From sequence record NC_049438.1: a stretch of DNA of 64,000 nt. One strand, written 5' to 3'. Made by a program: the position numbers and the translations under genes. Positions 1-64,000 of the stretch are shown one piece after another; positions within the stretch are counted from its first letter, which is position 1; each line of letters starts with the position of its first letter. The stretch comes from Acinetobacter phage vB_ApiM_fHyAci03. The notes under the pieces are model-generated. The model searched no databases. It saw only the letters and a list, made by a program, of their open reading frames with translations, and was not told where the DNA came from.

Positions 1-2214
1 TCAATCAGAAGTATCACCTTCATTCTTAATTCCTAAGTTGTTCAAAATGTCTTTTGCCATTCGATCTGTAATGCTATAACAATTATTGAGAACATAGTGC
101 ACCATAGGGTGTTCATGTGCTAACTTTTCTTCAAATTGGCTAAATCTATTTCTGGCTGCAGAGTAGTTAGCACGATATGAGATCAATGATTGAATATACT
201 CTTCATACAAATCACTTTCAGATTTAATGCGAATTCTATCGGCTACTTGCATGATTTTGTAGAACTTGTCGAACTCCTCAGTATTAGCTCCACACGCATA
301 AGAGTATAGTACGTTTAACATCTTGTTACCCATGATGTTATTGTGTAATCTATCATGAGTTTGACGATAACAATATGAGTCACAATCTGTTGTATTCACC
401 AACTCAATAACGCCTTTGAAAATATGTTCTACTGCACATTTGAGGCCTGGGTTCTTTAATGCTCGCTTATATGCAGAAGGACGAATTTGATACAACGTCT
501 TGATGCCAAACTTATATGCTAAACGTTTTAATGGCTCTAATTCGATGCCATCAATAAATCCAAATTGTGTGCATAACGCAGTAGGATCAGAATTATAACT
601 GCCTATGCAGAATCCAGATAGTTCATCGATTTCAGAAGAAGTTAAGAATAACTCCTCATAGTCGTATTTGTTTGTATGTTTATTGTACTTTGTCACTATG
701 ACATTCGCTGAAGCAGGACGTTTCTCACGTGGTTTATCAGCCTTTTCAGCCTTCACTTCCATTGATTTGCGAAGCGGCTCAAGATCAGTTGTGTTGAGAA
801 TTCGGACTTCATCACCTTGATAGATTTCCTTAAATGTATCAATGAGCGCCATTTCAACAGGATTAGAACGTCGTACAACAATAACCGGTTCATTGATTCG
901 TGGATAATTTTTGCTTGGATTTGCTGCCATCGCCTTGATGATGTCACGAACTTTCTTTGCACTTACACCGTCGTCAATCAAGAAATGAATATACTCACGT
1001 CTATAGTCAATAAGGTCAGACAATCGAATTTCTGAAACTTTATGACGACGATACATCACTAAGTTGTCAACAGGCTTTTTGACTCGAGGCGAATATGAAC
1101 TTGTTTCATAAATTCGCGCATGAGACAGTTCACGTTGTAGATTAGGGTGCTCTCCTACCTTTCCAGCGTCTTCTACAGAAACAGTGCCATTCAAGAATTT
1201 GATGCCTGATGCCATTAGCACATTATGTTTTGTGCCTGCCATTCGCAACAATTCACGAGCTAGTTTTCGTTCATATTTGATTTCATGAAGTGAAGCAATA
1301 TCGGATGCCATTAAATCATCATTGATTTTGTTTACGCGTTTTACAATATTGTTGATTGTAAATTCGTCCATTTGGAGTTCTTCACGTGATGGCTGTGGCA
1401 TCAATTCATTAATAGGAAAATGAACATATGTTACTGGTGCAGTGGCATTTAACCAAGAAGTTTTCATTCCTGGTGTGCCTTCTAAAGGATATACAATATT
1501 GCCACAAATTGCATATACACCAGGCCCATCAACAGATTCGTTGTAACGTGTAAAGAAATAATCGTCACTATACGTTTCGAAATTTTTGAAACTCGGAACG
1601 TTAAGATTAGCGCCAGATAATTCATATACGTCTGGATCAAATGGCGCCAAAATTCGACGAATTTCTGAGTGCCATGAATTAATATCAAGTGCTCTAACTG
1701 GGACTGTGACTTCGATACCGGATTTATCGCCTTCCTCAAATGGGCCTTCAAACACTTTCATGATTTGTGGCTCGCCATTTGACAATGCAGCAGTATAAAT
1801 TCGTACTGTTCCTTCAAAGAATGACGTTACGTTAAATGTGTCGGTATATGAGAATGGTGACTTAGCACCTAGTCCAAATCCGCCAGTAAGATCACCACGA
1901 TCAGTTTTAAGTGATTTGAAGTATTGAGTGTAAATTGTGATCATATCATCATGGCTAAGACCAGGACCATAATCTCGAACTACAAATCGCGGATCAAGTT
2001 CATTAGGAGCTTTGACCTGCCATTTAGCCTTGGTACCATTAAGTAGATGAGCATCCATAGCATTACAAACAACTTCACGAACTACAGCACGAATTTTGTG
2101 TTTGTAGATACCACTTGACAAAATCTGAAAGGCCTTAGCAGAAGTACTTATGCTAAACTTGTGAGCATCACCTGAATTTCCAAGAATAACTTCATTTTGA
2201 TTATTAAATTGCAT
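1..2214 (-). CDS. rIIA: rIIA membrane-associated protein (HATPase_c-like N-terminal domain)
   Basis: 737-aa ORF. N-terminus aligns to T4 rIIA (…ILGN…KIRAVVRE…DAH…LDPRFV.RD.GPG…GGFGLG.KSPFSYTDTF…). Stop codon sits at nt 1-3. Confidence 0.9.
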   Translation of the reverse strand: MQFNNQNEVILGNSGDAHKFSISTSAKAFQILSSGIYKHKIRAVVREVVCNAMDAHLLNGTKAKWQVKAPNELDPRFVVRDYGPGLSHDDMITIYTQYFKSLKTDRGDLTGGFGLGAKSPFSYTDTFNVTSFFEGTVRIYTAALSNGEPQIMKVFEGPFEEGDKSGIEVTVPVRALDINSWHSEIRRILAPFDPDVYELSGANLNVPSFKNFETYSDDYFFTRYNESVDGPGVYAICGNIVYPLEGTPGMKTSWLNATAPVTYVHFPINELMPQPSREELQMDEFTINNIVKRVNKINDDLMASDIASLHEIKYERKLARELLRMAGTKHNVLMASGIKFLNGTVSVEDAGKVGEHPNLQRELSHARIYETSSYSPRVKKPVDNLVMYRRHKVSEIRLSDLIDYRREYIHFLIDDGVSAKKVRDIIKAMAANPSKNYPRINEPVIVVRRSNPVEMALIDTFKEIYQGDEVRILNTTDLEPLRKSMEVKAEKADKPREKRPASANVIVTKYNKHTNKYDYEELFLTSSEIDELSGFCIGSYNSDPTALCTQFGFIDGIELEPLKRLAYKFGIKTLYQIRPSAYKRALKNPGLKCAVEHIFKGVIELVNTTDCDSYCYRQTHDRLHNNIMGNKMLNVLYSYACGANTEEFDKFYKIMQVADRIRIKSESDLYEEYIQSLISYRANYSAARNRFSQFEEKLAHEHPMVHYVLNNCYSITDRMAKDILNNLGIKNEGDTSD

Positions 2215-2234
2215 GATAAATATCTCACTTCATA

Positions 2235-2435
2235 TTAAAAGGTGTGTTTATATTGATCGAGTAGTTCTACTGCACGTCGAACGTCTTCTTCAGTGTTAAC
2301 TCCAGCTTCTAAACGAGCTACCATTTCAAGGTTCAAGTTACGATCGATCGCAGCTTGATGTTCATCAAAGAAACGTTCCATTGCATGGTGATGGTGTTTA
2401 ATTGCAGTGCGTAGGTTGTTTATGTCAATTTTCAT
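2235..2435 (-). CDS. rIIA.1-like small protein
   Basis: 66-aa ORF immediately upstream of rIIA, as in T4. His-rich. No recognisable domain. Confidence 0.5.
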   Translation of the reverse strand: MKIDINNLRTAIKHHHHAMERFFDEHQAAIDRNLNLEMVARLEAGVNTEEDVRRAVELLDQYKHTF

Positions 2436-2467
2436 TTCAATTTACTCAATGGATATATTTGATATGT

Positions 2468-2501
2468 CTATTATACTAAACATTGATTTGAAAGTAAACA
2501 T
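2468..2501 (-). promoter_or_regulatory. T4-type early promoter (minus strand: GTTTAC -35, 18-nt spacer, TATAAT -10) upstream of rIIA.1/rIIA
   Basis: Plus strand shows ATTATA (2470..2475) and GTAAAC (2494..2499). Confidence 0.6.
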
Positions 2502-2526
2502 TTAAATGCAAAAAGTTTAGACAAAA

Positions 2527-2652
2527 TTAAAGGACCCTGAGGTCCTTTTTAAATTTATCTTTGCGATAGTATTTTGATTTGTCTTTTACAACCTGCATTT
2601 TAAATGCAGGTGTTCTGACAGCTTTTGCGATCGGATTACGTTTACCTTTCAT
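2527..2652 (-). CDS. ArfA-like small basic protein (alternative ribosome rescue factor A-like); stop codon inside terminator hairpin
   Basis: 41-aa ORF MKGKRNPIAKAVRTPAFKMQVVKDKSKYYRKDKFKKDLRVL, absent from the ORF track because it is under 60 aa. It aligns with the ArfA core ([37 protein letters not shown]). GGAG Shine-Dalgarno sits 8 nt upstream. The ATG overlaps the upstream TGA as ATGA. Confidence 0.35.
   Translation of the reverse strand: MKGKRNPIAKAVRTPAFKMQVVKDKSKYYRKDKFKKDLRVL
2529..2548 (-). terminator. rho-independent terminator hairpin (AAAGGACC-CTGA-GGTCCTTT) followed by a U-run; contains the arfA-like stop codon
   Basis: Perfect 6-8-bp stem. The mRNA reads …GGACCUCAGGGUCCUUUAAUUUUG. 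Confidence 0.6.
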
Positions 2653-3917
2653 TTCCATAACTCCAAATATTTATTCTCTAGATCTTCCGGTACAAAGAAA
2701 TGGCTTGCAAAAAATGCGTCCATACCTGTGACAAGATTTCGATCTTCTCGAATAGACATACCACATGCTTTGTCGCCAATTATCCATGAACCGATGATAG
2801 GATAATAACCGTCATGCGGTTGAATATCATGCCATTGTTGATACATATAGCCCCAGTGATCATATTCAGGCACTTTGTGCGATCCGGGTGCTAAATGACT
2901 AAGCTCTTCGCCTGAACAAAATTGTGAACGATAAATATTTGAACCTTCACGTCCATGAATTGCTTTCTTAGCATACTGCCCGGATTTCGGACGATGGTTC
3001 CCATCAAAGCTTGCTAACAAGTTAGGATGATTAGGGAACATTTGCCATAACTTGACAAGCATCGCTTTGTTTGAAAGTAACATTTTCCATGCAGGTTCCA
3101 TCCATCGTGTATTAGTGCAATCAAGAATGTCAGATCCAAATTTCTCTTCAGTCATCCATTCCCAAGGATAAAGTTTAAAACAATTTTTGATCTCTTGGTC
3201 TTGAAGATCAATGAATGATTTAGTTTCGGGACCAGTGCCAATACGTTCTTTCAAAAGGCCAATGTCTTGCATTTGCAGTTCTTTGACTGATAATCCTGCT
3301 CGAAGTGCAGAATCCATCAAATAAACTAAATTGCCAAAGTCTTCATGGCGGAATCCGCCACTTGATGCAAAATGAACTAATTCGCCGGGTTTAAATCGAG
3401 ATTGCCATACTTCTTGAAGAGTTTCATCAATAAGATTATATTGAATGCGCAGATCGTCAGGATAATCTCTTCCATCAGGAAGTTTCTTCATACCTTCGAT
3501 ATAATTCCATTGTGCAACAGAACACTCAAGAATTGAAACTGGTGTATCGCCATTGTACTCAAACATTTTCAATGAATTGTCCCAGCCAAATGCAAGGTCA
3601 AAACGTCCATATAATGATTTGTCGCCACGTTTCCATGATTGTTCAATTAACGGAATTGAATTTTCATCCAAGTTGAAGTATTCAGGGTAATCTCCAGACG
3701 TGACCATTTGCTCTACCATTGCACATGACATATCATGAAGTTCTTGTGTTGCGGCTTGAATGCGATCAATTTCACTTTCTGACATACCATACACTACACC
3801 TTCTTGCCAATACGGTGCACCTTCAGGACCGGATGGAGCATTCCAATAGTTGAAGCCGATTCCCTCTAAAAGCTCGACATGATTAGGGCGAATTTCGAAA
3901 TTAGTATGTCGTTTCAT
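2649..3917 (-). CDS. glutathionylspermidine synthase-family ATP-dependent amidoligase (GspS synthetase-domain homolog)
   Basis: 422 aa. Whole-length resemblance to the synthetase domain of bacterial glutathionylspermidine synthase (GSP_synth family). No amidase (CHAP) domain is present. Confidence 0.65.
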   Translation of the reverse strand: MKRHTNFEIRPNHVELLEGIGFNYWNAPSGPEGAPYWQEGVVYGMSESEIDRIQAATQELHDMSCAMVEQMVTSGDYPEYFNLDENSIPLIEQSWKRGDKSLYGRFDLAFGWDNSLKMFEYNGDTPVSILECSVAQWNYIEGMKKLPDGRDYPDDLRIQYNLIDETLQEVWQSRFKPGELVHFASSGGFRHEDFGNLVYLMDSALRAGLSVKELQMQDIGLLKERIGTGPETKSFIDLQDQEIKNCFKLYPWEWMTEEKFGSDILDCTNTRWMEPAWKMLLSNKAMLVKLWQMFPNHPNLLASFDGNHRPKSGQYAKKAIHGREGSNIYRSQFCSGEELSHLAPGSHKVPEYDHWGYMYQQWHDIQPHDGYYPIIGSWIIGDKACGMSIREDRNLVTGMDAFFASHFFVPEDLENKYLELWK

Positions 3918-3980
3918 ATTTTCACTCAGGTTGTAGTGTATAGAAGTATTTTAAACAATATTACTAGCGATGTAAACTGT

Positions 3981-4265
3981 TTATCTAAATTTAGTATATT
4001 CGCAACGATGTTGAGGGATTTTCATATAACGATCGGCTAATGTTAAACTAACATATGTGCCATCAGAATACCATGTAATAGAACTATCGTTACCTGTATA
4101 TGTAACAATTGAATCGCCTAAAAGTGATAAACATTTGAGTGTAACTGTACCAGCAGGCGTATATGCCTGATTTGCCTTTGGGCGTTGCATTACAAAAATG
4201 CTCAATGCGATAACAATTCCAACAATTAAACAGAATATCATCTGTCCATTATTTAACTTACTCAT
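3981..4265 (-). CDS. small membrane-anchored protein (N-terminal TM)
   Basis: 94 aa with a hydrophobic N-terminal segment. No homolog recognised. Confidence 0.4.
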   Translation of the reverse strand: MSKLNNGQMIFCLIVGIVIALSIFVMQRPKANQAYTPAGTVTLKCLSLLGDSIVTYTGNDSSITWYSDGTYVSLTLADRYMKIPQHRCEYTKFR

Positions 4266-4274
4266 AAAACCTCC

Positions 4275-4297
4275 AAATGGGACCGAAGTCCCAAATT
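4275..4297 (-). terminator. terminator hairpin with UUCG tetraloop on the mRNA (GGGAC-UUCG-GUCCC)
   Basis: Plus strand reads AAATGGGACCGAAGTCCCAAATT. Confidence 0.5.
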
Positions 4298-4299
4298 AA

Positions 4300-4836
4300 T
4301 TAACCACCAGAAGATACAGCACCACCAAAACCACCACGAGACACTGAAGTACTACGTGAGACTGATGTGCTTCGAGATGTGGCAGCTCGAGCAGATACGG
4401 CACGAGATTCTGTTGCACGATATGAATTTAAAGTACTACGAGCTGGTGGAACATATGCACTTGAGCCCATTGAACGTTGTCGTTCTTTATATGAATTATA
4501 TGAGCCATTAGACATCATATTGCCAAGCATCATACCCATGGCACCTGCCATTAGCATATCCATACCAGAGAACCCAGAATCAGATGCAGCTTTAGATGCG
4601 GCAGCAGGATCAGTTTTATGAAGTTCAAGTAATTTTACCCAATCTTCATATGTGCCGGTGTAACCTTTTGATTTAGCTTCTTCATATGATTTGTTAAGTG
4701 TATCTGCGACTTGAACAAATGCACCTTCAGGAGTTTGAGCTACACCTTCTGCTACAGCAACAGAATCATCTTTTGTGCATCCGGCTAAAACGAAAGCCGG
4801 GACAATAAGCATTGCAACAGATTTTTTAAGTTTCAT
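4300..4836 (-). CDS. lipoprotein with Ser/Thr/Arg-rich repetitive C-terminus
   Basis: Signal peptide plus lipobox (…VLAGC). C-terminus carries RSTSVSRSTSVSR repeats. Confidence 0.5.
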   Translation of the reverse strand: MKLKKSVAMLIVPAFVLAGCTKDDSVAVAEGVAQTPEGAFVQVADTLNKSYEEAKSKGYTGTYEDWVKLLELHKTDPAAASKAASDSGFSGMDMLMAGAMGMMLGNMMSNGSYNSYKERQRSMGSSAYVPPARSTLNSYRATESRAVSARAATSRSTSVSRSTSVSRGGFGGAVSSGG

Positions 4837-4939
4837 AAGTTTGCCTTAGTTGAAATAAACAATTAAACCACAAGCCATAATAATTATTCCTATAAGGAAT
4901 CCAGATGACCAGTTATACTCTGGAAACATAGTATCTCCA

Positions 4940-5281
4940 TTAAATATCAATGTTTGAGTACTGTGCAATGATTGCAAGTCCTACAGAAATGAAGACCAAT
5001 CCAACCCAAGCTCCAACATCTAAGTTTTGATTAAGCATTGCTTTAGCTAGAAATGCGGTGGCAATGGCTCCAAGGCCTGACCACATGACATATAAAATTC
5101 CAGCTTGCATATATTTCAATGCAATAACACAAGCAATAAATGATCCGGCGTATAATGCAGCACCAATCACCAAAGGTACAATATTATTAAATCCATCTGC
5201 CTTAGCCATATAAATCGTTGAGACAACGTCGGTTACAATGGCAACAAGTAACCATACTACGCCCAACTGAACCGGCGTCAT
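4940..5281 (-). CDS. SMR-family (EmrE/Gdx/SugE-like) small multidrug-resistance transporter
   Basis: 113 aa with four predicted TM helices. Aligns to EmrE (…MWSGLG… and …QNLDVGAWVGLVFISVGLAII… versus AYAIWSG…QRLDLPAIIGMMLICAGVLII). Asp replaces the TM1 Glu14. Confidence 0.7.
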   Translation of the reverse strand: MTPVQLGVVWLLVAIVTDVVSTIYMAKADGFNNIVPLVIGAALYAGSFIACVIALKYMQAGILYVMWSGLGAIATAFLAKAMLNQNLDVGAWVGLVFISVGLAIIAQYSNIDI

Positions 5282-5637
5282 GCCAGTTCACTCAAAACTT
5301 TACGAGCTTCTTTAAGCCAGTCATCACGAGTGATGTCGCCATCATCAGGTGCAATTGCAGTAGTGAACAATTTAATAACTTTCCATGTACGAGTGCTGTA
5401 ATTATCTTCAGACCGTTTAGAAAATAAGAGTGTATCTTCGCCATCTACCTTTCGAATACCGAAAATTCTGCGCAGTGTACTGGCCTCTTTCACATTTCCG
5501 TATTCATCTTTAGTCCAGCCTAGAGTTTTGCCAATAACACAAGTTTTATATTCACCCATGCCAAATACGGTATTTGCTGGCAATTGTTCTACTGCTTCAA
5601 TTACACGAATAAGGCCATTTGTTAAATTGATCTTCAT
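5278..5637 (-). CDS. hypothetical protein
   Basis: 119-aa ORF in the operon. No motif recognised. Confidence 0.4.
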   Translation of the reverse strand: MKINLTNGLIRVIEAVEQLPANTVFGMGEYKTCVIGKTLGWTKDEYGNVKEASTLRRIFGIRKVDGEDTLLFSKRSEDNYSTRTWKVIKLFTTAIAPDDGDITRDDWLKEARKVLSELA

Positions 5638-5667
5638 ATTAATTTACTCATTTGATTTAAGATAGAA

Positions 5668-5701
5668 CCATTATAACAACAGTTCTATCTCATGTAAACA
5701 T
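5668..5701 (-). promoter_or_regulatory. early promoter with PeSL-type dyad (GATAGAAC…GTTCTATC flanking the -10)
   Basis: ATTATA at 5670..5675 and GTAAAC at 5694..5699 on the plus strand. Confidence 0.6.
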
Positions 5702-5711
5702 TAAAAATGAA

Positions 5712-6731
5712 TTATTTTTGGATTAAATCCAACCAAATTTCTCGAATTTCAGTGGTAACAATTTTCTGCAATTCTGCTTTGAATTTTGAAGGTTGCTGAG
5801 CTGCATTCAAAGTAAGACCTTCACGTTCGGCTTCTTCAAAAATATCTTTCATTGTAAGTCCCATTACTTTGCCAAAGTCTTTAGTTGTCACTTCACCAAT
5901 GTGAGAAACAACATTCGAGATACGAGCTTTAGTAACATATTCACTGAATTTGCTCAAGAGTTCTAAGTCTTCAGGCGGTAACGGAGTAGGGATTTTAGGA
6001 AGTTTTGATTTGCCTTTTTCTTTAAACTTGTCAGTTTTGTATTTGATTGCAAGTCGAGATCCACTGCGCAAGAACATTGGAGTATTTGGCTTGATGACAA
6101 GACCTTCTGCAACATTATCTTTAGGAGCAGGTTGTGGGTGAACGCTATACATATTTTCCCATGTCAATGATGGTACAATAGAATCGAATTCAACCGGTAA
6201 TTTCAAAAGTTGTTCAAGTGTACCACGAGCAATTAATGGAGCAATTTTCAATCCACGATAATCGCAGAATTCTTGAACTTTATCATCAGCCCACCATCCA
6301 TGTGAAAACCCTGCATCTGGTGCATCCATATAGATGTCAAATACATAGAATGATTTAGGGCCATAATCAACTTCTTTCTGGATTCCTTCACCTGCATATT
6401 CACCAAAGATTTGCATACTTTTGAATGAAGGCACGTTAGCAACAAGATCACTTTGAATTGCTTCAAATACGTCAATCAAGTCTTTCATTAGATCTTCATA
6501 TCCGAAGAATTTTTCAGTTTCACCAATGAAACCTGAACGTTTTGCAGGTTTGATAGAGTCCGCTGTAATGACAACCGAGAAGTTTGTGCCATGAATTTTT
6601 TCACGAGCTACAAATTCTGTGTTGACTGAACCTTCACCCAGTGCAATAGCATCAAAACATTGGCGAATGAATTTATCGTTAGTGTGGTTTTCAAGGCTTG
6701 AATATTTAATGAAAGACATATTGTTCTCCAA
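5712..6731 (-). CDS. rnlB: RNA ligase 2 (Rnl2, T4 gp24.1 family)
   Basis: 339 aa. N-terminus matches T4 Rnl2 (KYSSLENH…; nucleotidyltransferase motif I KIHGTNF; …FGEYAGPGIQK…DYGPKSFYVFDI…). Confidence 0.85.
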   Translation of the reverse strand: MENNMSFIKYSSLENHTNDKFIRQCFDAIALGEGSVNTEFVAREKIHGTNFSVVITADSIKPAKRSGFIGETEKFFGYEDLMKDLIDVFEAIQSDLVANVPSFKSMQIFGEYAGEGIQKEVDYGPKSFYVFDIYMDAPDAGFSHGWWADDKVQEFCDYRGLKIAPLIARGTLEQLLKLPVEFDSIVPSLTWENMYSVHPQPAPKDNVAEGLVIKPNTPMFLRSGSRLAIKYKTDKFKEKGKSKLPKIPTPLPPEDLELLSKFSEYVTKARISNVVSHIGEVTTKDFGKVMGLTMKDIFEEAEREGLTLNAAQQPSKFKAELQKIVTTEIREIWLDLIQK

Positions 6732-6744
6732 AGTATTGGGATTA

Positions 6745-6939
6745 TTAAAGTACTGCGATTGAACGACTGATTAAAATAGGACCTACCTTTTTAGGTGTAA
6801 GGAAACCAGAATTTGCGAGTTTTTCGAGATATAGAGTTTCCTGTTCTTTAGAAACAATTACAATATCGATAGTTTCTTGGTGGACTGCAATGTGTCCTGA
6901 TTCCATGTTTGTTGCTACAACTTCAACCAAGATTTTCAT
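6745..6939 (-). CDS. hypothetical protein
   Basis: 64-aa ORF. Confidence 0.3.
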   Translation of the reverse strand: MKILVEVVATNMESGHIAVHQETIDIVIVSKEQETLYLEKLANSGFLTPKKVGPILISRSIAVL

Positions 6940-7373
6940 TCTACTGCTCCATAAATTGCAGATGTTGCACCATCAGTGTATGTATGTAAAATAACTCGAA
7001 TACCTCGAAGGAGGTTATTTTCAAGAGTGCTAAGATTTGCATCAGTGATATATGCATGTTTAAAGATACCTTCATCTGATGCTTGATCGATTTCGCAAAC
7101 TTTAAGAGGATTTTTTGCATGCTTCTTAATAGATTGCTCATCATAATCTAAATCAAGATTTAGCAACTCGTTATATGTAGGGAAGCGTTTACGTGCTTCG
7201 ATGATTAGTTTACGTTCATTAGATGTCTTAGACAAATTTGCGGCATCGTTAAAGACTTTGACTAAATTGTTGTAAATCGTTGCAGTGAGTTTCATTTCTT
7301 TCTCCAAAGGAGTCAGCTTACGCTGACATCCAATCTTTACGAAGTTGTGCATCATTACCAAATAGCATTTCAA
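6936..7373 (-). CDS. hypothetical protein
   Basis: 145-aa ORF downstream of gene 60. The true start may be an internal Met. Confidence 0.4.
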   Translation of the reverse strand: MKCYLVMMHNFVKIGCQRKLTPLEKEMKLTATIYNNLVKVFNDAANLSKTSNERKLIIEARKRFPTYNELLNLDLDYDEQSIKKHAKNPLKVCEIDQASDEGIFKHAYITDANLSTLENNLLRGIRVILHTYTDGATSAIYGAVE

Positions 7374-7840
7374 ATTGTGCCTTCCAATTTTCAGGAAGTT
7401 TGACTACATCGAAATGTGGTTCACGAATAACTTTTTCATACTCTTCCATCTCCAAGCTTCCGAGACCCTTGATGTAACGGAAACTATAGCCTTTAAGATT
7501 AGGTTTGTCTGCTTCATAATCTTCAATAGTGTAGTACCATTTTTGATCTTTGCCTTTCTGACAAATTGCTACTGGAGTTTTGACAAACTTGATTCGCCCT
7601 TGTTCAAAAAGTTCAGGCCAATTACTGAAAAATGCAAGCAATGATGGATAAATTGAACCAGTCCCGTCTTAATACTCGAAGTTAAAAATTAGATTAGCCC
7701 GAAGGCTAATCTACATCCGCATCTGTCATAATGGCGATGTTGCGATAATTCATAGTACTAGTGAAAGTACGGCGTACATTAGTTTGAGCTTTATAAGTGT
7801 TCATATCAACATCAGTTTTTGCGATTTGAGTTAATTTCAT
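7318..7840 (-). CDS. 60: DNA topoisomerase II small subunit gp60, translated in two segments joined by a 40-nt ribosomal bypass (segment 1 7709..7840, gap 7669..7708, segment 2 7318..7668)
   Basis: Segment 1 (MKLTQIAKTDVDMNTYKAQTNVRRTFTSTMNYRNIAIMTDADVD-stop) matches the T4 gp60 N-terminal 46 aa. Segment 2 (DGTGSIYPSLLAFFSNWPELFEQGRI…) matches T4 gp60 from its landing site (GLGSIYPSLLGFFSNWPELFEQGRI…). The joined product is 160 aa, the same length as T4 gp60. Confidence 0.8.
7692..7711 (-). promoter_or_regulatory. take-off stem-loop of the translational bypass (GAUUAGCC-UUCG-GGCUAAUC), holding take-off codon GAU and stop UAG in the 5' arm
   Basis: Perfect 8-bp stem with a UUCG tetraloop. This is a near copy of the T4 gene 60 take-off hairpin. 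A GAG lies 6 nt 5' of the landing GAC (7666..7668), as in T4. Confidence 0.75.
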
Positions 7841-8648
7841 TGTATACCTCGTAAAATTTTTCATCTGGAGTCCACCCTTTTTCAAATTCTTCAAAAATTC
7901 TACTATATAGGCGACTTCCACTAGTAATACCATTGAGATCTTTCCAGTATTTAATTGGATTTTCAAATGTCTCAATATTGTGTAAGTATATTTTAACATA
8001 CCAATCATAGAAAATTGGTATTGCTTTAACTATTTGTGCGTATATAGGCAAAGAATTCTTGTGATACCAAGGCCTAGCCTTCTTTTTAGCAGCGGCCGCT
8101 TTAGTGGCATTAGTAGTATTTCCTACACCCTTTAATCCTAATTCCTTTATTTTAGGATCATCGACAAATAAAGAGTATGTATTACCTTCGTCATCCTTAA
8201 AGCATGTCTTGCCTTTGATCCCAGCCATCTTTCTTCCGAAATTGACTCCCTTCCATATTGATCTATCAACAGAATCAACATCATGTATTCCAAATTCTCC
8301 AGTCTCAATATTTTTGAGCACCGTTTTATTTGTCATATATTCTTTTGACCATTCTGAAATGGCCTTTGAATGGGCCTCTCTTGCAAATGCGTAAGTCCTA
8401 GATGAGCATTTTCGATCTACTCCAGAATTGCTCATTCTACCTAGTGCAAATGCCATCTGGCTATTTCTGTGAATTTTATATAGTAGCACATGAGCTAAAT
8501 AATGTTCACGATAAGTCAAATGAACCAAATTAGATTTGTCATCAGATCCTCCCATAGAATGAGGAACAATATGGTGCCACTCTCCTTTATCAATAGAGCG
8601 ATGTCTCGCTCTATCAATTAATTCATCATATATTCGTTGATAGTTCAT
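7812..8648 (-). CDS. HNH homing endonuclease (MobA-like)
   Basis: 278 aa. HNH motif EWHHIVPHSMGGSDDKSNLVHLTYREHYLAH. Inserted between gp39 and gp60. Its start overlaps the gp39 stop as ATGA and its 3' end overlaps the gp60 start by 29 nt. Confidence 0.8.
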   Translation of the reverse strand: MNYQRIYDELIDRARHRSIDKGEWHHIVPHSMGGSDDKSNLVHLTYREHYLAHVLLYKIHRNSQMAFALGRMSNSGVDRKCSSRTYAFAREAHSKAISEWSKEYMTNKTVLKNIETGEFGIHDVDSVDRSIWKGVNFGRKMAGIKGKTCFKDDEGNTYSLFVDDPKIKELGLKGVGNTTNATKAAAAKKKARPWYHKNSLPIYAQIVKAIPIFYDWYVKIYLHNIETFENPIKYWKDLNGITSGSRLYSRIFEEFEKGWTPDEKFYEVYNEINSNRKN

Positions 8649-10177
8649 AACAAACTCTTAACTTTCATCCATTTTCCATCAACTTGGATTTCATCATTTT
8701 CATTAACGACGGTTCCATCTTCAAGAGTATACCATTTACCTTCTTCAGCATATGTTCCTGCCGGTTCTCCAATTACAAGTCCAGTGATTGCACAGATATC
8801 GAAAATTTCTTTGTTCTTGAGCATTTCTGCTGGTGTCATACCCCATGTATTCATTACTTTACCGCGTAATGGATAACCGCCATGAAGTTCACGATCACGA
8901 GTTGAAATTAAATAACCAATCGCAGAATCACCTTCTGTTAAAAATAATGTTGTCTCAACTGTGTCATCACCATATTTGTTAGCTTTAATATGTTTTGCAA
9001 CTTTTGCCTTTGCAGCTTTCTTTGCAGCACGAGTGTTTGCAGCTTTTTCAGCAGCTAATAACTTTGCAAGAACTGCTTCAATGATAGGCATCAAAATAGA
9101 TTCATTTGCAATAAGCATCCGAGCCAATTTCTTGATGTCAATATCAATATGAGCTTTCACTTCACCCCATGGAGAAGTTAATCGTTCTTTTGTTTGAGAA
9201 TCAAAACGCATATTAGACATGTTCTTAATGAATAATAACATAGTCAAGCATTCTTTGATTCGTGCTTTATTAACTTCAACTTTATGGCGTCGTTTGATTT
9301 GCGGAATCAATTCATTTGTCAATTCATCGATCACATAATCAATATGAGAACCACCAACCTTTGTGTGGATTGCATTGACAAATGACAAGTGTCTGAATCC
9401 ATCATCTGAACGTCCAATAGCTAATTGAACATTGTCCGTTTCCATGATGATTGCATCTTCATCATACATTTTAGCGTATTTTTTGAAGTTTCCAAGTACT
9501 CGAACGTTGTTGAATTTGAATTGGATGTCTGGGTAAATAACCGCTAAGATTTGTAGACGATCCTCAACAATTTGTTCGATCGTGCTATCTATACCATCAC
9601 AATCAAGCAATGAGAAATCCGGCACAAATGATACTTCAGTACCTTGTTTTCCACCTGCTTTTGTTTTCCAATCAATGTTTGACATGTTGTCTGAACATTT
9701 AACAACGATAGTGTTTTCACCATCACATGTTGTACCAATGAATTCTTTAGAGAAAATATTCGTTAATGAACTACCAACACCATTGAGGCCTGCAGTTTTA
9801 CGAGTTGCATCATCACCAAAGTTGCCTCCAGCTTTAGTTCGAGTCCAACAAGCTACAGCGCCAGGTAGTTGAGTGCCTTCTGGAGTAGTAATCATTGCCT
9901 GTGGAATACCACGACCATTGTCTTTAACTGTAATTTGATTGCCTGAAATCTTGACTTCAATTTTATTTGCAAATGCAAAATCAGTTCGAATTGCTTCATC
10001 TAATGAATTATCAATAATCTCATCAATAATTTTGACTAAAGCCGGAACATATTTAAGTGTTTGAAATTTGCCAAACAAAAACCGATCATGATTTTCTGAT
10101 GTTGTAGAACCAACATACATGCCTGGACGCTTTAACACATGTTCACGATCAGATAACATTTTAATTTCAGTGCTCAT
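8645..10177 (-). CDS. 39: DNA topoisomerase II large subunit gp39 (GyrB-like ATPase)
   Basis: 510 aa. GHKL ATPase motifs (…IIDNSLDEA…, …DNGRGIP…, …GLNGVGSS…). Corresponds to T4 gp39. Confidence 0.9.
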   Translation of the reverse strand: MSTEIKMLSDREHVLKRPGMYVGSTTSENHDRFLFGKFQTLKYVPALVKIIDEIIDNSLDEAIRTDFAFANKIEVKISGNQITVKDNGRGIPQAMITTPEGTQLPGAVACWTRTKAGGNFGDDATRKTAGLNGVGSSLTNIFSKEFIGTTCDGENTIVVKCSDNMSNIDWKTKAGGKQGTEVSFVPDFSLLDCDGIDSTIEQIVEDRLQILAVIYPDIQFKFNNVRVLGNFKKYAKMYDEDAIIMETDNVQLAIGRSDDGFRHLSFVNAIHTKVGGSHIDYVIDELTNELIPQIKRRHKVEVNKARIKECLTMLLFIKNMSNMRFDSQTKERLTSPWGEVKAHIDIDIKKLARMLIANESILMPIIEAVLAKLLAAEKAANTRAAKKAAKAKVAKHIKANKYGDDTVETTLFLTEGDSAIGYLISTRDRELHGGYPLRGKVMNTWGMTPAEMLKNKEIFDICAITGLVIGEPAGTYAEEGKWYTLEDGTVVNENDEIQVDGKWMKVKSLL

Positions 10178-10233
10178 CGCAACTCCAACGTAATTAGGTT
10201 ATTGAAAATTATAATTCAATAATGTTAAAAGCA

Positions 10234-10253
10234 AAGGGAGCATTAGCTCCCTT
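10234..10253 (-). terminator. terminator hairpin (AAGGGAGC-ATTA-GCTCCCTT) between lysozyme gene and gene 39
   Basis: 8-bp perfect stem followed by a T-rich run. Confidence 0.55.
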
Positions 10254-10256
10254 AAA

Positions 10257-10823
10257 TTATTGTTCAAAGTACTTCTTCTCAGCTTTACGTCTATTTGTTA
10301 GACCTGGAATAACTTGTAAGACACCTTTAACTCTGCCCTTATTCCATACCAAGAACTGATCTGCTGCACCTGCATAATCTTTCGCATTCAACTTCTTCAA
10401 CAATGTTGACCCAGCGAATGCGGTTTCACCAATATTGTATACTAATGAGACTAATGCATCAAATTGTGTCTGTTTTAAAGGAACAGTCACAAGTTTATTA
10501 ACAGCTCTGACGAATTTTTGGAGATCGTTCTTCATATACGCTTTAGCTTGAGCTTCAGTGCAAGTATCGCCTTTCTTAACAGCAACGCCGTTAGGGTAAC
10601 GAGTTGTCCCGTATCCGATAGTCCAAACACCCACACTATCAAGATAAGCCGAAGTTCTAAGCCCCTCAAATTGTCTGATCAAATCAACGCCAAGATCTGA
10701 AATATTTACTTCACTCGGCGCTAATGTATTGTTGATTACTTTATTAAGTTCATCGACTTGAGCTTGTGTCAATTTTCCGCCAGCTATTTCACGAGCTGCA
10801 TCAAAAAATGGCTTAACATCCAT
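10257..10823 (-). CDS. T4-lysozyme-family (GH24) muramidase with N-terminal extension
   Basis: 188 aa. …LIRQFEGLRTSAYLDSVGVWTIGYG… is a T4 gpe-like catalytic region. A roughly 45-aa N-terminal extension precedes it. Confidence 0.75.
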   Translation of the reverse strand: MDVKPFFDAAREIAGGKLTQAQVDELNKVINNTLAPSEVNISDLGVDLIRQFEGLRTSAYLDSVGVWTIGYGTTRYPNGVAVKKGDTCTEAQAKAYMKNDLQKFVRAVNKLVTVPLKQTQFDALVSLVYNIGETAFAGSTLLKKLNAKDYAGAADQFLVWNKGRVKGVLQVIPGLTNRRKAEKKYFEQ

Positions 10824-10862
10824 AATACTTTCCCATAGTTAAAGAAAGTATTTATGATATGT

Positions 10863-11306
10863 TTATGCTATAGCTGAATAAACTCCTTCAATTGCCAATC
10901 TTTGGTGTAATCGTGGAAATTGAATAATGTTGTCAGGAATAGCAGATGCAGAACTATGCGGACGAATTATCGGTATCTGAGCTTCAACCGCTACCGGTGC
11001 AATAGGTGCAAAATATTTAATGCACTCTGCTCGAATATAACACTCTTCTACACGCATGCCATTAATGCTCGCAGAGTAAACACTACCTACAGCTGAACGA
11101 TGAACACTTAGTGTTCGACTTTGGTCGCCTGAATTAAGTAGTTTCATCATTAACGAAAAATAATGTCCTGGTAATTCCACATTACCCTCTTTAGTTTTGA
11201 GATCCTCTGTTGATAGACCTTTAGAATCTATCAACAAATATTCTGCACCTGTTTCAAAACCTTTCATCGTGTTCTCCTTAAACTTCTTTGAAAATTCGAG
11301 TGCCAT
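10863..11306 (-). CDS. hypothetical protein
   Basis: 147-aa ORF. Confidence 0.4.
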   Translation of the reverse strand: MALEFSKKFKENTMKGFETGAEYLLIDSKGLSTEDLKTKEGNVELPGHYFSLMMKLLNSGDQSRTLSVHRSAVGSVYSASINGMRVEECYIRAECIKYFAPIAPVAVEAQIPIIRPHSSASAIPDNIIQFPRLHQRLAIEGVYSAIA

Positions 11307-11520
11307 TTGCAGTAATTTCTTTGATTGCTACGAAATCGATTTCGTTGTCTTTGATGACGAAAAGAACTTGATTGGTTTCAAGATGATTGTGAAAATGTTT
11401 CTCGACAACAGTTAATTCAGGGTTAGTGAGAATTGCATCAAATTCAGCTTGAGAGATAGCAGTTGTATTTGCAGGTTTAGGCATTTTATTAACTTTTGCG
11501 ATAAGAGCTTGTTTGTTCAT
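11278..11520 (-). CDS. hypothetical protein
   Basis: 80-aa ORF. Confidence 0.35.
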   Translation of the reverse strand: MNKQALIAKVNKMPKPANTTAISQAEFDAILTNPELTVVEKHFHNHLETNQVLFVIKDNEIDFVAIKEITANGTRIFKEV

Positions 11521-11556
11521 GATAATTTCCTCAATTTGATTAATGATTTGATATGA

Positions 11557-11590
11557 CTATTATAACAACAATGGCCCAAGATGTAAACAT
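11557..11590 (-). promoter_or_regulatory. early promoter (GTTTAC/TATAAT) upstream of 11278..11520
   Basis: ATTATA at 11559..11564 and GTAAAC at 11583..11588. ATGGCC…GGCCAT dyad around the -35. Confidence 0.55.
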
Positions 11591-11615
11591 CCAAGGCCAT
11601 ATATTTTTGATTTTT

Positions 11616-12275
11616 TTACACTGTAAATGGGTCGGTATCTTCAGGCGCAGGAATTTCTTCTAACTGCAATGCGTATCGCTGTGCCATTTTGAGCATGATA
11701 ACATCTTTTGCGCAGTCGTGAATTGAGTCATGATGCACAAAGCCATCAAGAATTCCTTTACGCAAAGGCGTCTTGGTCATTCCACGAACTAATGAATACG
11801 CTTCAATTGCAGTTCGAATGTCACGTTGACAATGGAATTTGATAGGCTCAAGCTTATCTGTGTCATTCGTTTTAAATGTTTGGCGAATCATATCAACAAA
11901 GATAGGAAAGTCAAAAGACATGCCTCTGCACCATCCTTGTGATTTCCATTGATTGATTCCATTCTCTTTCAAGAATGCCAAAATCTGCGTAACAGCTTCT
12001 TCAACTGTGACATCATCTGACGAAGGCAATAGATTCTTTTTAGCCTCTGGTGATTGTTCCATCCACCACTTTACAGTTGAAGGAGTAGTTGATCGTACAC
12101 CCTTTTGAGATTCAAGATTGAGTTTAAATCGTTTGCCGTTTTTGATGAGTTCATCTAAAGGCTGCATGACTTTAGGGTCTGGATCAAAAATGAGAATTGA
12201 CACATCTACTACAATACAATCAGGCTTGTTGCCTAAAGTTTCTAAGTCAATAATAAAATCGTTATACTTCGCCAT
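11616..12275 (-). CDS. dexA: exonuclease A (DexA, DnaQ-like 3'-5' exonuclease)
   Basis: 219 aa. Strong match to T4 DexA (…FIIDLET…, …KSQGWCRGMSFDFPI…, …HDSIHDCAKDVIM…). Confidence 0.85.
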   Translation of the reverse strand: MAKYNDFIIDLETLGNKPDCIVVDVSILIFDPDPKVMQPLDELIKNGKRFKLNLESQKGVRSTTPSTVKWWMEQSPEAKKNLLPSSDDVTVEEAVTQILAFLKENGINQWKSQGWCRGMSFDFPIFVDMIRQTFKTNDTDKLEPIKFHCQRDIRTAIEAYSLVRGMTKTPLRKGILDGFVHHDSIHDCAKDVIMLKMAQRYALQLEEIPAPEDTDPFTV

Positions 12276-12621
12276 TGATATACACCCAATCAGTAATTAA
12301 AGTTCTAATGTCTGCAAGAATTTGCATATCGACATCGATATGTGTTATAGATTTAGAGCAAACGTAACCAGTATGTTCGTTTGCCCAATTTGCAATATCT
12401 AAACCTGTTCTTCGTAAACGTTCAAGATGCCCTTTAATTTTGAAATGCAAGGAATCTTCTGTGATACCTTCACCATAACGATTACACAATACAGCCTGTG
12501 ATGCCACATCCTTTCTAAATGTGTATTCAGAAAATGTTTTAACATCTATTGCACTCAAACTACCGTACAATGCATTTAACATTTCTACTGGTACGCTTAA
12601 TGTTCCTTTGCTATTAGCCAT
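12262..12621 (-). CDS. hypothetical protein
   Basis: 119-aa ORF. Confidence 0.4.
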   Translation of the reverse strand: MANSKGTLSVPVEMLNALYGSLSAIDVKTFSEYTFRKDVASQAVLCNRYGEGITEDSLHFKIKGHLERLRRTGLDIANWANEHTGYVCSKSITHIDVDMQILADIRTLITDWVYINGEV

Positions 12622-12943
12622 TTTGCTTCGCCCTTATTTTCAATACATCATGCAAAATGACTACTTCATTGTAATGGCTCAATGCAGATTCAGGAACATA
12701 TACTTTAATAGGATCATCTACGATTTCATTGACCATACGAGCATTATTGATCTTTTGTGATAGCGATTTGCTAAATTGATCAACCCATTGGTGAACACGA
12801 ACACCCATGTTGATGCATTGACTGTTATAATAAGATTCGCCTTTAAGTCTAATGATTGAGTCACGGACTTCTTCAATGTAATCGAGCAGTTGGACAGCTG
12901 CTTTAACTGTTAGCGCTATATCAGGTTGCATATTAAAACTCAC
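12614..12943 (-). CDS. hypothetical protein
   Basis: 109-aa ORF. Confidence 0.4.
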   Translation of the reverse strand: MSFNMQPDIALTVKAAVQLLDYIEEVRDSIIRLKGESYYNSQCINMGVRVHQWVDQFSKSLSQKINNARMVNEIVDDPIKVYVPESALSHYNEVVILHDVLKIRAKQNG

Positions 12944-13085
12944 TGGTAAGTGGAATCCAAGTACATCAAATACAAAATCATTAATTGTTTGATTTGTTGC
13001 ACATTTGGATCATTCATTTGTTCTTGATTCAGTGATTCAAACAACTTTGAATCAAGCTCTTCACTATATTCGTCGTATGTCTTCA

Positions 13086-13328
13086 TTATACCACAGCTTT
13101 ATTAGAAGATTGATGTGCTAAAACAATAGAATTGATGTCCATTGCTAATGCAAATGGAATTGTAACCGTTGAAGTAGGTTCACAGTGCATTAATGTTGAG
13201 TGAAGATTAAAGAATGGCTGAAATGCATAAAATGTATTTCTAGCAAAATCGTTTGCGTCTAAGCCGCTATCAATAACGTGACGAATCAATTCCATCAACC
13301 TAATCAAATCTTTCGCGGTTAAATTCAT
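13086..13328 (-). CDS. hypothetical protein
   Basis: 80-aa ORF. Confidence 0.35.
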   Translation of the reverse strand: MNLTAKDLIRLMELIRHVIDSGLDANDFARNTFYAFQPFFNLHSTLMHCEPTSTVTIPFALAMDINSIVLAHQSSNKAVV

Positions 13329-13339
13329 TTTTCATTTCC

Positions 13340-14698
13340 TTAAACGAAGTAAACGTTATGTTTAGCACGAGTTGCTCCGACATAAAGGAGTTGTTGTGCT
13401 AATGCCGGATCAGCGCGATGGATACATGGCGTGAACAAAAACACATTATCTAAAGTTGAACCTTGAGATTTGTGAATAGTTCCACATGGCAACGGCTTGA
13501 CCTTATGAAACCGAGCCTTTAAATCCCACCATCCTTTCCAGTTTGGTCGTTTGTCTCTGGCATTTTTAAATTCGCTTGCAGACTTTGACATGAAATATTG
13601 GAACTTGTTAAGTTCTTGTTCATCATGAATCACTTTGATCATATCAACTGCATCTGAGTCCACACCTCGAATTTCGAGTTCCCAGACTTTAATCGAGTCT
13701 GAACCTTTAAAGCCCTTGATGAATAAGTTGACATATTTTTCACGACAGTTAATAATTCTTACTAGTTCACCATTATTGAAAATAACTTCAGTAAATGTTT
13801 TGCCTTCAAATGTATGACTTCGCATCAATGGCTCTTGCATAACTAAGACTTCATCTTTGATGTAAGGCACAGTAGTCTGATATAACTTTTTACGAATGAT
13901 GTTATTCAAATCATTTACTGATTTGTTTGTAAATGCTAACATTCGATTATCGAATAGGTCATCAGGATCTTTGACGATTTCAAAGTACTTTGTTAAAAAT
14001 GCAGCTACTGATCCACCATCTTGTCTAACCATTGAATGAACACCTTGTCCATCCACAAGATTCTCACGAATCCAACCGCCTTTACGAATTTCTGTTGCAA
14101 CTTCGATAATTGGAGCATTTGAGCGCATAACTTCAGTCAATGATACTTGTTCAAATTTGTCATTAAAGAAAAATGCAGAAAGTTCTGGTATGGTAGAGTT
14201 AGGAGCTACAGGACGGATCTGCGCTATATCACCTAAGCCGATAATTGTACACCATGGCGGAATAGATGCCATCAAAATCCGAAATAATTCGCGATCATAC
14301 ATTGAGACTTCATCGCAAATTAACACCCGACACTCTGATAGGTCTGGTGTATCTGATTGCTGAAAGACTGTAGAATCTTCATATGTGGTAGGATTAATCT
14401 TTAACAATGAATGAATTGTTGATGCTTCCATACCTGAAAGTTTTGCCAAAACTTTCTTTGCTTGGTGTGTAGGAGCTGCAAGCATTACACCCTTTTCACC
14501 ACTCGAAATCAAATGATTGATCAAAAAGCGTGTAAGTGTAGTTTTACCTGTACCTGCAGGTCCATTGATTGTAATATGTGGCTTTACTTCACATGATGAA
14601 GTCGTTGCCATCATAGATTTAGTTGAAATGACTTTGATTACTGCATCAAATGCGGCTCGTTGTCCTTCATTTAAATCTTCTAACTTCAAATCATTCAT
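13340..14698 (-). CDS. dda: Dda DNA helicase (SF1B)
   Basis: 452 aa. Walker A TINGPAGTGKTT. Long collinear match to T4 Dda (…LAAPTHQAKKVLAKLSG…, …CRVLICDEVSMYD…, …IPPWCTIIGLGD…). Confidence 0.9.
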   Translation of the reverse strand: MNDLKLEDLNEGQRAAFDAVIKVISTKSMMATTSSCEVKPHITINGPAGTGKTTLTRFLINHLISSGEKGVMLAAPTHQAKKVLAKLSGMEASTIHSLLKINPTTYEDSTVFQQSDTPDLSECRVLICDEVSMYDRELFRILMASIPPWCTIIGLGDIAQIRPVAPNSTIPELSAFFFNDKFEQVSLTEVMRSNAPIIEVATEIRKGGWIRENLVDGQGVHSMVRQDGGSVAAFLTKYFEIVKDPDDLFDNRMLAFTNKSVNDLNNIIRKKLYQTTVPYIKDEVLVMQEPLMRSHTFEGKTFTEVIFNNGELVRIINCREKYVNLFIKGFKGSDSIKVWELEIRGVDSDAVDMIKVIHDEQELNKFQYFMSKSASEFKNARDKRPNWKGWWDLKARFHKVKPLPCGTIHKSQGSTLDNVFLFTPCIHRADPALAQQLLYVGATRAKHNVYFV

Positions 14699-14739
14699 AA
14701 TCTTTAAACCATAAACATTTTCTAATATTATAAACTATG

Positions 14740-15036
14740 TCAAGCTACTTTAACTTGCTTAACAAACATAGTCTTTAATTGCCGAGTCATGAGCTCACGA
14801 GCATAAGCCGGCACTTCAGGGCGTTCAATTTCTTTGACAGTTTTGATGCCAAATAGCTTGCGTTCAGCTTTGAACTCTTTAGTTGGGTTCAAGATATTAG
14901 TGATTTTATCTGCGTATTCTCGCATGCCTAAAGTTGCAGAGCGTTCATTTGGAAATATTTTGATGACACCTAATTCTGATAGTGCTTCATCAAATCCATC
15001 TTTGTCTTTATAAAATACCGCATAGCCACTAATCAT
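14740..15036 (-). CDS. hypothetical protein
   Basis: 98-aa ORF. Confidence 0.4.
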   Translation of the reverse strand: MISGYAVFYKDKDGFDEALSELGVIKIFPNERSATLGMREYADKITNILNPTKEFKAERKLFGIKTVKEIERPEVPAYARELMTRQLKTMFVKQVKVA

Positions 15037-15398
15037 TTTGAATCTCCAAATTGCTCTACACCCTTTAATGTAACTTTGAAGTGCTCACGAATTTGTTCTT
15101 CAACTTGCTTACGACATTCAGATAAAACCATGTCTTCAATGATTGATCGCTTTGTAGTCAACCAGCCGTCATCTCTATTGATTATGCCGTTAAGGTATTG
15201 TTGGATGATTGCATTTACTTGTTTTTCGATGAATCTCTCAAGATTATATGCTGCAAACAATTTGTGTACTCGAGATTCAACTTGTTCTTTGAGAACTTCT
15301 CGATATAGTTGTAACATATCATCTTTGTTAATTCCATTGCCTGCAATGAGATTTTTGATATGACGTTTTACAGATTCAATGTTAAATTCCTCAGTCAT
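15033..15398 (-). CDS. hypothetical protein
   Basis: 121-aa ORF. Confidence 0.4.
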   Translation of the reverse strand: MTEEFNIESVKRHIKNLIAGNGINKDDMLQLYREVLKEQVESRVHKLFAAYNLERFIEKQVNAIIQQYLNGIINRDDGWLTTKRSIIEDMVLSECRKQVEEQIREHFKVTLKGVEQFGDSK

Positions 15399-15399
15399 G

Positions 15400-15864
15400 T
15401 TACTCTCCCAACATTTCGTTTACTTTGATGAATAGATCGCCAGTCTTTCCACCATTTTTATCAGGGTGAATAGCAAATCTAATTCGTTTAAGTTCTGCCA
15501 TAGAAAACTCATCTTTTCCTACAGGCTTTTGATCCCTTTTGAGAATATCTTCAAAGTTTGCCTTTGAAGTAAACTCTCTAGCTTTCAGTTTTACAACAAG
15601 CTCATATTCCTTTAGAAGCTTGTTGTAATCATCCACATTCATATTATGTTTCTTTTCTAAGCGAAGATACAGATCCTTGAGCCTATTTCTATTGTTGACT
15701 ACATCATTGTAGTCGTACACAAGCTCTTTGTACTTTCTATGAAATATCGTGTATTGGTTGTAGAAGTGCAAGAAGCCTGCATATCCACCCATCATCAACA
15801 GAAAAATTACTAAGAAGTCCATTCTAATTTCCTCAGATCTTGTTAATAAGACAATTATAACCAA
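15400..15864 (-). CDS. membrane-anchored J-domain (DnaJ-like) protein
   Basis: N-terminal TM segment (FLVIFLLMMGGYAGFL). The C-terminal region …ELKRIRFAIHPDKNGGKTGDLFIKVNEM… has the HPD tripeptide and helix II/III context of a J domain. Confidence 0.5.
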   Translation of the reverse strand: MVIIVLLTRSEEIRMDFLVIFLLMMGGYAGFLHFYNQYTIFHRKYKELVYDYNDVVNNRNRLKDLYLRLEKKHNMNVDDYNKLLKEYELVVKLKAREFTSKANFEDILKRDQKPVGKDEFSMAELKRIRFAIHPDKNGGKTGDLFIKVNEMLGE

Positions 15865-16786
15865 CTTTATGTTTAAGCAACTTATATGTTGGCGTACTTA
15901 AAGGTAATCCTAATTTGATGCGTGCTTTATCACCATCTGATAAGTTTTCAAACTTGATTAATGCAGGCTTGATGATAGTTTTGAGCCTATGCATATTGTA
16001 ATAGATTTTTTCTAATTCGTTTTTCAATCTACTGATAGCATTTTCATGATATGAAATTTCATTGGTTGCAGCTTTAAACTCGATCGGTTTAAGATTAAGT
16101 GTTTCACCATTACTTGTTGCACAATTTTTGTAGAACTTGTTCAACGCTTTAGCCGATGCAAGTAAAGCCGATTTCAGCGACTCTGCCTTTTCAGTATGCA
16201 CAGTTAAAAGTCGATTAATCTTTTTAGCTTTAGCTTTTCCTACAGGTTGTCCATTTTTTGCGATCAATGTAGCTTCAGTTTCTCTAATTAATGCAATACG
16301 ACGTTCATACGAAGCTTTAGTGTTTTCATGAACTTCTAATAACTTTTTCCAGCGTGGCAGATGCTTAGGATGAATCTTAGGCTTATTGTACTCTTTGTTC
16401 ACTGCATCTTTGAGTGCATTAGCCGCAGTAATAGTACCTATTGCAATAGAATGAAATGTTACTTCTGCTTCTTTGGTGATAGCCATTGAATTCAATTCAT
16501 TAATACGAGCATCGATTGTATCAGAAGTTAGATCACTGCGTAAAGTGTTTAATTCACGTCGTACCGGAATAACATTACCGTCAATATAGCCAATGGTATT
16601 ATCAATACGTTCTAATGACATAGACGCGGTTTCATTTTCTTCAAAAGGCATACCGGAATATGCGCATAGTGTTTGATGTTTAATATTAGCAAATGTAGAC
16701 AATGACATATCAAATTTGATACCACGTAATTTAGCATTCTTAGCTTTGTTTACGAAACATTCCGCAATTTTGATGTTAGAGATCAT
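15833..16786 (-). CDS. hypothetical protein (possible degenerate HNH-like segment near N-terminus)
   Basis: 317 aa. CAYSGMPF…LERIDNTIGYIDGNVIPV… weakly recalls an HNH core but lacks the conserved His. The rest is coiled-coil rich. Confidence 0.35.
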   Translation of the reverse strand: MISNIKIAECFVNKAKNAKLRGIKFDMSLSTFANIKHQTLCAYSGMPFEENETASMSLERIDNTIGYIDGNVIPVRRELNTLRSDLTSDTIDARINELNSMAITKEAEVTFHSIAIGTITAANALKDAVNKEYNKPKIHPKHLPRWKKLLEVHENTKASYERRIALIRETEATLIAKNGQPVGKAKAKKINRLLTVHTEKAESLKSALLASAKALNKFYKNCATSNGETLNLKPIEFKAATNEISYHENAISRLKNELEKIYYNMHRLKTIIKPALIKFENLSDGDKARIKLGLPLSTPTYKLLKHKVGYNCLINKI

Positions 16787-16905
16787 TTCGATGCTCCTTT
16801 TGTCATTGATGAACGTTCACAAAGATAGATAATTGCAAGAGTAGCAAAGAATGCCAAAATAAAAATTGAAAATGTCATATTAATTTACTCATTTAGTTGA
16901 TATGG

Positions 16906-16938
16906 CTATAGTATCAAACTATGTCTTAGATGTAAATA
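16906..16938 (-). promoter_or_regulatory. sigma70/early-type promoter (TTTACA, 17 nt, TACTAT)
   Basis: Plus strand shows ATAGTA at 16908..16913 and TGTAAA at 16931..16936. Confidence 0.5.
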
Positions 16939-16969
16939 GCCTGTGTGATTAAATTTTGATCATGTAAAT

Positions 16970-17114
16970 GTAAAGCACGCGTGCTTTACAAAATTTTGAT
17001 GTTATAATGGTTCTACCGGTTCACCGCTCTAATTATATCTGCTGTTCGGTCGGATAATATATGCTGCTGCGCAGCCGGCGCTGTGCGCCGAAATTAGATG
17101 TTTTAATTGTTTAG
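16970..17114. repeat. copy A of a ~130-bp inverted repeat (partner copy at 47991..48133, about 90 percent identical in opposite orientation)
   Basis: Direct comparison shows 52-nt and 38-nt identical blocks separated by a diverged 17-21-nt core. The repeat contains the palindrome GTAAAGCACGCGTGCTTTAC (16970..16989) and two GC hairpins, GCTGCTGCGCAGC (17063..17075) and CGGCGCTGTGCGCCG (17077..17091). Confidence 0.8.
16982..17008 (+). promoter_or_regulatory. MotA-box-like element (TGCTTTA) 14 nt upstream of TATAAT on the plus strand inside repeat copy A; middle-promoter-like geometry, antisense to the flanking genes
   Basis: TGCTTTA at 16982..16988 and TATAAT at 17003..17008. The same module in copy B faces the minus-strand genes. 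A strong bidirectional terminator lies 150 nt downstream at 17155..17177. Confidence 0.3.
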
Positions 17115-17154
17115 ATGTTTTTGATATATCTCGACTGATATTTTAGGCAAAAAT

Positions 17155-17177
17155 AAAGGAGCCATTTGGCTCCTTTT
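17155..17177. terminator. bidirectional terminator (AAAGGAGCCA-TT-TGGCTCCTTT with A/T runs on both sides)
   Basis: Lies immediately 3' of the macrodomain gene. It would also terminate plus-strand transcripts coming from repeat copy A. Confidence 0.6.
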
Positions 17178-17178
17178 G

Positions 17179-17622
17179 TTATATGTACAATACATAAATG
17201 TTCACGTCTGGCGTTACTTCGTTAATTATTTCTGCAATTTTCTCCCAGGTTCCACCTGCAATACCAGCGCCAATTTTAGGAATTCCCACCGATTTGCCGG
17301 CATATTTTTCATTGATTACAGTAAATGCCTTTCTGATGCTATCATATAAAACATGTTCAGGACATTTGCCAGGTCTGAACTGAGTATACGCATTAATGAT
17401 GTCGCCGTTAACAGTTTTGGCGATGCTCACATCGCCGAGCTTGCTCCAATCACCATATTCAGTTTTCTTGTCTGCTTCTAATGCAACAGGAAATGTCTTG
17501 CTAATAGAACCTGCAACTCCGGCTCCCATTGTATGGAAACAGTTGCAACCATGGGCTATCGCATCAAAATCATTATGTTGGAATGCTTCAAGCAAATCAC
17601 AATATACATATTGCCTAATCAT
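17179..17622 (-). CDS. TARG1/DarG-type macrodomain protein (ADP-ribose binding/hydrolase fold)
   Basis: 147 aa. …AIAHGCNCFHTMGAGVAGSI… and …GIPKIGAGIAGGTWEKIAEIINEV…IYVLYI align with TARG1 (…AHCISEDCRMGAGIAVLF…, …[25 protein letters not shown]…ITVYTL). Confidence 0.55.
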   Translation of the reverse strand: MIRQYVYCDLLEAFQHNDFDAIAHGCNCFHTMGAGVAGSISKTFPVALEADKKTEYGDWSKLGDVSIAKTVNGDIINAYTQFRPGKCPEHVLYDSIRKAFTVINEKYAGKSVGIPKIGAGIAGGTWEKIAEIINEVTPDVNIYVLYI

Positions 17623-17642
17623 TATTACCTCGGGTTAGATTA

Positions 17643-17864
17643 TTAAACGCCTAATGTTAAAGCACTTAATACTTTAGAGAATAAAGCCATTGCTGTTTCA
17701 GGCTCTACTGCTCCAGTTAAAGTGCCAACTGCTGCAGCGATAGCAGCTAATGCAATTGCTGCAAGACTCATTGTTGCCTTTGGGTTTTTCTTAAAGTTAT
17801 CGCTAACTTTGCTTTTAAGTTCAGTCTTCATGTTGTTCCTTATATGCTTTAGTAGCCTCTTCAA
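17643..17864 (-). CDS. small membrane protein
   Basis: 73 aa. Ala-rich TM segment. Confidence 0.3.
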   Translation of the reverse strand: MKRLLKHIRNNMKTELKSKVSDNFKKNPKATMSLAAIALAAIAAAVGTLTGAVEPETAMALFSKVLSALTLGV

Positions 17865-18012
17865 CTGTCATACCATCCAAAATATTGAGACAGATTCCAA
17901 GATCAGTATGCTCTTCAGTATCATATGCATGAACTGCATCTAACAGGTCTTGAGAATTACTGATTGCGGTAGCCAAGAAGCTTACTTGTTGTTTAGTTAG
18001 TGTTAGTGACAT
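17821..18012 (-). CDS. hypothetical protein
   Basis: 63-aa ORF. Confidence 0.3.
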   Translation of the reverse strand: MSLTLTKQQVSFLATAISNSQDLLDAVHAYDTEEHTDLGICLNILDGMTVEEATKAYKEQHED

Positions 18013-18112
18013 GTCTGTCTCCTAAAATATTTATTAACAGATTAATTACTAATCTATGCTTTACATCAAAAGTTATAAATAAAATTAAAAAAGCCTTTAA
18101 AATGCACCCGCC

Positions 18113-18460
18113 TTAATACAGGATTAAACTGTTGACAATAACCTCTTCTGGTGTCATCTGTGTCATTCTGCCTCTAGAAATTTCACGTAAACGTAATAGT
18201 GCAACGCCTTGACGATCCATTTCATGCTCAATAGAGTTCAATCGACGCTGCAGGCTTTGTGCATCAAATCTCATAGTTTTCAATTTCTTTAATGCACTTT
18301 CAGCCAAATTAGGCGTTGGTGAAACGCGAATAATGGACTTTTGAAGATTAAAAATTCGTGTTTCTAAACTATCGATTTGAGCTCTTAATGCTTGTGCACG
18401 TTTCTTGTTGAGCTTGATTTTGTACATTAAAGCGTTTTTGAGTTGATTAATTTCCACCAC
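18113..18460 (-). CDS. hypothetical coiled-coil protein
   Basis: 115 aa. Heptad-like K/R/E/L-rich sequence. Confidence 0.4.
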   Translation of the reverse strand: MVEINQLKNALMYKIKLNKKRAQALRAQIDSLETRIFNLQKSIIRVSPTPNLAESALKKLKTMRFDAQSLQRRLNSIEHEMDRQGVALLRLREISRGRMTQMTPEEVIVNSLILY

Positions 18461-18738
18461 ATTGTGTCCTTAATAATTCGCCATGCTAGTGCCCATGTGC
18501 TAAATGTAGTTAATGCAAATACTGCTAATGCAGTATCATTAGGAAATGATCCAGTCATAGCTATGTAAATTTGAGCTATATGAATTGTTAGCCATGATCC
18601 ACCGCACAAAGCAAATACAGCGGCTAATGCAATCATCGATTTCATGCTCATACAGTCACCGATTCTTTGTGCGTATCTTGTTCTACGTTTAAAACGAGAT
18701 ATGTTTGATGAACACCATAGGGCTTCCAACCTCTGCAT
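18427..18738 (-). CDS. hypothetical membrane protein
   Basis: 103 aa. The true start is probably an internal Met (MSMKSMIALAAVFALCGG…). It overlaps the upstream ORF. Confidence 0.35.
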   Translation of the reverse strand: MQRLEALWCSSNISRFKRRTRYAQRIGDCMSMKSMIALAAVFALCGGSWLTIHIAQIYIAMTGSFPNDTALAVFALTTFSTWALAWRIIKDTMWWKLINSKTL

Positions 18739-19115
18739 TGCCCAAAACCTTTTAGCCTATAGCCCATTGAACCACGAGCTCTGTACATCTTAATATACTT
18801 TTCTTTAAGCAAACGTTGCAATGCAGGAGATCGTTGTAAATTTACACAATGCTCACGATTGATAGGCAATCTGACGTATTCGCCTTCAATTTGCTGTTTA
18901 AAGAACTCTTTATAGTATTTGTACTGATCGGCATCAGAAATTCTGCCGCCAATAAGCTTTAAAATTTGCATACGTGCTAATCGTTTTGCTTCATATGCGA
19001 CAAATCGTTCTTCAATTTGTGGATTCTTTGCACGTACGCGATCTTCAAGATTTCCGAACGTTAAAAGCTCTTGGTGCTTAAGATCACTTAGTATTTCTGC
19101 CAAACTGCTCATCAA
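18648..19115 (-). CDS. hypothetical protein
   Basis: 155-aa ORF. Confidence 0.4.
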   Translation of the reverse strand: MMSSLAEILSDLKHQELLTFGNLEDRVRAKNPQIEERFVAYEAKRLARMQILKLIGGRISDADQYKYYKEFFKQQIEGEYVRLPINREHCVNLQRSPALQRLLKEKYIKMYRARGSMGYRLKGFGQCRGWKPYGVHQTYLVLNVEQDTHKESVTV

Positions 19116-19290
19116 GCAACTCCGTAAATTTATCTGCTACCTTAACAACATTTTGAAGGTAATACTTTTCGCCAAACAGTAATGGCGTTTCCAATTTAGC
19201 CTTGATAGCTTGTAAGCCACCAAGTGCTTTAACCAATTTTACATGCGTGTGGTATTGATATTCGATACCATTAATAGTTAATACAAACAT
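19084..19290 (-). CDS. hypothetical protein
   Basis: 68-aa ORF. Confidence 0.3.
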   Translation of the reverse strand: MFVLTINGIEYQYHTHVKLVKALGGLQAIKAKLETPLLFGEKYYLQNVVKVADKFTELLDEQFGRNTK

Positions 19291-19496
19291 TAGAGCTCCG
19301 AGTTTTCATCTACACAAAGTAATCCGAACCAAACAACAATTACGAATATCACGTAGAATGTTAATGGCAACGCTTCAGGTAAAGGTCCAATAAGTACCTT
19401 TAATGGAATTATAACTATTGCAGTCAAAAGTATTGCTACAATAGCAGACAAAAATGCACAAGTAACCATGTATGGGAATGTAAGCTGCCATTTCAT
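19290..19496 (-). CDS. small membrane protein
   Basis: 68 aa. Two hydrophobic segments. Confidence 0.35.
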   Translation of the reverse strand: MKWQLTFPYMVTCAFLSAIVAILLTAIVIIPLKVLIGPLPEALPLTFYVIFVIVVWFGLLCVDENSEL

Positions 19497-19825
19497 GCTA
19501 AATTCTCCAACAATTTACGTTCATCGATACATCGTTGGCATTTAGTGCAATCAGAAGTTATGCCGTGTTTAGAACGTTCAATACCTTGAAGGTCCATTTC
19601 TTCGATAGCTGCTGCAATAGCATAGTATTGTACAACAAGTGGAAATCTATGACTTGATAACACTTCACTACATGTAAATTTACCTCTAAACAAAATATTT
19701 GTATGAAGGCCATCAGATTGTTGGATATCTCGGATGTAACCTCGAACGAGCAGAGTTGCATGAAGCTCGTCATAACGTTGACCAAGGAAACGTCGAAGTG
19801 CTACAAATTTAGGTTTATTTTGCAT
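19493..19825 (-). CDS. hypothetical protein with C-terminal Cys cluster
   Basis: 110 aa. …CTKCQRC…. Confidence 0.4.
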   Translation of the reverse strand: MQNKPKFVALRRFLGQRYDELHATLLVRGYIRDIQQSDGLHTNILFRGKFTCSEVLSSHRFPLVVQYYAIAAAIEEMDLQGIERSKHGITSDCTKCQRCIDERKLLENLA

Positions 19826-19863
19826 GATATTTTACTCATTAATTTCTGATAATGCCATTATAC

Positions 19864-19896
19864 TACATAATGACACTTGTGTAAATAGGTTTTATT
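19864..19896 (-). promoter_or_regulatory. early promoter
   Basis: ATTATA at 19866..19871 and TGTAAA at 19889..19894. Confidence 0.5.
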
Positions 19897-20365
19897 TTAA
19901 AAAGAACGGAATATCACGACCAGTCCATTTTGCCATATGCGCCTTTTCGTTTTTGTAAAGTGTACGATATTCTGCGATTGCATTTGTGTGAACAATTCGT
20001 CCAGGCATCACTGCGACGAATGGCGTAAGTTTATTTGCACCAAGTGGAATTTTATCGATATTGTCGATTAAGGCAGGGATCAAGCGTGAACTAGCATGAA
20101 CTTTGCCATAGCGATATGTATATTCACTAAGTAACTCGATAACTAAGTCAAGGAGAAACTCGTAGTTTTGGCGAGATTGCATTGTCCATACAACACATGG
20201 ATGATTTTTATGAGTTGCACGATATAAAATATCGCTTTCGATGCCATTTAATCGAGAAACAGTTGAAAGAATTTGACAATATTCGACACACATTTTAACA
20301 ACATGTTTGTCACAGTGGTACTGTGCAGATTTAGCTGGATTTGCGTCGAAATGAAAAATATTCAT
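19892..20365 (-). CDS. hypothetical protein
   Basis: 157 aa. Preceded by an early promoter and terminator. Confidence 0.45.
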   Translation of the reverse strand: MNIFHFDANPAKSAQYHCDKHVVKMCVEYCQILSTVSRLNGIESDILYRATHKNHPCVVWTMQSRQNYEFLLDLVIELLSEYTYRYGKVHASSRLIPALIDNIDKIPLGANKLTPFVAVMPGRIVHTNAIAEYRTLYKNEKAHMAKWTGRDIPFFLK

Positions 20366-20399
20366 GATGTTTACTCAATGTAGATTAGATCTGATAGAT

Positions 20400-20433
20400 G
20401 TATTATACTAAAATAAAAAGCATGTGTAAACAG
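20400..20433 (-). promoter_or_regulatory. early promoter upstream of 19892..20365
   Basis: ATTATA at 20402..20407 and GTAAAC at 20426..20431. Confidence 0.6.
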
Positions 20434-20457
20434 TTTTACTAATTATTTTTTACTACA

Positions 20458-20477
20458 ATGGAGCCTTACGGCTCCAT
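20458..20477. terminator. terminator hairpin (ATGGAGCC-TTAC-GGCTCCAT)
   Basis: Perfect 8-bp stem with a T-run on the plus side. Confidence 0.5.
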
Positions 20478-20482
20478 TTTTG

Positions 20483-20689
20483 TTATGCTATTTCCATTTT
20501 AGAAATATCAAAATACGAATATTCCCAGCATCCACCATTTTCATCATAACACCAAACCATTGATTTAGGAGGCATATGTCCTGGAGGTGGTGTAATTTCC
20601 TCTTCAATAGGCTTGTAGAAATAAAATTCACCATCAAAAACTGTAACAACTGTTGTGCCTTCAGGAAGTTTAGTGGAAAATGCTTTCAT
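20483..20689 (-). CDS. hypothetical protein
   Basis: 68-aa ORF with its own promoter. Confidence 0.35.
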   Translation of the reverse strand: MKAFSTKLPEGTTVVTVFDGEFYFYKPIEEEITPPPGHMPPKSMVWCYDENGGCWEYSYFDISKMEIA

Positions 20690-20722
20690 AACAATACTCT
20701 TGGTGAATTAGATTTGATAGAG

Positions 20723-20756
20723 CTATTATAATATAGCCCTATCATGATGTAAACAG
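20723..20756 (-). promoter_or_regulatory. early promoter with PeSL dyad (GATAGAGCTAT…ATAGCCCTATC)
   Basis: ATTATA at 20725..20730 and GTAAAC at 20749..20754. Confidence 0.6.
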
Positions 20757-20757
20757 A

Positions 20758-21117
20758 TTATTTCATGAAATATGAAATGGTGTCGCCATCCATATAAACC
20801 GCTTCACCTTGGCTAGCGATAAAATCTTTTGCATCATCTAACCATTCAAATCCTTCTTGATTCATTACTTCTTCAATGAAGATTACTGAACCTGAAGATG
20901 AATATCTAACTACCATATAGTACCAGCCTTTCTCATAGATTTCATCATTATCAACAACTCGGTACACTGCGAAGCCATCAAGATCACAAGTTTGATCAAT
21001 GTTATGCGAGATTTTATTAACTGAGAAAGCTACAACCGATTGAATTTCAACGTTAGGAAACTCTGCACAAATTGCAGATTTAAGAGCAGAAATTGAAGGA
21101 GTAGTAAATTGTTTCAT
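20758..21117 (-). CDS. hypothetical protein
   Basis: 119-aa ORF with its own promoter. Confidence 0.4.
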   Translation of the reverse strand: MKQFTTPSISALKSAICAEFPNVEIQSVVAFSVNKISHNIDQTCDLDGFAVYRVVDNDEIYEKGWYYMVVRYSSSGSVIFIEEVMNQEGFEWLDDAKDFIASQGEAVYMDGDTISYFMK

Positions 21118-21208
21118 TATGATTTCCTCATGTTGTTTATCGATTTGATAGTTGTATTATACCACAAAAGGTGCACGTTGTACACCTTTTTATGAAATTA
21201 TTTAAAAA

Positions 21209-21643
21209 TTAATCAAAATAGTCTTCATCGTCTTCATCTGAATCTTCATCGGCAGTAAAGATTACAAGTTCGGATGTTTCATCCGCGAATGTGAACATGC
21301 CATTGTAATATGATACATAAAGAACTTCATCAGTAAATATTGTTGCATGCTTATCTGCAACTAAGCGATTTACTTCTTCCATGTTGCATAGTTCTAATGG
21401 GATCGCACCAATCATGCCTGAATCTACTGGAAATTTGAGAGGACTATTTGATGAATAGTATCCATCACCATAAGCAGTATGATGTGCCCAAACTTGGTTA
21501 CCTGCGATTTCGTATACACCATCTACAATGCCATCAGCAATTAGAGCTTCATAATGCTCATCAAGCATTACATAACACGGATCACAAACTACATATGAAT
21601 TACGTTTAAGTTGCATTTTAATTTCCTCATTTACGAATATCAA
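21209..21643 (-). CDS. hypothetical protein with acidic C-terminal tail
   Basis: 144 aa. …DEDSDEDDEDYFD C-terminus. Confidence 0.4.
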   Translation of the reverse strand: MIFVNEEIKMQLKRNSYVVCDPCYVMLDEHYEALIADGIVDGVYEIAGNQVWAHHTAYGDGYYSSNSPLKFPVDSGMIGAIPLELCNMEEVNRLVADKHATIFTDEVLYVSYYNGMFTFADETSELVIFTADEDSDEDDEDYFD

Positions 21644-21693
21644 AAATTACTTTAACTTCGAGTTCTTGTTCTTCAAGAGATTCAATAGAATCT

Positions 21694-21876
21694 TCAGGTG
21701 TAAAGCCGTAGTTTGATAACCATTGTCTTATCATATTTAGGCTGAATACATTCATCTGCATCATAAGTCTGAATATTGCCTTCTGCATCAAAGTATGAAT
21801 AAAGGCCTTCAGATTCAACTGCGATAATTAAAACTGTACCTTTAGGGCGAGTATTGATAATTTGTTCGAAGTTCAT
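21694..21876 (-). CDS. hypothetical protein
   Basis: 60-aa ORF directly downstream of the promoter at 21913..21946. A competing overlapping frame exists at 21627..21818. Confidence 0.3.
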   Translation of the reverse strand: MNFEQIINTRPKGTVLIIAVESEGLYSYFDAEGNIQTYDADECIQPKYDKTMVIKLRLYT

Positions 21877-21912
21877 TGCTTTGTACCTTTATCCATATTT
21901 GATTTGTTAAGA

Positions 21913-21946
21913 CTATTATACCATAGCCTTATCACAATGTAAACTA
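21913..21946 (-). promoter_or_regulatory. early promoter
   Basis: ATTATA at 21915..21920 and GTAAAC at 21939..21944. Confidence 0.6.
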
Positions 21947-21949
21947 TTT

Positions 21950-22303
21950 TTAATAAATTTTGAATGCTTCAGTGTTTTCATGCAAATACTTGATTGCTTC
22001 TTCAAGAGTATCACAGATCCCGTCTTCATATGGTTCATCATCAATAGTAATATCCATTGTGCTTGTATCAACTGAAGAGCACCAAATAACATATTGCTGT
22101 GCATCTAAATCTGCATCAAAAACCGAATAAACTGTTGCAATGCGAAGTTCCCAGCCATCTTGACGTCCATTTTCTGTTAAAGGATTAGGCTTAGCAGAAA
22201 GAACAAATGTGTTTTTGTGGACGAAGTTACCATCAAGGATGTTAAAATCTGCAAGGAATTGATTGATAATTTGTTGTAAAGAAGGCAATTGGATGTTTAA
22301 CAT
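21950..22303 (-). CDS. hypothetical protein
   Basis: 117-aa ORF. Confidence 0.4.
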   Translation of the reverse strand: MLNIQLPSLQQIINQFLADFNILDGNFVHKNTFVLSAKPNPLTENGRQDGWELRIATVYSVFDADLDAQQYVIWCSSVDTSTMDITIDDEPYEDGICDTLEEAIKYLHENTEAFKIY

Positions 22304-22351
22304 GATATTTTCCTCAATTTCAAATAAAGATATTTTATTTGATAGAGCTAT

Positions 22352-22381
22352 TGTATAATATCCTTAAAGCAAAGTAAACTA
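22352..22381 (-). promoter_or_regulatory. early promoter
   Basis: TATAAT/ATTATA core at 22354..22360 and GTAAAC at 22374..22379. Confidence 0.45.
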
Positions 22382-22870
22382 AATTTTGAAATTATATTTG
22401 CTTTGGTACTCAACAATTACTGAGTAGTGTCCTTTAGGGTTCAAATACGACAGTCGTTCACACTCTTCAATAGCTCGAATGTGATCATCAAAACTACCTC
22501 GTGTTTCATAGTCGCCGCCATAATAGTGTTCTACTACAACAAACTTGATATCTGAAAATACTTTAGGTCCTGGATCTGGCACTTCAGTAAAATAGATCAT
22601 ATGTTCAGGGCTAATAACAAGCCGTTTGTCTTGTTCAGGATTACGTCTGAAAGCAATGATCTCTCGATCTTGCAAATCCGTAATGGTGCCATTGTCTTGA
22701 ATTTTAATGTAAGGATTATTTTTGATAAAGTGGTATTTGTAATTGTCATACACGTAGTTTTGTTGTGCTAAGTCATATAGCTCGGGATCAACTTTGTACC
22801 ATTTAGCCATGATAATTTCCTCTTTAGATGAATGTATTGTATTACAAAATTTTAGACATGTAAACCACAA
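22379..22870 (-). CDS. hypothetical protein
   Basis: 163-aa ORF. Confidence 0.4.
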   Translation of the reverse strand: MWFTCLKFCNTIHSSKEEIIMAKWYKVDPELYDLAQQNYVYDNYKYHFIKNNPYIKIQDNGTITDLQDREIIAFRRNPEQDKRLVISPEHMIYFTEVPDPGPKVFSDIKFVVVEHYYGGDYETRGSFDDHIRAIEECERLSYLNPKGHYSVIVEYQSKYNFKI

Positions 22871-22889
22871 AAGGCACTTAGGTGCCTTT
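22870..22889 (-). terminator. terminator hairpin (AAGGCAC-TTAG-GTGCCTT)
   Basis: 3' of 22878..23387. Confidence 0.5.
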
Positions 22890-23387
22890 TGAACGTAAAA
22901 ATTCTTTGAGTTCTCCGATAACCTTCACATGTCCGGCCTTTGAACCGAGATTGAAAATAGGAATATCATAATCAATAGCAATTCGAAGAGCCATTGCGGT
23001 TCCACCTTCAAGTTTGCCGTCAGGTGTCCAGCAGATAACGAAATCGACTGGCTCATCTAAACTATCGCCTAAAGTAATTTGAGCATTTCTGCCATGCATT
23101 TTACGTGCAGAAAAACTACAAGCTTTCCAATTAGGATGATATTTAGCAGCAAAATCAATATGGCGTTGCTTTAAAGCAGGTGTATCAGATGTGTAATTAT
23201 TGTAGCCTTGCCATGGCAACCAAAGTACAGTTGAATTAGGTGCACCATCAATAAATGCTTTATCTGCACCTAATGCGCCGCCAGTATGACAAACATGTCC
23301 GAGAATATCGAGCTCTTTTGCAAGTTGGCGCATAATTGCAAGAATATCCATAGGCGTTCTACGAGATCCGATGCCGGCGTATTTCAT
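22878..23387 (-). CDS. DprA/Smf-like SLOG (Rossmann) domain protein
   Basis: 169 aa. …YAGIGSRRTP…LGHVCHTGGALGADKAFIDGA… and …GGTAMALRIAI… resemble the DprA Rossmann core (GSR…SGLARGID…). Confidence 0.45.
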   Translation of the reverse strand: MKYAGIGSRRTPMDILAIMRQLAKELDILGHVCHTGGALGADKAFIDGAPNSTVLWLPWQGYNNYTSDTPALKQRHIDFAAKYHPNWKACSFSARKMHGRNAQITLGDSLDEPVDFVICWTPDGKLEGGTAMALRIAIDYDIPIFNLGSKAGHVKVIGELKEFLRSKGT

Positions 23388-23396
23388 AGGAAGTCC

Positions 23397-23711
23397 TCAA
23401 ATAACTACGTTAGGCAAAACGACGTCATATGTTTTGTCAAAAATTTCAGGTTTACACGGGTAATATTCACCATTTACTCCCTGAATGATGTAGTCATTAA
23501 GTGAAGCAGTCATTGTGCCTTCAAGTGTTTCGATAGAGAGTCCAGATTCCATGACTCGGTCATACATTGCGTTAAAGTTTGCAGCAGTATTAGGATCAAT
23601 TACAACATCTAATCCCATAAACAAGAGAACATTTTCAAGAGATTCAGGTGTACCAAGCCATTGAACTGCATAAACTTCAACTGGTTTCTTTCGAGCGAGA
23701 ATTTTAGTCAT
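23397..23711 (-). CDS. hypothetical protein
   Basis: 104-aa ORF. Confidence 0.4.
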   Translation of the reverse strand: MTKILARKKPVEVYAVQWLGTPESLENVLLFMGLDVVIDPNTAANFNAMYDRVMESGLSIETLEGTMTASLNDYIIQGVNGEYYPCKPEIFDKTYDVVLPNVVI

Positions 23712-23726
23712 ATTTAAACCTCAAAA

Positions 23727-23746
23727 AAGGGCACAATGTGCCCTTT
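23727..23746 (-). terminator. terminator hairpin (GGGCAC-AAT-GTGCCC)
   Basis: 3' of the 45-aa ORF. A- and T-runs on either side. Confidence 0.5.
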
Positions 23747-23757
23747 GTTTTAATTGA

Positions 23758-23895
23758 TTAAGCTGCGTTAACACGAGCTATACGAGCAAATGCAAGTTTA
23801 AGAGAAAGCTTTTGTGTAGCTCGCGGATCACGTAATTTGCCAACTTTAGAGGTTGCAAATACTGGAGTTTCGTTTTTAGCTTTAGCCTTTGACAT
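23758..23895 (-). CDS. small basic protein (45 aa)
   Basis: MSKAKAKNETPVFATSKVGKLRDPRATQKLSLKLAFARIARVNAA. Lies between 23919..24503 and the terminator at 23727..23746. Absent from the ORF track because it is under 60 aa. Confidence 0.3.
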   Translation of the reverse strand: MSKAKAKNETPVFATSKVGKLRDPRATQKLSLKLAFARIARVNAA

Positions 23896-23918
23896 GATAA
23901 TTTCCTCTGCAAGATTAA

Positions 23919-24503
23919 TCAAATAGATTTATTTGATAAGGCAATTATATCACATACCTTATTCGAAGTAAACTGCTTTTCTTCATTATCCAATTTTTGT
24001 TCAATCGCGATAATGGCATGAACCCATTTCTTATAAACGAGTGCACGGCTAATTTTTGATAAACGGCTGATTCGCCATCCTTGATGAATGTAATCTTTTA
24101 CATCAGATTTGAGTACAATCATTTCAGTGTACGAGACATCAGTTCCTTTGAAAATTTCAACGTATTCACGTTTAGGTTCCCAGAACTTTGGCAAGAGGTC
24201 TGTAACGTGGTCGAAGTCAATAAACGATTTTCTTGCTTCTTCTAAATCGTCAAAGAGGTTAGGTGACATAGGTTGTACAGAACAAACATCTCCAGCAATT
24301 TTATCAGTTTCACGATTTATATACATATCACGTACTCTATTTTTAGCCCAGTTCCTACGTTTAGTTCTAGACATACCTGAAGGCATTTTGTACCCTTCTT
24401 GACCAATAAGATCTGCCAATCGTCGAATACTGATGCCGAGGTGATGTTGCTCAGGATTTTCATCCTGAGCTATTTGATTAGTAACCATTGTTTTGGCGTT
24501 CAA
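23919..24503 (-). CDS. hypothetical protein
   Basis: 194-aa ORF overlapping the gp56 3' end by 26 nt. Confidence 0.4.
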   Translation of the reverse strand: MNAKTMVTNQIAQDENPEQHHLGISIRRLADLIGQEGYKMPSGMSRTKRRNWAKNRVRDMYINRETDKIAGDVCSVQPMSPNLFDDLEEARKSFIDFDHVTDLLPKFWEPKREYVEIFKGTDVSYTEMIVLKSDVKDYIHQGWRISRLSKISRALVYKKWVHAIIAIEQKLDNEEKQFTSNKVCDIIALSNKSI

Positions 24504-24996
24504 AGTTTTCTTTGTTCTTCAAGTAATACAATTCGAACATTTCTTCGGCTCGAATACCAAGAGCATTTGCCATGTTGAGAACGAAATGGATAATATCAAT
24601 GAATTCAAATTTAATTTCAAGTTGATCTTCAGGACTCAAGTCTTTAATTAATGTATTACGTTTTTCAAGATTATTTGACTTCCATGCTTTCCAAACACCT
24701 GATGCTGCATTTTCACCATTTGACATACCGCCAAGCGATGTTAACAATTCGCGGAATTCATCGTCAATTGAATCCTTTTGAGCACGCATCCAATCAACTA
24801 CTTTACCAGCAGTGTCTAAATTACGAGGATCTTGATTCATTTCTGGTTTATCTTGAGCAAGACGAATCTGTAAACTGTTTTGCATATCAAGCATTGTATC
24901 GAGGTACTGTTCACCATTAAACCGTAAATCTTCTGCAACTTGACGAGCTGCATCGATACCGTTTACTAAATGTGAACATTGATTGAAGTGCGCCAT
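24478..24996 (-). CDS. 56: dCTP pyrophosphatase gp56 (dCTPase/dUTPase, MazG-like all-alpha NTP-PPase)
   Basis: 172 aa, almost collinear with T4 gp56 (MAHFN.C.HL…, …LDMQ…LQIRLA…, …WMR.QKD.IDDEFRELLTSLG.MS…, …SPEDQLEIKFE..DI.HFVLNM…, …LYYLKNKENF.RQ.NGY). Confidence 0.85.
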   Translation of the reverse strand: MAHFNQCSHLVNGIDAARQVAEDLRFNGEQYLDTMLDMQNSLQIRLAQDKPEMNQDPRNLDTAGKVVDWMRAQKDSIDDEFRELLTSLGGMSNGENAASGVWKAWKSNNLEKRNTLIKDLSPEDQLEIKFEFIDIIHFVLNMANALGIRAEEMFELYYLKNKENFERQNNGY

Positions 24997-25052
24997 GTGT
25001 ATTTCTCCAAATGTATGGGTAAAGTTGATAAGGTAATTATAACAAAAAGTTT

Positions 25053-25388
25053 TTAAAGCGGCTTAAGTGAAATGTACACATAAGTTTTTGCGATGTTAGT
25101 ACTAGCGACCAAAATTTCAGGGTACTTGAATTCAAACTCGCATTCAGCTTTGTCATCAATTAAGTTGACTGATGAAAAGCCATCAAATGATGGAAAATAC
25201 CCTAAATCAATGAATCGATCTGCAAAGTTTTTAGGAAGATCCTTTATTGGAACTCGAAATTCAAATGCACTATAGTTGTAGTATTCGCCATCATCAGAAT
25301 AATTTGTTGTCAAATTAACAAGATTCAAATCCACAGGCTTAAACTTAATAGTACTAGAGTCTGATGCAAATTCAACCATTATTTGCAT
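25053..25388 (-). CDS. hypothetical protein
   Basis: 111-aa ORF. Confidence 0.4.
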   Translation of the reverse strand: MQIMVEFASDSSTIKFKPVDLNLVNLTTNYSDDGEYYNYSAFEFRVPIKDLPKNFADRFIDLGYFPSFDGFSSVNLIDDKAECEFEFKYPEILVASTNIAKTYVYISLKPL

Positions 25389-25999
25389 TTTTTAGTTACT
25401 CCTAATGCAATAAGAATAGCCTCTTCTCGTTCACCCCATTTGAGGTTTTCTTGATCAATTTGTTCAATTACATCTGCTGCACGGCGTAACAATTCAGGCT
25501 TCATAGTTGTTAAAGGCAAATGTGCTTCTCGTTCTTCGATGTAATGAATACGATCTGCTTCATCCTTGAATCTTTCTTGGATATATGCAGTGATTTCTTC
25601 ATCAGTGCCATTCAAAAATAGTTCCATCGGTACTTGATTGAGTACCCATTGTTCTTGATCTTCAAGATCAGGTGCACATTCATCCCAGACGTCATATGTT
25701 GCAGTACAAACAATATTTACTTCTGGTACTTCTACATGGATACGATGAAAACCCGTCTGCTTTTCACGATTTTCTGGTGTATCTGGTGCTTTAGGGTCAT
25801 AGTGTGGATTTTCAAGCCAAGTAGATGTAATATGGTCATATACATGAATTACGTATCCATTGCCTTGAAATTTACGAGGCACATCAATTGTTTCACCACC
25901 TGGAAGTTCCATGATTGCATTTTGAGCAGTTTGAATGAATTCCCAGGCTCGCTCTTCAATTTCTTCGTTTACTGCTGTACGTCGTTCGAACATGTTCAT
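25379..25999 (-). CDS. hypothetical protein
   Basis: 206-aa ORF. Confidence 0.45.
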   Translation of the reverse strand: MNMFERRTAVNEEIEERAWEFIQTAQNAIMELPGGETIDVPRKFQGNGYVIHVYDHITSTWLENPHYDPKAPDTPENREKQTGFHRIHVEVPEVNIVCTATYDVWDECAPDLEDQEQWVLNQVPMELFLNGTDEEITAYIQERFKDEADRIHYIEEREAHLPLTTMKPELLRRAADVIEQIDQENLKWGEREEAILIALGVTKKCK

Positions 26000-26355
26000 C
26001 GCATTTCTACCTCAACATCGGTTAATTGAATTCCAAAATGTACAAGAAGCTGCCATGATGTAGCAATTACAAAACCAATTGTGGCATCGCCGATTACATA
26101 CATTGAAGCCATTGTACACAAGAAAGTCCAGATGCCAAGAATAATCGGCTCATATTGCTTTTTACAATATGACATCCATGAGTATGTAACAATGCTGAAC
26201 AACACAAAGAATAATGCAAGTTCTAGTACCAATAAATTTATTGCAGTGCTTGCAGCGATAAATACTACAAGCGAAATTATTGCACCAAACATGTTTTTGA
26301 TTAGGTGCCCTTTCATTACCACTGCTCCTTGCCTGTATAGTGACGGAATCGCCAA
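25996..26355 (-). CDS. hypothetical membrane protein
   Basis: 119 aa. Three or four hydrophobic helices. Confidence 0.4.
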   Translation of the reverse strand: MAIPSLYRQGAVVMKGHLIKNMFGAIISLVVFIAASTAINLLVLELALFFVLFSIVTYSWMSYCKKQYEPIILGIWTFLCTMASMYVIGDATIGFVIATSWQLLVHFGIQLTDVEVEMR

Positions 26356-26753
26356 GGAGTTTCACGTGCTAACTGTTCAACAGCTTGTTCCATTATCTCT
26401 GCCCATCGTTGCTCATGAAATGTTTGCAACTCGTGTGTATAAGGCATTTGTCGTACTTGACCAATGTATGTACGAATACGTTGAATCACCAAGCCATAAT
26501 TTCGTTGCTCGTTTGTTATATAGAACTCAATCTTGTCTAATGATTCAATGTGATTTTCAACTGAAACTTTACGTCGATCTATGATTTTTGCAAGATCATA
26601 ATCTTTTGCTGAAAGAGCATCATTGACACTACGTTCTAGGCTTAAAAATACGAGCTTTTGAGCAATGCGTAATGCACGAATTTGATTACGAATAACTCGT
26701 AGACTACGTGCTTTAGCACGTAGTGATTGTTCGATAACATATGGAAAACTCAT
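26316..26753 (-). CDS. hypothetical protein
   Basis: 145-aa ORF. Confidence 0.4.
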   Translation of the reverse strand: MSFPYVIEQSLRAKARSLRVIRNQIRALRIAQKLVFLSLERSVNDALSAKDYDLAKIIDRRKVSVENHIESLDKIEFYITNEQRNYGLVIQRIRTYIGQVRQMPYTHELQTFHEQRWAEIMEQAVEQLARETPWRFRHYTGKEQW

Positions 26754-26758
26754 GATAA

Positions 26759-27091
26759 TTATCCTTTAATCATTTCAACTTTAAGAATGCGTTTGATGTC
26801 TCCATTACGTGTTTCGATAATGAGTGGAGAATGCAACGTTACTGATGCAGAATCCATGATTTTATCTGCAATTTCAAGAGACGTAATAATCGGAGCATCT
26901 GTGAATTCTGTAGCCCAGATAAATGCTCGGTTGACTTCGCCGAAGCGAGGTCTGTTGCCAGTAGTAGAAACTAATATGTTTTCATAATTAAGAACTTCAA
27001 CTTCATCGCCAGAACGCCATGGCAAGATTTTATCAAGCATAGTAGGAGTTTTAACTGTGTATTGAGTTTGTGTAATTTTAACTATAACCAT
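26759..27091 (-). CDS. hypothetical protein
   Basis: 110-aa ORF. Confidence 0.4.
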   Translation of the reverse strand: MVIVKITQTQYTVKTPTMLDKILPWRSGDEVEVLNYENILVSTTGNRPRFGEVNRAFIWATEFTDAPIITSLEIADKIMDSASVTLHSPLIIETRNGDIKRILKVEMIKG

Positions 27092-27124
27092 GATGTTCTA
27101 CTCACTGTAGTATATTTGATAGGA

Positions 27125-27158
27125 CCATTATATCAATAGTCCTATCAAAAGTAAACAG
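27125..27158 (-). promoter_or_regulatory. early promoter with PeSL dyad (GATAGGAC…GTCCTATC)
   Basis: ATTATA at 27127..27132 and GTAAAC at 27151..27156. Confidence 0.6.
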
Positions 27159-27641
27159 TTATTTTTGCGATTGTTTGTATTTTTGTGCCATAGCAAGAGA
27201 AATAAATTTAGCCGACATTTCTGCTATTTCCTGATTTGTCTTACCTGCTTCAGATAGTTTTTCATAGTTTGAGATGATGACATGAATCAAGCCATGATCT
27301 GACATTGTAAAGTCTTTAAGGAACTTTAATGCTTTAGCGGTATTTGCAGCCTCAATAATATCGAGAGATGCTTTATGCCACATGTCAATAGTTGACTCAT
27401 CACATGATAAGATTTTAGCGCGATCTGCCTCAAATGAAATTCGAGGATTTACATCACTGTAATTGTACAGGTTTACCATGACCAGGCTATCATCAGTTCG
27501 ATGCTCTGTGAAGTCAAGATATGAGATATCAGAATGGCTAATGATTTTATAGATGTCATTAGATTCAAACATATCAAACAGAGTTTTAGCGATTTCATCT
27601 ATCGCTGCTTTAGATTCTTTAAAGGTACTTAATACGTCCAT
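27159..27641 (-). CDS. hypothetical protein
   Basis: 160-aa ORF downstream of primase. Confidence 0.4.
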   Translation of the reverse strand: MDVLSTFKESKAAIDEIAKTLFDMFESNDIYKIISHSDISYLDFTEHRTDDSLVMVNLYNYSDVNPRISFEADRAKILSCDESTIDMWHKASLDIIEAANTAKALKFLKDFTMSDHGLIHVIISNYEKLSEAGKTNQEIAEMSAKFISLAMAQKYKQSQK

Positions 27642-28006
27642 CAGATTACTCCGGCAATCATTAGTTCATAAAGTTGATCATCACTATAGTGGCTCCACAT
27701 AGGACCAAGTGTGTTGTTTGTTTCGGCATTAATGTGCTCATACAGAACATCAAAGGTTTCACTCAATTCAGCGATTTCACGTTCAAGCATAGAATTCGGC
27801 CTAAGTGACGTCGACCAGTCACAAAACGCTTGCCTGTATTGGGCTTGTAAAACTGCTGCAGCTTTACGTAATAATGCTGCACTTCTGGGTTTCCATGGAT
27901 TATCGCCATAGAGTGACGATAATTCAGGTTCAAGGCGATTCATGTTATCTAGTAACTCGCTTATGATACTATGGTGTCGTTCTGTGTCATGCATTTTGTA
28001 CCTCAA
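27641..28006 (-). CDS. hypothetical protein
   Basis: 121-aa ORF downstream of primase. Confidence 0.4.
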   Translation of the reverse strand: MRYKMHDTERHHSIISELLDNMNRLEPELSSLYGDNPWKPRSAALLRKAAAVLQAQYRQAFCDWSTSLRPNSMLEREIAELSETFDVLYEHINAETNNTLGPMWSHYSDDQLYELMIAGVI

Positions 28007-29055
28007 ATTTTACAGAATTGTGTCATACGAACCTGAGCCATTAATCCTGACTCAGAGTTTTGTAAAATGTATTCTTGGATATCCGATGCTTTTGCACCTT
28101 CTTTTACAATCATATCATTCACATCTTTAGATTGCCATGGAGCATTATCCCAGAAACAAACACGTTCGCCAGCATCAATAAGTTTCTTCATACGTTTAAT
28201 GGTATCGGGATGGCGACATTCATTGTCCAGAACCCAAATACGTTTATCGGCATAAGGCACTTGATCAAGACTCAATGAGCCGCCAGTAATGGCAAGAGCG
28301 TTTTCCAGAAATAAACTATCAATAGGCCCTTCCATAACAAACACAAAATCTTTAGATTCATCAATTGTGTCCTGTCCATACACCTTAGATGCATGTTCAT
28401 GTGCCTTGATTGTCATGTATTTGATGTTTGAAGGCTTTAGTGCACGCCCTTGAATCGATTCGATTTCACCTTTCTTATTGAAGATTGGTATCACCAATCG
28501 ATATTCAGGTTTAGGCGTTTCAAATGTACCAGGTTTGATAGAATTACATAGATCTTGCCATTGAGCAGTGAACCATAAACGATTCCACTTTTCTTTTGGA
28601 ATGGCGCGATCACTAACATATTTTACAATAGGGTGACTATCAGGCAATGTATCTATTCTAGTAGAATAATTTAATTTTTCGATTACCTTAAATGTAGTGG
28701 TGAGTTTTTCTGATACTTCAACAGGTGCCGACCTAGATGATGTACCTGAACCAGACTCTTTGAATTTCTCCATCATGTATTCACGATAAAGTTCTTCATC
28801 TCTTTCTTGTAAAAATCTGTCAAACCGAGACGAATAGTCACAATTGTAACAATGCACGAATGTAGTATTGTCATGATGAAAATACCAGAAGCGGGCCTTG
28901 TGTGGATCTTTTTGAGAGTCGCCACAGACCGGACAGGCGCAGTTAATACGTATAGGCATGCCAGGAATCAATTTGTAATTTCGTTCATATGATAATAAAC
29001 GAATGGCATAATCGTTGTCGATCCAAGAGCTCATAATATTCCTCTCATAAAACAA
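28003..29055 (-). CDS. 61: DNA primase gp61
   Basis: 350 aa. N-terminal zinc ribbon (CACPVCGDS…CYNCDYS). TOPRIM region (…VFVMEGPIDSLFL…, …VLDNE…). Confidence 0.85.
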   Translation of the reverse strand: MFYERNIMSSWIDNDYAIRLLSYERNYKLIPGMPIRINCACPVCGDSQKDPHKARFWYFHHDNTTFVHCYNCDYSSRFDRFLQERDEELYREYMMEKFKESGSGTSSRSAPVEVSEKLTTTFKVIEKLNYSTRIDTLPDSHPIVKYVSDRAIPKEKWNRLWFTAQWQDLCNSIKPGTFETPKPEYRLVIPIFNKKGEIESIQGRALKPSNIKYMTIKAHEHASKVYGQDTIDESKDFVFVMEGPIDSLFLENALAITGGSLSLDQVPYADKRIWVLDNECRHPDTIKRMKKLIDAGERVCFWDNAPWQSKDVNDMIVKEGAKASDIQEYILQNSESGLMAQVRMTQFCKI

Positions 29056-29081
29056 ATGGAACCAATTGGTTCCATTATATA

Positions 29082-29558
29082 CTATTTGTCGTAGTAAACT
29101 TCTGCTAAACTCTTTCTCTTTTTGTTGATTGTTTGAGGACCTGCATTTACAACAGCTCCCGTAGTTGTACCTGAAGCAATATTTGTAGGATTACCTTCTG
29201 CATCTCCTGCAACCATTTCCTCAACTAATGTCATAACATGCTCTTCGATCATTTGCACCTCGGATTCTGTTAATCCAAAACGCGAACCAATTGCAGATAA
29301 TGAACTTGAAATTGTTGTAAGCGTGCTTGCACTAGGAATAACTGAAAGATTTTTCTTCAATGCTCTCACTGCACCATGAAATGGCGTGTATGAACTTTTC
29401 TCTTCATCAGTTTTTGGACGCTTTAACACGTTACCTTTTTCGTCAATAATGCCTGTTTCAAATGCTTTCCATTCTTTGAAATCCTTTTGGATCAATCGAA
29501 TGAAACGAAATGCATAAGCACTATCTACAACAGTTTTTGCTGCACCTGATATACTCAT
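29082..29558 (-). CDS. hypothetical protein with Ser/Thr-rich segment
   Basis: 158-aa ORF between primase and helicase. Confidence 0.4.
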   Translation of the reverse strand: MSISGAAKTVVDSAYAFRFIRLIQKDFKEWKAFETGIIDEKGNVLKRPKTDEEKSSYTPFHGAVRALKKNLSVIPSASTLTTISSSLSAIGSRFGLTESEVQMIEEHVMTLVEEMVAGDAEGNPTNIASGTTTGAVVNAGPQTINKKRKSLAEVYYDK

Positions 29559-29863
29559 AATAGTCTCCTTATTTCACTATTTATGAGTTGTATGTTGTAT
29601 GTCGTATAATATTCAGAGTTTTCGAATTGAAGATACGAATGATTCAGGTCACCATCCTTTTCAAGTTTTTCCATGAGAGTATCAAGCTCTGCACCGGTAT
29701 GTGTATGAAATGCTAAGAGCTCACGGATCTGATCTAAATCCATAATAAAAACTTTTACATCATTTACGACTGTAGTGCTATCCCACCCATATTTGCTATT
29801 GAAGTCGATATGACGCTCTTCTTTTTCAGTTACAATGTATACATTCATTCTGTAATTCTCCAA
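29555..29863 (-). CDS. hypothetical protein
   Basis: 102-aa ORF. Confidence 0.4.
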   Translation of the reverse strand: MENYRMNVYIVTEKEERHIDFNSKYGWDSTTVVNDVKVFIMDLDQIRELLAFHTHTGAELDTLMEKLEKDGDLNHSYLQFENSEYYTTYNIQLINSEIRRLL

Positions 29864-30168
29864 AAACGTTTAGCTTCTTCAACAGATTTCATGTTTTCTT
29901 CTGTGAAGCCTTGGAACTTTAGATCACTTCCTTTGTGTCCAAAGAAACGTAAAAGCATTGTTGCGCCAAATAATGCATAGTCAATGCATTCATGTTCAGT
30001 GAGTTTATGACCATTTTTGTCAGTTTGAAAGCACTGGTACTCTAAGTTGTTGCCAAAGAGTTCTTCATCATCAAGACGAGTAGCTCGTAAAAAGAACTGA
30101 ACATTGCCAGAACTTTCTACCGCACGTACGATTTTGACCACTACATTTTCGATTTTAGGTGTACTCAT
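29845..30168 (-). CDS. hypothetical protein
   Basis: 107-aa ORF. Confidence 0.4.
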   Translation of the reverse strand: MSTPKIENVVVKIVRAVESSGNVQFFLRATRLDDEELFGNNLEYQCFQTDKNGHKLTEHECIDYALFGATMLLRFFGHKGSDLKFQGFTEENMKSVEEAKRFWRITE

Positions 30169-30593
30169 TTTCCGTAATTCTCGATCCAGTTAGTGACATG
30201 CTCATAACATTCTTCATCTGAAGCAAGGTATTGAGCCCATAAGAATACATCTTTACGCCATAGTTCCATATACAATTCAGGATCTTCTCGATACTCTACT
30301 ACAGGCATCGTGGCGTCTTCATAGACAATAGGTTCATTACCAAATACACGAAATAACAGTTCTTGATCTATACAAGGATTCTTTTTGTTGTAGAGCTGAT
30401 GGCCAATTGCATTTGCTCGTTCAATGTGCCCTTGTTTGATTAGCCAATCTTTCCAGTCTTCCCAATCAACACAATCATGTAGATAATAATCCATGAAGCA
30501 TTCTTGGGCAAATGCTTCCCATTCGATGATTTTGAATGCAAGTTCGTTTACTTTATTACTCATCTTCAAGGCTCCGAGCGTATGCTTTAGCAT
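30165..30593 (-). CDS. hypothetical protein
   Basis: 142-aa ORF. Confidence 0.4.
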   Translation of the reverse strand: MLKHTLGALKMSNKVNELAFKIIEWEAFAQECFMDYYLHDCVDWEDWKDWLIKQGHIERANAIGHQLYNKKNPCIDQELLFRVFGNEPIVYEDATMPVVEYREDPELYMELWRKDVFLWAQYLASDEECYEHVTNWIENYGK

Positions 30594-30930
30594 CAGTTTC
30601 GATTTTTTCGAGTTGAGTAATTATATACTCAATAAACTCTAAACGCCGTGGATTTGTCCACACTAGGCGATATGATGAATTATATTCTTGTTTGCCTGCG
30701 ATAGGATATGCTATGTTACCTTCATAGATTAAGGGCCATGATTTAATAATGCTAATGATGTCAATATTAATATGAGGTAATGCATCTAAATATGCCACAT
30801 TACACACACCCGAAATTGTAATGCTTGTGCCAAATCGTGATTTGAGAGCAACAACGTCTCCAAAATGATCTTTCATGTAATGAAGACGTTGAATAGTCTC
30901 TTGTAAAATTGCTAATTGGCCAGGTTTCAT
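30556..30930 (-). CDS. hypothetical protein
   Basis: 124-aa ORF. Confidence 0.4.
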   Translation of the reverse strand: MKPGQLAILQETIQRLHYMKDHFGDVVALKSRFGTSITISGVCNVAYLDALPHINIDIISIIKSWPLIYEGNIAYPIAGKQEYNSSYRLVWTNPRRLEFIEYIITQLEKIETDAKAYARSLEDE

Positions 30931-31436
30931 CCTAATGGCTCCAATGTACCAGTTTCAGCAAACTTCTTACATTCCGCTAAAGCGAATTCAAGAAACTTCC
31001 AACGTTTCTCATTAAGCCAGAACGACGGGCAATAATTACCATCACTATCAAAGCATTCATCATCAAACTCATCGCCTGTATTCACAGGGAACTGAGCAAA
31101 TTGATCTTCACGTTCACCAGTAGGATTCACCATAGCATATTTAATGCAAATATAACACTTAAACGCTGGCGGACAATTGAATCGTTTAGGATCGATTTCT
31201 ACACCATAATCAGTTGTTTTGATGTATGACAATAGGCCAAAGAAGTTACCACACGTAGCACGTAATGTGGTAAAAATTGCTTCATGAGGATGATATGTTG
31301 TGTTGTGAGGCATCGCAAATTCATACATCTTTAAAACTTGCAATGCATCAATAATTTCAGTTTTACGTTCGAGTGCATATGTAATGTTCTCAATAGTTTG
31401 AGTCAAATATGTTTTGTGTTCATCAGTTAAGTTCAT
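30927..31436 (-). CDS. hypothetical protein
   Basis: 169-aa ORF. Confidence 0.4.
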   Translation of the reverse strand: MNLTDEHKTYLTQTIENITYALERKTEIIDALQVLKMYEFAMPHNTTYHPHEAIFTTLRATCGNFFGLLSYIKTTDYGVEIDPKRFNCPPAFKCYICIKYAMVNPTGEREDQFAQFPVNTGDEFDDECFDSDGNYCPSFWLNEKRWKFLEFALAECKKFAETGTLEPLG

Positions 31437-31462
31437 AATGATATACTCATTGGGTTATAGTG

Positions 31463-31496
31463 CTATTATACTATAAGCTGCCTACAAAGTAAACCG
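31463..31496 (-). promoter_or_regulatory. early promoter
   Basis: ATTATA at 31465..31470 and GTAAAC at 31489..31494. Confidence 0.6.
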
Positions 31497-31589
31497 CTTA
31501 TTTATTAAAAGTTAGAACAATTACACGTTTTACAAATTCGATGGTGTTCATGCCCTTTGCTGCCAAAAATACGATCGATAAATTTTCAT

Positions 31590-31904
31590 TTAAATTTCCT
31601 CAACGAATGCCCATGATGCGTGCCATACTGTAGCACCTTTAGTATCATTCATACATACTGCATCTTCTGGCATTACTACTCGGTATAAAACTGGTTCTCC
31701 GCCAATCGATTTCGACGCTCTGCCTGCGTATACTTTTGCTAAGCCGATGTCTTCTGTAAAGAAAACTCGATTTAGATTTTTGTTTCTGCCTTTTTCTGAA
31801 AGGATCCCAGAAACATTAGGTGGAATTAACATGTGCTTGATACCTGCTGCAGTACAACTCCCATGATAGAAAACTTTTTGTGCTTCAGGAAACAGATTAA
31901 CCAT
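31590..31904 (-). CDS. small protein resembling the C-terminal NAD-binding (ART-fold) half of Tpt1/KptA RNA 2'-phosphotransferase
   Basis: 104 aa. …KVFYHGSCTAAGI…, …LNRVFFTEDIGLAKVYAGR…, …GEPVLYRVVMPEDAV…, …ATVWHASWAFVEEI parallel the KptA C-domain (…FLYHGTASRFLD…, …[20 protein letters not shown]…, …GVWLTSTVAVEFL). No N-terminal RNA-binding or catalytic domain is present. Confidence 0.3.
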   Translation of the reverse strand: MVNLFPEAQKVFYHGSCTAAGIKHMLIPPNVSGILSEKGRNKNLNRVFFTEDIGLAKVYAGRASKSIGGEPVLYRVVMPEDAVCMNDTKGATVWHASWAFVEEI

Positions 31905-31932
31905 GTTAGTTCCGATAAGTTATTTGATAGAG

Positions 31933-31966
31933 CTATTATACCACAAAAGGGAACCAGTGTAAACTG
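31933..31966 (-). promoter_or_regulatory. early promoter upstream of 31590..31904
   Basis: ATTATA at 31935..31940 and GTAAAC at 31959..31964. Confidence 0.6.
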
Positions 31967-31978
31967 ATTCCCTTAACT

Positions 31979-32296
31979 TTAAACTAAATTAAAGTGACGA
32001 ACGAGATGTTCGATAACAATGTACCATGATACTGGCGGAATAAAGATCGACGCAGCGGTCCACCAAAATCCTTTAGCTAAAACAATACCAGTGATGTACA
32101 CTGCAAATGCAACAAGGCCAACTAATGCTCTCATAATTACCTCAGGCAGGTTTGTATGGTAAAATTTTACCAGATTGTAAAGCGAATTTAAATTTATCCA
32201 CGTATGATGAATCATACATACGTACAACAATGTGATAGTTCTCCCAAGCAAATTCTCTGAACCATCCACTTGTGATAGAGGTGCAGACCTTTTCAA
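31979..32296 (-). CDS. hypothetical membrane protein
   Basis: 105-aa ORF overlapping the 3' end of 32142..33095. The real start is possibly an internal Met. Confidence 0.25.
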   Translation of the reverse strand: MKRSAPLSQVDGSENLLGRTITLLYVCMIHHTWINLNSLYNLVKFYHTNLPEVIMRALVGLVAFAVYITGIVLAKGFWWTAASIFIPPVSWYIVIEHLVRHFNLV

Positions 32297-33095
32297 GGGC
32301 TATCAAAAATGACTCTTTAGGGTCAACTTTAAAATTTGTTGGAATTTGTGAACGTTCTAATGCCAGGACGTAAGTTTCTTCGAGAACACCCAGCAATTGT
32401 GTTGTCAAATCCAGTTTAAAGAATAAATCTCGAGAACAATTTACTTCAGCATCGCCATCCATGTAAAATGTATACGCAGGGCGTTCAAGGAGTTTTACTG
32501 CTTCATGTATAGAATCATGATCATAGATGTAATCAAAATTTGATGTAAAGAATTCATCTTTACGAACATTAAGCATAGGGTGCCCATAATCATATGTCTC
32601 TTTAGCACGTCGTTGTAACCATGCTGGATCATGAGGAATTGCACCAATTGCTGGACTTCGCAAATTCCGAATTGTGTTCATAGTCTTCAAGAAATGTGGT
32701 GAATTCTTGAGAAAGCGATGAGACAATTTAAGTGAGTACAACATATTTATTGTTGCAATAGTACATGGAATTGAGCCGACGTTAACACTATCACGAATAG
32801 TCCAAGAACTTTCTACCAGTTCATACGTGGTGCAATTTTTAGACATCGGATACGTGACTTCAAAGATTTGTCCGTTGATTCGATAGGCGCGAGTGTGAGT
32901 ATTGAACTTCTTCGATTTTGCATCAAATATTAATTCGGACAACTCTGCATTGTGTTTAAGAGTTTCAATGACTTCATTTGCATGTTTTTCATCAATGCAA
33001 ATCATATCAATGTCTTTAGGTTTTAAGTTGTTAGGAATTTTCATGCGCTCTAAATGTTGAGCTAAAGCATACGAACCAATAATCAACGGTCTCAT
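32142..33095 (-). CDS. nucleotidyltransferase-fold protein (Pol-beta/minimal NTase superfamily)
   Basis: 317 aa. N-terminal hGS-x17-DhD signature (IIGSYALAQHL…KDIDMICI), typical of the Pol-beta-like NTase fold. Confidence 0.45.
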   Translation of the reverse strand: MRPLIIGSYALAQHLERMKIPNNLKPKDIDMICIDEKHANEVIETLKHNAELSELIFDAKSKKFNTHTRAYRINGQIFEVTYPMSKNCTTYELVESSWTIRDSVNVGSIPCTIATINMLYSLKLSHRFLKNSPHFLKTMNTIRNLRSPAIGAIPHDPAWLQRRAKETYDYGHPMLNVRKDEFFTSNFDYIYDHDSIHEAVKLLERPAYTFYMDGDAEVNCSRDLFFKLDLTTQLLGVLEETYVLALERSQIPTNFKVDPKESFLIALEKVCTSITSGWFREFAWENYHIVVRMYDSSYVDKFKFALQSGKILPYKPA

Positions 33096-33292
33096 TTCAT
33101 ACCTCTACTATTTACAGCGTGTTTGATTTCTAATTGCATTTGATTAAAAATGAATGACAGCTGGATATCAGCTTTAGATGCATTAGGATCATCACGAACA
33201 GATTTGACAACCTGCTTGAGGGCTTTACGAGCCTTAATTATCAATTCAATATCTTTATCTTTCATAACAATTTACTCTTTAAGGTAATAGAG

Positions 33293-33326
33293 CTATTATA
33301 TCAAAACAAACAGCTCTATGTAAATA
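33293..33326 (-). promoter_or_regulatory. early promoter with dyad (AGAGCT…AGCTCT)
   Basis: ATTATA at 33295..33300 and TGTAAA at 33319..33324. Confidence 0.55.
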
Positions 33327-33647
33327 TCACGAATAATATTTTTTGCATGCAGTATAAATGCGATCAAGCCATTTCTCTTCAGTCATTTCGCCTTCATCGA
33401 ACATCGTCGGATCATAGCCATAATTGAGATATCGAACCCAAGCCATCATTGGGATTTGATTATCGATTACTTCGTAGATGTTACGACAATACTCGTCAAA
33501 ATAGTAATACAACTGTTTCGCTTCAAGCTGAAATGCTATGCTTTTGAAGTTGCCATTGTACTTTCGATAAAGCATTGTAAACACAGTGTTAGCGAATTCT
33601 GCACGTGGATCTGTAGGTTTGTCATAAAAATCATAATACATCAACAA
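33327..33647 (-). CDS. hypothetical protein
   Basis: 106-aa ORF. Confidence 0.4.
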   Translation of the reverse strand: MLMYYDFYDKPTDPRAEFANTVFTMLYRKYNGNFKSIAFQLEAKQLYYYFDEYCRNIYEVIDNQIPMMAWVRYLNYGYDPTMFDEGEMTEEKWLDRIYTACKKYYS

Positions 33648-33880
33648 GACTCCGAGCTATTATACCATGTGATTTCAGTTGTGCCATGACTTTGAGTGAT
33701 GTCAAAATTCATGAAGTGTAACTCATGTTCTTCGATAATTTCGCCTACATGTTCAGCTAGTGTACGAACAGTGCCAAGAATTTCTTTTACACGAATTTCT
33801 GCAGTGAGCCGAGCTAAACGTTTAGCCTCTTTTTCATCTTCACGTTGTTGCTTGACAACTAATGCGCCTTGTTTACTCAT
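33641..33880 (-). CDS. hypothetical protein
   Basis: 79-aa ORF. Confidence 0.35.
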   Translation of the reverse strand: MSKQGALVVKQQREDEKEAKRLARLTAEIRVKEILGTVRTLAEHVGEIIEEHELHFMNFDITQSHGTTEITWYNSSESC

Positions 33881-34132
33881 TTAACTCTCCGAATTCGACC
33901 AATTGCTGTTATGCCATACTTGTTCAATGACGCCATATCCATTGTTAGATGTAATAGAGAAATCTAAACGTTCTTCAATTGAAACTCGTTCGGCTTCATC
34001 TAATAAGTCTTGAATGCTGTTGACAAGTTCTTGTAAATATTGCTTACTTTTGCTCATAATGGCACCTTTAACATGTTTCCGATGATGGCGACCATGAAGA
34101 AGTCGAACCGTAATAGCGACCACCCATGCCAT
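33881..34132 (-). CDS. hypothetical protein
   Basis: 83-aa ORF. Confidence 0.35.
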   Translation of the reverse strand: MAWVVAITVRLLHGRHHRKHVKGAIMSKSKQYLQELVNSIQDLLDEAERVSIEERLDFSITSNNGYGVIEQVWHNSNWSNSES

Positions 34133-34259
34133 ATGCGGGTTGAATATAAAAATTTAACTCATGCTTGTCAGCAAAAGCCTCGGCTTCATGAATAGCAGCA
34201 TAGATTTTCTTACGCAATGCTTCCATATGTTCATCGATTTGGTCTTCAGACATTCCCAT
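34068..34259 (-). CDS. hypothetical protein
   Basis: 63-aa ORF. Confidence 0.3.
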   Translation of the reverse strand: MGMSEDQIDEHMEALRKKIYAAIHEAEAFADKHELNFYIQPAYGMGGRYYGSTSSWSPSSETC

Positions 34260-34285
34260 GTGTTTATCCTTAAAAAGTAATAGGA

Positions 34286-34319
34286 CTATTATAACATAGT
34301 CCTATGATGTTGTAAACCA
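34286..34319 (-). promoter_or_regulatory. early promoter with PeSL dyad (TAGGACTAT…ATAGTCCTA)
   Basis: ATTATA at 34288..34293 and GTAAAC at 34312..34317. Confidence 0.6.
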
Positions 34320-34321
34320 CT

Positions 34322-35818
34322 TTAGAAATTTAATTGTGCTGCAAGATCTTCAAGCTCAGATCGTGATGCTGCAGAAATTCGATGAACTTTTTCTAGTTCT
34401 TCACGATTAGACAATTTGATTGACTCTTCTGTGATAGGAATATTCTCCTTTGCATCAACACATGCTTTAATAATGATGTCATCAGTCATCATTTCGTCAG
34501 GAATAACTGGTGCACTCGGTCCATCTGCTTCATACCAGCGCTGATTACCTTTCTTAACACATAACGTGAATTTGTTATTGATTGACTTGTCGCCATAACG
34601 AGATTTAATTTGTTTCATTAGCTGAACACCTTGTGCTGCAAGCTCTTCAGTTTCAATTGCAGCTAAAATGAAGTCAGCGGTATGGCTTAAGCCTGCAGAT
34701 TCTGCAATATCGCTCATGGTAATATCAGAGTTATCCCAGCCGCCACGAGTTGTTTGAGCAGCAGTCCAAATTGGGACTCCTTCTTCAACCGCTAATGCAC
34801 GTAGTTCTTCAGCGATTGCTTTAACAAGTGTATATGAATTTTCGCTAAACACCTTAATTCGAGATGATGCACAAATACCCAAGTAATCGACAACAATAAC
34901 ATCTGGCTTAAATCCCTTCTTGAGTTTGAGTTCATTCAATAACGCTTTAAATGTTAATGCATGTGCACCGCCAATAGGATATTGTTTGATGTACAATTGT
35001 CCTAAAACATTTGCTCGTCTCCAACGTTCCATACGAGCTTTATATTCGGGGTAACTAACATGTCCATCATCTAAGTCATCCATTGAGATATCTAGCAAGT
35101 TTGCATCAATACGTTTTGCAACAACTTCTTCTGCCATCTCCATTGAGATATAAAGAACATTTTTACCGGATTGCAAATAGTCGGCAGTTAATGAACACAG
35201 CCCTAAAGATTTACCAACATTAACACCTGCTAAAATGATGTTAAGTGTTCCAATTTCTACACCGCCTTTAGTGATTTTTCCAAGTATAGAAAGTTTGAAT
35301 GGAATCTTACGTGCTTTGTTCTGATATGATAACCAACGAGATTCATAGTCATCCATCCAGTTATGCCCAATAGATGAATCAAAGCATACTGCTAATGCCT
35401 CTTTCATGATATCTGGGATTGCACCTACATCAGGCAATCGTTTATCTCGTTGGTTTATAGGTTTATCAGCATTGTTCTGAATTTGAACAATTTTTACAGT
35501 GGCATTATATATCGCACGTTTTTTGATAAACGCTTCTGTTTCTGGTACTAACCAATCAATAGATTCCTTTTCAGTTTTGAGATTGTTTAATAAAGTAGTT
35601 GTGCCGTTGAAGTCTACTTCGTTTAAACTTGAATTGTTGACAACTAAGTCTAATGCTACTTTTGATGGAACTCCATGGTATGCATCTACATGCTTCTTAA
35701 TAGAGTTATAGAGAATTCTTGCTGGACCTTTGTCAAAATATTCCTCTTTGAGATATGGCCATACTTTGCCAAAATACTCTTGATTCGAGATCAATTGTCC
35801 TAAAATAATATCAATCAT
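34322..35818 (-). CDS. 41: replicative DNA helicase gp41 (DnaB-like)
   Basis: 498 aa. RecA-like core with Walker A (…AGVNVGKSLGL…) and DnaB-family motifs. Confidence 0.85.
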   Translation of the reverse strand: MIDIILGQLISNQEYFGKVWPYLKEEYFDKGPARILYNSIKKHVDAYHGVPSKVALDLVVNNSSLNEVDFNGTTTLLNNLKTEKESIDWLVPETEAFIKKRAIYNATVKIVQIQNNADKPINQRDKRLPDVGAIPDIMKEALAVCFDSSIGHNWMDDYESRWLSYQNKARKIPFKLSILGKITKGGVEIGTLNIILAGVNVGKSLGLCSLTADYLQSGKNVLYISMEMAEEVVAKRIDANLLDISMDDLDDGHVSYPEYKARMERWRRANVLGQLYIKQYPIGGAHALTFKALLNELKLKKGFKPDVIVVDYLGICASSRIKVFSENSYTLVKAIAEELRALAVEEGVPIWTAAQTTRGGWDNSDITMSDIAESAGLSHTADFILAAIETEELAAQGVQLMKQIKSRYGDKSINNKFTLCVKKGNQRWYEADGPSAPVIPDEMMTDDIIIKACVDAKENIPITEESIKLSNREELEKVHRISAASRSELEDLAAQLNF

Positions 35819-35868
35819 GTGAACACCTTAATTAACTAAATCAATTATATCATCATCTCATAGAAGCA

Positions 35869-35886
35869 ATAGGCCCGAAGGCCTAT
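35869..35886 (-). terminator. terminator hairpin with UUCG loop (AUAGGCC-UUCG-GGCCUAU) 3' of 35888..36190
   Basis: Plus strand reads ATAGGCCCGAAGGCCTAT followed by TTTTAAAAA. Confidence 0.55.
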
Positions 35887-35887
35887 T

Positions 35888-36190
35888 TTAAAAACTGAAC
35901 GGTTTCTTACGTTTAGAGAAGTTCACAATCATTTCTTTTAGAATATATTCGATATGTGGAATCAACTCTGCCTTACGATCTTCACTTGGAGTACTGAAGC
36001 CATATGTTACTCCATTGCCGGAAATTTGGAATTCTGTAATGTAAACAATATGATCTGTACCATCTTCAAGCTTAATTAGGAGTTCATGTTTTACATCTTT
36101 CATTGCATCTTTAATAATACTTAAAGACTTTTCATATAAAGCGCCTGATGGGCCTTTATCATCTTCTTGAATTGCTTCAACTTGTTCCAT
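35888..36190 (-). CDS. hypothetical protein
   Basis: 100-aa ORF. Confidence 0.4.
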   Translation of the reverse strand: MEQVEAIQEDDKGPSGALYEKSLSIIKDAMKDVKHELLIKLEDGTDHIVYITEFQISGNGVTYGFSTPSEDRKAELIPHIEYILKEMIVNFSKRKKPFSF

Positions 36191-36193
36191 ATG

Positions 36194-37312
36194 TTACTCC
36201 AATAATGCCTTTTCCCACATCGCGTACACACGAGATGGATTGTATTGTTCATATAATGCATTAGCACGTGCAACACGTTGTTCATATGTGTCTTCGAACT
36301 CATTTAATGCTTTAGAATATGCGGCAATAATGTCATTAGTTGTCATACCTTCTTCAATCCAAACAACTTTAGTTAATGGATCATGTTCAAGTGTTGCATG
36401 ACTATAACCACGTTTGATGAGTTGAAGTACAGGCACACCTTTCTCAATAGCTTCCAATGAACCATGTTCAATAGTGCCTGTGTCATGACAAGTGTTAACA
36501 AGGACTAGCGCTTCGGCTAATGTTGCCTGGATAGTTGCACGCGGAACATCAATATGTACAAAAGGCTCTTTGAGATATTTCTTAGGTGGTGCCCATTGAC
36601 TTGGCAGGAATGCAGCAATTTTATGGTGAGATTTACTCATTGCTTCTAAAGCTACATTTGTCTTTCTGAATTTCAAATCATAGCGCTGTGCTGAAACTAC
36701 AACACCATTAGAAGGCAGCACTTTAGGACGATTTTCGATTAATGTAGCCGGGAAGAAATTATCTGAGATGATGTCATGCTCTTGCCAATAATCGAAATCA
36801 ATTGCACCTTTAGCAACTTTGATATTCATTTTTGAATACACTTGAGCCGTAAGGTCTTTAAATGTTTGAGTTGGCACAAGATTCTTGCCGCCATTTTGGT
36901 GAATAAAAACAGCAGTACGCCAAATTGAAACAAGTGTTCGAATACTAGGATCGAGTGGCGTGGCTAAAAGGTTTCGAATTTTAGGTCCTAACCCGAGTTT
37001 GATCAAGCCATTGATAACACCTTTTGCACCTTCAACAGTAACAACTACATCATATTTTGAATAGTCCAATTGTGAAATTTTGTCAATGATTTTGTTGCCG
37101 TGTTTGATAGTGTACTTGTCCACAATTGGGTAGTCAATAGATATTGCATTGACTTTATATGGACCAAAGTTCTCATCGCCGAACGCCATGTAATCGATTT
37201 CATGGTGCTTACTCATTGTTTTGATGAAATTCAATTGAACTGATTCTAAGCCACCGGAAATATAATCAGCATTAAATGTAATAAATCGACATGGAATGTA
37301 TAAAATTTTCAT
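36194..37312 (-). CDS. GT-B (GT4-like) glycosyltransferase, paralog 2; candidate hmC-DNA glycosyl/arabinosyl transferase
   Basis: 372 aa. C-terminal GT-B donor-binding signature …NTCHDTGTIEHGSLEAIEKGVPVLQL…. Roughly 50 percent identical to the adjacent paralog. Confidence 0.55.
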   Translation of the reverse strand: MKILYIPCRFITFNADYISGGLESVQLNFIKTMSKHHEIDYMAFGDENFGPYKVNAISIDYPIVDKYTIKHGNKIIDKISQLDYSKYDVVVTVEGAKGVINGLIKLGLGPKIRNLLATPLDPSIRTLVSIWRTAVFIHQNGGKNLVPTQTFKDLTAQVYSKMNIKVAKGAIDFDYWQEHDIISDNFFPATLIENRPKVLPSNGVVVSAQRYDLKFRKTNVALEAMSKSHHKIAAFLPSQWAPPKKYLKEPFVHIDVPRATIQATLAEALVLVNTCHDTGTIEHGSLEAIEKGVPVLQLIKRGYSHATLEHDPLTKVVWIEEGMTTNDIIAAYSKALNEFEDTYEQRVARANALYEQYNPSRVYAMWEKALLE

Positions 37313-37342
37313 GTTTCATCTCAAAGAAAGTGTAGTATTATG

Positions 37343-37358
37343 GAGCCCGAAGGCCCCA
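37343..37358 (-). terminator. terminator hairpin with UUCG loop (GGGGCC-UUCG-GGCUCC) between the two glycosyltransferase paralogs
   Basis: Plus strand reads GGAGCCCGAAGGCCCC. Confidence 0.5.
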
Positions 37359-37367
37359 GTTTCAAAA

Positions 37368-38513
37368 TTATTTTAAAACATTTTCCCAGAGTTTGAAATA
37401 TGCTTCTTCGTTAAATTTGTTGTAAAGATATTCAGCCCGTGCAACACGTTGTTCATATGTATCTTCAAACTCATTTAATGCTTTAGCATACATCTCGATT
37501 AATTCTTGAGTACTTGCACCTTCTTCAAATTCAACTCGAACAGTATTAGGGTCGTACTCAAATGTAGCATGGTTGTATCCTTTTTGAATGAGTTGAAGTA
37601 CTGGCGTACCTTGAGAAATAGCTTCAAGCGATCCATTTTCTACTGTACCAGTGTTGTGGCACGTATTGACAAGAAGTTTGGCAGTTGAAATTTCTTTTTG
37701 TATGGTTTGTCGTTTAGCATCGATAATGACCCAGTGATCTTTCTCCAGCCATTTTTTGCCAGGTGCCCATTTCGACGGACAGAATGCGATCTTAGGCCCA
37801 TCAAATAAATCCATTGCACCGAATGCAACATTAGATTTTCTGAATGCATTGTCAAACCGTTGGGCTTGTACAATATGCCCTTCAGAATGAAGGACTTCAG
37901 GTTTATTTGCAATCAAAATCGGCGGATAAAATTCATCTGCAATAATATCATGATTTTGCCAATAATCAAAATCAATGACTTCTGCGGCAATACGTTCATT
38001 CATTTTAGAATAAACCTTTGCAGCTAAATCTTTGAACGTTTGAGTAGGAACGATATTCTTTCCGCCAAGTTTATGGACCATTACTGCATTGTTCCAGCAT
38101 TGTACGATACCACGAACTGATGGGTCAAGTGGAGTAGCAAGAATATTACGAACCTTTGAAATTTGTCCAAGTTCGGCTAATGTATTAAGAACCATTTTAC
38201 TGCCTTCAATGATCACAATAGCATCGTACCGATCCCAGTCTGTGATTTCTTGAAGTTTGTATTTGATTTTATACGCATGTGCGGTAGTGAACTTTGCGCC
38301 AATAGGTTTATCAATTGATAATTCGTTAACTTTAACACTGCCGAAGTTTTCGTCGCCAAATGAAACGTAATCGATATCATGCACTTTTGACAAGTTGACA
38401 ATAAAATTATACTGAACCGCTTCAAGGCCGCCAGCAACACGATCAATATCAAATGGCACTGAACGGCAAGGTAAGTATAAAATTTTCATATTATGCTCCA
38501 ATAAAATTTTCAA
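37368..38513 (-). CDS. GT-B (GT4-like) glycosyltransferase, paralog 1; candidate hmC-DNA glycosyl/arabinosyl transferase
   Basis: 381 aa. …NTCHNTGTVENGSLEAISQGTPVLQL…. Tandem paralog of 36194..37312 with an identical C-terminal tail (…ALNEFEDTYEQRVARA…). Confidence 0.55.
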   Translation of the reverse strand: MKILLEHNMKILYLPCRSVPFDIDRVAGGLEAVQYNFIVNLSKVHDIDYVSFGDENFGSVKVNELSIDKPIGAKFTTAHAYKIKYKLQEITDWDRYDAIVIIEGSKMVLNTLAELGQISKVRNILATPLDPSVRGIVQCWNNAVMVHKLGGKNIVPTQTFKDLAAKVYSKMNERIAAEVIDFDYWQNHDIIADEFYPPILIANKPEVLHSEGHIVQAQRFDNAFRKSNVAFGAMDLFDGPKIAFCPSKWAPGKKWLEKDHWVIIDAKRQTIQKEISTAKLLVNTCHNTGTVENGSLEAISQGTPVLQLIQKGYNHATFEYDPNTVRVEFEEGASTQELIEMYAKALNEFEDTYEQRVARAEYLYNKFNEEAYFKLWENVLK

Positions 38514-39033
38514 GGTTTAAATCATAAACCACATCAGTAAATGATTTAGCTTCATTAATATTGTTGTGTACATCATGATCGAGGATTTTATATGGAGTTA
38601 TATTAAATTCATCATATACTTCATTAAACCGATCTACGATTGCATTGAATTGATCTTCACTTACTGTAATTAAATCATCAGTAAAGCTATCTACAAGTTT
38701 GTTTCGTGTTAGCCCAATAACCAAGACTTCATTGTTTTGAATGAAACGTCTGAAATCATCTTTGAAGATTTCAACTGGCTTTCCACGAAGAACACTTTCA
38801 TATACAATGTTACTTAAACCGCCTCGATCCAAAACATAGATTTTACTGTTATCGACATAATTTAACATCGTTTCAAAAATTGCGACTTCATTTCGAGTTA
38901 GACAAGTGAAACGTCCTTCACTTGTCTTTTTCGGAAATTCCATCAAGGTTACATCAAAATGACGAGTAAGATTGCTAATCAAAGTTGTCTTACCAGCATT
39001 ATCAGGCCCTTCTACAAGAATTATTTTTGCCAT
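38491..39033 (-). CDS. P-loop nucleoside/nucleotide monophosphate kinase (thymidylate-kinase-like)
   Basis: 180 aa. Walker A ILVEGPDNAGKTTL and a DRG lid-like motif. Confidence 0.55.
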   Translation of the reverse strand: MAKIILVEGPDNAGKTTLISNLTRHFDVTLMEFPKKTSEGRFTCLTRNEVAIFETMLNYVDNSKIYVLDRGGLSNIVYESVLRGKPVEIFKDDFRRFIQNNEVLVIGLTRNKLVDSFTDDLITVSEDQFNAIVDRFNEVYDEFNITPYKILDHDVHNNINEAKSFTDVVYDLNLENFIGA

Positions 39034-39965
39034 ACATCTTCACCAGGTTGAATAACTACTTCATCATATGATGGCATTATATACTCACTAATGATGTTAG
39101 CATCAAAATAAATCAATTCACCTAACCCAGGATGAAACACATTTTGTGGATTTTCGTTGTAGATAATTGTTGGACGCTGAGACAACGTAATGTAATACGC
39201 GATCTTTGACATTTTAACATCCATAATGGTTACATCTGGATATAGCTCAGCAATCTGATCTTTAAAATCAACATATGTGTCATTTGGATCTGTGATAATG
39301 AGCATATTACCAGTTTCTGCACAATCTTTTACAACATCCATGAATCTATAACATTTGTCAGAGAGTCTGAATGGAAAGAATACAATATTAGAACCCATGT
39401 GCTGAGTGTCATCGATATTTTTTATATATCGTGCAATGACATCAGGATTGACTACCTTTTGAGTCATCACAATTTTATCTGCATCAATTCCATGAGCAAT
39501 AAATTCTGCTCGTTGAGATTCATTCAATACAAATACTTTAATAGATTGCCGTGCAGTTTCAAGATCCGATTCCCACCATTTATCAATGTATGGACGATCT
39601 AATCCAGGAACTTTGGAAATATTTGCATTGAAAATAAATTCATGAACTCCATTATAACCAGTGACATCAGTTATTAATACGTCGATGTTGTTTATTCGCA
39701 TAATTTCATCAACATTAGATTCATTCCAATACCAGAACCATTGGCGAGTTTCTTCAGCATTAGTACCATAATGAAATTGTACAAAGTTGAAATCTGGAAA
39801 TAAGAATTCTAATTCAGATTTGTCTGAAATGTTGAATGGTACAGCAATCAAATCGCCTTTCTGTGCACGATGTAGATGCAACTGAAAGTTGCCGTCTTTG
39901 AGGACGGCATACTCACGAGTAGCATATGATCGCATTGAAAAAATTGGCACAATCATTCTGCTCAT
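39021..39965 (-). CDS. hypothetical protein within DNA-modification island
   Basis: 314-aa ORF. No motif recognised. Confidence 0.4.
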   Translation of the reverse strand: MSRMIVPIFSMRSYATREYAVLKDGNFQLHLHRAQKGDLIAVPFNISDKSELEFLFPDFNFVQFHYGTNAEETRQWFWYWNESNVDEIMRINNIDVLITDVTGYNGVHEFIFNANISKVPGLDRPYIDKWWESDLETARQSIKVFVLNESQRAEFIAHGIDADKIVMTQKVVNPDVIARYIKNIDDTQHMGSNIVFFPFRLSDKCYRFMDVVKDCAETGNMLIITDPNDTYVDFKDQIAELYPDVTIMDVKMSKIAYYITLSQRPTIIYNENPQNVFHPGLGELIYFDANIISEYIMPSYDEVVIQPGEDVWQK

Positions 39966-39968
39966 AGC

Positions 39969-40679
39969 TTATTCTTCCAAAAATGATTTAACATATTCAA
40001 TATCCCGTTCAAATACATGTGCAGATACAATTGAGTGTGCATAAGTGCCAAGTCCTACACCACATTCTTTAGCAACATGTTCCATGAATCGATGCATAAG
40101 ATAAAAATCTAATTGCATTACCACTGCACAGTTTTGACTACGCATATGAGTATGCATATAAAGTAGCCCTTCACGAATATAAAACGTAATAGAATCCGTG
40201 CATGGGTATTCTAAAGTTTCATCTGAATCTAAAAGAACTTGGTCTTGCTCCTGAAGAATTTGGAAAACTACTCGTCGTGAGTTTGGTTTTTCTTTAAGTT
40301 CTTTAATAAGAGCTGGCATTTGGGCTGCGATTCGTGGCCCGTAGAAGGTGTTGAAATTCGAAGGAAGAGTATCCGTCTTCGGCTTTGCAATGAACTTCGC
40401 GACATTTGGATACTCCTTAAACGCTTGTTCCGCATCTGTGCCACCTTGAATCATGAATTCCCAGAATTTTTCAGCATAACCATAATCAATACGATTGATA
40501 CGTTTGTCTTTAAATGTTGCACCTTGTTCAGGTAATCCGATTTCAATAAGAATTGAACCAATTTCATGACACTTACCGATACGAGAATCTGTGACGAATT
40601 CCGGTGCTTCAACAACAAAATTATTGATACGTTTGAATGCCTCTTCGAACGTGCTAGCTAAAATATATTTTGACATCAA
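39969..40679 (-). CDS. 42: thymidylate-synthase-family pyrimidine hydroxymethylase (gp42-like dCMP hydroxymethylase)
   Basis: 236 aa. …PNSRRVVFQIL…, …YPCTDSITFY… (catalytic Cys) and …MRSQNCAVVMQLDF… match T4 gp42 (…PDSRRGIMIY…, …MCTNTVQYL…, …MRSNDVVFGFRND…). Confidence 0.7.
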   Translation of the reverse strand: MMSKYILASTFEEAFKRINNFVVEAPEFVTDSRIGKCHEIGSILIEIGLPEQGATFKDKRINRIDYGYAEKFWEFMIQGGTDAEQAFKEYPNVAKFIAKPKTDTLPSNFNTFYGPRIAAQMPALIKELKEKPNSRRVVFQILQEQDQVLLDSDETLEYPCTDSITFYIREGLLYMHTHMRSQNCAVVMQLDFYLMHRFMEHVAKECGVGLGTYAHSIVSAHVFERDIEYVKSFLEE

Positions 40680-41071
40680 ATCACCTTTGGGGTATATGGT
40701 TGTTTAGATAATAACTCATTTTTTAGAAAAGCATCTTTGAACTCACGTGGGTTCATTGCTTTGTCATCAATGATCCAGTCATAAACCGGCTTATGAGTTA
40801 TCAAGTGATGATATTTCAATCCGATTTTCTTAAGATTTTTTATTAAAGGTGGCAAGATAATCGAATCAATTAATTCTGGGCCTACTGACTTCATGCCTCT
40901 GGCTGTGAACAGTGTGATTGTATGCCCTTGATCATATAACGAATTAATAGTATCGACCATCTGTTGGTCTGGAACGAAATTCTCATAATCTCGATTATCA
41001 TTCCAGACAGTAATGGTGTTATCGATATCTATGCAAAAATGTTTTGCACCAGTCATTAAAGTTTCTCCCAA
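40676..41071 (-). CDS. small HAD-superfamily phosphatase
   Basis: 131 aa. Motif I FCIDIDNTIT (DxDxT). Later conserved T/S and K/D positions are present. Confidence 0.55.
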   Translation of the reverse strand: MGETLMTGAKHFCIDIDNTITVWNDNRDYENFVPDQQMVDTINSLYDQGHTITLFTARGMKSVGPELIDSIILPPLIKNLKKIGLKYHHLITHKPVYDWIIDDKAMNPREFKDAFLKNELLSKQPYTPKVI

Positions 41072-42717
41072 TGCATACCATCAACTAATTTATTTGGACG
41101 ATATTTTTCACCGGTTTCTAAATCAATTAAGAGCCATTTATCAGGATTTTTGGTTGTCAATGTAGCGCTGACTAATCCTGTGTCATACGCTACTGAACCA
41201 TCCTGAAGACGTCGTCCCATGTGACTAAGTGTTTTCGATAACAAATACATGCCATAGTAGTATGCACTTACAGCTTTAAGTGGATTGTTTTTGAAATATC
41301 CCGCAAGCGCGATCCAAATAACAGCAACCCATAAATGATGATACTCATTAAATGGTTCTGCATCAACATTTGTCAAGCCTAATGGCTCAATATTCACAAT
41401 AGCTGAATCGCCATCAATCGATAATCCACCCCACATAGGATCCGCATTAAATTTATCATAACCAGTTAATGCATAAAATACTTTAGCTTCATCATAAATT
41501 CGTGGACCATAAATTTTTGTTTTGCCAAAGTATCCACGTGGATCAATCAAACGAACTTTGCCTTTATCATCTAACATCAAGTTACTAAAGTTCGGGTCGC
41601 CATGAATAACATAGTAATCTTTGTCAGAGGCTTCATACATTAAATGAGCGTATGCTTGTTCAAGCATAGTTTCTAAACGTCCAATTTTATGATGATTCAC
41701 ATATTGAATATCGCCAAATGATTGTATTAGCCCTTTAATTTCATTACAACGAGCTAAAACTTTATCAACGACTTCATAACGATAGTCTTCAGCGATTTGT
41801 TCACGTGATGTGAATTCATTCATTTTAGGGAACTTAAGTGTTTCAAGAATTTCTGTGAGCATTTCTGGTTTATATGCCTCAAACATTGGAACACCTTTAA
41901 TTCGTTCCATTTTAAAAGACATATATTCACCAAAATCACGTCGATCAATGATTTTTGGCACCGCATCACTTTCTACACTATCGTACCATGCAAGCTCTTC
42001 ACGTTGAAGTTCTCGCCCCTTTTCATTCAATGCAGTTTTATACACAACATCATTTGCTATTGTAATTGAATTAAATTCTCGATTTAATTCACGGTGACGA
42101 TGTGCGTGTTGGAGTTTTGGCTTATCACCAAGATCAATAAGATTAATCAATTCTTCTTGATACATATTTTTTGCATCAAGCAATTCTACAAAATCACGCC
42201 CTTTGAAGAATTCGTTCGCTTCATCTTTATCATCAAAGTTACTAATAAAGAAATCTTTAAATTGATAGATGCCGACAACATTACCACCAGTACCACCAGT
42301 TTCAGTTAATGTTTTGCCATCAAAATTATATCGACATTCATCACCAAATGTATAAACCGAATTGCTATTCCATGAGAATGCATCAAATTGTGGAATGACA
42401 TCACACCAATTGAATACTACATTATGCAGATTGATCAAATGAGAAATTCGAGAAATTGCATAAGCCGAGCCATAAGCTTCATCAACAGTTTCAACAATTA
42501 TGTCTAACTTGAAAATCTTTGCATACTCACGTACTTGTTCTGCAAATTTGCTATGTACAACCACAATAATTTCATCTGCACCTAATTTTTTGTAGATGCC
42601 ATGCAAATGATGTAGAATTGTATGCTGTTTGTAGTTCACCAAAACTTTAGGAATATGATGTGTGATAGGATACAAACGAGTAGCTAAGCCTGCACCTAAA
42701 ATAACCGCTTTTTTCAT
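41056..42717 (-). CDS. bifunctional sugar-1-phosphate nucleotidyltransferase (N-terminal) / APH-ChoK-fold sugar kinase (C-terminal)
   Basis: 553 aa. N-terminal …AVILGAGLATRLYPIT…K… is the NDP-sugar pyrophosphorylase G-x-G-x-R signature. C-terminal …YVIHGDPNFSNLMLDDKGKVRLIDPRG… is the protein-kinase-like Brenner motif of anomeric sugar kinases and choline kinases (HGDxxxxN…D). Confidence 0.6.
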   Translation of the reverse strand: MKKAVILGAGLATRLYPITHHIPKVLVNYKQHTILHHLHGIYKKLGADEIIVVVHSKFAEQVREYAKIFKLDIIVETVDEAYGSAYAISRISHLINLHNVVFNWCDVIPQFDAFSWNSNSVYTFGDECRYNFDGKTLTETGGTGGNVVGIYQFKDFFISNFDDKDEANEFFKGRDFVELLDAKNMYQEELINLIDLGDKPKLQHAHRHRELNREFNSITIANDVVYKTALNEKGRELQREELAWYDSVESDAVPKIIDRRDFGEYMSFKMERIKGVPMFEAYKPEMLTEILETLKFPKMNEFTSREQIAEDYRYEVVDKVLARCNEIKGLIQSFGDIQYVNHHKIGRLETMLEQAYAHLMYEASDKDYYVIHGDPNFSNLMLDDKGKVRLIDPRGYFGKTKIYGPRIYDEAKVFYALTGYDKFNADPMWGGLSIDGDSAIVNIEPLGLTNVDAEPFNEYHHLWVAVIWIALAGYFKNNPLKAVSAYYYGMYLLSKTLSHMGRRLQDGSVAYDTGLVSATLTTKNPDKWLLIDLETGEKYRPNKLVDGMHWEKL

Positions 42718-42784
42718 AATTAAAAATCCTAAAAGAGTTGTGATACGACTTATAATATCACAACTCTCAATTAAAGTACAATGC

Positions 42785-43414
42785 TTATTTAGATTCTGCT
42801 CTGAGCATAGCTCCTAATGAGCCACCAGGATGGTAAGAATAAAAGTCTTCGCGGGTGAATTGTAAATAATCTGAAAGTGTTACGCCGATAGTGTCAAGTA
42901 GCGTTAATAGAACCGTGGTGCTGGTAGTTGGTGCCAATTGATTGACATCACACTCTACAATATTCGGTACACCGAATTCCATATCAAATGGTGCTTTTTG
43001 CTCATCGGTTAAATTAGTATTACAGTGTAATAAGATTTGAGTCACATTAGGGCGGATTGTGCGAAGATGTTTTGCCATGTATTGCATTTCATCTGTTTTG
43101 CCGGAACGTGATACATGAATAACTACATCGTCATGCCCAATAAAACCTGCATCACCATGAGAGTAATGACATGTATTTAAGTACATAGACGGGATGCCAA
43201 GGCTCGCAAATGATTCTGATGCTTTAGTAGCCAAGTTTGAGTTTTTGCCGACGCCAGTAATCATAATACGCTGTCGATAATTTGATGCTGCCACAGGCTT
43301 CAAAATTTCAAGTAACTTTTCATATTTCACTTGATTTTCTGCAATAAAATCGCCTAGTATTTTAAGCGCCTGTTGTTGAGCCGCTACTACATCTAATGCT
43401 AATTTGATACTCAT
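42785..43414 (-). CDS. SIS-domain sugar-phosphate isomerase (KpsF/KdsD arabinose-5-phosphate isomerase-like, single domain)
   Basis: 209 aa. …RIMITGVGKNSNLATKASESFASLG… and …HGDAGFIGHDDVVIHVSRSGKTDE… align with the KpsF SIS core (…VVVSGIGKSGHIGKKIAATLASTG…, …HGDLGMI…ISYSG…). No CBS domains. Confidence 0.6.
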   Translation of the reverse strand: MSIKLALDVVAAQQQALKILGDFIAENQVKYEKLLEILKPVAASNYRQRIMITGVGKNSNLATKASESFASLGIPSMYLNTCHYSHGDAGFIGHDDVVIHVSRSGKTDEMQYMAKHLRTIRPNVTQILLHCNTNLTDEQKAPFDMEFGVPNIVECDVNQLAPTTSTTVLLTLLDTIGVTLSDYLQFTREDFYSYHPGGSLGAMLRAESK

Positions 43415-43449
43415 AATGTTTACCTCTAAATTATGGAACTATTATATCA

Positions 43450-43773
43450 TCAATCTTTCAAAATTGATCTGCTTATAGAAAAGTGAATTTTGGCTGGCTC
43501 ATAATGACGCCCTTGTTCAAATTCTTTAGTGAAACGAACCGAGAGTTGAGTTTTGTTCATTCGAACAAAATTTGTATCGATGTACTCAAACAACTCTTTT
43601 ATTGCACCTGCGCTTTTTTCGCCGTTGAAGTATACGTGAGTCCACATCTCATTATCAGGCGAGCTGATAATTCGATCTTTAAGAATGTGCTCGGCTTCAG
43701 TTACAATAGCCTCAGCTTCTGCATGGTTGATGAAACGTGGAGTCTCGCTCAATAATTTTTTAAAGTTAATCAT
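43450..43773 (-). CDS. hypothetical protein
   Basis: 107-aa ORF. Confidence 0.4.
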   Translation of the reverse strand: MINFKKLLSETPRFINHAEAEAIVTEAEHILKDRIISSPDNEMWTHVYFNGEKSAGAIKELFEYIDTNFVRMNKTQLSVRFTKEFEQGRHYEPAKIHFSISRSILKD

Positions 43774-44315
43774 TAGTATAAATTCTCTGAATATAATGTT
43801 CCGCCATTAGATTTGTCTCCGCCTACACGTCTAACAATTTGTTTTTGCTCGACTGCAATATGCCATGCTTCTTGGCGATCAACAAATCTAAAGTGATTTG
43901 TCACGAAGCCTTGAATTTGCTCTGGCATTTCATAAGTTCTATCGCCGAGACGATCAAGTATTTGCCATGCCAATTCGTCGAAGTGTCTGACACTTGGAAT
44001 AACAAGGTCACCAAATTTTGTTGCAGCACATACAATGCGTTCAGGCACATTTACTTCATTGCCATTAGGCAACTCATCAACATCATAATGCTCTAAACGT
44101 CTGCACTTCTCTTGCCATGCCAGATTAGCATGTGCTAAATGATTAATCTCAAACTCGTGAGCCTGTTTAAGTTTTGAAATTTCATCTTCTTTAGTAGGCA
44201 AAGAGTTGTCCACTAAATAGGTACTTTGACGTGCCATGTCCGGTTCCCAAGTATATTTACCTGCAGTGTTTAATTCTGAAAGATCTGTACCATTATCAAT
44301 CATATCATTCACCAA
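43773..44315 (-). CDS. hypothetical protein
   Basis: 180-aa ORF. Confidence 0.4.
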   Translation of the reverse strand: MVNDMIDNGTDLSELNTAGKYTWEPDMARQSTYLVDNSLPTKEDEISKLKQAHEFEINHLAHANLAWQEKCRRLEHYDVDELPNGNEVNVPERIVCAATKFGDLVIPSVRHFDELAWQILDRLGDRTYEMPEQIQGFVTNHFRFVDRQEAWHIAVEQKQIVRRVGGDKSNGGTLYSENLY

Positions 44316-44655
44316 TACATTGCTTTAAACGCTTTTGGTAGTTTGAAGACTTAAGATAACCAAATTCAATCAAGGTTTGCTCGATTGCCATTTGACGACA
44401 AGTGTGAATTACAAAAGTTGCTGCATCCATTTGTGGCTTATTACGAAGTTTCTCCAGTACAGGACGCTCACGTTCTACTGCATCATCAATATGTGTCTGA
44501 AGCATCCTGCGATGATTTTGCATATCTTCTTCTAAATCAATTCGACGTTGTTGATCAGCTAAACATCGTTTGTCCCATCCTTTGCACATTTGTATATCTT
44601 CAGCAAAAGATAAACTTGGAATAGCTAATGCTAGTGCAATCAATACAAATTTCAT
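44305..44655 (-). CDS. secreted/periplasmic protein (signal peptide)
   Basis: 116 aa. MKFVLIALALAIPSLSFA signal peptide. Several Cys residues. Confidence 0.45.
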   Translation of the reverse strand: MKFVLIALALAIPSLSFAEDIQMCKGWDKRCLADQQRRIDLEEDMQNHRRMLQTHIDDAVERERPVLEKLRNKPQMDAATFVIHTCRQMAIEQTLIEFGYLKSSNYQKRLKQCIGE

Positions 44656-44948
44656 TACATTGCTCCCAATAAGCTTGCGATAATTGCAAGGTCACCGACA
44701 CCTGCTATAGCAACAATTAGTAATAAGACTAATGCAAATGCGATAGATTTTAAAGCATTCATCACACCGATCGATATTGCAGCTATGATAAATGCAATGA
44801 ATGTTGTTACGCCCATTGTAACGAAGCCAAGTAAGTTTAGAATAACCACAAGGACTGTAATCGCAGTAGAACTCTTATAGAATACTACCATTGCAATAGG
44901 AAATATTGACAAAAATAACGCTACGATACTTCCAAATAAGAGACTCAT
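44655..44948 (-). CDS. polytopic small membrane protein (Imm-like position next to gene 43)
   Basis: 97 aa, almost entirely hydrophobic helices. Sits between the gene 42 region and gene 43, where T4 imm lies. Confidence 0.35.
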   Translation of the reverse strand: MSLLFGSIVALFLSIFPIAMVVFYKSSTAITVLVVILNLLGFVTMGVTTFIAFIIAAISIGVMNALKSIAFALVLLLIVAIAGVGDLAIIASLLGAM

Positions 44949-45256
44949 GAGGCGTCTCCTTTAAGTAAAATTAACTCGGTTGTAGTATAGTTAAGTTGAT
45001 CGATAGTGATACAAGTATCTTCCCAACGTTTAACAACATCTTGAACTTCAGCAATGACTTCGTAGTCAGATCCTGGATAGTTGTCCCAATCTTCTGCACG
45101 TCGAATCGGTTCATCACTAAATGCAGTAATAGTTCCATCTTTGTCGACTGCTACATGAGCAGCCCATTCTGGCAAGTATACTGTTACGGGACCAGATTTT
45201 TCAGAACCTGAGATTAGTGTAACATTTAACGCATGCGGATAGTAAGTAATTTTCAT
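44945..45256 (-). CDS. hypothetical protein
   Basis: 103-aa ORF. Confidence 0.4.
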   Translation of the reverse strand: MKITYYPHALNVTLISGSEKSGPVTVYLPEWAAHVAVDKDGTITAFSDEPIRRAEDWDNYPGSDYEVIAEVQDVVKRWEDTCITIDQLNYTTTELILLKGDAS

Positions 45257-45310
45257 GACGATTTCCTCATTAGGAATAATTATTTGATAGAGTTATTATA
45301 CTAACAAAAA

Positions 45311-45338
45311 TAGCGAAAGTAAAACAAAACTTTCGCTA
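45311..45338 (-). terminator. 10-bp hairpin (TAGCGAAAGT…ACTTTCGCTA) followed by TTTT
   Basis: Perfect inverted repeat with an 8-nt A-rich loop. The -10 of a probable promoter follows. Confidence 0.5.
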
Positions 45339-45344
45339 TTTTAA

Positions 45345-45647
45345 TCATTTGCCGTAACGATTTACGAAATGTTCTACCATGTTGTCTGCAATAGTCGCAG
45401 CTGATGAAGAAACTCCATCGCATCCACGAAGGACACCGCTATTTGGCAGATATGCCAATGCACAAGCCTTCCAGAATTCACGTTTCTCTAATTCTGTGAT
45501 TGCAGGAGTAGGTGTACTAAAAAGCTGGTATTCACGAGCTTCATCCACCGATACAGTAGTTCTACATTTAGTACAACGAACTTTAGGTGGACTACTTAGC
45601 AATACTGCGTCGAAATTAAATTCATGATTGCATAATAAACTGTTCAT
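45345..45647 (-). CDS. hypothetical protein
   Basis: 100-aa ORF. Confidence 0.4.
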   Translation of the reverse strand: MNSLLCNHEFNFDAVLLSSPPKVRCTKCRTTVSVDEAREYQLFSTPTPAITELEKREFWKACALAYLPNSGVLRGCDGVSSSAATIADNMVEHFVNRYGK

Positions 45648-45680
45648 AACTTACCTCTAGAGGGCATAGAGCCCTCGTTT

Positions 45681-46853
45681 TTAAAAGTCAAATAAATCTT
45701 CTAATGAAGAACGTTTTTCTGCTTGCATACCTGCAGATTCACACATACCTTCCAAAGGTTTCTTATATGTTTTTGTAAACAATGACATAACGTCAATATG
45801 TTTTAAAACATCTTCACGAATTTCTTTTGGAAGTTCGTTACCTGATGGCCATGCAATAACTTTGTCGCCGAATGGATTTCCAGGTTTCAAAGGCAAGATC
45901 ATAACTTTATCACCTTCACTAATATCCGGTAAGTTATCGAATGCCTTAATTGCACGTCGATACGTCAAAACACCACGAATATGACTAGGACATTTCAATC
46001 CAGGGAAGCCATTATCATCATATTTTGCAATGTTATTTGCAGTTCTTACACCTGCAATAACTTTGTAATCAAGATTTCTAAATTCATTTTCAAATTTCTT
46101 GAAATAGTCTTGAAGTGGCTTTTCACCTTCTTGGAGCATAATACGAATACTTTCTAACAATGCATCTTTGACCGCTTTAGGTGTAGATGATTGTTGAGTT
46201 TCCATGCCCATGATTTTCAAGTATGGCTCTTTAAAACGAGTACCTTCCATGTCATACACATTTAATGCATAACGTTTCTTAGCTCGCCAGAATCCACCAA
46301 TACCGTTTGAACCGAGTGGTGGACATGCAATTGCTTCGCGATCCATGAACATTAATTGCTCATAGTTGTTAAGATATTCGCACAGTTCTTGGAAGCCTGC
46401 ATTAATAACTGGTTCGATTTTCTTTGAACCTACTGCATCTAAGAAGTCAACTAATTTTTCAGTTGATGCAAATTTTTCAATGCCAACTTTATCAATGAGT
46501 GGACTCAATTCAATATACAATGAATCTGTATCACCATAAATTACATACGGATGATTAGTTGTTCCACACATTTCATTAAGGTATGCATTAATTTTTCGTT
46601 CTGTCCATTGAAGGACCAATTGTCCGAAAATAGTAATCGCTTCTGCATTACGAAGATCGTAAAATCTAAAGTAGATATTGCCGAGTGCACCATATAATGA
46701 ATTAATCAATAATTTTCGATTAATTTGATTCGTATCACACAAAACAATATAGTTTTCACATTCATGCTCAAGTTCAAGCAATTCTTCTTGTGAAAGTGTT
46801 TTGAGATATTCGATTTCGGATTCAGTTAAGTCACGACTAAAATCTAATTTCAT
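45681..46853 (-). CDS. 43B: DNA polymerase gp43, C-terminal fragment (43B: fingers/palm motifs B and C, thumb)
   Basis: 390 aa. Motif B KLLINSLYGALGN. Motif C VIYGDTDSLY. Confidence 0.85.
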   Translation of the reverse strand: MKLDFSRDLTESEIEYLKTLSQEELLELEHECENYIVLCDTNQINRKLLINSLYGALGNIYFRFYDLRNAEAITIFGQLVLQWTERKINAYLNEMCGTTNHPYVIYGDTDSLYIELSPLIDKVGIEKFASTEKLVDFLDAVGSKKIEPVINAGFQELCEYLNNYEQLMFMDREAIACPPLGSNGIGGFWRAKKRYALNVYDMEGTRFKEPYLKIMGMETQQSSTPKAVKDALLESIRIMLQEGEKPLQDYFKKFENEFRNLDYKVIAGVRTANNIAKYDDNGFPGLKCPSHIRGVLTYRRAIKAFDNLPDISEGDKVMILPLKPGNPFGDKVIAWPSGNELPKEIREDVLKHIDVMSLFTKTYKKPLEGMCESAGMQAEKRSSLEDLFDF

Positions 46854-46874
46854 ATAAACTCCAAATTGATGGGA

Positions 46875-47039
46875 TTATTCTATAACATCATAATCAACTG
46901 ACACTATAGCTTTAATTGTTAGTTCCTTTGAACAGGATTCGCAATTGACTTTGAATTCTTCATCGGCATGTCTCCAATGCTCAAAGTAATCGGACGTGTC
47001 AAGTTCAGAATTGCAGTGTGGGCAGTATATTTCAAACAT
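46875..47039 (-). CDS. small zinc-ribbon protein (54 aa)
   Basis: MFEIYCPHCNSELDT…VNCESCSKEL… has two CxxC pairs. Lies immediately upstream of 43B. Absent from the ORF track because it is under 60 aa. Confidence 0.35.
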   Translation of the reverse strand: MFEIYCPHCNSELDTSDYFEHWRHADEEFKVNCESCSKELTIKAIVSVDYDVIE

Positions 47040-47149
47040 TTCTATGCCTCAAAAGGGATATGACAATTATATCATATCCCTTATCAAAAGCTTAACTATA
47101 ATTCAGATTGTATAATGTAATACGAATCACTTTAGGCGTACGTTTATAT

Positions 47150-47368
47150 TCAAAACATCGCATTGATAACTTCGGCGCCGGCAATTACAGGATTTTTAAA
47201 CATGATACAACCTGTAACAAATCCGGCTAAAAACAACACAGGAATACAGATTAATAGGGCTACAAAAACTCGATACCACAAGCTAACGTATTCACCAATT
47301 GATTCACAATTTTCATTTGCTACTTTAATTTGTTCGAAGATATTCATAGGCCTAACTCCCACAGGCAT
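47150..47368 (-). CDS. small membrane protein in polymerase-splitting insert
   Basis: 72 aa. Hydrophobic core. Confidence 0.35.
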   Translation of the reverse strand: MPVGVRPMNIFEQIKVANENCESIGEYVSLWYRVFVALLICIPVLFLAGFVTGCIMFKNPVIAGAEVINAMF

Positions 47369-47661
47369 TGGTTTAATAACTGATTGATTGAACGTTCGTT
47401 ATGTATAGATTCATTAAGAAGCTGTGCTATAACACGATAATCTGTTTCACTATTGCATCGAGCGTTAAGAATTGTTTGTGCATTTGTGCGACACATATCA
47501 AACGTTTTGAAGAAACTGTCATAACGAGGCAAACGAATTGCATTTAACACATTAGGTTTCCAAACAACATTGAACTTGCCATTGACTTCATCAATAAAGA
47601 ACAACATAGTTTCAATAGATTGAGTATATGTGTACTCTTCGGGCGATGTATAAACTCTCAT
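47344..47661 (-). CDS. hypothetical protein in polymerase-splitting insert
   Basis: 105-aa ORF. Confidence 0.4.
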   Translation of the reverse strand: MRVYTSPEEYTYTQSIETMLFFIDEVNGKFNVVWKPNVLNAIRLPRYDSFFKTFDMCRTNAQTILNARCNSETDYRVIAQLLNESIHNERSINQLLNQCLWELGL

Positions 47662-48002
47662 CGACTTACCTCTGCATCAAAATCTACAAATTTAGCTCTA
47701 CATTCATGATAGACACTATGCATTAAATCTAACACTCCATAATTGAATTGAGAATTTTCTGATTTCCCAAGCAGAGCTCGGGAGCGTGCCGCTATTTCTG
47801 AATTTATAAATTCTAGAACTTCTTTACCTTGTGGATATCGTAACATCTTAGGCACGAATTGTGCGTCAATAGTAATATTACATCTGCCTCTTAACACAGT
47901 AGCTATAAATGGATAATATTCTATCCAATGCTCGCCTGTCGAGCTTGATATTACTCTATTTTGTCCATACATAATAACCTCGTAATATATCAAATTAATC
48001 AA
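47658..48002 (-). CDS. hypothetical protein in polymerase-splitting insert
   Basis: 114-aa ORF directly downstream of repeat copy B. Confidence 0.4.
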   Translation of the reverse strand: MINLIYYEVIMYGQNRVISSSTGEHWIEYYPFIATVLRGRCNITIDAQFVPKMLRYPQGKEVLEFINSEIAARSRALLGKSENSQFNYGVLDLMHSVYHECRAKFVDFDAEVSR

Positions 48003-48133
48003 ATCATCTAATTTCGGCGCACAGCGCCGGCTGCGCAGCAGCTATTCTGTACCGAACGGCAGATATAATTAGAGCGGTGAACCGGTAGAACCATTATAAC
48101 ATCAAAATTTTGCAAAGCACTCGTGTGCTTTAC
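47991..48133. repeat. copy B of the ~130-bp inverted repeat, located inside the insert that splits gene 43
   Basis: Reverse complement matches copy A. GC hairpins CGGCGCACAGCGCCG (48015..48029) and GCTGCGCAGCAGC (48030..48042). Confidence 0.8.
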
Positions 48134-48167
48134 GAATATAGATCATTTTATGAACACTCAAACCAAA

Positions 48168-48395
48168 TCATAACAATTCTTGGATTCTTCTAGATTTATA
48201 CTGCATAAGTTCGGTACGTGTCATTCCTGAAGTGTCCTGTTCACACTGCGCGTTAACTGTTTTAATCATAATGAGGGTATTATGATTTATATTATCTATA
48301 GGAAGTTGTCGGCAGTGTGTGTCTGACATAACTATTCTGCATGGATATTGCTTTGCGATATCTCTAATACTTTCATAATATTGCTTAAGTGACAT
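48168..48395 (-). CDS. hypothetical protein in polymerase-splitting insert
   Basis: 75-aa ORF. Confidence 0.35.
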   Translation of the reverse strand: MSLKQYYESIRDIAKQYPCRIVMSDTHCRQLPIDNINHNTLIMIKTVNAQCEQDTSGMTRTELMQYKSRRIQELL

Positions 48396-48419
48396 ATCAA
48401 ATCTCCATAGATTTTAGAA

Positions 48420-48453
48420 TAATTATATCATAATCAAAAAGCAAAGTAAATAT
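48420..48453 (-). promoter_or_regulatory. early-type promoter upstream of 48168..48395
   Basis: ATTATA at 48422..48427 and GTAAAT at 48446..48451. Confidence 0.45.
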
Positions 48454-48466
48454 TTTAGACAAAAAT

Positions 48467-48488
48467 AAAGGACCCATTTGGGTCCTTT
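48467..48488 (-). terminator. terminator hairpin (AAAGGACCCA-TT-TGGGTCCTTT) inside the polymerase-splitting insert
   Basis: Near twin of the 17155..17177 hairpin. Confidence 0.55.
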
Positions 48489-48501
48489 AGATAAAATGAA
48501 A

Positions 48502-48858
48502 TTATACAACGCTATACATTGTAACCGCAATAGGTAGAATTTCATTTGTCAATGTATTAAGGCTACCTTCAGTGATAGGAGTTCCTTGGAAACGATGAAC
48601 GATACGTTCAATTTCAACAACTTTTCGTTTATTAGTTTCTCGATCACGTGGATCAATTACCAATTTGATATTATCATCTTTAAATTCCAGTGCAAGGATC
48701 CCGAGAGTAATTTTTGCATCTAACGAGCGTGTAGAACGAGTATCAATTACTGGAGCTGCTGTGTTAAATTGTAATTTAGATTGCTGGATCATAATATCTC
48801 TACGTACTTTGTAAGTTGATAGGATTATTATATCAATAACCCTATCACATGTAAACAA
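48502..48858 (-). CDS. hypothetical protein in polymerase-splitting insert
   Basis: 118-aa ORF. The real start is probably the internal MIQQSK… at about 48792. Followed by a terminator at 48467..48488. Confidence 0.35.
   Translation of the reverse strand: MFTCDRVIDIIILSTYKVRRDIMIQQSKLQFNTAAPVIDTRSTRSLDAKITLGILALEFKDDNIKLVIDPRDRETNKRKVVEIERIVHRFQGTPITEGSLNTLTNEILPIAVTMYSVV
48825..48858 (-). promoter_or_regulatory. early promoter with PeSL dyad (GATAGG…CCTATC) immediately downstream of 43A
   Basis: ATTATA at 48827..48832 and GTAAAC at 48851..48856. Confidence 0.6.
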
Positions 48859-48859
48859 A

Positions 48860-50368
48860 TTATTTCATTAATTTTTTAATCACTTCGGCATTACGCTTTG
48901 CAGCCATCATTTTCTTCTTCCATTCTTTACGTTGGAAGAACACTTTAGTAATTTCTTGTGGAATGATACCTTGCTTTGTCTTCGAATACATCATACCGCT
49001 TGGCGAGCATGAGAATTCATTTGAAGGACTCGGTGCAATCTTATTAATGAAATCACTAAGTTTAGGCGGTGCAAATTGTCCTGCAATTGTTTCTGGGCTA
49101 ATGTTTACCTGGCGAATGATTGACGGATACAGAGATGTTACGTCAAACGACAAAACATATTTGTACGCACCAGGCACAGGGTTTTTAACATATGCGCCTT
49201 CATACGGTTGTCGAACATTTGGCTTAGCTTCCGGTAAAACTAAGTGCTCGGCTTTTAATGAGTTGAAGATAATTGCATCCCAAGTTTTCACAGGACTCAT
49301 TACTGTTGCAATATTCATTCGAGCGTAATAGCCCATTGAAATTGACAGGTTGATAAATCCTCGTTTTGCGTCAATTGCTTGTACACAGTACACATCGACA
49401 ATGTTATATGAAATATAACGCTGGTGGTTTGATTCACGTAATTTGTCGATTGGCCCATCATATTCTAATTTGTTGATGCCAGCTTCATATTCTGCAATAT
49501 AATCGAGTTTATATGATGGCTGTGAAGTAAACGCAAACTTTTTGTATAAATCCATGTAATCGAGAATCATGATTCCAGAAATATTGAAAATTTCTTTATC
49601 TCCATACATGTTTTGAATGACTTTTGACGTTACTTTACCAAAAGGACTTAAACGTTTCATGTTCGAGACGCCAAGAACGTTTTTGATACGATTTACAATA
49701 TATGGAATATCAAATCCTTCAACGTTCCAACCGGTGAAGATGACAGGAGTTTTTTCTTCCCATAAACGAATGTATTCTAACAGCATTTCCTTTTCTGTTT
49801 CGAATGGCATATACACAACTTTATCTAAAATATGTTGTGGAACTTCATCGCCGCCTTCATCAATTGATTTGCCTGCAAGAACCGGATCCCACTTTGAAAC
49901 ACGTCCACGTTGAGAGTTCAACAAGTCAAACACGTAGTATTTGTCATCAATAGAATCATAGTGTGTAATTGCATCAATTTCATATTTTGCAAAAGTCGGA
50001 TTCGGGAACTCTCCTGCTGTTACCTCGATGTCACAGTTTGCAACACGAATTGCATTTCTGTTATATGTGATGTCCTTTTTTCCATACACATCAGAAATAT
50101 ATGCAAGTTTGAAGTCATCCATACCTAAAATTTCTACAATTCCACGTGTCTTTTGCATCCAGTCTTTAGCCTCACGAATGGAGCTAAAACGTTTAGGAAT
50201 ACATGGCTTGCCATAAATGTCTTTATATTTTGATTCAACGCCTTCTTTGGCATGAATGAACAATGTAGGCTCATATGGAATTTCACGAACTTTTTCGACG
50301 CCATTTTCCACATAACGCTCTTGAATAAGGTCACCAGATTGTTCAACTACTAGATAGAAATTATCCAC
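48860..50368 (-). CDS. 43A: DNA polymerase gp43, N-terminal fragment (43A: N-terminal, 3'-5' exonuclease, motif A)
   Basis: 502 aa. Exo I …CDIEV…. Motif A …FDVTSLYPSII…. Ends between motifs A and B. Confidence 0.85.
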   Translation of the reverse strand: MDNFYLVVEQSGDLIQERYVENGVEKVREIPYEPTLFIHAKEGVESKYKDIYGKPCIPKRFSSIREAKDWMQKTRGIVEILGMDDFKLAYISDVYGKKDITYNRNAIRVANCDIEVTAGEFPNPTFAKYEIDAITHYDSIDDKYYVFDLLNSQRGRVSKWDPVLAGKSIDEGGDEVPQHILDKVVYMPFETEKEMLLEYIRLWEEKTPVIFTGWNVEGFDIPYIVNRIKNVLGVSNMKRLSPFGKVTSKVIQNMYGDKEIFNISGIMILDYMDLYKKFAFTSQPSYKLDYIAEYEAGINKLEYDGPIDKLRESNHQRYISYNIVDVYCVQAIDAKRGFINLSISMGYYARMNIATVMSPVKTWDAIIFNSLKAEHLVLPEAKPNVRQPYEGAYVKNPVPGAYKYVLSFDVTSLYPSIIRQVNISPETIAGQFAPPKLSDFINKIAPSPSNEFSCSPSGMMYSKTKQGIIPQEITKVFFQRKEWKKKMMAAKRNAEVIKKLMK

Positions 50369-50446
50369 GTTATCTCCTTGGTAGGGTATTTTGTATCATT
50401 ATAACACCACAAAAGAGGAAGCTAACTCCCTCTTTTATTTTAAAAA

Positions 50447-50680
50447 TTACTTAGATTCAACAACTGTAGTCTTTGTCATTTCTTCGCGAGGTATCCAAGT
50501 GTTCTTGTCGGTTTTGACATAACATCCGGTGATAAAACTATATTTGGTTTGACGACCTGTAATAGATTCATAACTGTTACATTTAACATAACCACTTACC
50601 GTATTGTATGTTAAGCCTACTACAACAATAACACAGACGATAATAACAGAGAATACGAGTTCAGTTAAATTATTACTCAT
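50447..50680 (-). CDS. small membrane protein
   Basis: 77 aa. N-terminal TM. Confidence 0.35.
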   Translation of the reverse strand: MSNNLTELVFSVIIVCVIVVVGLTYNTVSGYVKCNSYESITGRQTKYSFITGCYVKTDKNTWIPREEMTKTTVVESK

Positions 50681-51063
50681 TATGCACCTACGACATATTT
50701 TGATTTAAGAGTCCACTCAGCTTTCTGTGCAGCTTTGATAACACGGAAATTGTTAGTAACTTCAATTTCAGGTGGGACATATTCAACCTCAATAAGCCCC
50801 CATGCTTCAAGTGTCTTAGCGATAGAAACGGTACGTTGAACATCTTCATCACTAATATTAACTACTTTACCGTCGAGGCGCATCATATCTTTAAAATGAA
50901 CGATGTACATTTGATCAGCGCCAGTTTGCGGAGACTGCTTCTTCAAAATATGGCAGGATTGATAAAGTACTTTATCTCGTTGGTTAGCGATACCCATACG
51001 AGTCAAAGTTTCTTTAACTTTAAGAAAATTTTCTGGGTGTACCAATTTAATAGGGATCATCAT
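50680..51063 (-). CDS. regA: translational repressor RegA
   Basis: 127 aa. …ENFLKVKETLTRMGIAN…DKVLYQSCHIL… and …TNNFRVI… match T4 RegA. Confidence 0.85.
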   Translation of the reverse strand: MMIPIKLVHPENFLKVKETLTRMGIANQRDKVLYQSCHILKKQSPQTGADQMYIVHFKDMMRLDGKVVNISDEDVQRTVSIAKTLEAWGLIEVEYVPPEIEVTNNFRVIKAAQKAEWTLKSKYVVGA

Positions 51064-51629
51064 AGCTGCTTCAACTCTTTAATTTCTTTAGGATTTTTAG
51101 TGATAGATTTAAGGAATTCATCTGTTGCTAAAGCTTTAGCCTCTCTAAGAACTGTTTGCAATTTGCCTTTTCGTTCAAGTAATTGACGATAGTTGTAGGC
51201 AACCTGTGAATTCACTTTATAGTAAGCCATAAGAAGCTTGAGTATGTATTGATCTTTAATGCTTTCATCTAACTTTAGTGATTTAGAAAATCGTCGTCCA
51301 TACGGAATAAGGTTCATCAAATAATTATGATGCACTTGATCTGGCAATGAACTTAACATTAAATTAGCATTGTACACAGTAGTCAAGCAATCCATATGCT
51401 GGCTTAACATATTATCAATCATGAATTTTGAATAGTTTTCAAATTGACTGACATTCAATTCACCCTTTACAGAGTTGATGTTATTAAGAATCACAAAGAG
51501 TTCATTTTCAGGTTTCTCTTTATATTCTTCAATAAGTTTTTTAACCATGTCCCAGTCTTTATTAGCCCAGGCTGCCTGATGCGGATTTAGAACTTCCTCA
51601 TCATCGTCAAATAAACATATCATGCTCAT
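51060..51629 (-). CDS. 62: clamp-loader subunit gp62
   Basis: 189 aa, collinear with T4 gp62 (…HQAAWANKDW…, …FMIDNMLSQ…, …ERKGKLQTVLRE…). Confidence 0.75.
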   Translation of the reverse strand: MSMICLFDDDEEVLNPHQAAWANKDWDMVKKLIEEYKEKPENELFVILNNINSVKGELNVSQFENYSKFMIDNMLSQHMDCLTTVYNANLMLSSLPDQVHHNYLMNLIPYGRRFSKSLKLDESIKDQYILKLLMAYYKVNSQVAYNYRQLLERKGKLQTVLREAKALATDEFLKSITKNPKEIKELKQL

Positions 51630-51690
51630 TTTAATTTACTCACTTAAATTTTAAGGCTATTATATCACATAATAGCCTAAATTGATAACC

Positions 51691-52671
51691 TTATTTTACC
51701 CATTTCATCTCTTTGAGGAGTTGAACGAATAAGTACATCAAATGAATTTCTGGATTTGCTGCAATCCCATGCATTTGATTGTTTTCACCTACAAGTTCAT
51801 ATAAACGAAGAACCGAAACACGATCTACGCGGGTGTATAACTCATCAATAAGTTTCTCAATGAATACTGCATAATCCGGTGCATATTTCTTTGCAAGCTT
51901 GCGAAGTTCTGCAAATTCACCTTTTTGTCCATTTGCTCCTAACGCAGTTATAACGTCATCAATCGAACTTCGAGATTCCATGACCATAGACAGAATGCCT
52001 TGATCAATAATACCATTTGTTGAATAGTGGTCTAAATCACTAATTGTTTTACGAAAATCTGGGAAGTTTTTCTTGACTAATGCTGCAATAACAGTCGGAG
52101 TTTCGACTTTAATGTTTTCATTTTTGCAGATTTCAATGCAACGAACTACCATTTGACGCATCATATTTGTTACGTCTTCACCTATCGGTGCACCGAACTT
52201 AATGACCTTTGCACGAGATTTTATTGGGCGAGAGATGCCATCGAGATTGTTTGCGGTAATAATCACAGAACAATTCTTTGCATAAGCTTCCATGAATGAA
52301 CGCAAGTATCGTTGTGCTTCAGCTAATTGAGGTCTATCAAACTCATCAAGAATAATGACCTTTGGCTTACCTTCAATTGATTTTGATGTTGCAAACCGAG
52401 TTAATTCATTTTTGACAAAGTCGATGCCAATACCTGAACCATTGACAAAAATATATTCTGCACCAATGTCATTACACAATGCCATAGCTACGGTAGTTTT
52501 ACCAGTCCCAGGAGAATTTGATTGAAGGACTAGATGTGGCAGTTTGCCTTTAGCCACTAATCCTTTGAAAATATCTTTATCTGCTTGAGGTAAAATACAT
52601 TCATCCAAAGTAGTTGGACGATATTTTAATTCAAACATATGTTCACGTTCATTAACTGATAAAGCTGTCAT
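51691..52671 (-). CDS. 44: clamp-loader ATPase gp44 (AAA+)
   Basis: 326 aa. Walker A …SNSPGTGKTT…. Walker B …ILDEFD…. Confidence 0.85.
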   Translation of the reverse strand: MTALSVNEREHMFELKYRPTTLDECILPQADKDIFKGLVAKGKLPHLVLQSNSPGTGKTTVAMALCNDIGAEYIFVNGSGIGIDFVKNELTRFATSKSIEGKPKVIILDEFDRPQLAEAQRYLRSFMEAYAKNCSVIITANNLDGISRPIKSRAKVIKFGAPIGEDVTNMMRQMVVRCIEICKNENIKVETPTVIAALVKKNFPDFRKTISDLDHYSTNGIIDQGILSMVMESRSSIDDVITALGANGQKGEFAELRKLAKKYAPDYAVFIEKLIDELYTRVDRVSVLRLYELVGENNQMHGIAANPEIHLMYLFVQLLKEMKWVK

Positions 52672-52701
52672 AATATTTCTCTCTAATTCAATTCAAAGGA
52701 T

Positions 52702-52717
52702 TGGGCCCGAAGGCCCA
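52702..52717 (-). terminator. terminator hairpin with UUCG loop (GGGCC-UUCG-GGCCC) between genes 45 and 44
   Basis: Plus strand reads TGGGCCCGAAGGCCCA. Confidence 0.5.
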
Positions 52718-52722
52718 TACAA

Positions 52723-53412
52723 TTAAAAGTTATGTGTAGACCCATCTTCTACTGAAAGTACATAACTTGATTGAGTGCCAGCAAATTTAACTGCAAACTT
52801 TTCACCAACAGCCCATAACTTAACTCTATAATCATCTGGCAATAATTTCATGTTTTGAATATGAAGAATGAATTTGAATTCTTTATCACCAGTATAATCT
52901 GCAACATCGAATGTTGATAATGGCTTTTCAAAATTAGGATCAATTTCTTTGTTGTATGTTTTGAATACAACTTTGCCATTTGCATTTTCGATTGTTAGAG
53001 TGGTTGCACCGAGTCCGTGAGAGATTTTCATCAATTGTTTGTAATCGTCACCGCTAAGATCAAATTCAACCGATGCTTCTGGGAATTTAATCGCTTTCTT
53101 TGGATAAACAATTGCTGATGGATCTGCTGCCGGCCATGTAATAACTGAACGTTTGCCTTTAATAAGAATTTCATCGCCGTTTGATGTGATTTCTGAATCT
53201 TCACCGGATAGAGATAAAATACCTAAGAATGCATTCAAATCATAAATTGCAACGTTAAATTCAATTTCTTCACCTGGAGGCAATGTAGTTTCACCATAAG
53301 TTGCACCGGATGCAGAACGGGTCATTACAAAATCGCCGGCTTGAAAGTAAATTCCTGAGTTAATTGTTGCAAAGTTTTTAAGGATTGACACAAACTGTTT
53401 AGAAAATTTCAT
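52723..53412 (-). CDS. 45: sliding clamp gp45
   Basis: 229 aa, collinear with T4 gp45 (…LKNFATINSGI…, …WPAADPS…, …LWA.G…KF…). Confidence 0.85.
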   Translation of the reverse strand: MKFSKQFVSILKNFATINSGIYFQAGDFVMTRSASGATYGETTLPPGEEIEFNVAIYDLNAFLGILSLSGEDSEITSNGDEILIKGKRSVITWPAADPSAIVYPKKAIKFPEASVEFDLSGDDYKQLMKISHGLGATTLTIENANGKVVFKTYNKEIDPNFEKPLSTFDVADYTGDKEFKFILHIQNMKLLPDDYRVKLWAVGEKFAVKFAGTQSSYVLSVEDGSTHNF

Positions 53413-53450
53413 AATTACCTCTTAATTGTCTTTAAAATTATATCACATCA

Positions 53451-53825
53451 TTATGCTTTAGCTTGTGCTTCACGTTGTGCAAAACGTTCAATAAAGATTT
53501 GAGCAGCTTGGATAAGTAATTCATCTGGGTCTTGGCAATATGCATCTTCAAGGCGTTTCACACCATCGATTCGAACTTCTTTAGCACCTTGTTCACCGGC
53601 ACGTTTATTTGCAGTGGCCATCATATTGACCCAGATTTCATTAACTTCTTTATCAAATGAAACATATAGCTGGCGTTTGACTTCGCCCGGGAAATGTGAG
53701 AACTTAGCTTTAACTTCGTCTGGCATCTGTAAAGACCATGCTTTACGAATACGATTATCGGCTGATTCACCACGAGAATGTTTAGGTTGCAAGTCATTAA
53801 CCGTAATTTCTTTAAAATTTAACAT
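53451..53825 (-). CDS. rpbA: RNA polymerase-binding protein RpbA-like
   Basis: 124-aa ORF in the T4 rpbA position, between gene 45 and gene 46. Confidence 0.5.
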   Translation of the reverse strand: MLNFKEITVNDLQPKHSRGESADNRIRKAWSLQMPDEVKAKFSHFPGEVKRQLYVSFDKEVNEIWVNMMATANKRAGEQGAKEVRIDGVKRLEDAYCQDPDELLIQAAQIFIERFAQREAQAKA

Positions 53826-53859
53826 AATGTATTACCTTGTATCATTTGATGAATGTATT

Positions 53860-54096
53860 TTAAATCAAATTATTGAAAGCACTGATAACTTGATTTTGTC
53901 TGTGTGGATCGTATGTATTTTCAATAACAGTCCACGCTGGGCTCCGATTGGACATGATTTTCATACGCGTAGTTTCATCAGGAAATGCCTGAACTAGTTG
54001 TGCTTCTGTGACAATTAGTTCAGCGCCTGTGTATAGATTAATCAATGTCCATGTAGGAATTTCAGGATATGTTATTATATCACTAAATGGTTCCAT
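53860..54096 (-). CDS. hypothetical protein
   Basis: 78-aa ORF. Confidence 0.35.
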   Translation of the reverse strand: MEPFSDIITYPEIPTWTLINLYTGAELIVTEAQLVQAFPDETTRMKIMSNRSPAWTVIENTYDPHRQNQVISAFNNLI

Positions 54097-54105
54097 TGTA
54101 CACCT

Positions 54106-54306
54106 TTAATTTACACAAATTACTCGTTGACCGCATTCATCGAATGCTTCTTCTATAGGATCCCACTTGCAAACTGATGGTCTGAAGTGGACTTCTTTAA
54201 CTACATTGCCTTCGTCATCCGATGCTGAAACTATTTTGCAATTCAATAATTCGGGGTCATTTTTAACAAGTCTATTTAGATGGTTCAAATATTGCTTAAG
54301 ATTCAT
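54106..54306 (-). CDS. hypothetical protein
   Basis: 66-aa ORF. Confidence 0.35.
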   Translation of the reverse strand: MNLKQYLNHLNRLVKNDPELLNCKIVSASDDEGNVVKEVHFRPSVCKWDPIEEAFDECGQRVICVN

Positions 54307-54500
54307 ATGCCTTTAATCTCTTCATACGGATTTTTGTCTTGTGGATGGCACTCAATAAAGAGTTCCCAGTGTTGTCTAACTTTATGCATCCACTTTTCAT
54401 AATCACCTAGATTGCGATCGTTAAAATCGTGTATGGCTCCATCTAGACAATATAACATATCTTCTAGAACTTCTTGGCATTCAGGTGTTAACTTTTTCAT
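54303..54500 (-). CDS. hypothetical protein
   Basis: 65-aa ORF. Confidence 0.35.
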   Translation of the reverse strand: MKKLTPECQEVLEDMLYCLDGAIHDFNDRNLGDYEKWMHKVRQHWELFIECHPQDKNPYEEIKGI

Positions 54501-56182
54501 GATACCTCCATTACAGTAAAACGTCCAACTTTCTTCATTTGAAGATGTTGTCCATAATCTTGCGGGTTATGATCCCGATGGCTGATAATAAACACATTTG
54601 AATCAGGCATATTATTCAAGATAGTAGTGACAGATTTTGTGGCTGATGCATCGAAGGCGCCGTCAAAGATTTCATCTAAAAAGAGACATGAGATTTTGAT
54701 GCCAGATATTTTTTCGGCAATATCTCGCCATGTAAACATCAATGCCAGATCAATTCGTCCTTTTTCACCTTGCGAGAATGATGCGTATGAAAAATCTTCT
54801 CGACCGCGAGATTTAATAGTTTCAGAAAATTCTTCATTTAATGTGAACGAATAGTCTGCTTCCATCATCGCCAAATACGAATTGATTTGTTTGTTGAAAA
54901 TAGGGATGTATTTTTTGATGATGGACCCTTTAATGCCAGAATCTTTTAACATTTCGGTGATGACTGTTCGACGTTGCTTGTCAATGACAAGTGCACTTTT
55001 TCGTTGAATCACATCAGTCAATTCATCTTTGAGGCGTTGAACTTCAGATGTGTTGTCTACAAAATCCTTTTTGGCTTCTTCAAGCGCGGCATTGACCTTT
55101 TTAATACGTTCTATTTGTTGAAGCGCTAATTGGCGATTAGTTGCAATTTTATTTTCTAGGCCACGTATAACTTCTTTGGCATTCAAATATGCAGCCTTAC
55201 GATCATGTATCTCTTTGTGGATTTCCTTGAGGCGCTCAAGTTCTGCGCTGAGTGTGAGTTTAGAGTCTTCGATTTTTTCCACTAATGAGTTGTCTGAAAG
55301 CAATTGAAGGCATGTAGGACATGATCCACCGCCTTCATACAATTTCAATACACGTAAGGTCGAATTAAGTTCACTTTCAGCTTGAACGATAGCTCGATGA
55401 GAATTATGAGACTCTTCACTCGGATCATCGCCTAGTTCTATGGCTAAAATTTGCTCATTGTATGATTGATTTTGTGCTTTAATCTTGTCTACTTCGGCCA
55501 CGGCTTCATCTTTCATAGCTTCCAAACGAGTGATGTTATCGCCAGATAGTTTTTGCTGGCGCTCATTCGCTGTAATAAGAGTTTGAATTTGTGTTTGAAG
55601 ATGCGTAATTGTCAATTCGGTTTTCGATAATTCAGCATTAATGTTGCGAATTTCATCCTTATTGAGCTTGTCCATGTCAGCAAGAATTGACACTTCTAAT
55701 AGGTCTTCAACAAGTTTACGGCGAGCACCAGTAGATAGGCTCATAAATGGTGTGTAACCTGCAGTACCCAGAACTACAACCTGCTTGTATGAGTTATAGT
55801 TCATCCCAATCATTTCTTCAAATTCGCTTTGGAAATCTTTAGCGCTTGCTGCAACATCGAGCGGCTTGCCATCTTTATATACTTCGAAGATATTTGGCTT
55901 GATGCCGCGTTTGATGTAATACTCATGATTGTTGTACTCTAATAACAATTTAACCAATAGGCCCTTTTTGTTAGTTGAGTTAAGTAATTGTCCCTTTTTG
56001 ATGTCACGAAATGGTTTACCAAACAATGCAAATGTAATGGCCTCGAGAAGTGTAGACTTCCCTCCGCCATTTGGTCCTGTGATAAGAGTTTTATGAACCT
56101 TATCCAATTGAATGAATATTGAATTGTCACCGACCGACATGATATTACAATATTCAATTTCTTTAAGTTTAAACGTTTTCAT
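54497..56182 (-). CDS. 46: recombination endonuclease subunit gp46 (Rad50/SbcC-like ATPase)
   Basis: 561 aa. Walker A …ITGPNGGGKSTLLEAI…. Long coiled-coil with a CxxC hook. C-terminal signature/D-loop region. Confidence 0.85.
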   Translation of the reverse strand: MKTFKLKEIEYCNIMSVGDNSIFIQLDKVHKTLITGPNGGGKSTLLEAITFALFGKPFRDIKKGQLLNSTNKKGLLVKLLLEYNNHEYYIKRGIKPNIFEVYKDGKPLDVAASAKDFQSEFEEMIGMNYNSYKQVVVLGTAGYTPFMSLSTGARRKLVEDLLEVSILADMDKLNKDEIRNINAELSKTELTITHLQTQIQTLITANERQQKLSGDNITRLEAMKDEAVAEVDKIKAQNQSYNEQILAIELGDDPSEESHNSHRAIVQAESELNSTLRVLKLYEGGGSCPTCLQLLSDNSLVEKIEDSKLTLSAELERLKEIHKEIHDRKAAYLNAKEVIRGLENKIATNRQLALQQIERIKKVNAALEEAKKDFVDNTSEVQRLKDELTDVIQRKSALVIDKQRRTVITEMLKDSGIKGSIIKKYIPIFNKQINSYLAMMEADYSFTLNEEFSETIKSRGREDFSYASFSQGEKGRIDLALMFTWRDIAEKISGIKISCLFLDEIFDGAFDASATKSVTTILNNMPDSNVFIISHRDHNPQDYGQHLQMKKVGRFTVMEVS

Positions 56183-56796
56183 TTAAGACCCTTTGGTATA
56201 GCGTATGCACCTGAATGAATGTCTAAGTATATAGAACGTGTAGCGCTCCGTATTTCAGGTGACACTGAGCCTGAAATAGAGTCATAAATTGATGCATAGT
56301 AATGTTTTCTTGCTTTAATTATATCACGAATCTGATAAAGCGCGATAGGTTTATAGTCGGTGTTTTCTAATGATGTATTGACATAACGACAATCATTTAA
56401 AGTGGCAAAATGAACATGCCCATGGATATTAATCTTTCCACGTAGTTCTGTCGGATGTAGTGGTGCATGAGACAACCAAAACTCTTTGTACTTACGCAAT
56501 GCTGCTACTTCATCAAATGTTTCACAAAGTTGATGCATTGTCAAATTATCGGTGTCGTGATTTCCACAAATAAGAATCTTTTTGCCTGGCCATTTAGCGA
56601 TTTGACGTGCACGTTCCAATGAAAATACTGCATCGCCTGTAAAGTAACAGACATCTCGTTTTGTTACTGCGTTATAGTATTCACGCTCAACATGTTCAAA
56701 ATGGTCTTGTTCGTCACGAAATTGAGTGCGATATTTTGCGATAGCTTTATGTCCTGCATGCAAGTCGCCATAAAATAATACGTTAGCCATTACCAT
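56179..56796 (-). CDS. calcineurin-like metallophosphoesterase
   Basis: 205 aa. …FYGDLHAGH…, …GNHD… and …HGHVH… motifs. Inserted between gp47 and gp46. Confidence 0.55.
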   Translation of the reverse strand: MVMANVLFYGDLHAGHKAIAKYRTQFRDEQDHFEHVEREYYNAVTKRDVCYFTGDAVFSLERARQIAKWPGKKILICGNHDTDNLTMHQLCETFDEVAALRKYKEFWLSHAPLHPTELRGKINIHGHVHFATLNDCRYVNTSLENTDYKPIALYQIRDIIKARKHYYASIYDSISGSVSPEIRSATRSIYLDIHSGAYAIPKGLK

Positions 56797-57047
56797 TCTC
56801 CAGGTGGAAGTTCTTCACCGATATTTGCATCTATAACTGAATCGACTGCTGCCTCTACTTGATGAGGATATAAACGCATTGAACGCCCAGTCTCTTCGCA
56901 TGTAATTGTAAGTTGTCCGACTTTGCCTCCTTTACGAGTAACAAGATATTCAATCTTGAATCGAGCAGGATATTCGGATGCTAGATTAAACATAATGTGT
57001 TTTGTCTTTGGTTTCTCGTTGACCAATAGAACATTTTTCAATTTCAT
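56790..57047 (-). CDS. hypothetical protein
   Basis: 85-aa ORF. Confidence 0.4.
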   Translation of the reverse strand: MKLKNVLLVNEKPKTKHIMFNLASEYPARFKIEYLVTRKGGKVGQLTITCEETGRSMRLYPHQVEAAVDSVIDANIGEELPPGEW

Positions 57048-58054
57048 TTTGAAGCCTCCAAATATAACAATTTTGACATATCTTTGATTGCAGCTGCATC
57101 TTCGGATGTTAAGTCTTCAATCGATTCAACATATTCATCGATAAGTTCAGATAATGACTTTACTTCAGTTGTGTCTTCCTCTTCAATAACTGCACTTGTA
57201 TCTACTCGGTTGACCACTTTAAGTTCATGAACTACATTTTCTAATGCAGTTTCAAATGCAGCTAATTGTTTATCTACTTTAGTGACATACAATCTAACTG
57301 ATAGATTTTTATAGATTTCAGGATTTATTTGAGTAGGATAATCGATACGTCTGTGCCACATAGTATTGTTCTGAATGAATTTTGATTCTTCAGTATCTGA
57401 ATCAAATTCCCAGAATCCACGTGGATCATTTTCATCACCTGCTGTCAATGACCATGGTGTCCCGATATATGTTACATTTTTATTTTCAGAAATTGTATGG
57501 AAATGCCCAGACCAAACACGTTTATACGACTTCAAGAAATCAGGTTCTTCGCCATGAGATTCCATACCTTTGTAGAAATAGAACCCATTGAGTTCAAAAT
57601 GCCCCATGCAATATTTCGATTTAGATGCCTTAATAAATTTTAAAATTTCTTCTCGATTCTCTTCACAGATCCAAGGCACCATATCAATCTCTACGCCTAA
57701 ATCTATAGTTGTAGGAGAACTAATGACTGTGAAATTTTCAAATTGTGTCAATAATTCGTCACATGCATTAGGGAAGATAGTATTTTTAAATGTTGCATCA
57801 TGGTTGCCGACAATAACATAAACTTTAATGCCAGCATCAAGAATCTCTTGGCAAATTTTTCTGTTGAAATTCATTGTCTTATGTGTGATTGCCTTACGAA
57901 CATCAAACCAATCGCCAGCCTGCAACCAAGTTGTTATTCCTCTGGATTTAGAGTAATCAATGGCCTGTCTAATTCCTTGCAATTGGATGTTCTGGATCCA
58001 TGGATCATCTTGACGAACACCAATATGCAAGTCTCCTAATTTCAAAAATTTCAT
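57044..58054 (-). CDS. 47: recombination endonuclease subunit gp47 (Mre11/SbcD-like nuclease)
   Basis: 336 aa. Phosphoesterase motifs …LGDLHIG…, …GDWFD…, …GNHD… and …GHFH…. Confidence 0.85.
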   Translation of the reverse strand: MKFLKLGDLHIGVRQDDPWIQNIQLQGIRQAIDYSKSRGITTWLQAGDWFDVRKAITHKTMNFNRKICQEILDAGIKVYVIVGNHDATFKNTIFPNACDELLTQFENFTVISSPTTIDLGVEIDMVPWICEENREEILKFIKASKSKYCMGHFELNGFYFYKGMESHGEEPDFLKSYKRVWSGHFHTISENKNVTYIGTPWSLTAGDENDPRGFWEFDSDTEESKFIQNNTMWHRRIDYPTQINPEIYKNLSVRLYVTKVDKQLAAFETALENVVHELKVVNRVDTSAVIEEEDTTEVKSLSELIDEYVESIEDLTSEDAAAIKDMSKLLYLEASK

Positions 58055-58080
58055 ATGAATACCTTATCTAATCTATGGAT

Positions 58081-58114
58081 CTATTATATATCATATAGTA
58101 TGCATAGTAAACAA
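58081..58114 (-). promoter_or_regulatory. early promoter upstream of gene 47
   Basis: ATTATA at 58083..58088 and GTAAAC at 58107..58112. Confidence 0.55.
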
Positions 58115-58116
58115 CA

Positions 58117-58133
58117 AAGGACCGAAGTCCCTT
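58117..58133 (-). terminator. terminator hairpin with UUCG loop upstream of the gene 47 promoter
   Basis: Plus strand reads AAGGACCGAAGTCCCTT. Confidence 0.45.
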
Positions 58134-58136
58134 AAA

Positions 58137-58499
58137 TTATTTTTGTTCTAGTTTAGCGGCTTTGTGAGCTATATCCAACATCGCTTCGCGAGAAGAGTTC
58201 CACATTGCACGAATTAATTCATCATTATATGGCTGACGATAGAACTTACGAAGTTTTTTAATTGCATAAGAATATCCAGTGAAATTATTTGTAATTAGAC
58301 ATTCACCTGCATGTTTTTTGAGGCGTTCTAATTCCTTTTTGTTACGTTTAATTAATTTCTGCGCTCGTTTTTGCGCTTGAGCTTCAATGCGTCTCTGAAT
58401 TTTCTCTGCATCATATTCATCTATAACTGAGTCTAAGAATTCGTCATCACGTTCAACAGTTTCAGATTCGATAAATAACTGTTCGATATTAGCTTCCAT
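58137..58499 (-). CDS. hypothetical basic coiled-coil protein
   Basis: 120-aa ORF. Confidence 0.4.
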   Translation of the reverse strand: MEANIEQLFIESETVERDDEFLDSVIDEYDAEKIQRRIEAQAQKRAQKLIKRNKKELERLKKHAGECLITNNFTGYSYAIKKLRKFYRQPYNDELIRAMWNSSREAMLDIAHKAAKLEQK

Positions 58500-58503
58500 A
58501 GCT

Positions 58504-58725
58504 TTATCCTTGATTGAGTGTTAAGTAAAGACCGGAATCTTGTACATCAAATAAGTATTCAGATTCCGGGTCGATTTCAAATAATTCAGATTCAGAGCTG
58601 AAAAAATCTTTCTCTTCATTCAATAAGTGTGTTAAATCAAGTATTCTCTCCATACAAAAAGTCCAGTGCATCATTGTCTTCGACCTTTGGCTTTTCTTTT
58701 GGCTGTGCCTTTGTCGAAGCTTCAT
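58504..58725 (-). CDS. hypothetical protein
   Basis: 73-aa ORF overlapping the 3' end of gene 55. Confidence 0.3.
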
Positions 58726-59179
58726 ATTGTGTCATCTTATCGTAAATGTCCTGAATAAAGCCTTCATCTGCAATAGATGCCATTTCAGGATCACGAGAAT
58801 CATACACGTTGTTAATAAAGTAGCTGTATTTTACCGCAGTTTGCTTGCGTTCTTTTTTGATACGCTGAATAAACGCGTTGAAACAAGCCATAGTGATATA
58901 TGCATGAGGATTATCATATTTTGTCTCATCAAAATTGATGAGTCCTTTAATTGCAGCCTCTACACCATCACCAATCATTTCTTCTTTCCATGCTGGCGTG
59001 TAACCAGAGAAATTGAAACGTTTTGATAGTCCACGTGAAATTAGCAGAATAGCACGCCCAATAGTGTCATTTTGCTTTACTATTTTACCTGCAGCTCTAC
59101 ATTCTTCTTTCCATGAACATATTGCTTCATATAATTCTTTGTTATTCACATAATTGTGCTTAACTTGTTCATTACCCAT
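58637..59179 (-). CDS. 55: late-transcription sigma factor gp55
   Basis: The ORF track starts at a TTG. The real start is probably ATG at 59179 ([20 protein letters not shown]…), with GAGG 5 nt upstream. Collinear with T4 gp55 (…YNYVNNKEL…, …QNDTIG…RFNFSGYT…, …NFDETKY.NPHAYIT.ACFNAF.QRIKKE…). Confidence 0.8.
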
Positions 59180-59250
59180 AAAAACCTCGTACATCTTAAT
59201 AGATGAAGCATAATAATATTTATTCATTATAACACATTTTTCATACAGCA

Positions 59251-59270
59251 AAGGGACCTTGTGGTCCCTT
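59251..59270 (-). terminator. terminator hairpin (AGGGACC-TTGT-GGTCCCT) between the nrdH-like gene and gene 55
   Basis: Perfect 7-bp stem. Confidence 0.5.
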
Positions 59271-59553
59271 AAAATGTATCATAACCTAATTGCAGAAGAT
59301 AGTTCTTAAGCTCTTTGATTTTAACACGTGTCCCATCTATGAAAATATATGGCATGAATAATTTTGACACTGCGATCTTTGTCTTTAACTCCGCATACAA
59401 TTCATCATCGATCTTTGGAATACCATCTACAAGTTTTACAATACGCTTGAATGTATAAGGCAAACCTGCCTCATTAAAGGTTTTCTTTGCACTTTCACAG
59501 CCTGCACATCGAAACGTTTCTTCTTCAATACCGTAAATTTCAATATTCATCAC
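59269..59553 (-). CDS. nrdH: NrdH-like glutaredoxin
   Basis: 94 aa. CAGC redox motif and glutaredoxin fold pattern. Sits in the T4 nrdH position. Confidence 0.55.
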
Positions 59554-59794
59554 GATTAAATCCGCTATAATAAATGAAGTTGTAGATTTCTACTAAATCA
59601 AATCCGCTTATATTGAGCTCACATAACGCTACTTCAATATCTCTCATTGATATATCACGATCTGTTGGCATATCGACGCAATGTTTATAACCATTGCTCC
59701 ATGTTTCAAAGTGTACTAAATCTTCTTGCGCAATAATATACAATCTATCGCCTGTATCGCCTTCATAATTGATTGAGACTGATGTAACTTTCAT
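59540..59794 (-). CDS. hypothetical protein
   Basis: 84-aa ORF. Confidence 0.35.
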   Translation of the reverse strand: MKVTSVSINYEGDTGDRLYIIAQEDLVHFETWSNGYKHCVDMPTDRDISMRDIEVALCELNISGFDLVEIYNFIYYSGFNRDEY

Positions 59795-60273
59795 TGCTTA
59801 TCCTTTAAGAATAGTCTGAGAGCCTTTTTAAACAAGGGTACTCGTTTTGCCTTAGTGCATTTTGCCGGGAATTCTAAACCTATTGATGCTGCAAGATTAT
59901 CCATGCCATCAAGATCAAGTTTAGAAAAGTACTTTGTTAAATCATTGATATAAGCAGGGTGAGTGTTGTGCTCGGATAAATCTTTTTTGTAATATTCAGA
60001 CAACGTCATAAAATATTCAGAGATGTCAACACCTTTGGATTTCAATCCTGAAGTATCAAATTTATGTTTGAGTTGTCCTTCTAATGCATTACAATAATTG
60101 CATAAGAGAGCACGTACTTTGCCTGCATTTGGACCATGTAATGTATGGTCATGGTCTAGATGATTAGATTTTATATCTGGAGAAAGAGCTCTTCGGCATA
60201 ATGGGCATATTCCATTTTGTGCATGATACAATCTAATCTTTTCTTCTTCAAATTTTTTGCCGATTAATAACAT
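59791..60273 (-). CDS. 49: endonuclease VII gp49 (Holliday junction resolvase)
   Basis: 160 aa, collinear with T4 EndoVII (MLL.GK…EEK…Y.AQNG.C.LC.R.L.PD…NHLDHDH.L.GP.AGKVR.LLCN.CNA.EGQ.KHKF..SGLK…). Confidence 0.85.
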   Translation of the reverse strand: MLLIGKKFEEEKIRLYHAQNGICPLCRRALSPDIKSNHLDHDHTLHGPNAGKVRALLCNYCNALEGQLKHKFDTSGLKSKGVDISEYFMTLSEYYKKDLSEHNTHPAYINDLTKYFSKLDLDGMDNLAASIGLEFPAKCTKAKRVPLFKKALRLFLKDKQ

Positions 60274-60305
60274 ACTATCACCTCAGTAGATGATAGTATT
60301 TATTG

Positions 60306-60581
60306 TCAGCCGATCACACGATATGAATCATCGGCGTCTAAGATACACCAATAATCCTTTAGTTCTTCAACAGTCGAAATGTCAATAATTTCACCTGTTT
60401 CGGTATTTTTTAGCTTATCGATTCCCCAGATGTCATCGATTAAAATTGTGACACTTTCAACCGTATAGGGAATTCCCGGCTTTAATTCCGGGAAATATTG
60501 TGCAATAAAAACATTATCGTCGAAATATTTTTTGTTGATAATGACAGTATTGCCTATACTAGGCTTCACTCGAATCGGCAT
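60306..60581 (-). CDS. hypothetical protein
   Basis: 91-aa ORF. Confidence 0.4.
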   Translation of the reverse strand: MPIRVKPSIGNTVIINKKYFDDNVFIAQYFPELKPGIPYTVESVTILIDDIWGIDKLKNTETGEIIDISTVEELKDYWCILDADDSYRVIG

Positions 60582-60858
60582 TTAGCACCTCATATTCTTG
60601 TGGATTAGATGTAGTAATGAATGCCCACCATTTTGCCTTTGGCTGTTCATTTTCTGGAAGTCGATGAACTTCGTGGACATTAAACTTTTCTGATGTTTCG
60701 ACACAAATCATCTCAACAACGCCAGATATTTCTCCAAGATTTCTGATGCAAGTAGCTCTATATGATTTACCCAGAGATAGCTCTGGGTAATGTATTAAGA
60801 AATCATCAGATGTATTGAAGAAATGGTCTGTCAATTTAAAAACCATTCCAGTTTGCAT
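60559..60858 (-). CDS. hypothetical protein
   Basis: 99-aa ORF. Confidence 0.4.
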   Translation of the reverse strand: MQTGMVFKLTDHFFNTSDDFLIHYPELSLGKSYRATCIRNLGEISGVVEMICVETSEKFNVHEVHRLPENEQPKAKWWAFITTSNPQEYEVLNADSSEA

Positions 60859-60859
60859 A

Positions 60860-61186
60860 TTACACCTTTACAAAGAAATGTGAAGTGAAGTTAGTGAAGA
60901 ATGCCCAGAAGTCTTCATCCAATGGATTAATTTCAAATACTACGCCAGTAGATAAAGCTTTGAGAGCGACACATCCTTTAGTCATATCTAAAAGTTCAGT
61001 GAATTCATCTTCTGCAGGAGTTTCACGAACTTTTTCAATAACAAAAATACTATGTTTACCCAATTCTGGAGTTTTCTTAATTAAAGGCTTGATGTGGCGA
61101 AGACCTTCAGGAGTGAATGAAATTTTATCGCCTTCAACAAAATCAACAGGGTTCAAATATGTAGTATTCATTTCAATTTCCTTCAA
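60860..61186 (-). CDS. hypothetical protein
   Basis: 108-aa ORF. Confidence 0.4.
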   Translation of the reverse strand: MKEIEMNTTYLNPVDFVEGDKISFTPEGLRHIKPLIKKTPELGKHSIFVIEKVRETPAEDEFTELLDMTKGCVALKALSTGVVFEINPLDEDFWAFFTNFTSHFFVKV

Positions 61187-61213
61187 TTAATAACAACTTA
61201 GGTATTTTAAACC

Positions 61214-61492
61214 TTATTTCGATAAAGCAATGTCTTGGCGAAGCTCATGGAACCCACCAATAAGTGTTTCACCTTTAAAAATAACAGGTAATGAGATTCC
61301 AGCAGGAGAGGTTTTACCAAGTTTTGCTAACAAGCTATGAAATTCTGGAGTCCATATCGGTCCATTTTCATTTACACCTGATGCAATACTAATAAATTTG
61401 AACTCTTTGCCTTTTGCCGTACATAAACGTTTTGCACTATCGCAATTGATACATTTTTGGACTTCAGGCAAATAACCATAAATAGTGTACAT
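61214..61492 (-). CDS. nrdC: thioredoxin NrdC
   Basis: 92 aa. …IYGY…KCINCDSAKRL… and …PVIF…G..IGGF..L… match T4 NrdC (…VYGYDSNIHKCVYCDNAKRLL…). Confidence 0.8.
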   Translation of the reverse strand: MYTIYGYLPEVQKCINCDSAKRLCTAKGKEFKFISIASGVNENGPIWTPEFHSLLAKLGKTSPAGISLPVIFKGETLIGGFHELRQDIALSK

Positions 61493-61545
61493 TTTGTTTC
61501 CTCTGTTAAATACGATAATTAATCTATCGTATTTATTTTATGAGG

Positions 61546-61579
61546 CTATTATATACAATAACCTCATATGTGTAAATAC
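61546..61579 (-). promoter_or_regulatory. early promoter with dyad (TGAGG…CCTCA)
   Basis: ATTATA at 61548..61553 and TGTAAA at 61571..61576. Confidence 0.55.
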
Positions 61580-61580
61580 T

Positions 61581-62588
61581 TTATTTTGAAAGAATTTTAA
61601 TTGTTTCTTCGAGTGCAGAAACTTTTCGTGCAAATTCTACCTTTGCATCACGAAGTGTTTGAATTCGTGAAAGTAGTTCAGCGATAGTATCATCAGTCTC
61701 GCTATCCTGTTTTTTCAGTGCATCTATATTAGCCTGAACTAGTTCTATTGCAACAGATGTGCCAAGCTTTTCTCCTGGATTTGACACCATGAACAGTGGT
61801 GACTTGCTCATTACTGTAACTTGTGGTGCCTGTTCACGTAGCGTGACTTTTAATGAATATGCATTAACACCTTGTTCAATTTTTAAATTAGTGCACTGCG
61901 ATAATAACTTGTACATCTTTTCCGCAATCGCAAGGGCATTTGAACGTGCAGTCGGATGATCAAATGTAGGATGGAATCGAATAGTGCACGTAGAATTATT
62001 TACACCTGAATCTACACTAATTATGGTATGCTCAAGCTTAACACCCGGAATTGTAGCACCATTCTGAGTTCGATGCCCAATGTTTGCCAGATTTTGAATA
62101 CTTCGATTATTAGTTCGTTCTAAACGTAGCATACCAGAAATAATTGATGCCAACTGATCGTCAACAAATTTACTTAATGAAAATGAAGTTCGATTTGCAG
62201 CCTTCACATTAGAATTATAATCTGTTATGTAAAATTCTTCGCCTGTGCCTTTAACACTACAAAAATTTCGTATGCGATGGGTAATTAATATACGTGTGGC
62301 CCAGTTGGTTTTGATTAATTTTGCAATTAAATTTGGTGCTTGAGAAGCACTTAATGCAGAGTAATGTGTAAGAATTCGTCTAAGAATCTTTTCGATTTCA
62401 TCAGATGGTGCGCTGTCAAAAACACGACTCAATTCAAAGTGGATATTTCGTTGTACAGTGTTTGCTATAACATGTGGCAAACCTTCATTTGATAAGATTT
62501 TATGACGACATGCATTAGCATTGATTGTGTCTTCAAATTGACGGTGAACGATGTCACTAATAATAGATTTAAATGTAGATTTATTCAT
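61581..62588 (-). CDS. hypothetical protein
   Basis: 335-aa ORF. C-terminal coiled coil. Confidence 0.45.
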   Translation of the reverse strand: MNKSTFKSIISDIVHRQFEDTINANACRHKILSNEGLPHVIANTVQRNIHFELSRVFDSAPSDEIEKILRRILTHYSALSASQAPNLIAKLIKTNWATRILITHRIRNFCSVKGTGEEFYITDYNSNVKAANRTSFSLSKFVDDQLASIISGMLRLERTNNRSIQNLANIGHRTQNGATIPGVKLEHTIISVDSGVNNSTCTIRFHPTFDHPTARSNALAIAEKMYKLLSQCTNLKIEQGVNAYSLKVTLREQAPQVTVMSKSPLFMVSNPGEKLGTSVAIELVQANIDALKKQDSETDDTIAELLSRIQTLRDAKVEFARKVSALEETIKILSK

Positions 62589-62615
62589 GCCATATAACCT
62601 TTAGGATATTATGAG

Positions 62616-62650
62616 ACTATTATAACAATACTCTCATAATATGTAAACAC
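62616..62650 (-). promoter_or_regulatory. early promoter with dyad (TATGAGA…TCTCATA)
   Basis: ATTATA at 62618..62623 and GTAAAC at 62643..62648. Confidence 0.6.
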
Positions 62651-62652
62651 CT

Positions 62653-63237
62653 TTAAATTAAATTTACAGCCTTTGCAATTGCATATGAAATTCGTGGCAT
62701 AGCAATACCTGTTCCAAAGTATACAACCTTGCCTTCATGTGTTCGCTTGCCATAGGACCCAAGTTCGACGCCTTTATATTCAATATCTAAACCCTGCGGC
62801 GTATCAACGACAATTGCGTCCTTTAATCCTTCCTGTCGAAAGAATGCCAGAGCATCTGTCACAACAGATCGTTCAAATGACACTAACTCGAGTTTAAGGA
62901 AGATTTCTAAGTGTGAATCGTCAATTACTCTTTCATTTCGTTGACAAGGCGTAAGCATCATAAACTTGCCTTCAGACGGGACAGGTACACCGGCTTGAGC
63001 ATATTTAGTCATCATATCATAAAATGACTGTTCTGCACTTCCAACGTAAAAATTGTCCTCATCATGCGCCATAGGTACAGCACCTTCAGGTATAGTTTTG
63101 TTTATCGCTGGCATTCCAACACACTGCGCAGCTGAAATAGGCTTATAGCCTAGCTTTTTATAAAACTCTATAGCGCGTAATAACTGTGGTAGATTAATTT
63201 CAAATCTTGGGTCAATTGTTAGATGTCGTTCAAACAT
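62653..63237 (-). CDS. minimal class-II aminoacyl-tRNA-synthetase-like catalytic-core protein (AsnA/EpmA-like fold)
   Basis: 194 aa. Motif-2-like …CQRNERVIDDSHLEIFLKLELVSFE… (fRxE…H.xEF..LE) and motif-3-like …YFGTGIAMPRISYAI… (GxGxxxxR). No anticodon-binding domain. Confidence 0.35.
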   Translation of the reverse strand: MFERHLTIDPRFEINLPQLLRAIEFYKKLGYKPISAAQCVGMPAINKTIPEGAVPMAHDEDNFYVGSAEQSFYDMMTKYAQAGVPVPSEGKFMMLTPCQRNERVIDDSHLEIFLKLELVSFERSVVTDALAFFRQEGLKDAIVVDTPQGLDIEYKGVELGSYGKRTHEGKVVYFGTGIAMPRISYAIAKAVNLI

Positions 63238-63842
63238 TCAAGTGCCTCTGCAATTTTGTCAGTATTTCCTAATTTGGTGAGACGTTCAGTTCGTGTGAAT
63301 TTCACAAGTGTGCCCTTTGTTGCCACCCAATGATATGAATCATTACGGTGAAATAACTGGCCGGGCTTCTTGTGCATTTTCGTTTGTGGTACATAGATTT
63401 CACCACGAATGACTTCGCCTACTGTAGTGAATCCTTTAATATCACTTTCGGATACCATAGGCAAGCTGGTAGAGTTTTCAGTGAAAATAATGTAGTAAGT
63501 GTTGTAGTCGACCCAAATCTTTACTTGGCCAATGCCATCAACAAAACTTGTTGCATTTTCGAGTAAATATTTCTTCCACCCAGCGGTTGAGCCAAATGAT
63601 GGTCTACCATTAGCTTCAAATGCGCCTTTAGTAGTTTCAGACATTATGTCTAAATCTTTTAATGAGACACCTAACTGATTTGCCTGATGTTTTAATGCAC
63701 CATACAAATCTGATAACTCAACTTGTGCCATTATACGATTGTCTGAAGCAAGAGCATCAATAAATTCTTGAGCCTCTTCAATAAGTTTGTATGCACTTGA
63801 GTGCACACTTTTCTTTATGTCTGCTACATGATACCCAGCCAT
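63219..63842 (-). CDS. MazG-like nucleotide pyrophosphohydrolase-domain protein
   Basis: 207 aa. N-terminal …LIEEAQEFIDAL…AQVELSDLYGAL… is an EExxE/D…E..D MazG-type helix pair. Confidence 0.45.
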   Translation of the reverse strand: MAGYHVADIKKSVHSSAYKLIEEAQEFIDALASDNRIMAQVELSDLYGALKHQANQLGVSLKDLDIMSETTKGAFEANGRPSFGSTAGWKKYLLENATSFVDGIGQVKIWVDYNTYYIIFTENSTSLPMVSESDIKGFTTVGEVIRGEIYVPQTKMHKKPGQLFHRNDSYHWVATKGTLVKFTRTERLTKLGNTDKIAEALECLNDI

Positions 63843-64000
63843 TATTTATTCTCCCAGACTATTTTGCCGCCATATTGTGCAAATTGACTACGATATTCAT
63901 ACCCATTGTCTTCCCATTCGTGTTTTTCAGGATTCCACATTTTGAATGGCTTTTGCGTAGTATCATATACCGCAACCTGATCTTTAGATGAATCTTCTTC
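63842..64000 (-). CDS. hypothetical protein, C-terminal 52 codons (5' part lies beyond window end)
   Basis: Open frame running off the right edge, ending at TAA 63842..63844 (…QFAQYGGKIVWENK-stop). Confidence 0.4.
   Translation of the reverse strand, partial: EEDSSKDQVAVYDTTQKPFKMWNPEKHEWEDNGYEYRSQFAQYGGKIVWENK

Follow-up and report, generated by a model that had tools for sequence, protein, structure and literature searches.

By sequence comparison, two inverted repeats in the analysed window (the 64,000 nucleotides of Acinetobacter phage vB_ApiM_fHyAci03, NC_049438.1, to which all positions refer) proved to be two (c1 and c2) of the five copies of a dispersed cassette, for which we found no published description in the literature. 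We consider it very probable that the copies form a promoter-plus-leader family in which copy A (c1) is an orphan unit. As to function, a plausible, if tentative, reading of our analysis is that the cassettes are origin promoters in the style of T4 oriF and oriG, which would prime replication via an R-loop.

The two segments, 16970-17121 on the plus strand (copy A) and 47984-48133 on the minus strand (copy B, or c2), are mutual reverse complements. The preliminary description had paired 16970-17114 with 47991-48133, and a repeat finder, BLAST and a global alignment all confirmed this relationship. The repeat finder returned two arm pairs, 16976-17050 with 48051-48125 (75 nt, 96% complementary) and 17063-17121 with 47984-48042 (59 nt, 88%), and copy B was the BLAST match of copy A in the window (E = 8e-41). 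Two identical blocks of 52 and 38 nt flanking a diverged centre had been described; the diverged centre and the 38-nt block (17063-17100) stand, and the other block measures 54 nt (16989-17042) by global alignment. The parts of copy A and its surroundings are as follows.

16908..16936, minus strand: early-type sigma-70 promoter TTTACA-17-TACTAT with TG, serving a 31-aa ORF and an Srd-like gene
16951..16962, plus strand: upstream A/T tract and GATC motif AAATTTTGATCA, ~45-55 bp upstream of the -10; resembles an UP element
16970..16989, no strand assigned: perfect 20-bp palindrome GTAAAGCACGCGTGCTTTAC, with the GCTTTA box in its 3' arm
16982..16988, plus strand: MotA-box-like TGCTTTA, 14 bp before TATAAT
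17000..17008, plus strand: extended -10 TGTTATAAT, read from sequence, with TATAAT at 17003-17008
17009..17038, plus strand: 30-nt block GGTTCTACCGGTTCACCGCTCTAATTATAT, discriminator and initially transcribed region, with the predicted start at A17015
17015..17181, plus strand: predicted orphan transcript of ~165 nt, placed from promoter and terminator
17036..17056, plus strand: weak hairpin H2 (ATCTG…CGGAT), which can fold, with motif TTCGGTCGGA
17063-17075, plus strand: GC hairpin GCTGC-TGC-GCAGC, abutting the next
17076-17090, plus strand: GC hairpin CGGCGC-TGT-GCGCCG, abutting the previous one
17091..17137, plus strand: A+T-rich tract carrying short tandem repeats of the TTAGATGT type; a candidate for a DNA unwinding element, or else an A/U-rich RNA part
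17155..17181, no strand assigned: bidirectional intrinsic terminator, closing the predicted copy A RNA and the convergent tk.4-like gene

The palindrome, both GC hairpins, the TGCTTTA 14 nt 5' of TATAAT and the bidirectional terminator (17155-17176) had already been picked out in the preliminary description, and each was found in place. The early-type promoter stands back to back with copy A, and AAAAT(T)TGATC recurs upstream of Lazarus c1-c4, the Hadassahvirus copies and the Acj61 and Acj9 copies. Tandem Repeats Finder reported a period of 8 with 3.2 copies at 17094-17120, and the terminator has a relative at 48450-48493 (89% over 44 nt; repeat finder, family D8). A scan of the whole window against Rfam at gathering thresholds gave no match, and a permissive scan of 16900-17250 gave only sub-threshold matches, all of them on the terminator.

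Judging from these elements, each cassette appears to be a self-contained transcription start with an extended -10 promoter. Copy A holds the sole perfect plus-strand TGnTATAATGG of the window, and TGn is common to all copies, so the promoter need not depend on MotA, whose gene is present in Lazarus together with those for AsiA and RNase H. The GCTTTA box 14 bp upstream probably aids the promoter in four of the five copies: GCTT(T/A)A-N14-TATAAT is kept in Lazarus c1-c4, in AbTZA1 c1, c2 and c4, in ZZ1 c3 and c5 and in Acj61 c5, and Lazarus c5 has TTTACA-N17-TATAAT, a sigma-70 -35 element taking the place of the box. The arrangement had been likened to T4 middle-promoter geometry, which is inexact, since the T4 MotA box (a/t)(a/t)(a/t)TGCTTtA sits 12±1 bp before TAtaaT (PMC2988021), against 14 bp here. 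We counted 13 bp in T4 PuvsY, P34i and P56, and matches to box plus TATAAT just 5' of Lazarus gene starts have a spacing of 11-12 bp. TGCTTNA-N11-15-TANNNT was not enriched in the window (12 matches vs 7.8 expected). The extended -10, the membership of a five-copy family and the 14-bp spacing outside the T4 rule are features additional to those of the preliminary description.

Copy B is directed at minus-strand genes, as had been said, and it lies ~115 nt upstream of a 104-aa ORF within the stretch separating 43A from 43B, the two parts of the split DNA polymerase gene; a protein family search with this ORF gave no match. All of the following features are on the minus strand.

47984..48133: copy B (c2), whole
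48133-48112: imperfect palindrome
48101-48093: extended -10 TGTTATAAT
48092-48063: invariant block
48063-48046: H2
48042-48030 and 48029-48015: GC hairpins
48014-48005: AAATTAGATG
following these: A+T-rich tract, ending at the SD GAGG at 47982-47979
47658..47972: 104-aa ORF (MYGQNRV…) served by copy B

Copies c2, c4 and c5 run on into genes, and c1 and c3 are orphans oriented against gene flow. The view of copy A as a plus-strand orphan held up, its predicted transcript (~165 nt, from ~17015 to ~17180) stopping at the bidirectional terminator and containing no conserved ORF; c1 and c3 would each yield such a ~165-nt RNA stopped by a bidirectional terminator.

Lazarusvirus and Hadassahvirus genomes have five copies, at the same five gene junctions, three of which lie between core genes (those of c3, c4 and c5).

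c1: between srd and tk.4
c2: inside the 43A/43B polymerase split
c3: between gp3 and gp2
c4: between gp25 and uvsY.-2
c5: between rnh and gp34

Lazarus, Kimel and AbTZA1 have five copies each, those of AbTZA1 at the same junctions, and ZZ1 has c1, c3, c4 and c5; a copy at the c5 junction is also present in Acj61, W16, Acj9 and AB1I1P. Fifty phage records contain 4-6 matching places per record. By sequence, diverged versions of the cassette occur elsewhere in the Twarogvirinae, in the Zedzed- and Lasalle-virus genera and probably in the Acajnonavirus genus. An nhmmer profile of the family detected four copies in relatives with E = 4e-9 to 1e-3 and only the two known places in the window, and a pattern scan of IMG/VR recovered only two genomes, both already in GenBank. 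The c4 copies in relatives were obtained by synteny; a tblastn search with UvsY.-2, which matched 1199 T4-like phages, was of no help in placing them. Across copies, the layout is a stem-loop, the promoter, the 30-nt leader block, the weak hairpin, sometimes the twin GC hairpins, and an A+T-rich tandem-repeat tract.

This distribution bears on how the pair arose. Absence of the repeat from relatives would have pointed to chance duplication, which is ruled out because the repeat is conserved there. The pair had also been suggested to be a mobile regulatory cassette or a duplicated small-RNA gene; in fact it belongs to a family whose five copies keep to fixed syntenic junctions across three genera or more, and the cassette is therefore neither recently mobile nor the product of a recent duplication.

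The 30-nt block is identical across all five copies of a Lazarusvirus genome, and the Hadassahvirus copies carry another common leader version (…CGCTCTAAATTTA…), so that five Lazarus copies share one version and five AbTZA1 copies another; this indicates that the cassette copies evolve in concert. Gene conversion between copies is directly visible on copy comparison, as in Kimel, where the centre of c1 is of the c2 type. The limits of the identity block are sharp and reproducible, at about -25 to +30, and the flanks vary from copy to copy. The quality of the stem-loop declines from c1, where it is perfect, through c2 (near-perfect) and then c3 and c4 (both imperfect) to c5 (weak); the palindrome versions in copy B and the other copies are imperfect (GTAAAGCAC-ACGA-GTGCTTTGC and others). 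A purine-rich stretch akin to GGA..AGATAG that comes after H2 is the most widely kept motif across genera.

Twin GC hairpins are restricted to c1 and c2 in Lazarus, three of the five copies lacking them. In other genera they occupy the same place with a different sequence, as a comparison by eye revealed.

Lazarus: GCTGC/GCAGC and CGGCGC/GCGCCG
Acj61: CTGC/GCAG and TTTGTGC/GCACAAA
W16: GGGC/GCCC and GCACA/TGTGC
ZZ1: GAGGC/GCCTC and GTCC/GGAC

Three-nucleotide loops closed by C·G occur in 14 of the 16 twin-hairpin stems compared across genera, and one loop in the Lazarus c2 twin hairpins is flipped to its reverse complement; both features suit a palindrome at the DNA level no less well than an RNA hairpin. 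A consensus from MAFFT and RNAalifold misaligned the diverged hairpins and returned a meaningless 4-bp structure. H2 energies range from -2 to -12 kcal/mol and beat shuffles only in Acj61. We rejected H2 and a CTAATT/AATTAG-closed four-way junction as conserved structures, as neither is conserved in AbTZA1 c2 or in c3-c5 and the H2 energies are not significant.

The promoter would fire into the genome-fixed leader, then the hairpins and then the A+T-rich repeat tract; under the origin reading, the transcript would invade this easily melted tract and form a persistent R-loop. In copies that have them, the stable GC hairpins would fold on the displaced non-template strand and help to keep the loop open for helicase loading, and origin-linked recombination, as in T4, would account for the gene conversion behind the uniformity of the copies. 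Of the five active T4 origins (PMC3016281), oriF and oriG are ~100 bp units comprising a MotA-type promoter and an A+T-rich unwinding element and acting in R-loop mode (PMC3016281; Kreuzer & Brister 2010). In the T4 RefSeq record, oriF lies between gene 25 and uvsY in the minus direction, the same junction and the same firing direction as c4. The T4 oriG is an orphan promoter whose primer RNA is antisense to gene 34, and it thus provides a precedent for the orphan copies; it maps ~2 kb from the c5 position with the same firing direction, and c5 adjoins gene 34 and fires away from it, like the oriG primer RNA. That c1 and c3 have no gene to express also favours this reading. No positional match was seen between c1, c2 or c3 and T4 oriA, oriC or oriE (oriA is ~5 kb from srd), and the family profile did not match the T4 origins.

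The A+T-rich tract is the candidate unwinding element. In all five Lazarus copies, a 50-bp window that starts 50-100 bp past the -10 ranks among the least stable 0-3% of all genome windows, which supports the reading weakly, because the background was the whole genome and not intergenic DNA only, and A+T-rich intergenic DNA commonly has a duplex of low stability. The A+T-rich tandem repeats have a period of 8-9 nt (9/18 with a score of 80 in Lazarus c3), lie inside the transcribed region, vary in number among copies and phages and recur at syntenic places of related phages. Against an origin function, the leader RNA is pyrimidine-rich, which disfavours a stable RNA-DNA hybrid, and the strict conservation of the 30-nt leader is left unexplained, because T4 origins need only a promoter and an unwinding element; the 14-bp box spacing and the sigma-70 -35 element of c5 also count against it. 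In its strongest form, the proposal is that Twarogvirinae have sequence-defined origins, namely a five-copy promoter/leader/displaced-strand hairpin/unwinding cassette kept uniform by origin-linked conversion, with orphans that would serve only to prime DNA synthesis; we regard this version as possible yet rather doubtful.

The main rival, which we would call an open but uncertain possibility, is that the cassette works as RNA, either as a shared structured leader or as a small RNA. The conserved 5' leader, H2 (including its GGA-purine motif), twin hairpins and A/U-rich tract would then constitute a recognition module for a trans factor, for example an RNA-binding protein of phage or host origin, a ribonuclease or Hfq. 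Through this factor, rnh, the uvsY.-2 cluster and the ORFs within the polymerase split would be regulated together, and the orphans c1 and c3 would be free-standing ~165-nt small RNAs acting as decoys, sponges or trans-acting regulators. Every conserved part lies downstream of the promoter and always has the same orientation relative to it, and the 5' UTRs, at 105-135 nt, are of unusual length. Pairing within the twin hairpins persists although their sequence changes between genera, and a strictly conserved leader that changes jointly across the copies from one genus to the next is consistent with a trans factor co-evolving with it. The copy A transcript folds with z = -3.2 relative to shuffles, whereas the copy B leader is unremarkable (z = -0.36). 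The lack of an Rfam family, an H2 that is thermodynamically weak and, Acj61 excepted, no better than shuffles, the missing twin hairpins in most Lazarus copies and loops of mostly 3 nt, as opposed to the tetraloops usual in selected RNA hairpins, all weigh against an RNA function. Leader nucleotides 1-15 had no perfect complementarity of at least 10 nt in the Lazarus genome outside the copies. A few 12-14-nt complementary matches to variable cassette parts in that genome look like chance.

T4-type phages also carry promoter-stem-loop cassettes, whose Mot-box versions are known as PmSLs (PMC4122927, Comeau 2014; PMC2839356, Arbiol 2010). It is conceivable, though unlikely, that the family is simply a PeSL/PmSL-like stem-loop with a strong promoter, the stem-loop insulating and having no further function. 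Frequent gene conversion, and not selection on a specific function, would then maintain the extended similarity, and the orphan copies would be by-products or insulators acting via convergent transcription. The cassettes do have the stem-loop directly upstream of, or overlapping, the promoter, a layout that fits known PeSLs and PmSLs, the Mot-box variant included; many PeSL-like early promoters lie on the minus strand of the window (families D1-D3), and the visible conversion between copies agrees with this account. However, PeSLs occur in hyperplastic regions with indels between close relatives, and the cassettes occupy fixed junctions in at least three genera: Lazarusvirus and Hadassahvirus have all five in common, and ZZ1 uses four of these. 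The sharp, reproducible limits of identity would be unexpected for unselected conversion tracts, a conserved transcribed module of ~100 nt is foreign to PeSLs, and two copies drive no gene.

The preliminary description had further proposed that the inverted copies serve as a recombination substrate flipping the 31-kb segment between them and so producing genome isomers. Recombination is very active in T4-type phages (PMC3016281), and the 54-nt perfectly identical inverted block would suit such an exchange. We nevertheless consider this role highly improbable, as no fixed inversion was found: a 2.5-kb query over copy A aligned collinearly in 34 related genomes, at least 80% of it being covered at a single place, a result obtained from assemblies, in which rare isomers may go unseen. 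The genes between the copies are all on the minus strand in Lazarus and on the plus strand throughout in AbTZA1, where the whole record is reversed. Recombination looks like a cost rather than a purpose, because the five copies stand in both orientations and exchange between direct copies would delete essential genes.

That the conserved block encodes a small protein (MVLPVHRSNYI…, with the start ATG inside TATAATGG) is the least probable of these readings and was rejected. Every copy does have an ATG-initiated frame, and a hypothetical protein is annotated at this place in some GenBank records. The ATG, however, overlaps the -10 and hence precedes the predicted transcription start, and a Shine-Dalgarno sequence is absent. 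The frame stops after 16-28 codons at a place that differs by copy (only Lazarus c3 has a long version, and in Kimel c3 the stop comes early), and nucleotide conservation is 100% including third positions, with between-genera changes that are not synonymous. An RNA anti-CRISPR mimicking a CRISPR repeat was likewise rejected, since A. baumannii I-Fb, Pseudomonas and E. coli I-F repeats align no better than shuffled repeats; the by-eye cue for such a mimic was GTTCAC…, a hairpin and then TTAGA.

The cassette may be an origin mark or a new small RNA or leader of T4-like Acinetobacter phages. Lazarusvirus and Hadassahvirus include several phages used against multidrug-resistant Acinetobacter baumannii, such as the AB-Navy and AC4 phages of the Patterson case, and hardly anything of their regulatory map has been annotated; a conserved five-copy cassette, two of whose copies have no gene, offers a concrete handle that is open to deletion testing. 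If the cassettes are origins, the long-open problem of origin specification in T4-like phages would become tractable outside T4, and sequence-defined origins would constitute the first recognisable origin signature for a T4-like phage group, some members of which are therapeutic. If they are RNA modules, they would represent a new phage non-coding RNA family. Either way, the 54-nt identical blocks are built-in recombination substrates, which bears on genome stability and phage engineering.

Several known systems resemble the cassette in part. Like PeSLs and PmSLs, it is a repeated intergenic stem-loop with a promoter whose copies are able to recombine, but PeSLs are short and tied to gene gain and loss, whereas the cassette has few copies at positions that are stable across genera. 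Copy A follows the layout of a typical enterobacterial small RNA, a point in favour of the RNA reading: its conserved 5' end is single-stranded and its middle structured, and it has an A/U-rich stretch and ends in an intrinsic terminator. With Hfq-type bacterial or phage small-RNA genes it shares its own predicted promoter, a predicted length of ~165 nt and the absence of a conserved ORF; unlike in Hfq-type small-RNA genes, the module doubles as the 5' UTR of three genes. Compared with T4 origins, which have no common sequence, the five cassettes share a ~60-bp near-identical block and further modules. The box spacing is 14 bp as against 13 bp in T4 origin promoters, a sigma-70 -35 element replaces the box in one copy, and the GC hairpins and short tandem repeats are features of the cassette, unlike T4 origins. 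Common to the cassette and oriF/oriG is a compact unit of ~100-150 bp in which a promoter with a MotA-box-like element and a -10 is followed by an easily melted tract; like T4 origins, the cassettes number about five sites per genome, and the phages that bear them possess genes for MotA, AsiA and RNase H.

The window derives from a Lazarusvirus (Twarogvirinae), a T4-like phage of Acinetobacter, and its copy A locus is 98.8% identical to that of phage Abraxas. The inverted repeat pair reported in the preliminary description was recovered by a repeat finder run on the window (16976–17050 against 48051–48125, 96% complementary over 75 nt; 17063–17121 against 47984–48042, 88% over 59 nt), by BLAST against the window, in which copy A as a query retrieved copy B with E = 8e-41, and by global alignment of the two copies, which share identical blocks of 54 nt (16989–17042) and 38 nt (17063–17100) around a diverged centre. 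It is a genuine repeat, well outside what chance would produce. The palindrome, promoter elements, GC hairpins and bidirectional terminator described for copy A (plus strand) were all found in place, and are listed here with the features that flank copy A:

15833–16786, minus strand: Srd-like gene flanking copy A
16936–16908, minus strand: early promoter, back to back with copy A
16970–16989: 20-bp palindrome
16982–16988: TGCTTTA, 14 nt before TATAAT
17003–17008: TATAAT
17063–17075 and 17076–17090: two GC hairpins
17155–17176: bidirectional terminator
17179–17622, minus strand: tk.4-like phosphatase/macro-domain gene flanking copy A

The −10 of copy A is also an extended −10, TGTTATAAT, which had been overlooked. 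A second repeat lies beside both copies (17138–17181 and 48450–48493, 89% identical over 44 nt) and consists of intrinsic terminators, AAAGGAGCCATTTGGCTCCTTT and AAAGGACCCATTTGGGTCCTTT, whose stem carries a compensatory change; one lies 3' of copy A and the other ~325 nt upstream of copy B.

Reading the two copies as a pair proved too narrow, as they are two of the five members of a syntenic family in the complete Lazarus genome (L002), at junctions c1–c5:

c1 (copy A), plus strand: srd / tk.4 junction
c2 (copy B), minus strand: inside the 43A / 43B split
c3, plus strand: gp3 / gp2 junction
c4, minus strand: gp25 / uvsY.-2 junction
c5, minus strand: rnh / gp34 junction

Phage Kimel has the same five cassettes, and AbTZA1 (genus Hadassahvirus) likewise has five, with junctions and relative orientations unchanged; a 101-nt core query matched 50 phage records at 4–6 places each, bearing out conservation in relatives. 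Recognisable versions occupy the rnh / gp34 junction in Acj61 (Lasallevirus), W16 and ZZ1 (Zedzedvirus), Acj9 (Acajnonavirus) and AB1I1P, and ZZ1 has further copies at the c1, c3 and c4 junctions; self-searches of the genomes with these diverged versions detected 2–3 copies per genome. The Lazarus and Hadassah copies were used to build an nhmmer profile, which found exactly two cassettes in the window and gave E-values of 4e-9 for AB1I1P, 9e-6 for W16, 1e-5 for Acj61 and 1e-3 for ZZ1 c3, with Acj9 marginal (E = 0.5). Cassette positions are stable, with no sign of recent mobility found in them. A 2.5-kb query spanning copy A was collinear in 34 relatives, so no inversion is fixed among them, and the idea that the repeats invert the segment between them is left without support.

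Read in the promoter direction, the cassette comprises the following modules:

(a) A/T tract with GATC, AAAATTTGATC
(b) stem-loop, the GCTTTA box forming its 3' arm
(c) GCTTTA-N14-TATAAT with TGn
(d) discriminator and initially transcribed block (leader), GGTTCTACCGGTTCACCGCTCTAATTATAT, invariant across the five copies in Lazarus
(e) weak hairpin H2, motif TTCGGTCGGA, with a purine-rich 3' arm GGA..AGATAG
(f) two abutting GC hairpins, which of the Lazarus copies only c1 and c2 possess
(g) AAATTAGATG and short tandem repeats forming an A+T-rich tract
(h) in c2, c4 and c5, a Shine-Dalgarno sequence and gene downstream (5' UTRs of 105–135 nt); in c1 and c3, a bidirectional terminator ~165 nt past the predicted start

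In c5, a 5-bp insertion replaces GCTTTA-N14 with a sigma-70 early-type TTTACA-N17-TATAAT. The H2 motif with its purine arm is the cassette motif most widely kept across genera. Tandem Repeats Finder assigned the repeats of Lazarus c3 a period of 9/18 (score 80) and those of copy A a period of 8 (score 31).

The copies show concerted evolution: the five in Lazarus all carry the leader version …CGCTCTAATTATAT…, all five in AbTZA1 carry …CGCTCTAAATTTA…, and AbTZA1 c3–c5 have a 1-nt deletion in common. Modules also move between copies: Kimel c1 has a c2-type centre, and a single GC hairpin has been gained by AbTZA1 c5. The second hairpin of Lazarus c2 has its loop reverse-complemented, TGT to ACA (L002 47840–47870, CGGCGC-ACA-GCGCCG, against window 48015–48029, CGGCGC-TGT-GCGCCG, a comparison of close relatives). 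This flip is a DNA-level palindrome event; the entire hairpin corresponds to its own reverse complement, the trace of template switching inside a palindrome. The form of the twin hairpins is preserved from genus to genus while their sequence changes:

Lazarus: GCTGC-TGC-GCAGC and CGGCGC-TGT-GCGCCG
Acj61: CTGC-TGC-GCAG and TTTGTGC-TGT-GCACAAA
W16: GGGC-TTC-GCCC and GCACA-TAAA-TGTGC
ZZ1 c1: GAGGC-GTA-GCCTC and GTCC-GTA-GGAC
ZZ1 c4: GTGGC-GTA-GCCAC and GCACC-ATC-GGTGC

The leader has diverged between genera, being (TCCCCTA)x3 in ZZ1 c3 and G/C-rich in ZZ1 c1 and c4. The heptamer leader of ZZ1 c3 (L023 3333–3420) shares a 9-nt complementarity (UAUCCCCUA / UAGGGGAUA) with a G-rich motif of the c4 leader, and ZZ1 c1 has a similar G-rich motif, GUCGGGGAUGA; transcripts of different ZZ1 copies might thus pair. 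The T4 oriF and oriG transcripts both contain ATAGAG at about +28 to +37 (oriF GAATAGAGAACAA, oriG AGATAGAGCAACAA), with a counterpart, AGATAGAG, at about +40 to +47 in Lazarus c3 and c4; the T4 oriA leader lacks it, and the likeness may be a coincidence.

In T4 middle promoters, the MotA box lies 12 ± 1 bp from the −10 (PMC2988021), and we counted 13 bp in PuvsY, P34i and P56. Lazarus TGCTT(T/C)A and TAnnnT elements just upstream of gene 39 (9420), gene 32 (146540) and dsbA (147808) are 12 bp apart, and those of a match near 137871 are 11 bp apart. The 14 bp of the cassette is therefore off the T4 rule: the box and TATAAT are promoter-like, but the match to T4 middle-promoter geometry had been overstated. 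Since this spacing is kept across genera, it is probably functional. MotA and AsiA genes are present in Lazarus, and the TGn element means that the promoter could work without MotA too. Separately, the minus strand at 2451–62649 carries more than 14 copies of a 45–50-nt early-promoter motif, GTTTACA…N17…TATAAT (repeat-finder families D1–D5; e.g., 11540–11589, 20706–20755 and 31916–31965), many with an inverted repeat across the −10 region, such as GATAGGGCTATATTATAATAGCTCTATC; they resemble the PeSL promoter-stem-loop cassettes of RB49 and phi1.

Copy B lies within a split DNA polymerase gene (window ~44500–50400; L002 44537–50197), in the region that separates 43A (48860–50368, minus strand) from 43B. 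The ~3 kb between the halves holds small ORFs and copy B, and in Lazarus also a plus-strand HNH endonuclease gene. A 104-aa ORF starts ~115 nt downstream of copy B, which may be a promoter for the 43B half. Elsewhere, a 95-nt direct repeat (36263–36357 and 37434–37528, 79% identical) lies in two adjacent paralogues annotated in the Lazarus record as putative DNA alpha-glucosyltransferases, and so looks like a tandem gene duplication. L002 38821–42266 (window equivalent ~1 kb higher) contains a gene set: arabinose-5-phosphate isomerase, sugar-nucleotide pyrophosphorylase, phosphoheptose isomerase, a thymidylate-synthase-like enzyme and two glycosyltransferases. This set suggests hypermodified, possibly arabinosylated, hydroxymethyl-cytosine DNA, in which case the cassette GC hairpins would be heavily modified.

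Judging from its sequence elements, the cassette is very probably a self-contained transcription start module, copy A being an orphan unit with no gene to express; for the orphan transcript proposed earlier, the promoter elements and terminator stand and the transcript itself is predicted. As to function, we tentatively favour, by analogy, cassettes that would act as origins of the T4 oriF/oriG type. T4 has five active origins, of which oriF and oriG are ~100-bp units with a MotA-type promoter, an A+T-rich unwinding element and R-loop priming (PMC3016281). In the T4 RefSeq record oriF lies between gene 25 and uvsY and fires in the minus direction, matching c4 exactly in both respects, while oriG, near c5, is an orphan promoter antisense inside gene 34, a precedent for the geneless copies. 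Every copy has a low-duplex-stability window 50–100 bp after the −10, among the least stable 0–3% of the genome. Origin-linked recombination would explain gene conversion between copies. However, T4 origins neither need nor share a specific sequence, so an origin role leaves the strictly kept leader unexplained; the pyrimidine-rich leader RNA and the absence of T4 origin counterparts for c1, c2 and c3 also count against it. The cassette gives a testable link to replication origins.

Leader conservation, fixed orientation and twin hairpins that change sequence yet keep their structure would all be accounted for by the main rival, an RNA-level module with a shared leader and small RNAs from the orphan copies. 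We rate it slightly below the origin model, as H2 is weak, the twin hairpins are optional with loops of mostly 3 nt, and a complementarity search of the Lazarus genome found no target. No Rfam family matched the cassette. A pure promoter and insulator, kept similar solely by gene conversion, seems less likely than either model. A CRISPR-repeat mimic and a conserved small ORF were rejected by alignment to CRISPR repeats and by comparison of the cassette copies, respectively.

Our literature search found no paper describing the cassette. PeSL and PmSL, the early and Mot-box promoter-stem-loop cassettes of T4-type phages, are located in hyperplastic regions in association with indels, and lack a conserved transcribed module (PMC4122927). 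The present cassette, with stable positions and such a module, differs from typical PeSL and PmSL cassettes; it is a previously undescribed variant of the promoter-associated repeat cassettes of T4-like phages.
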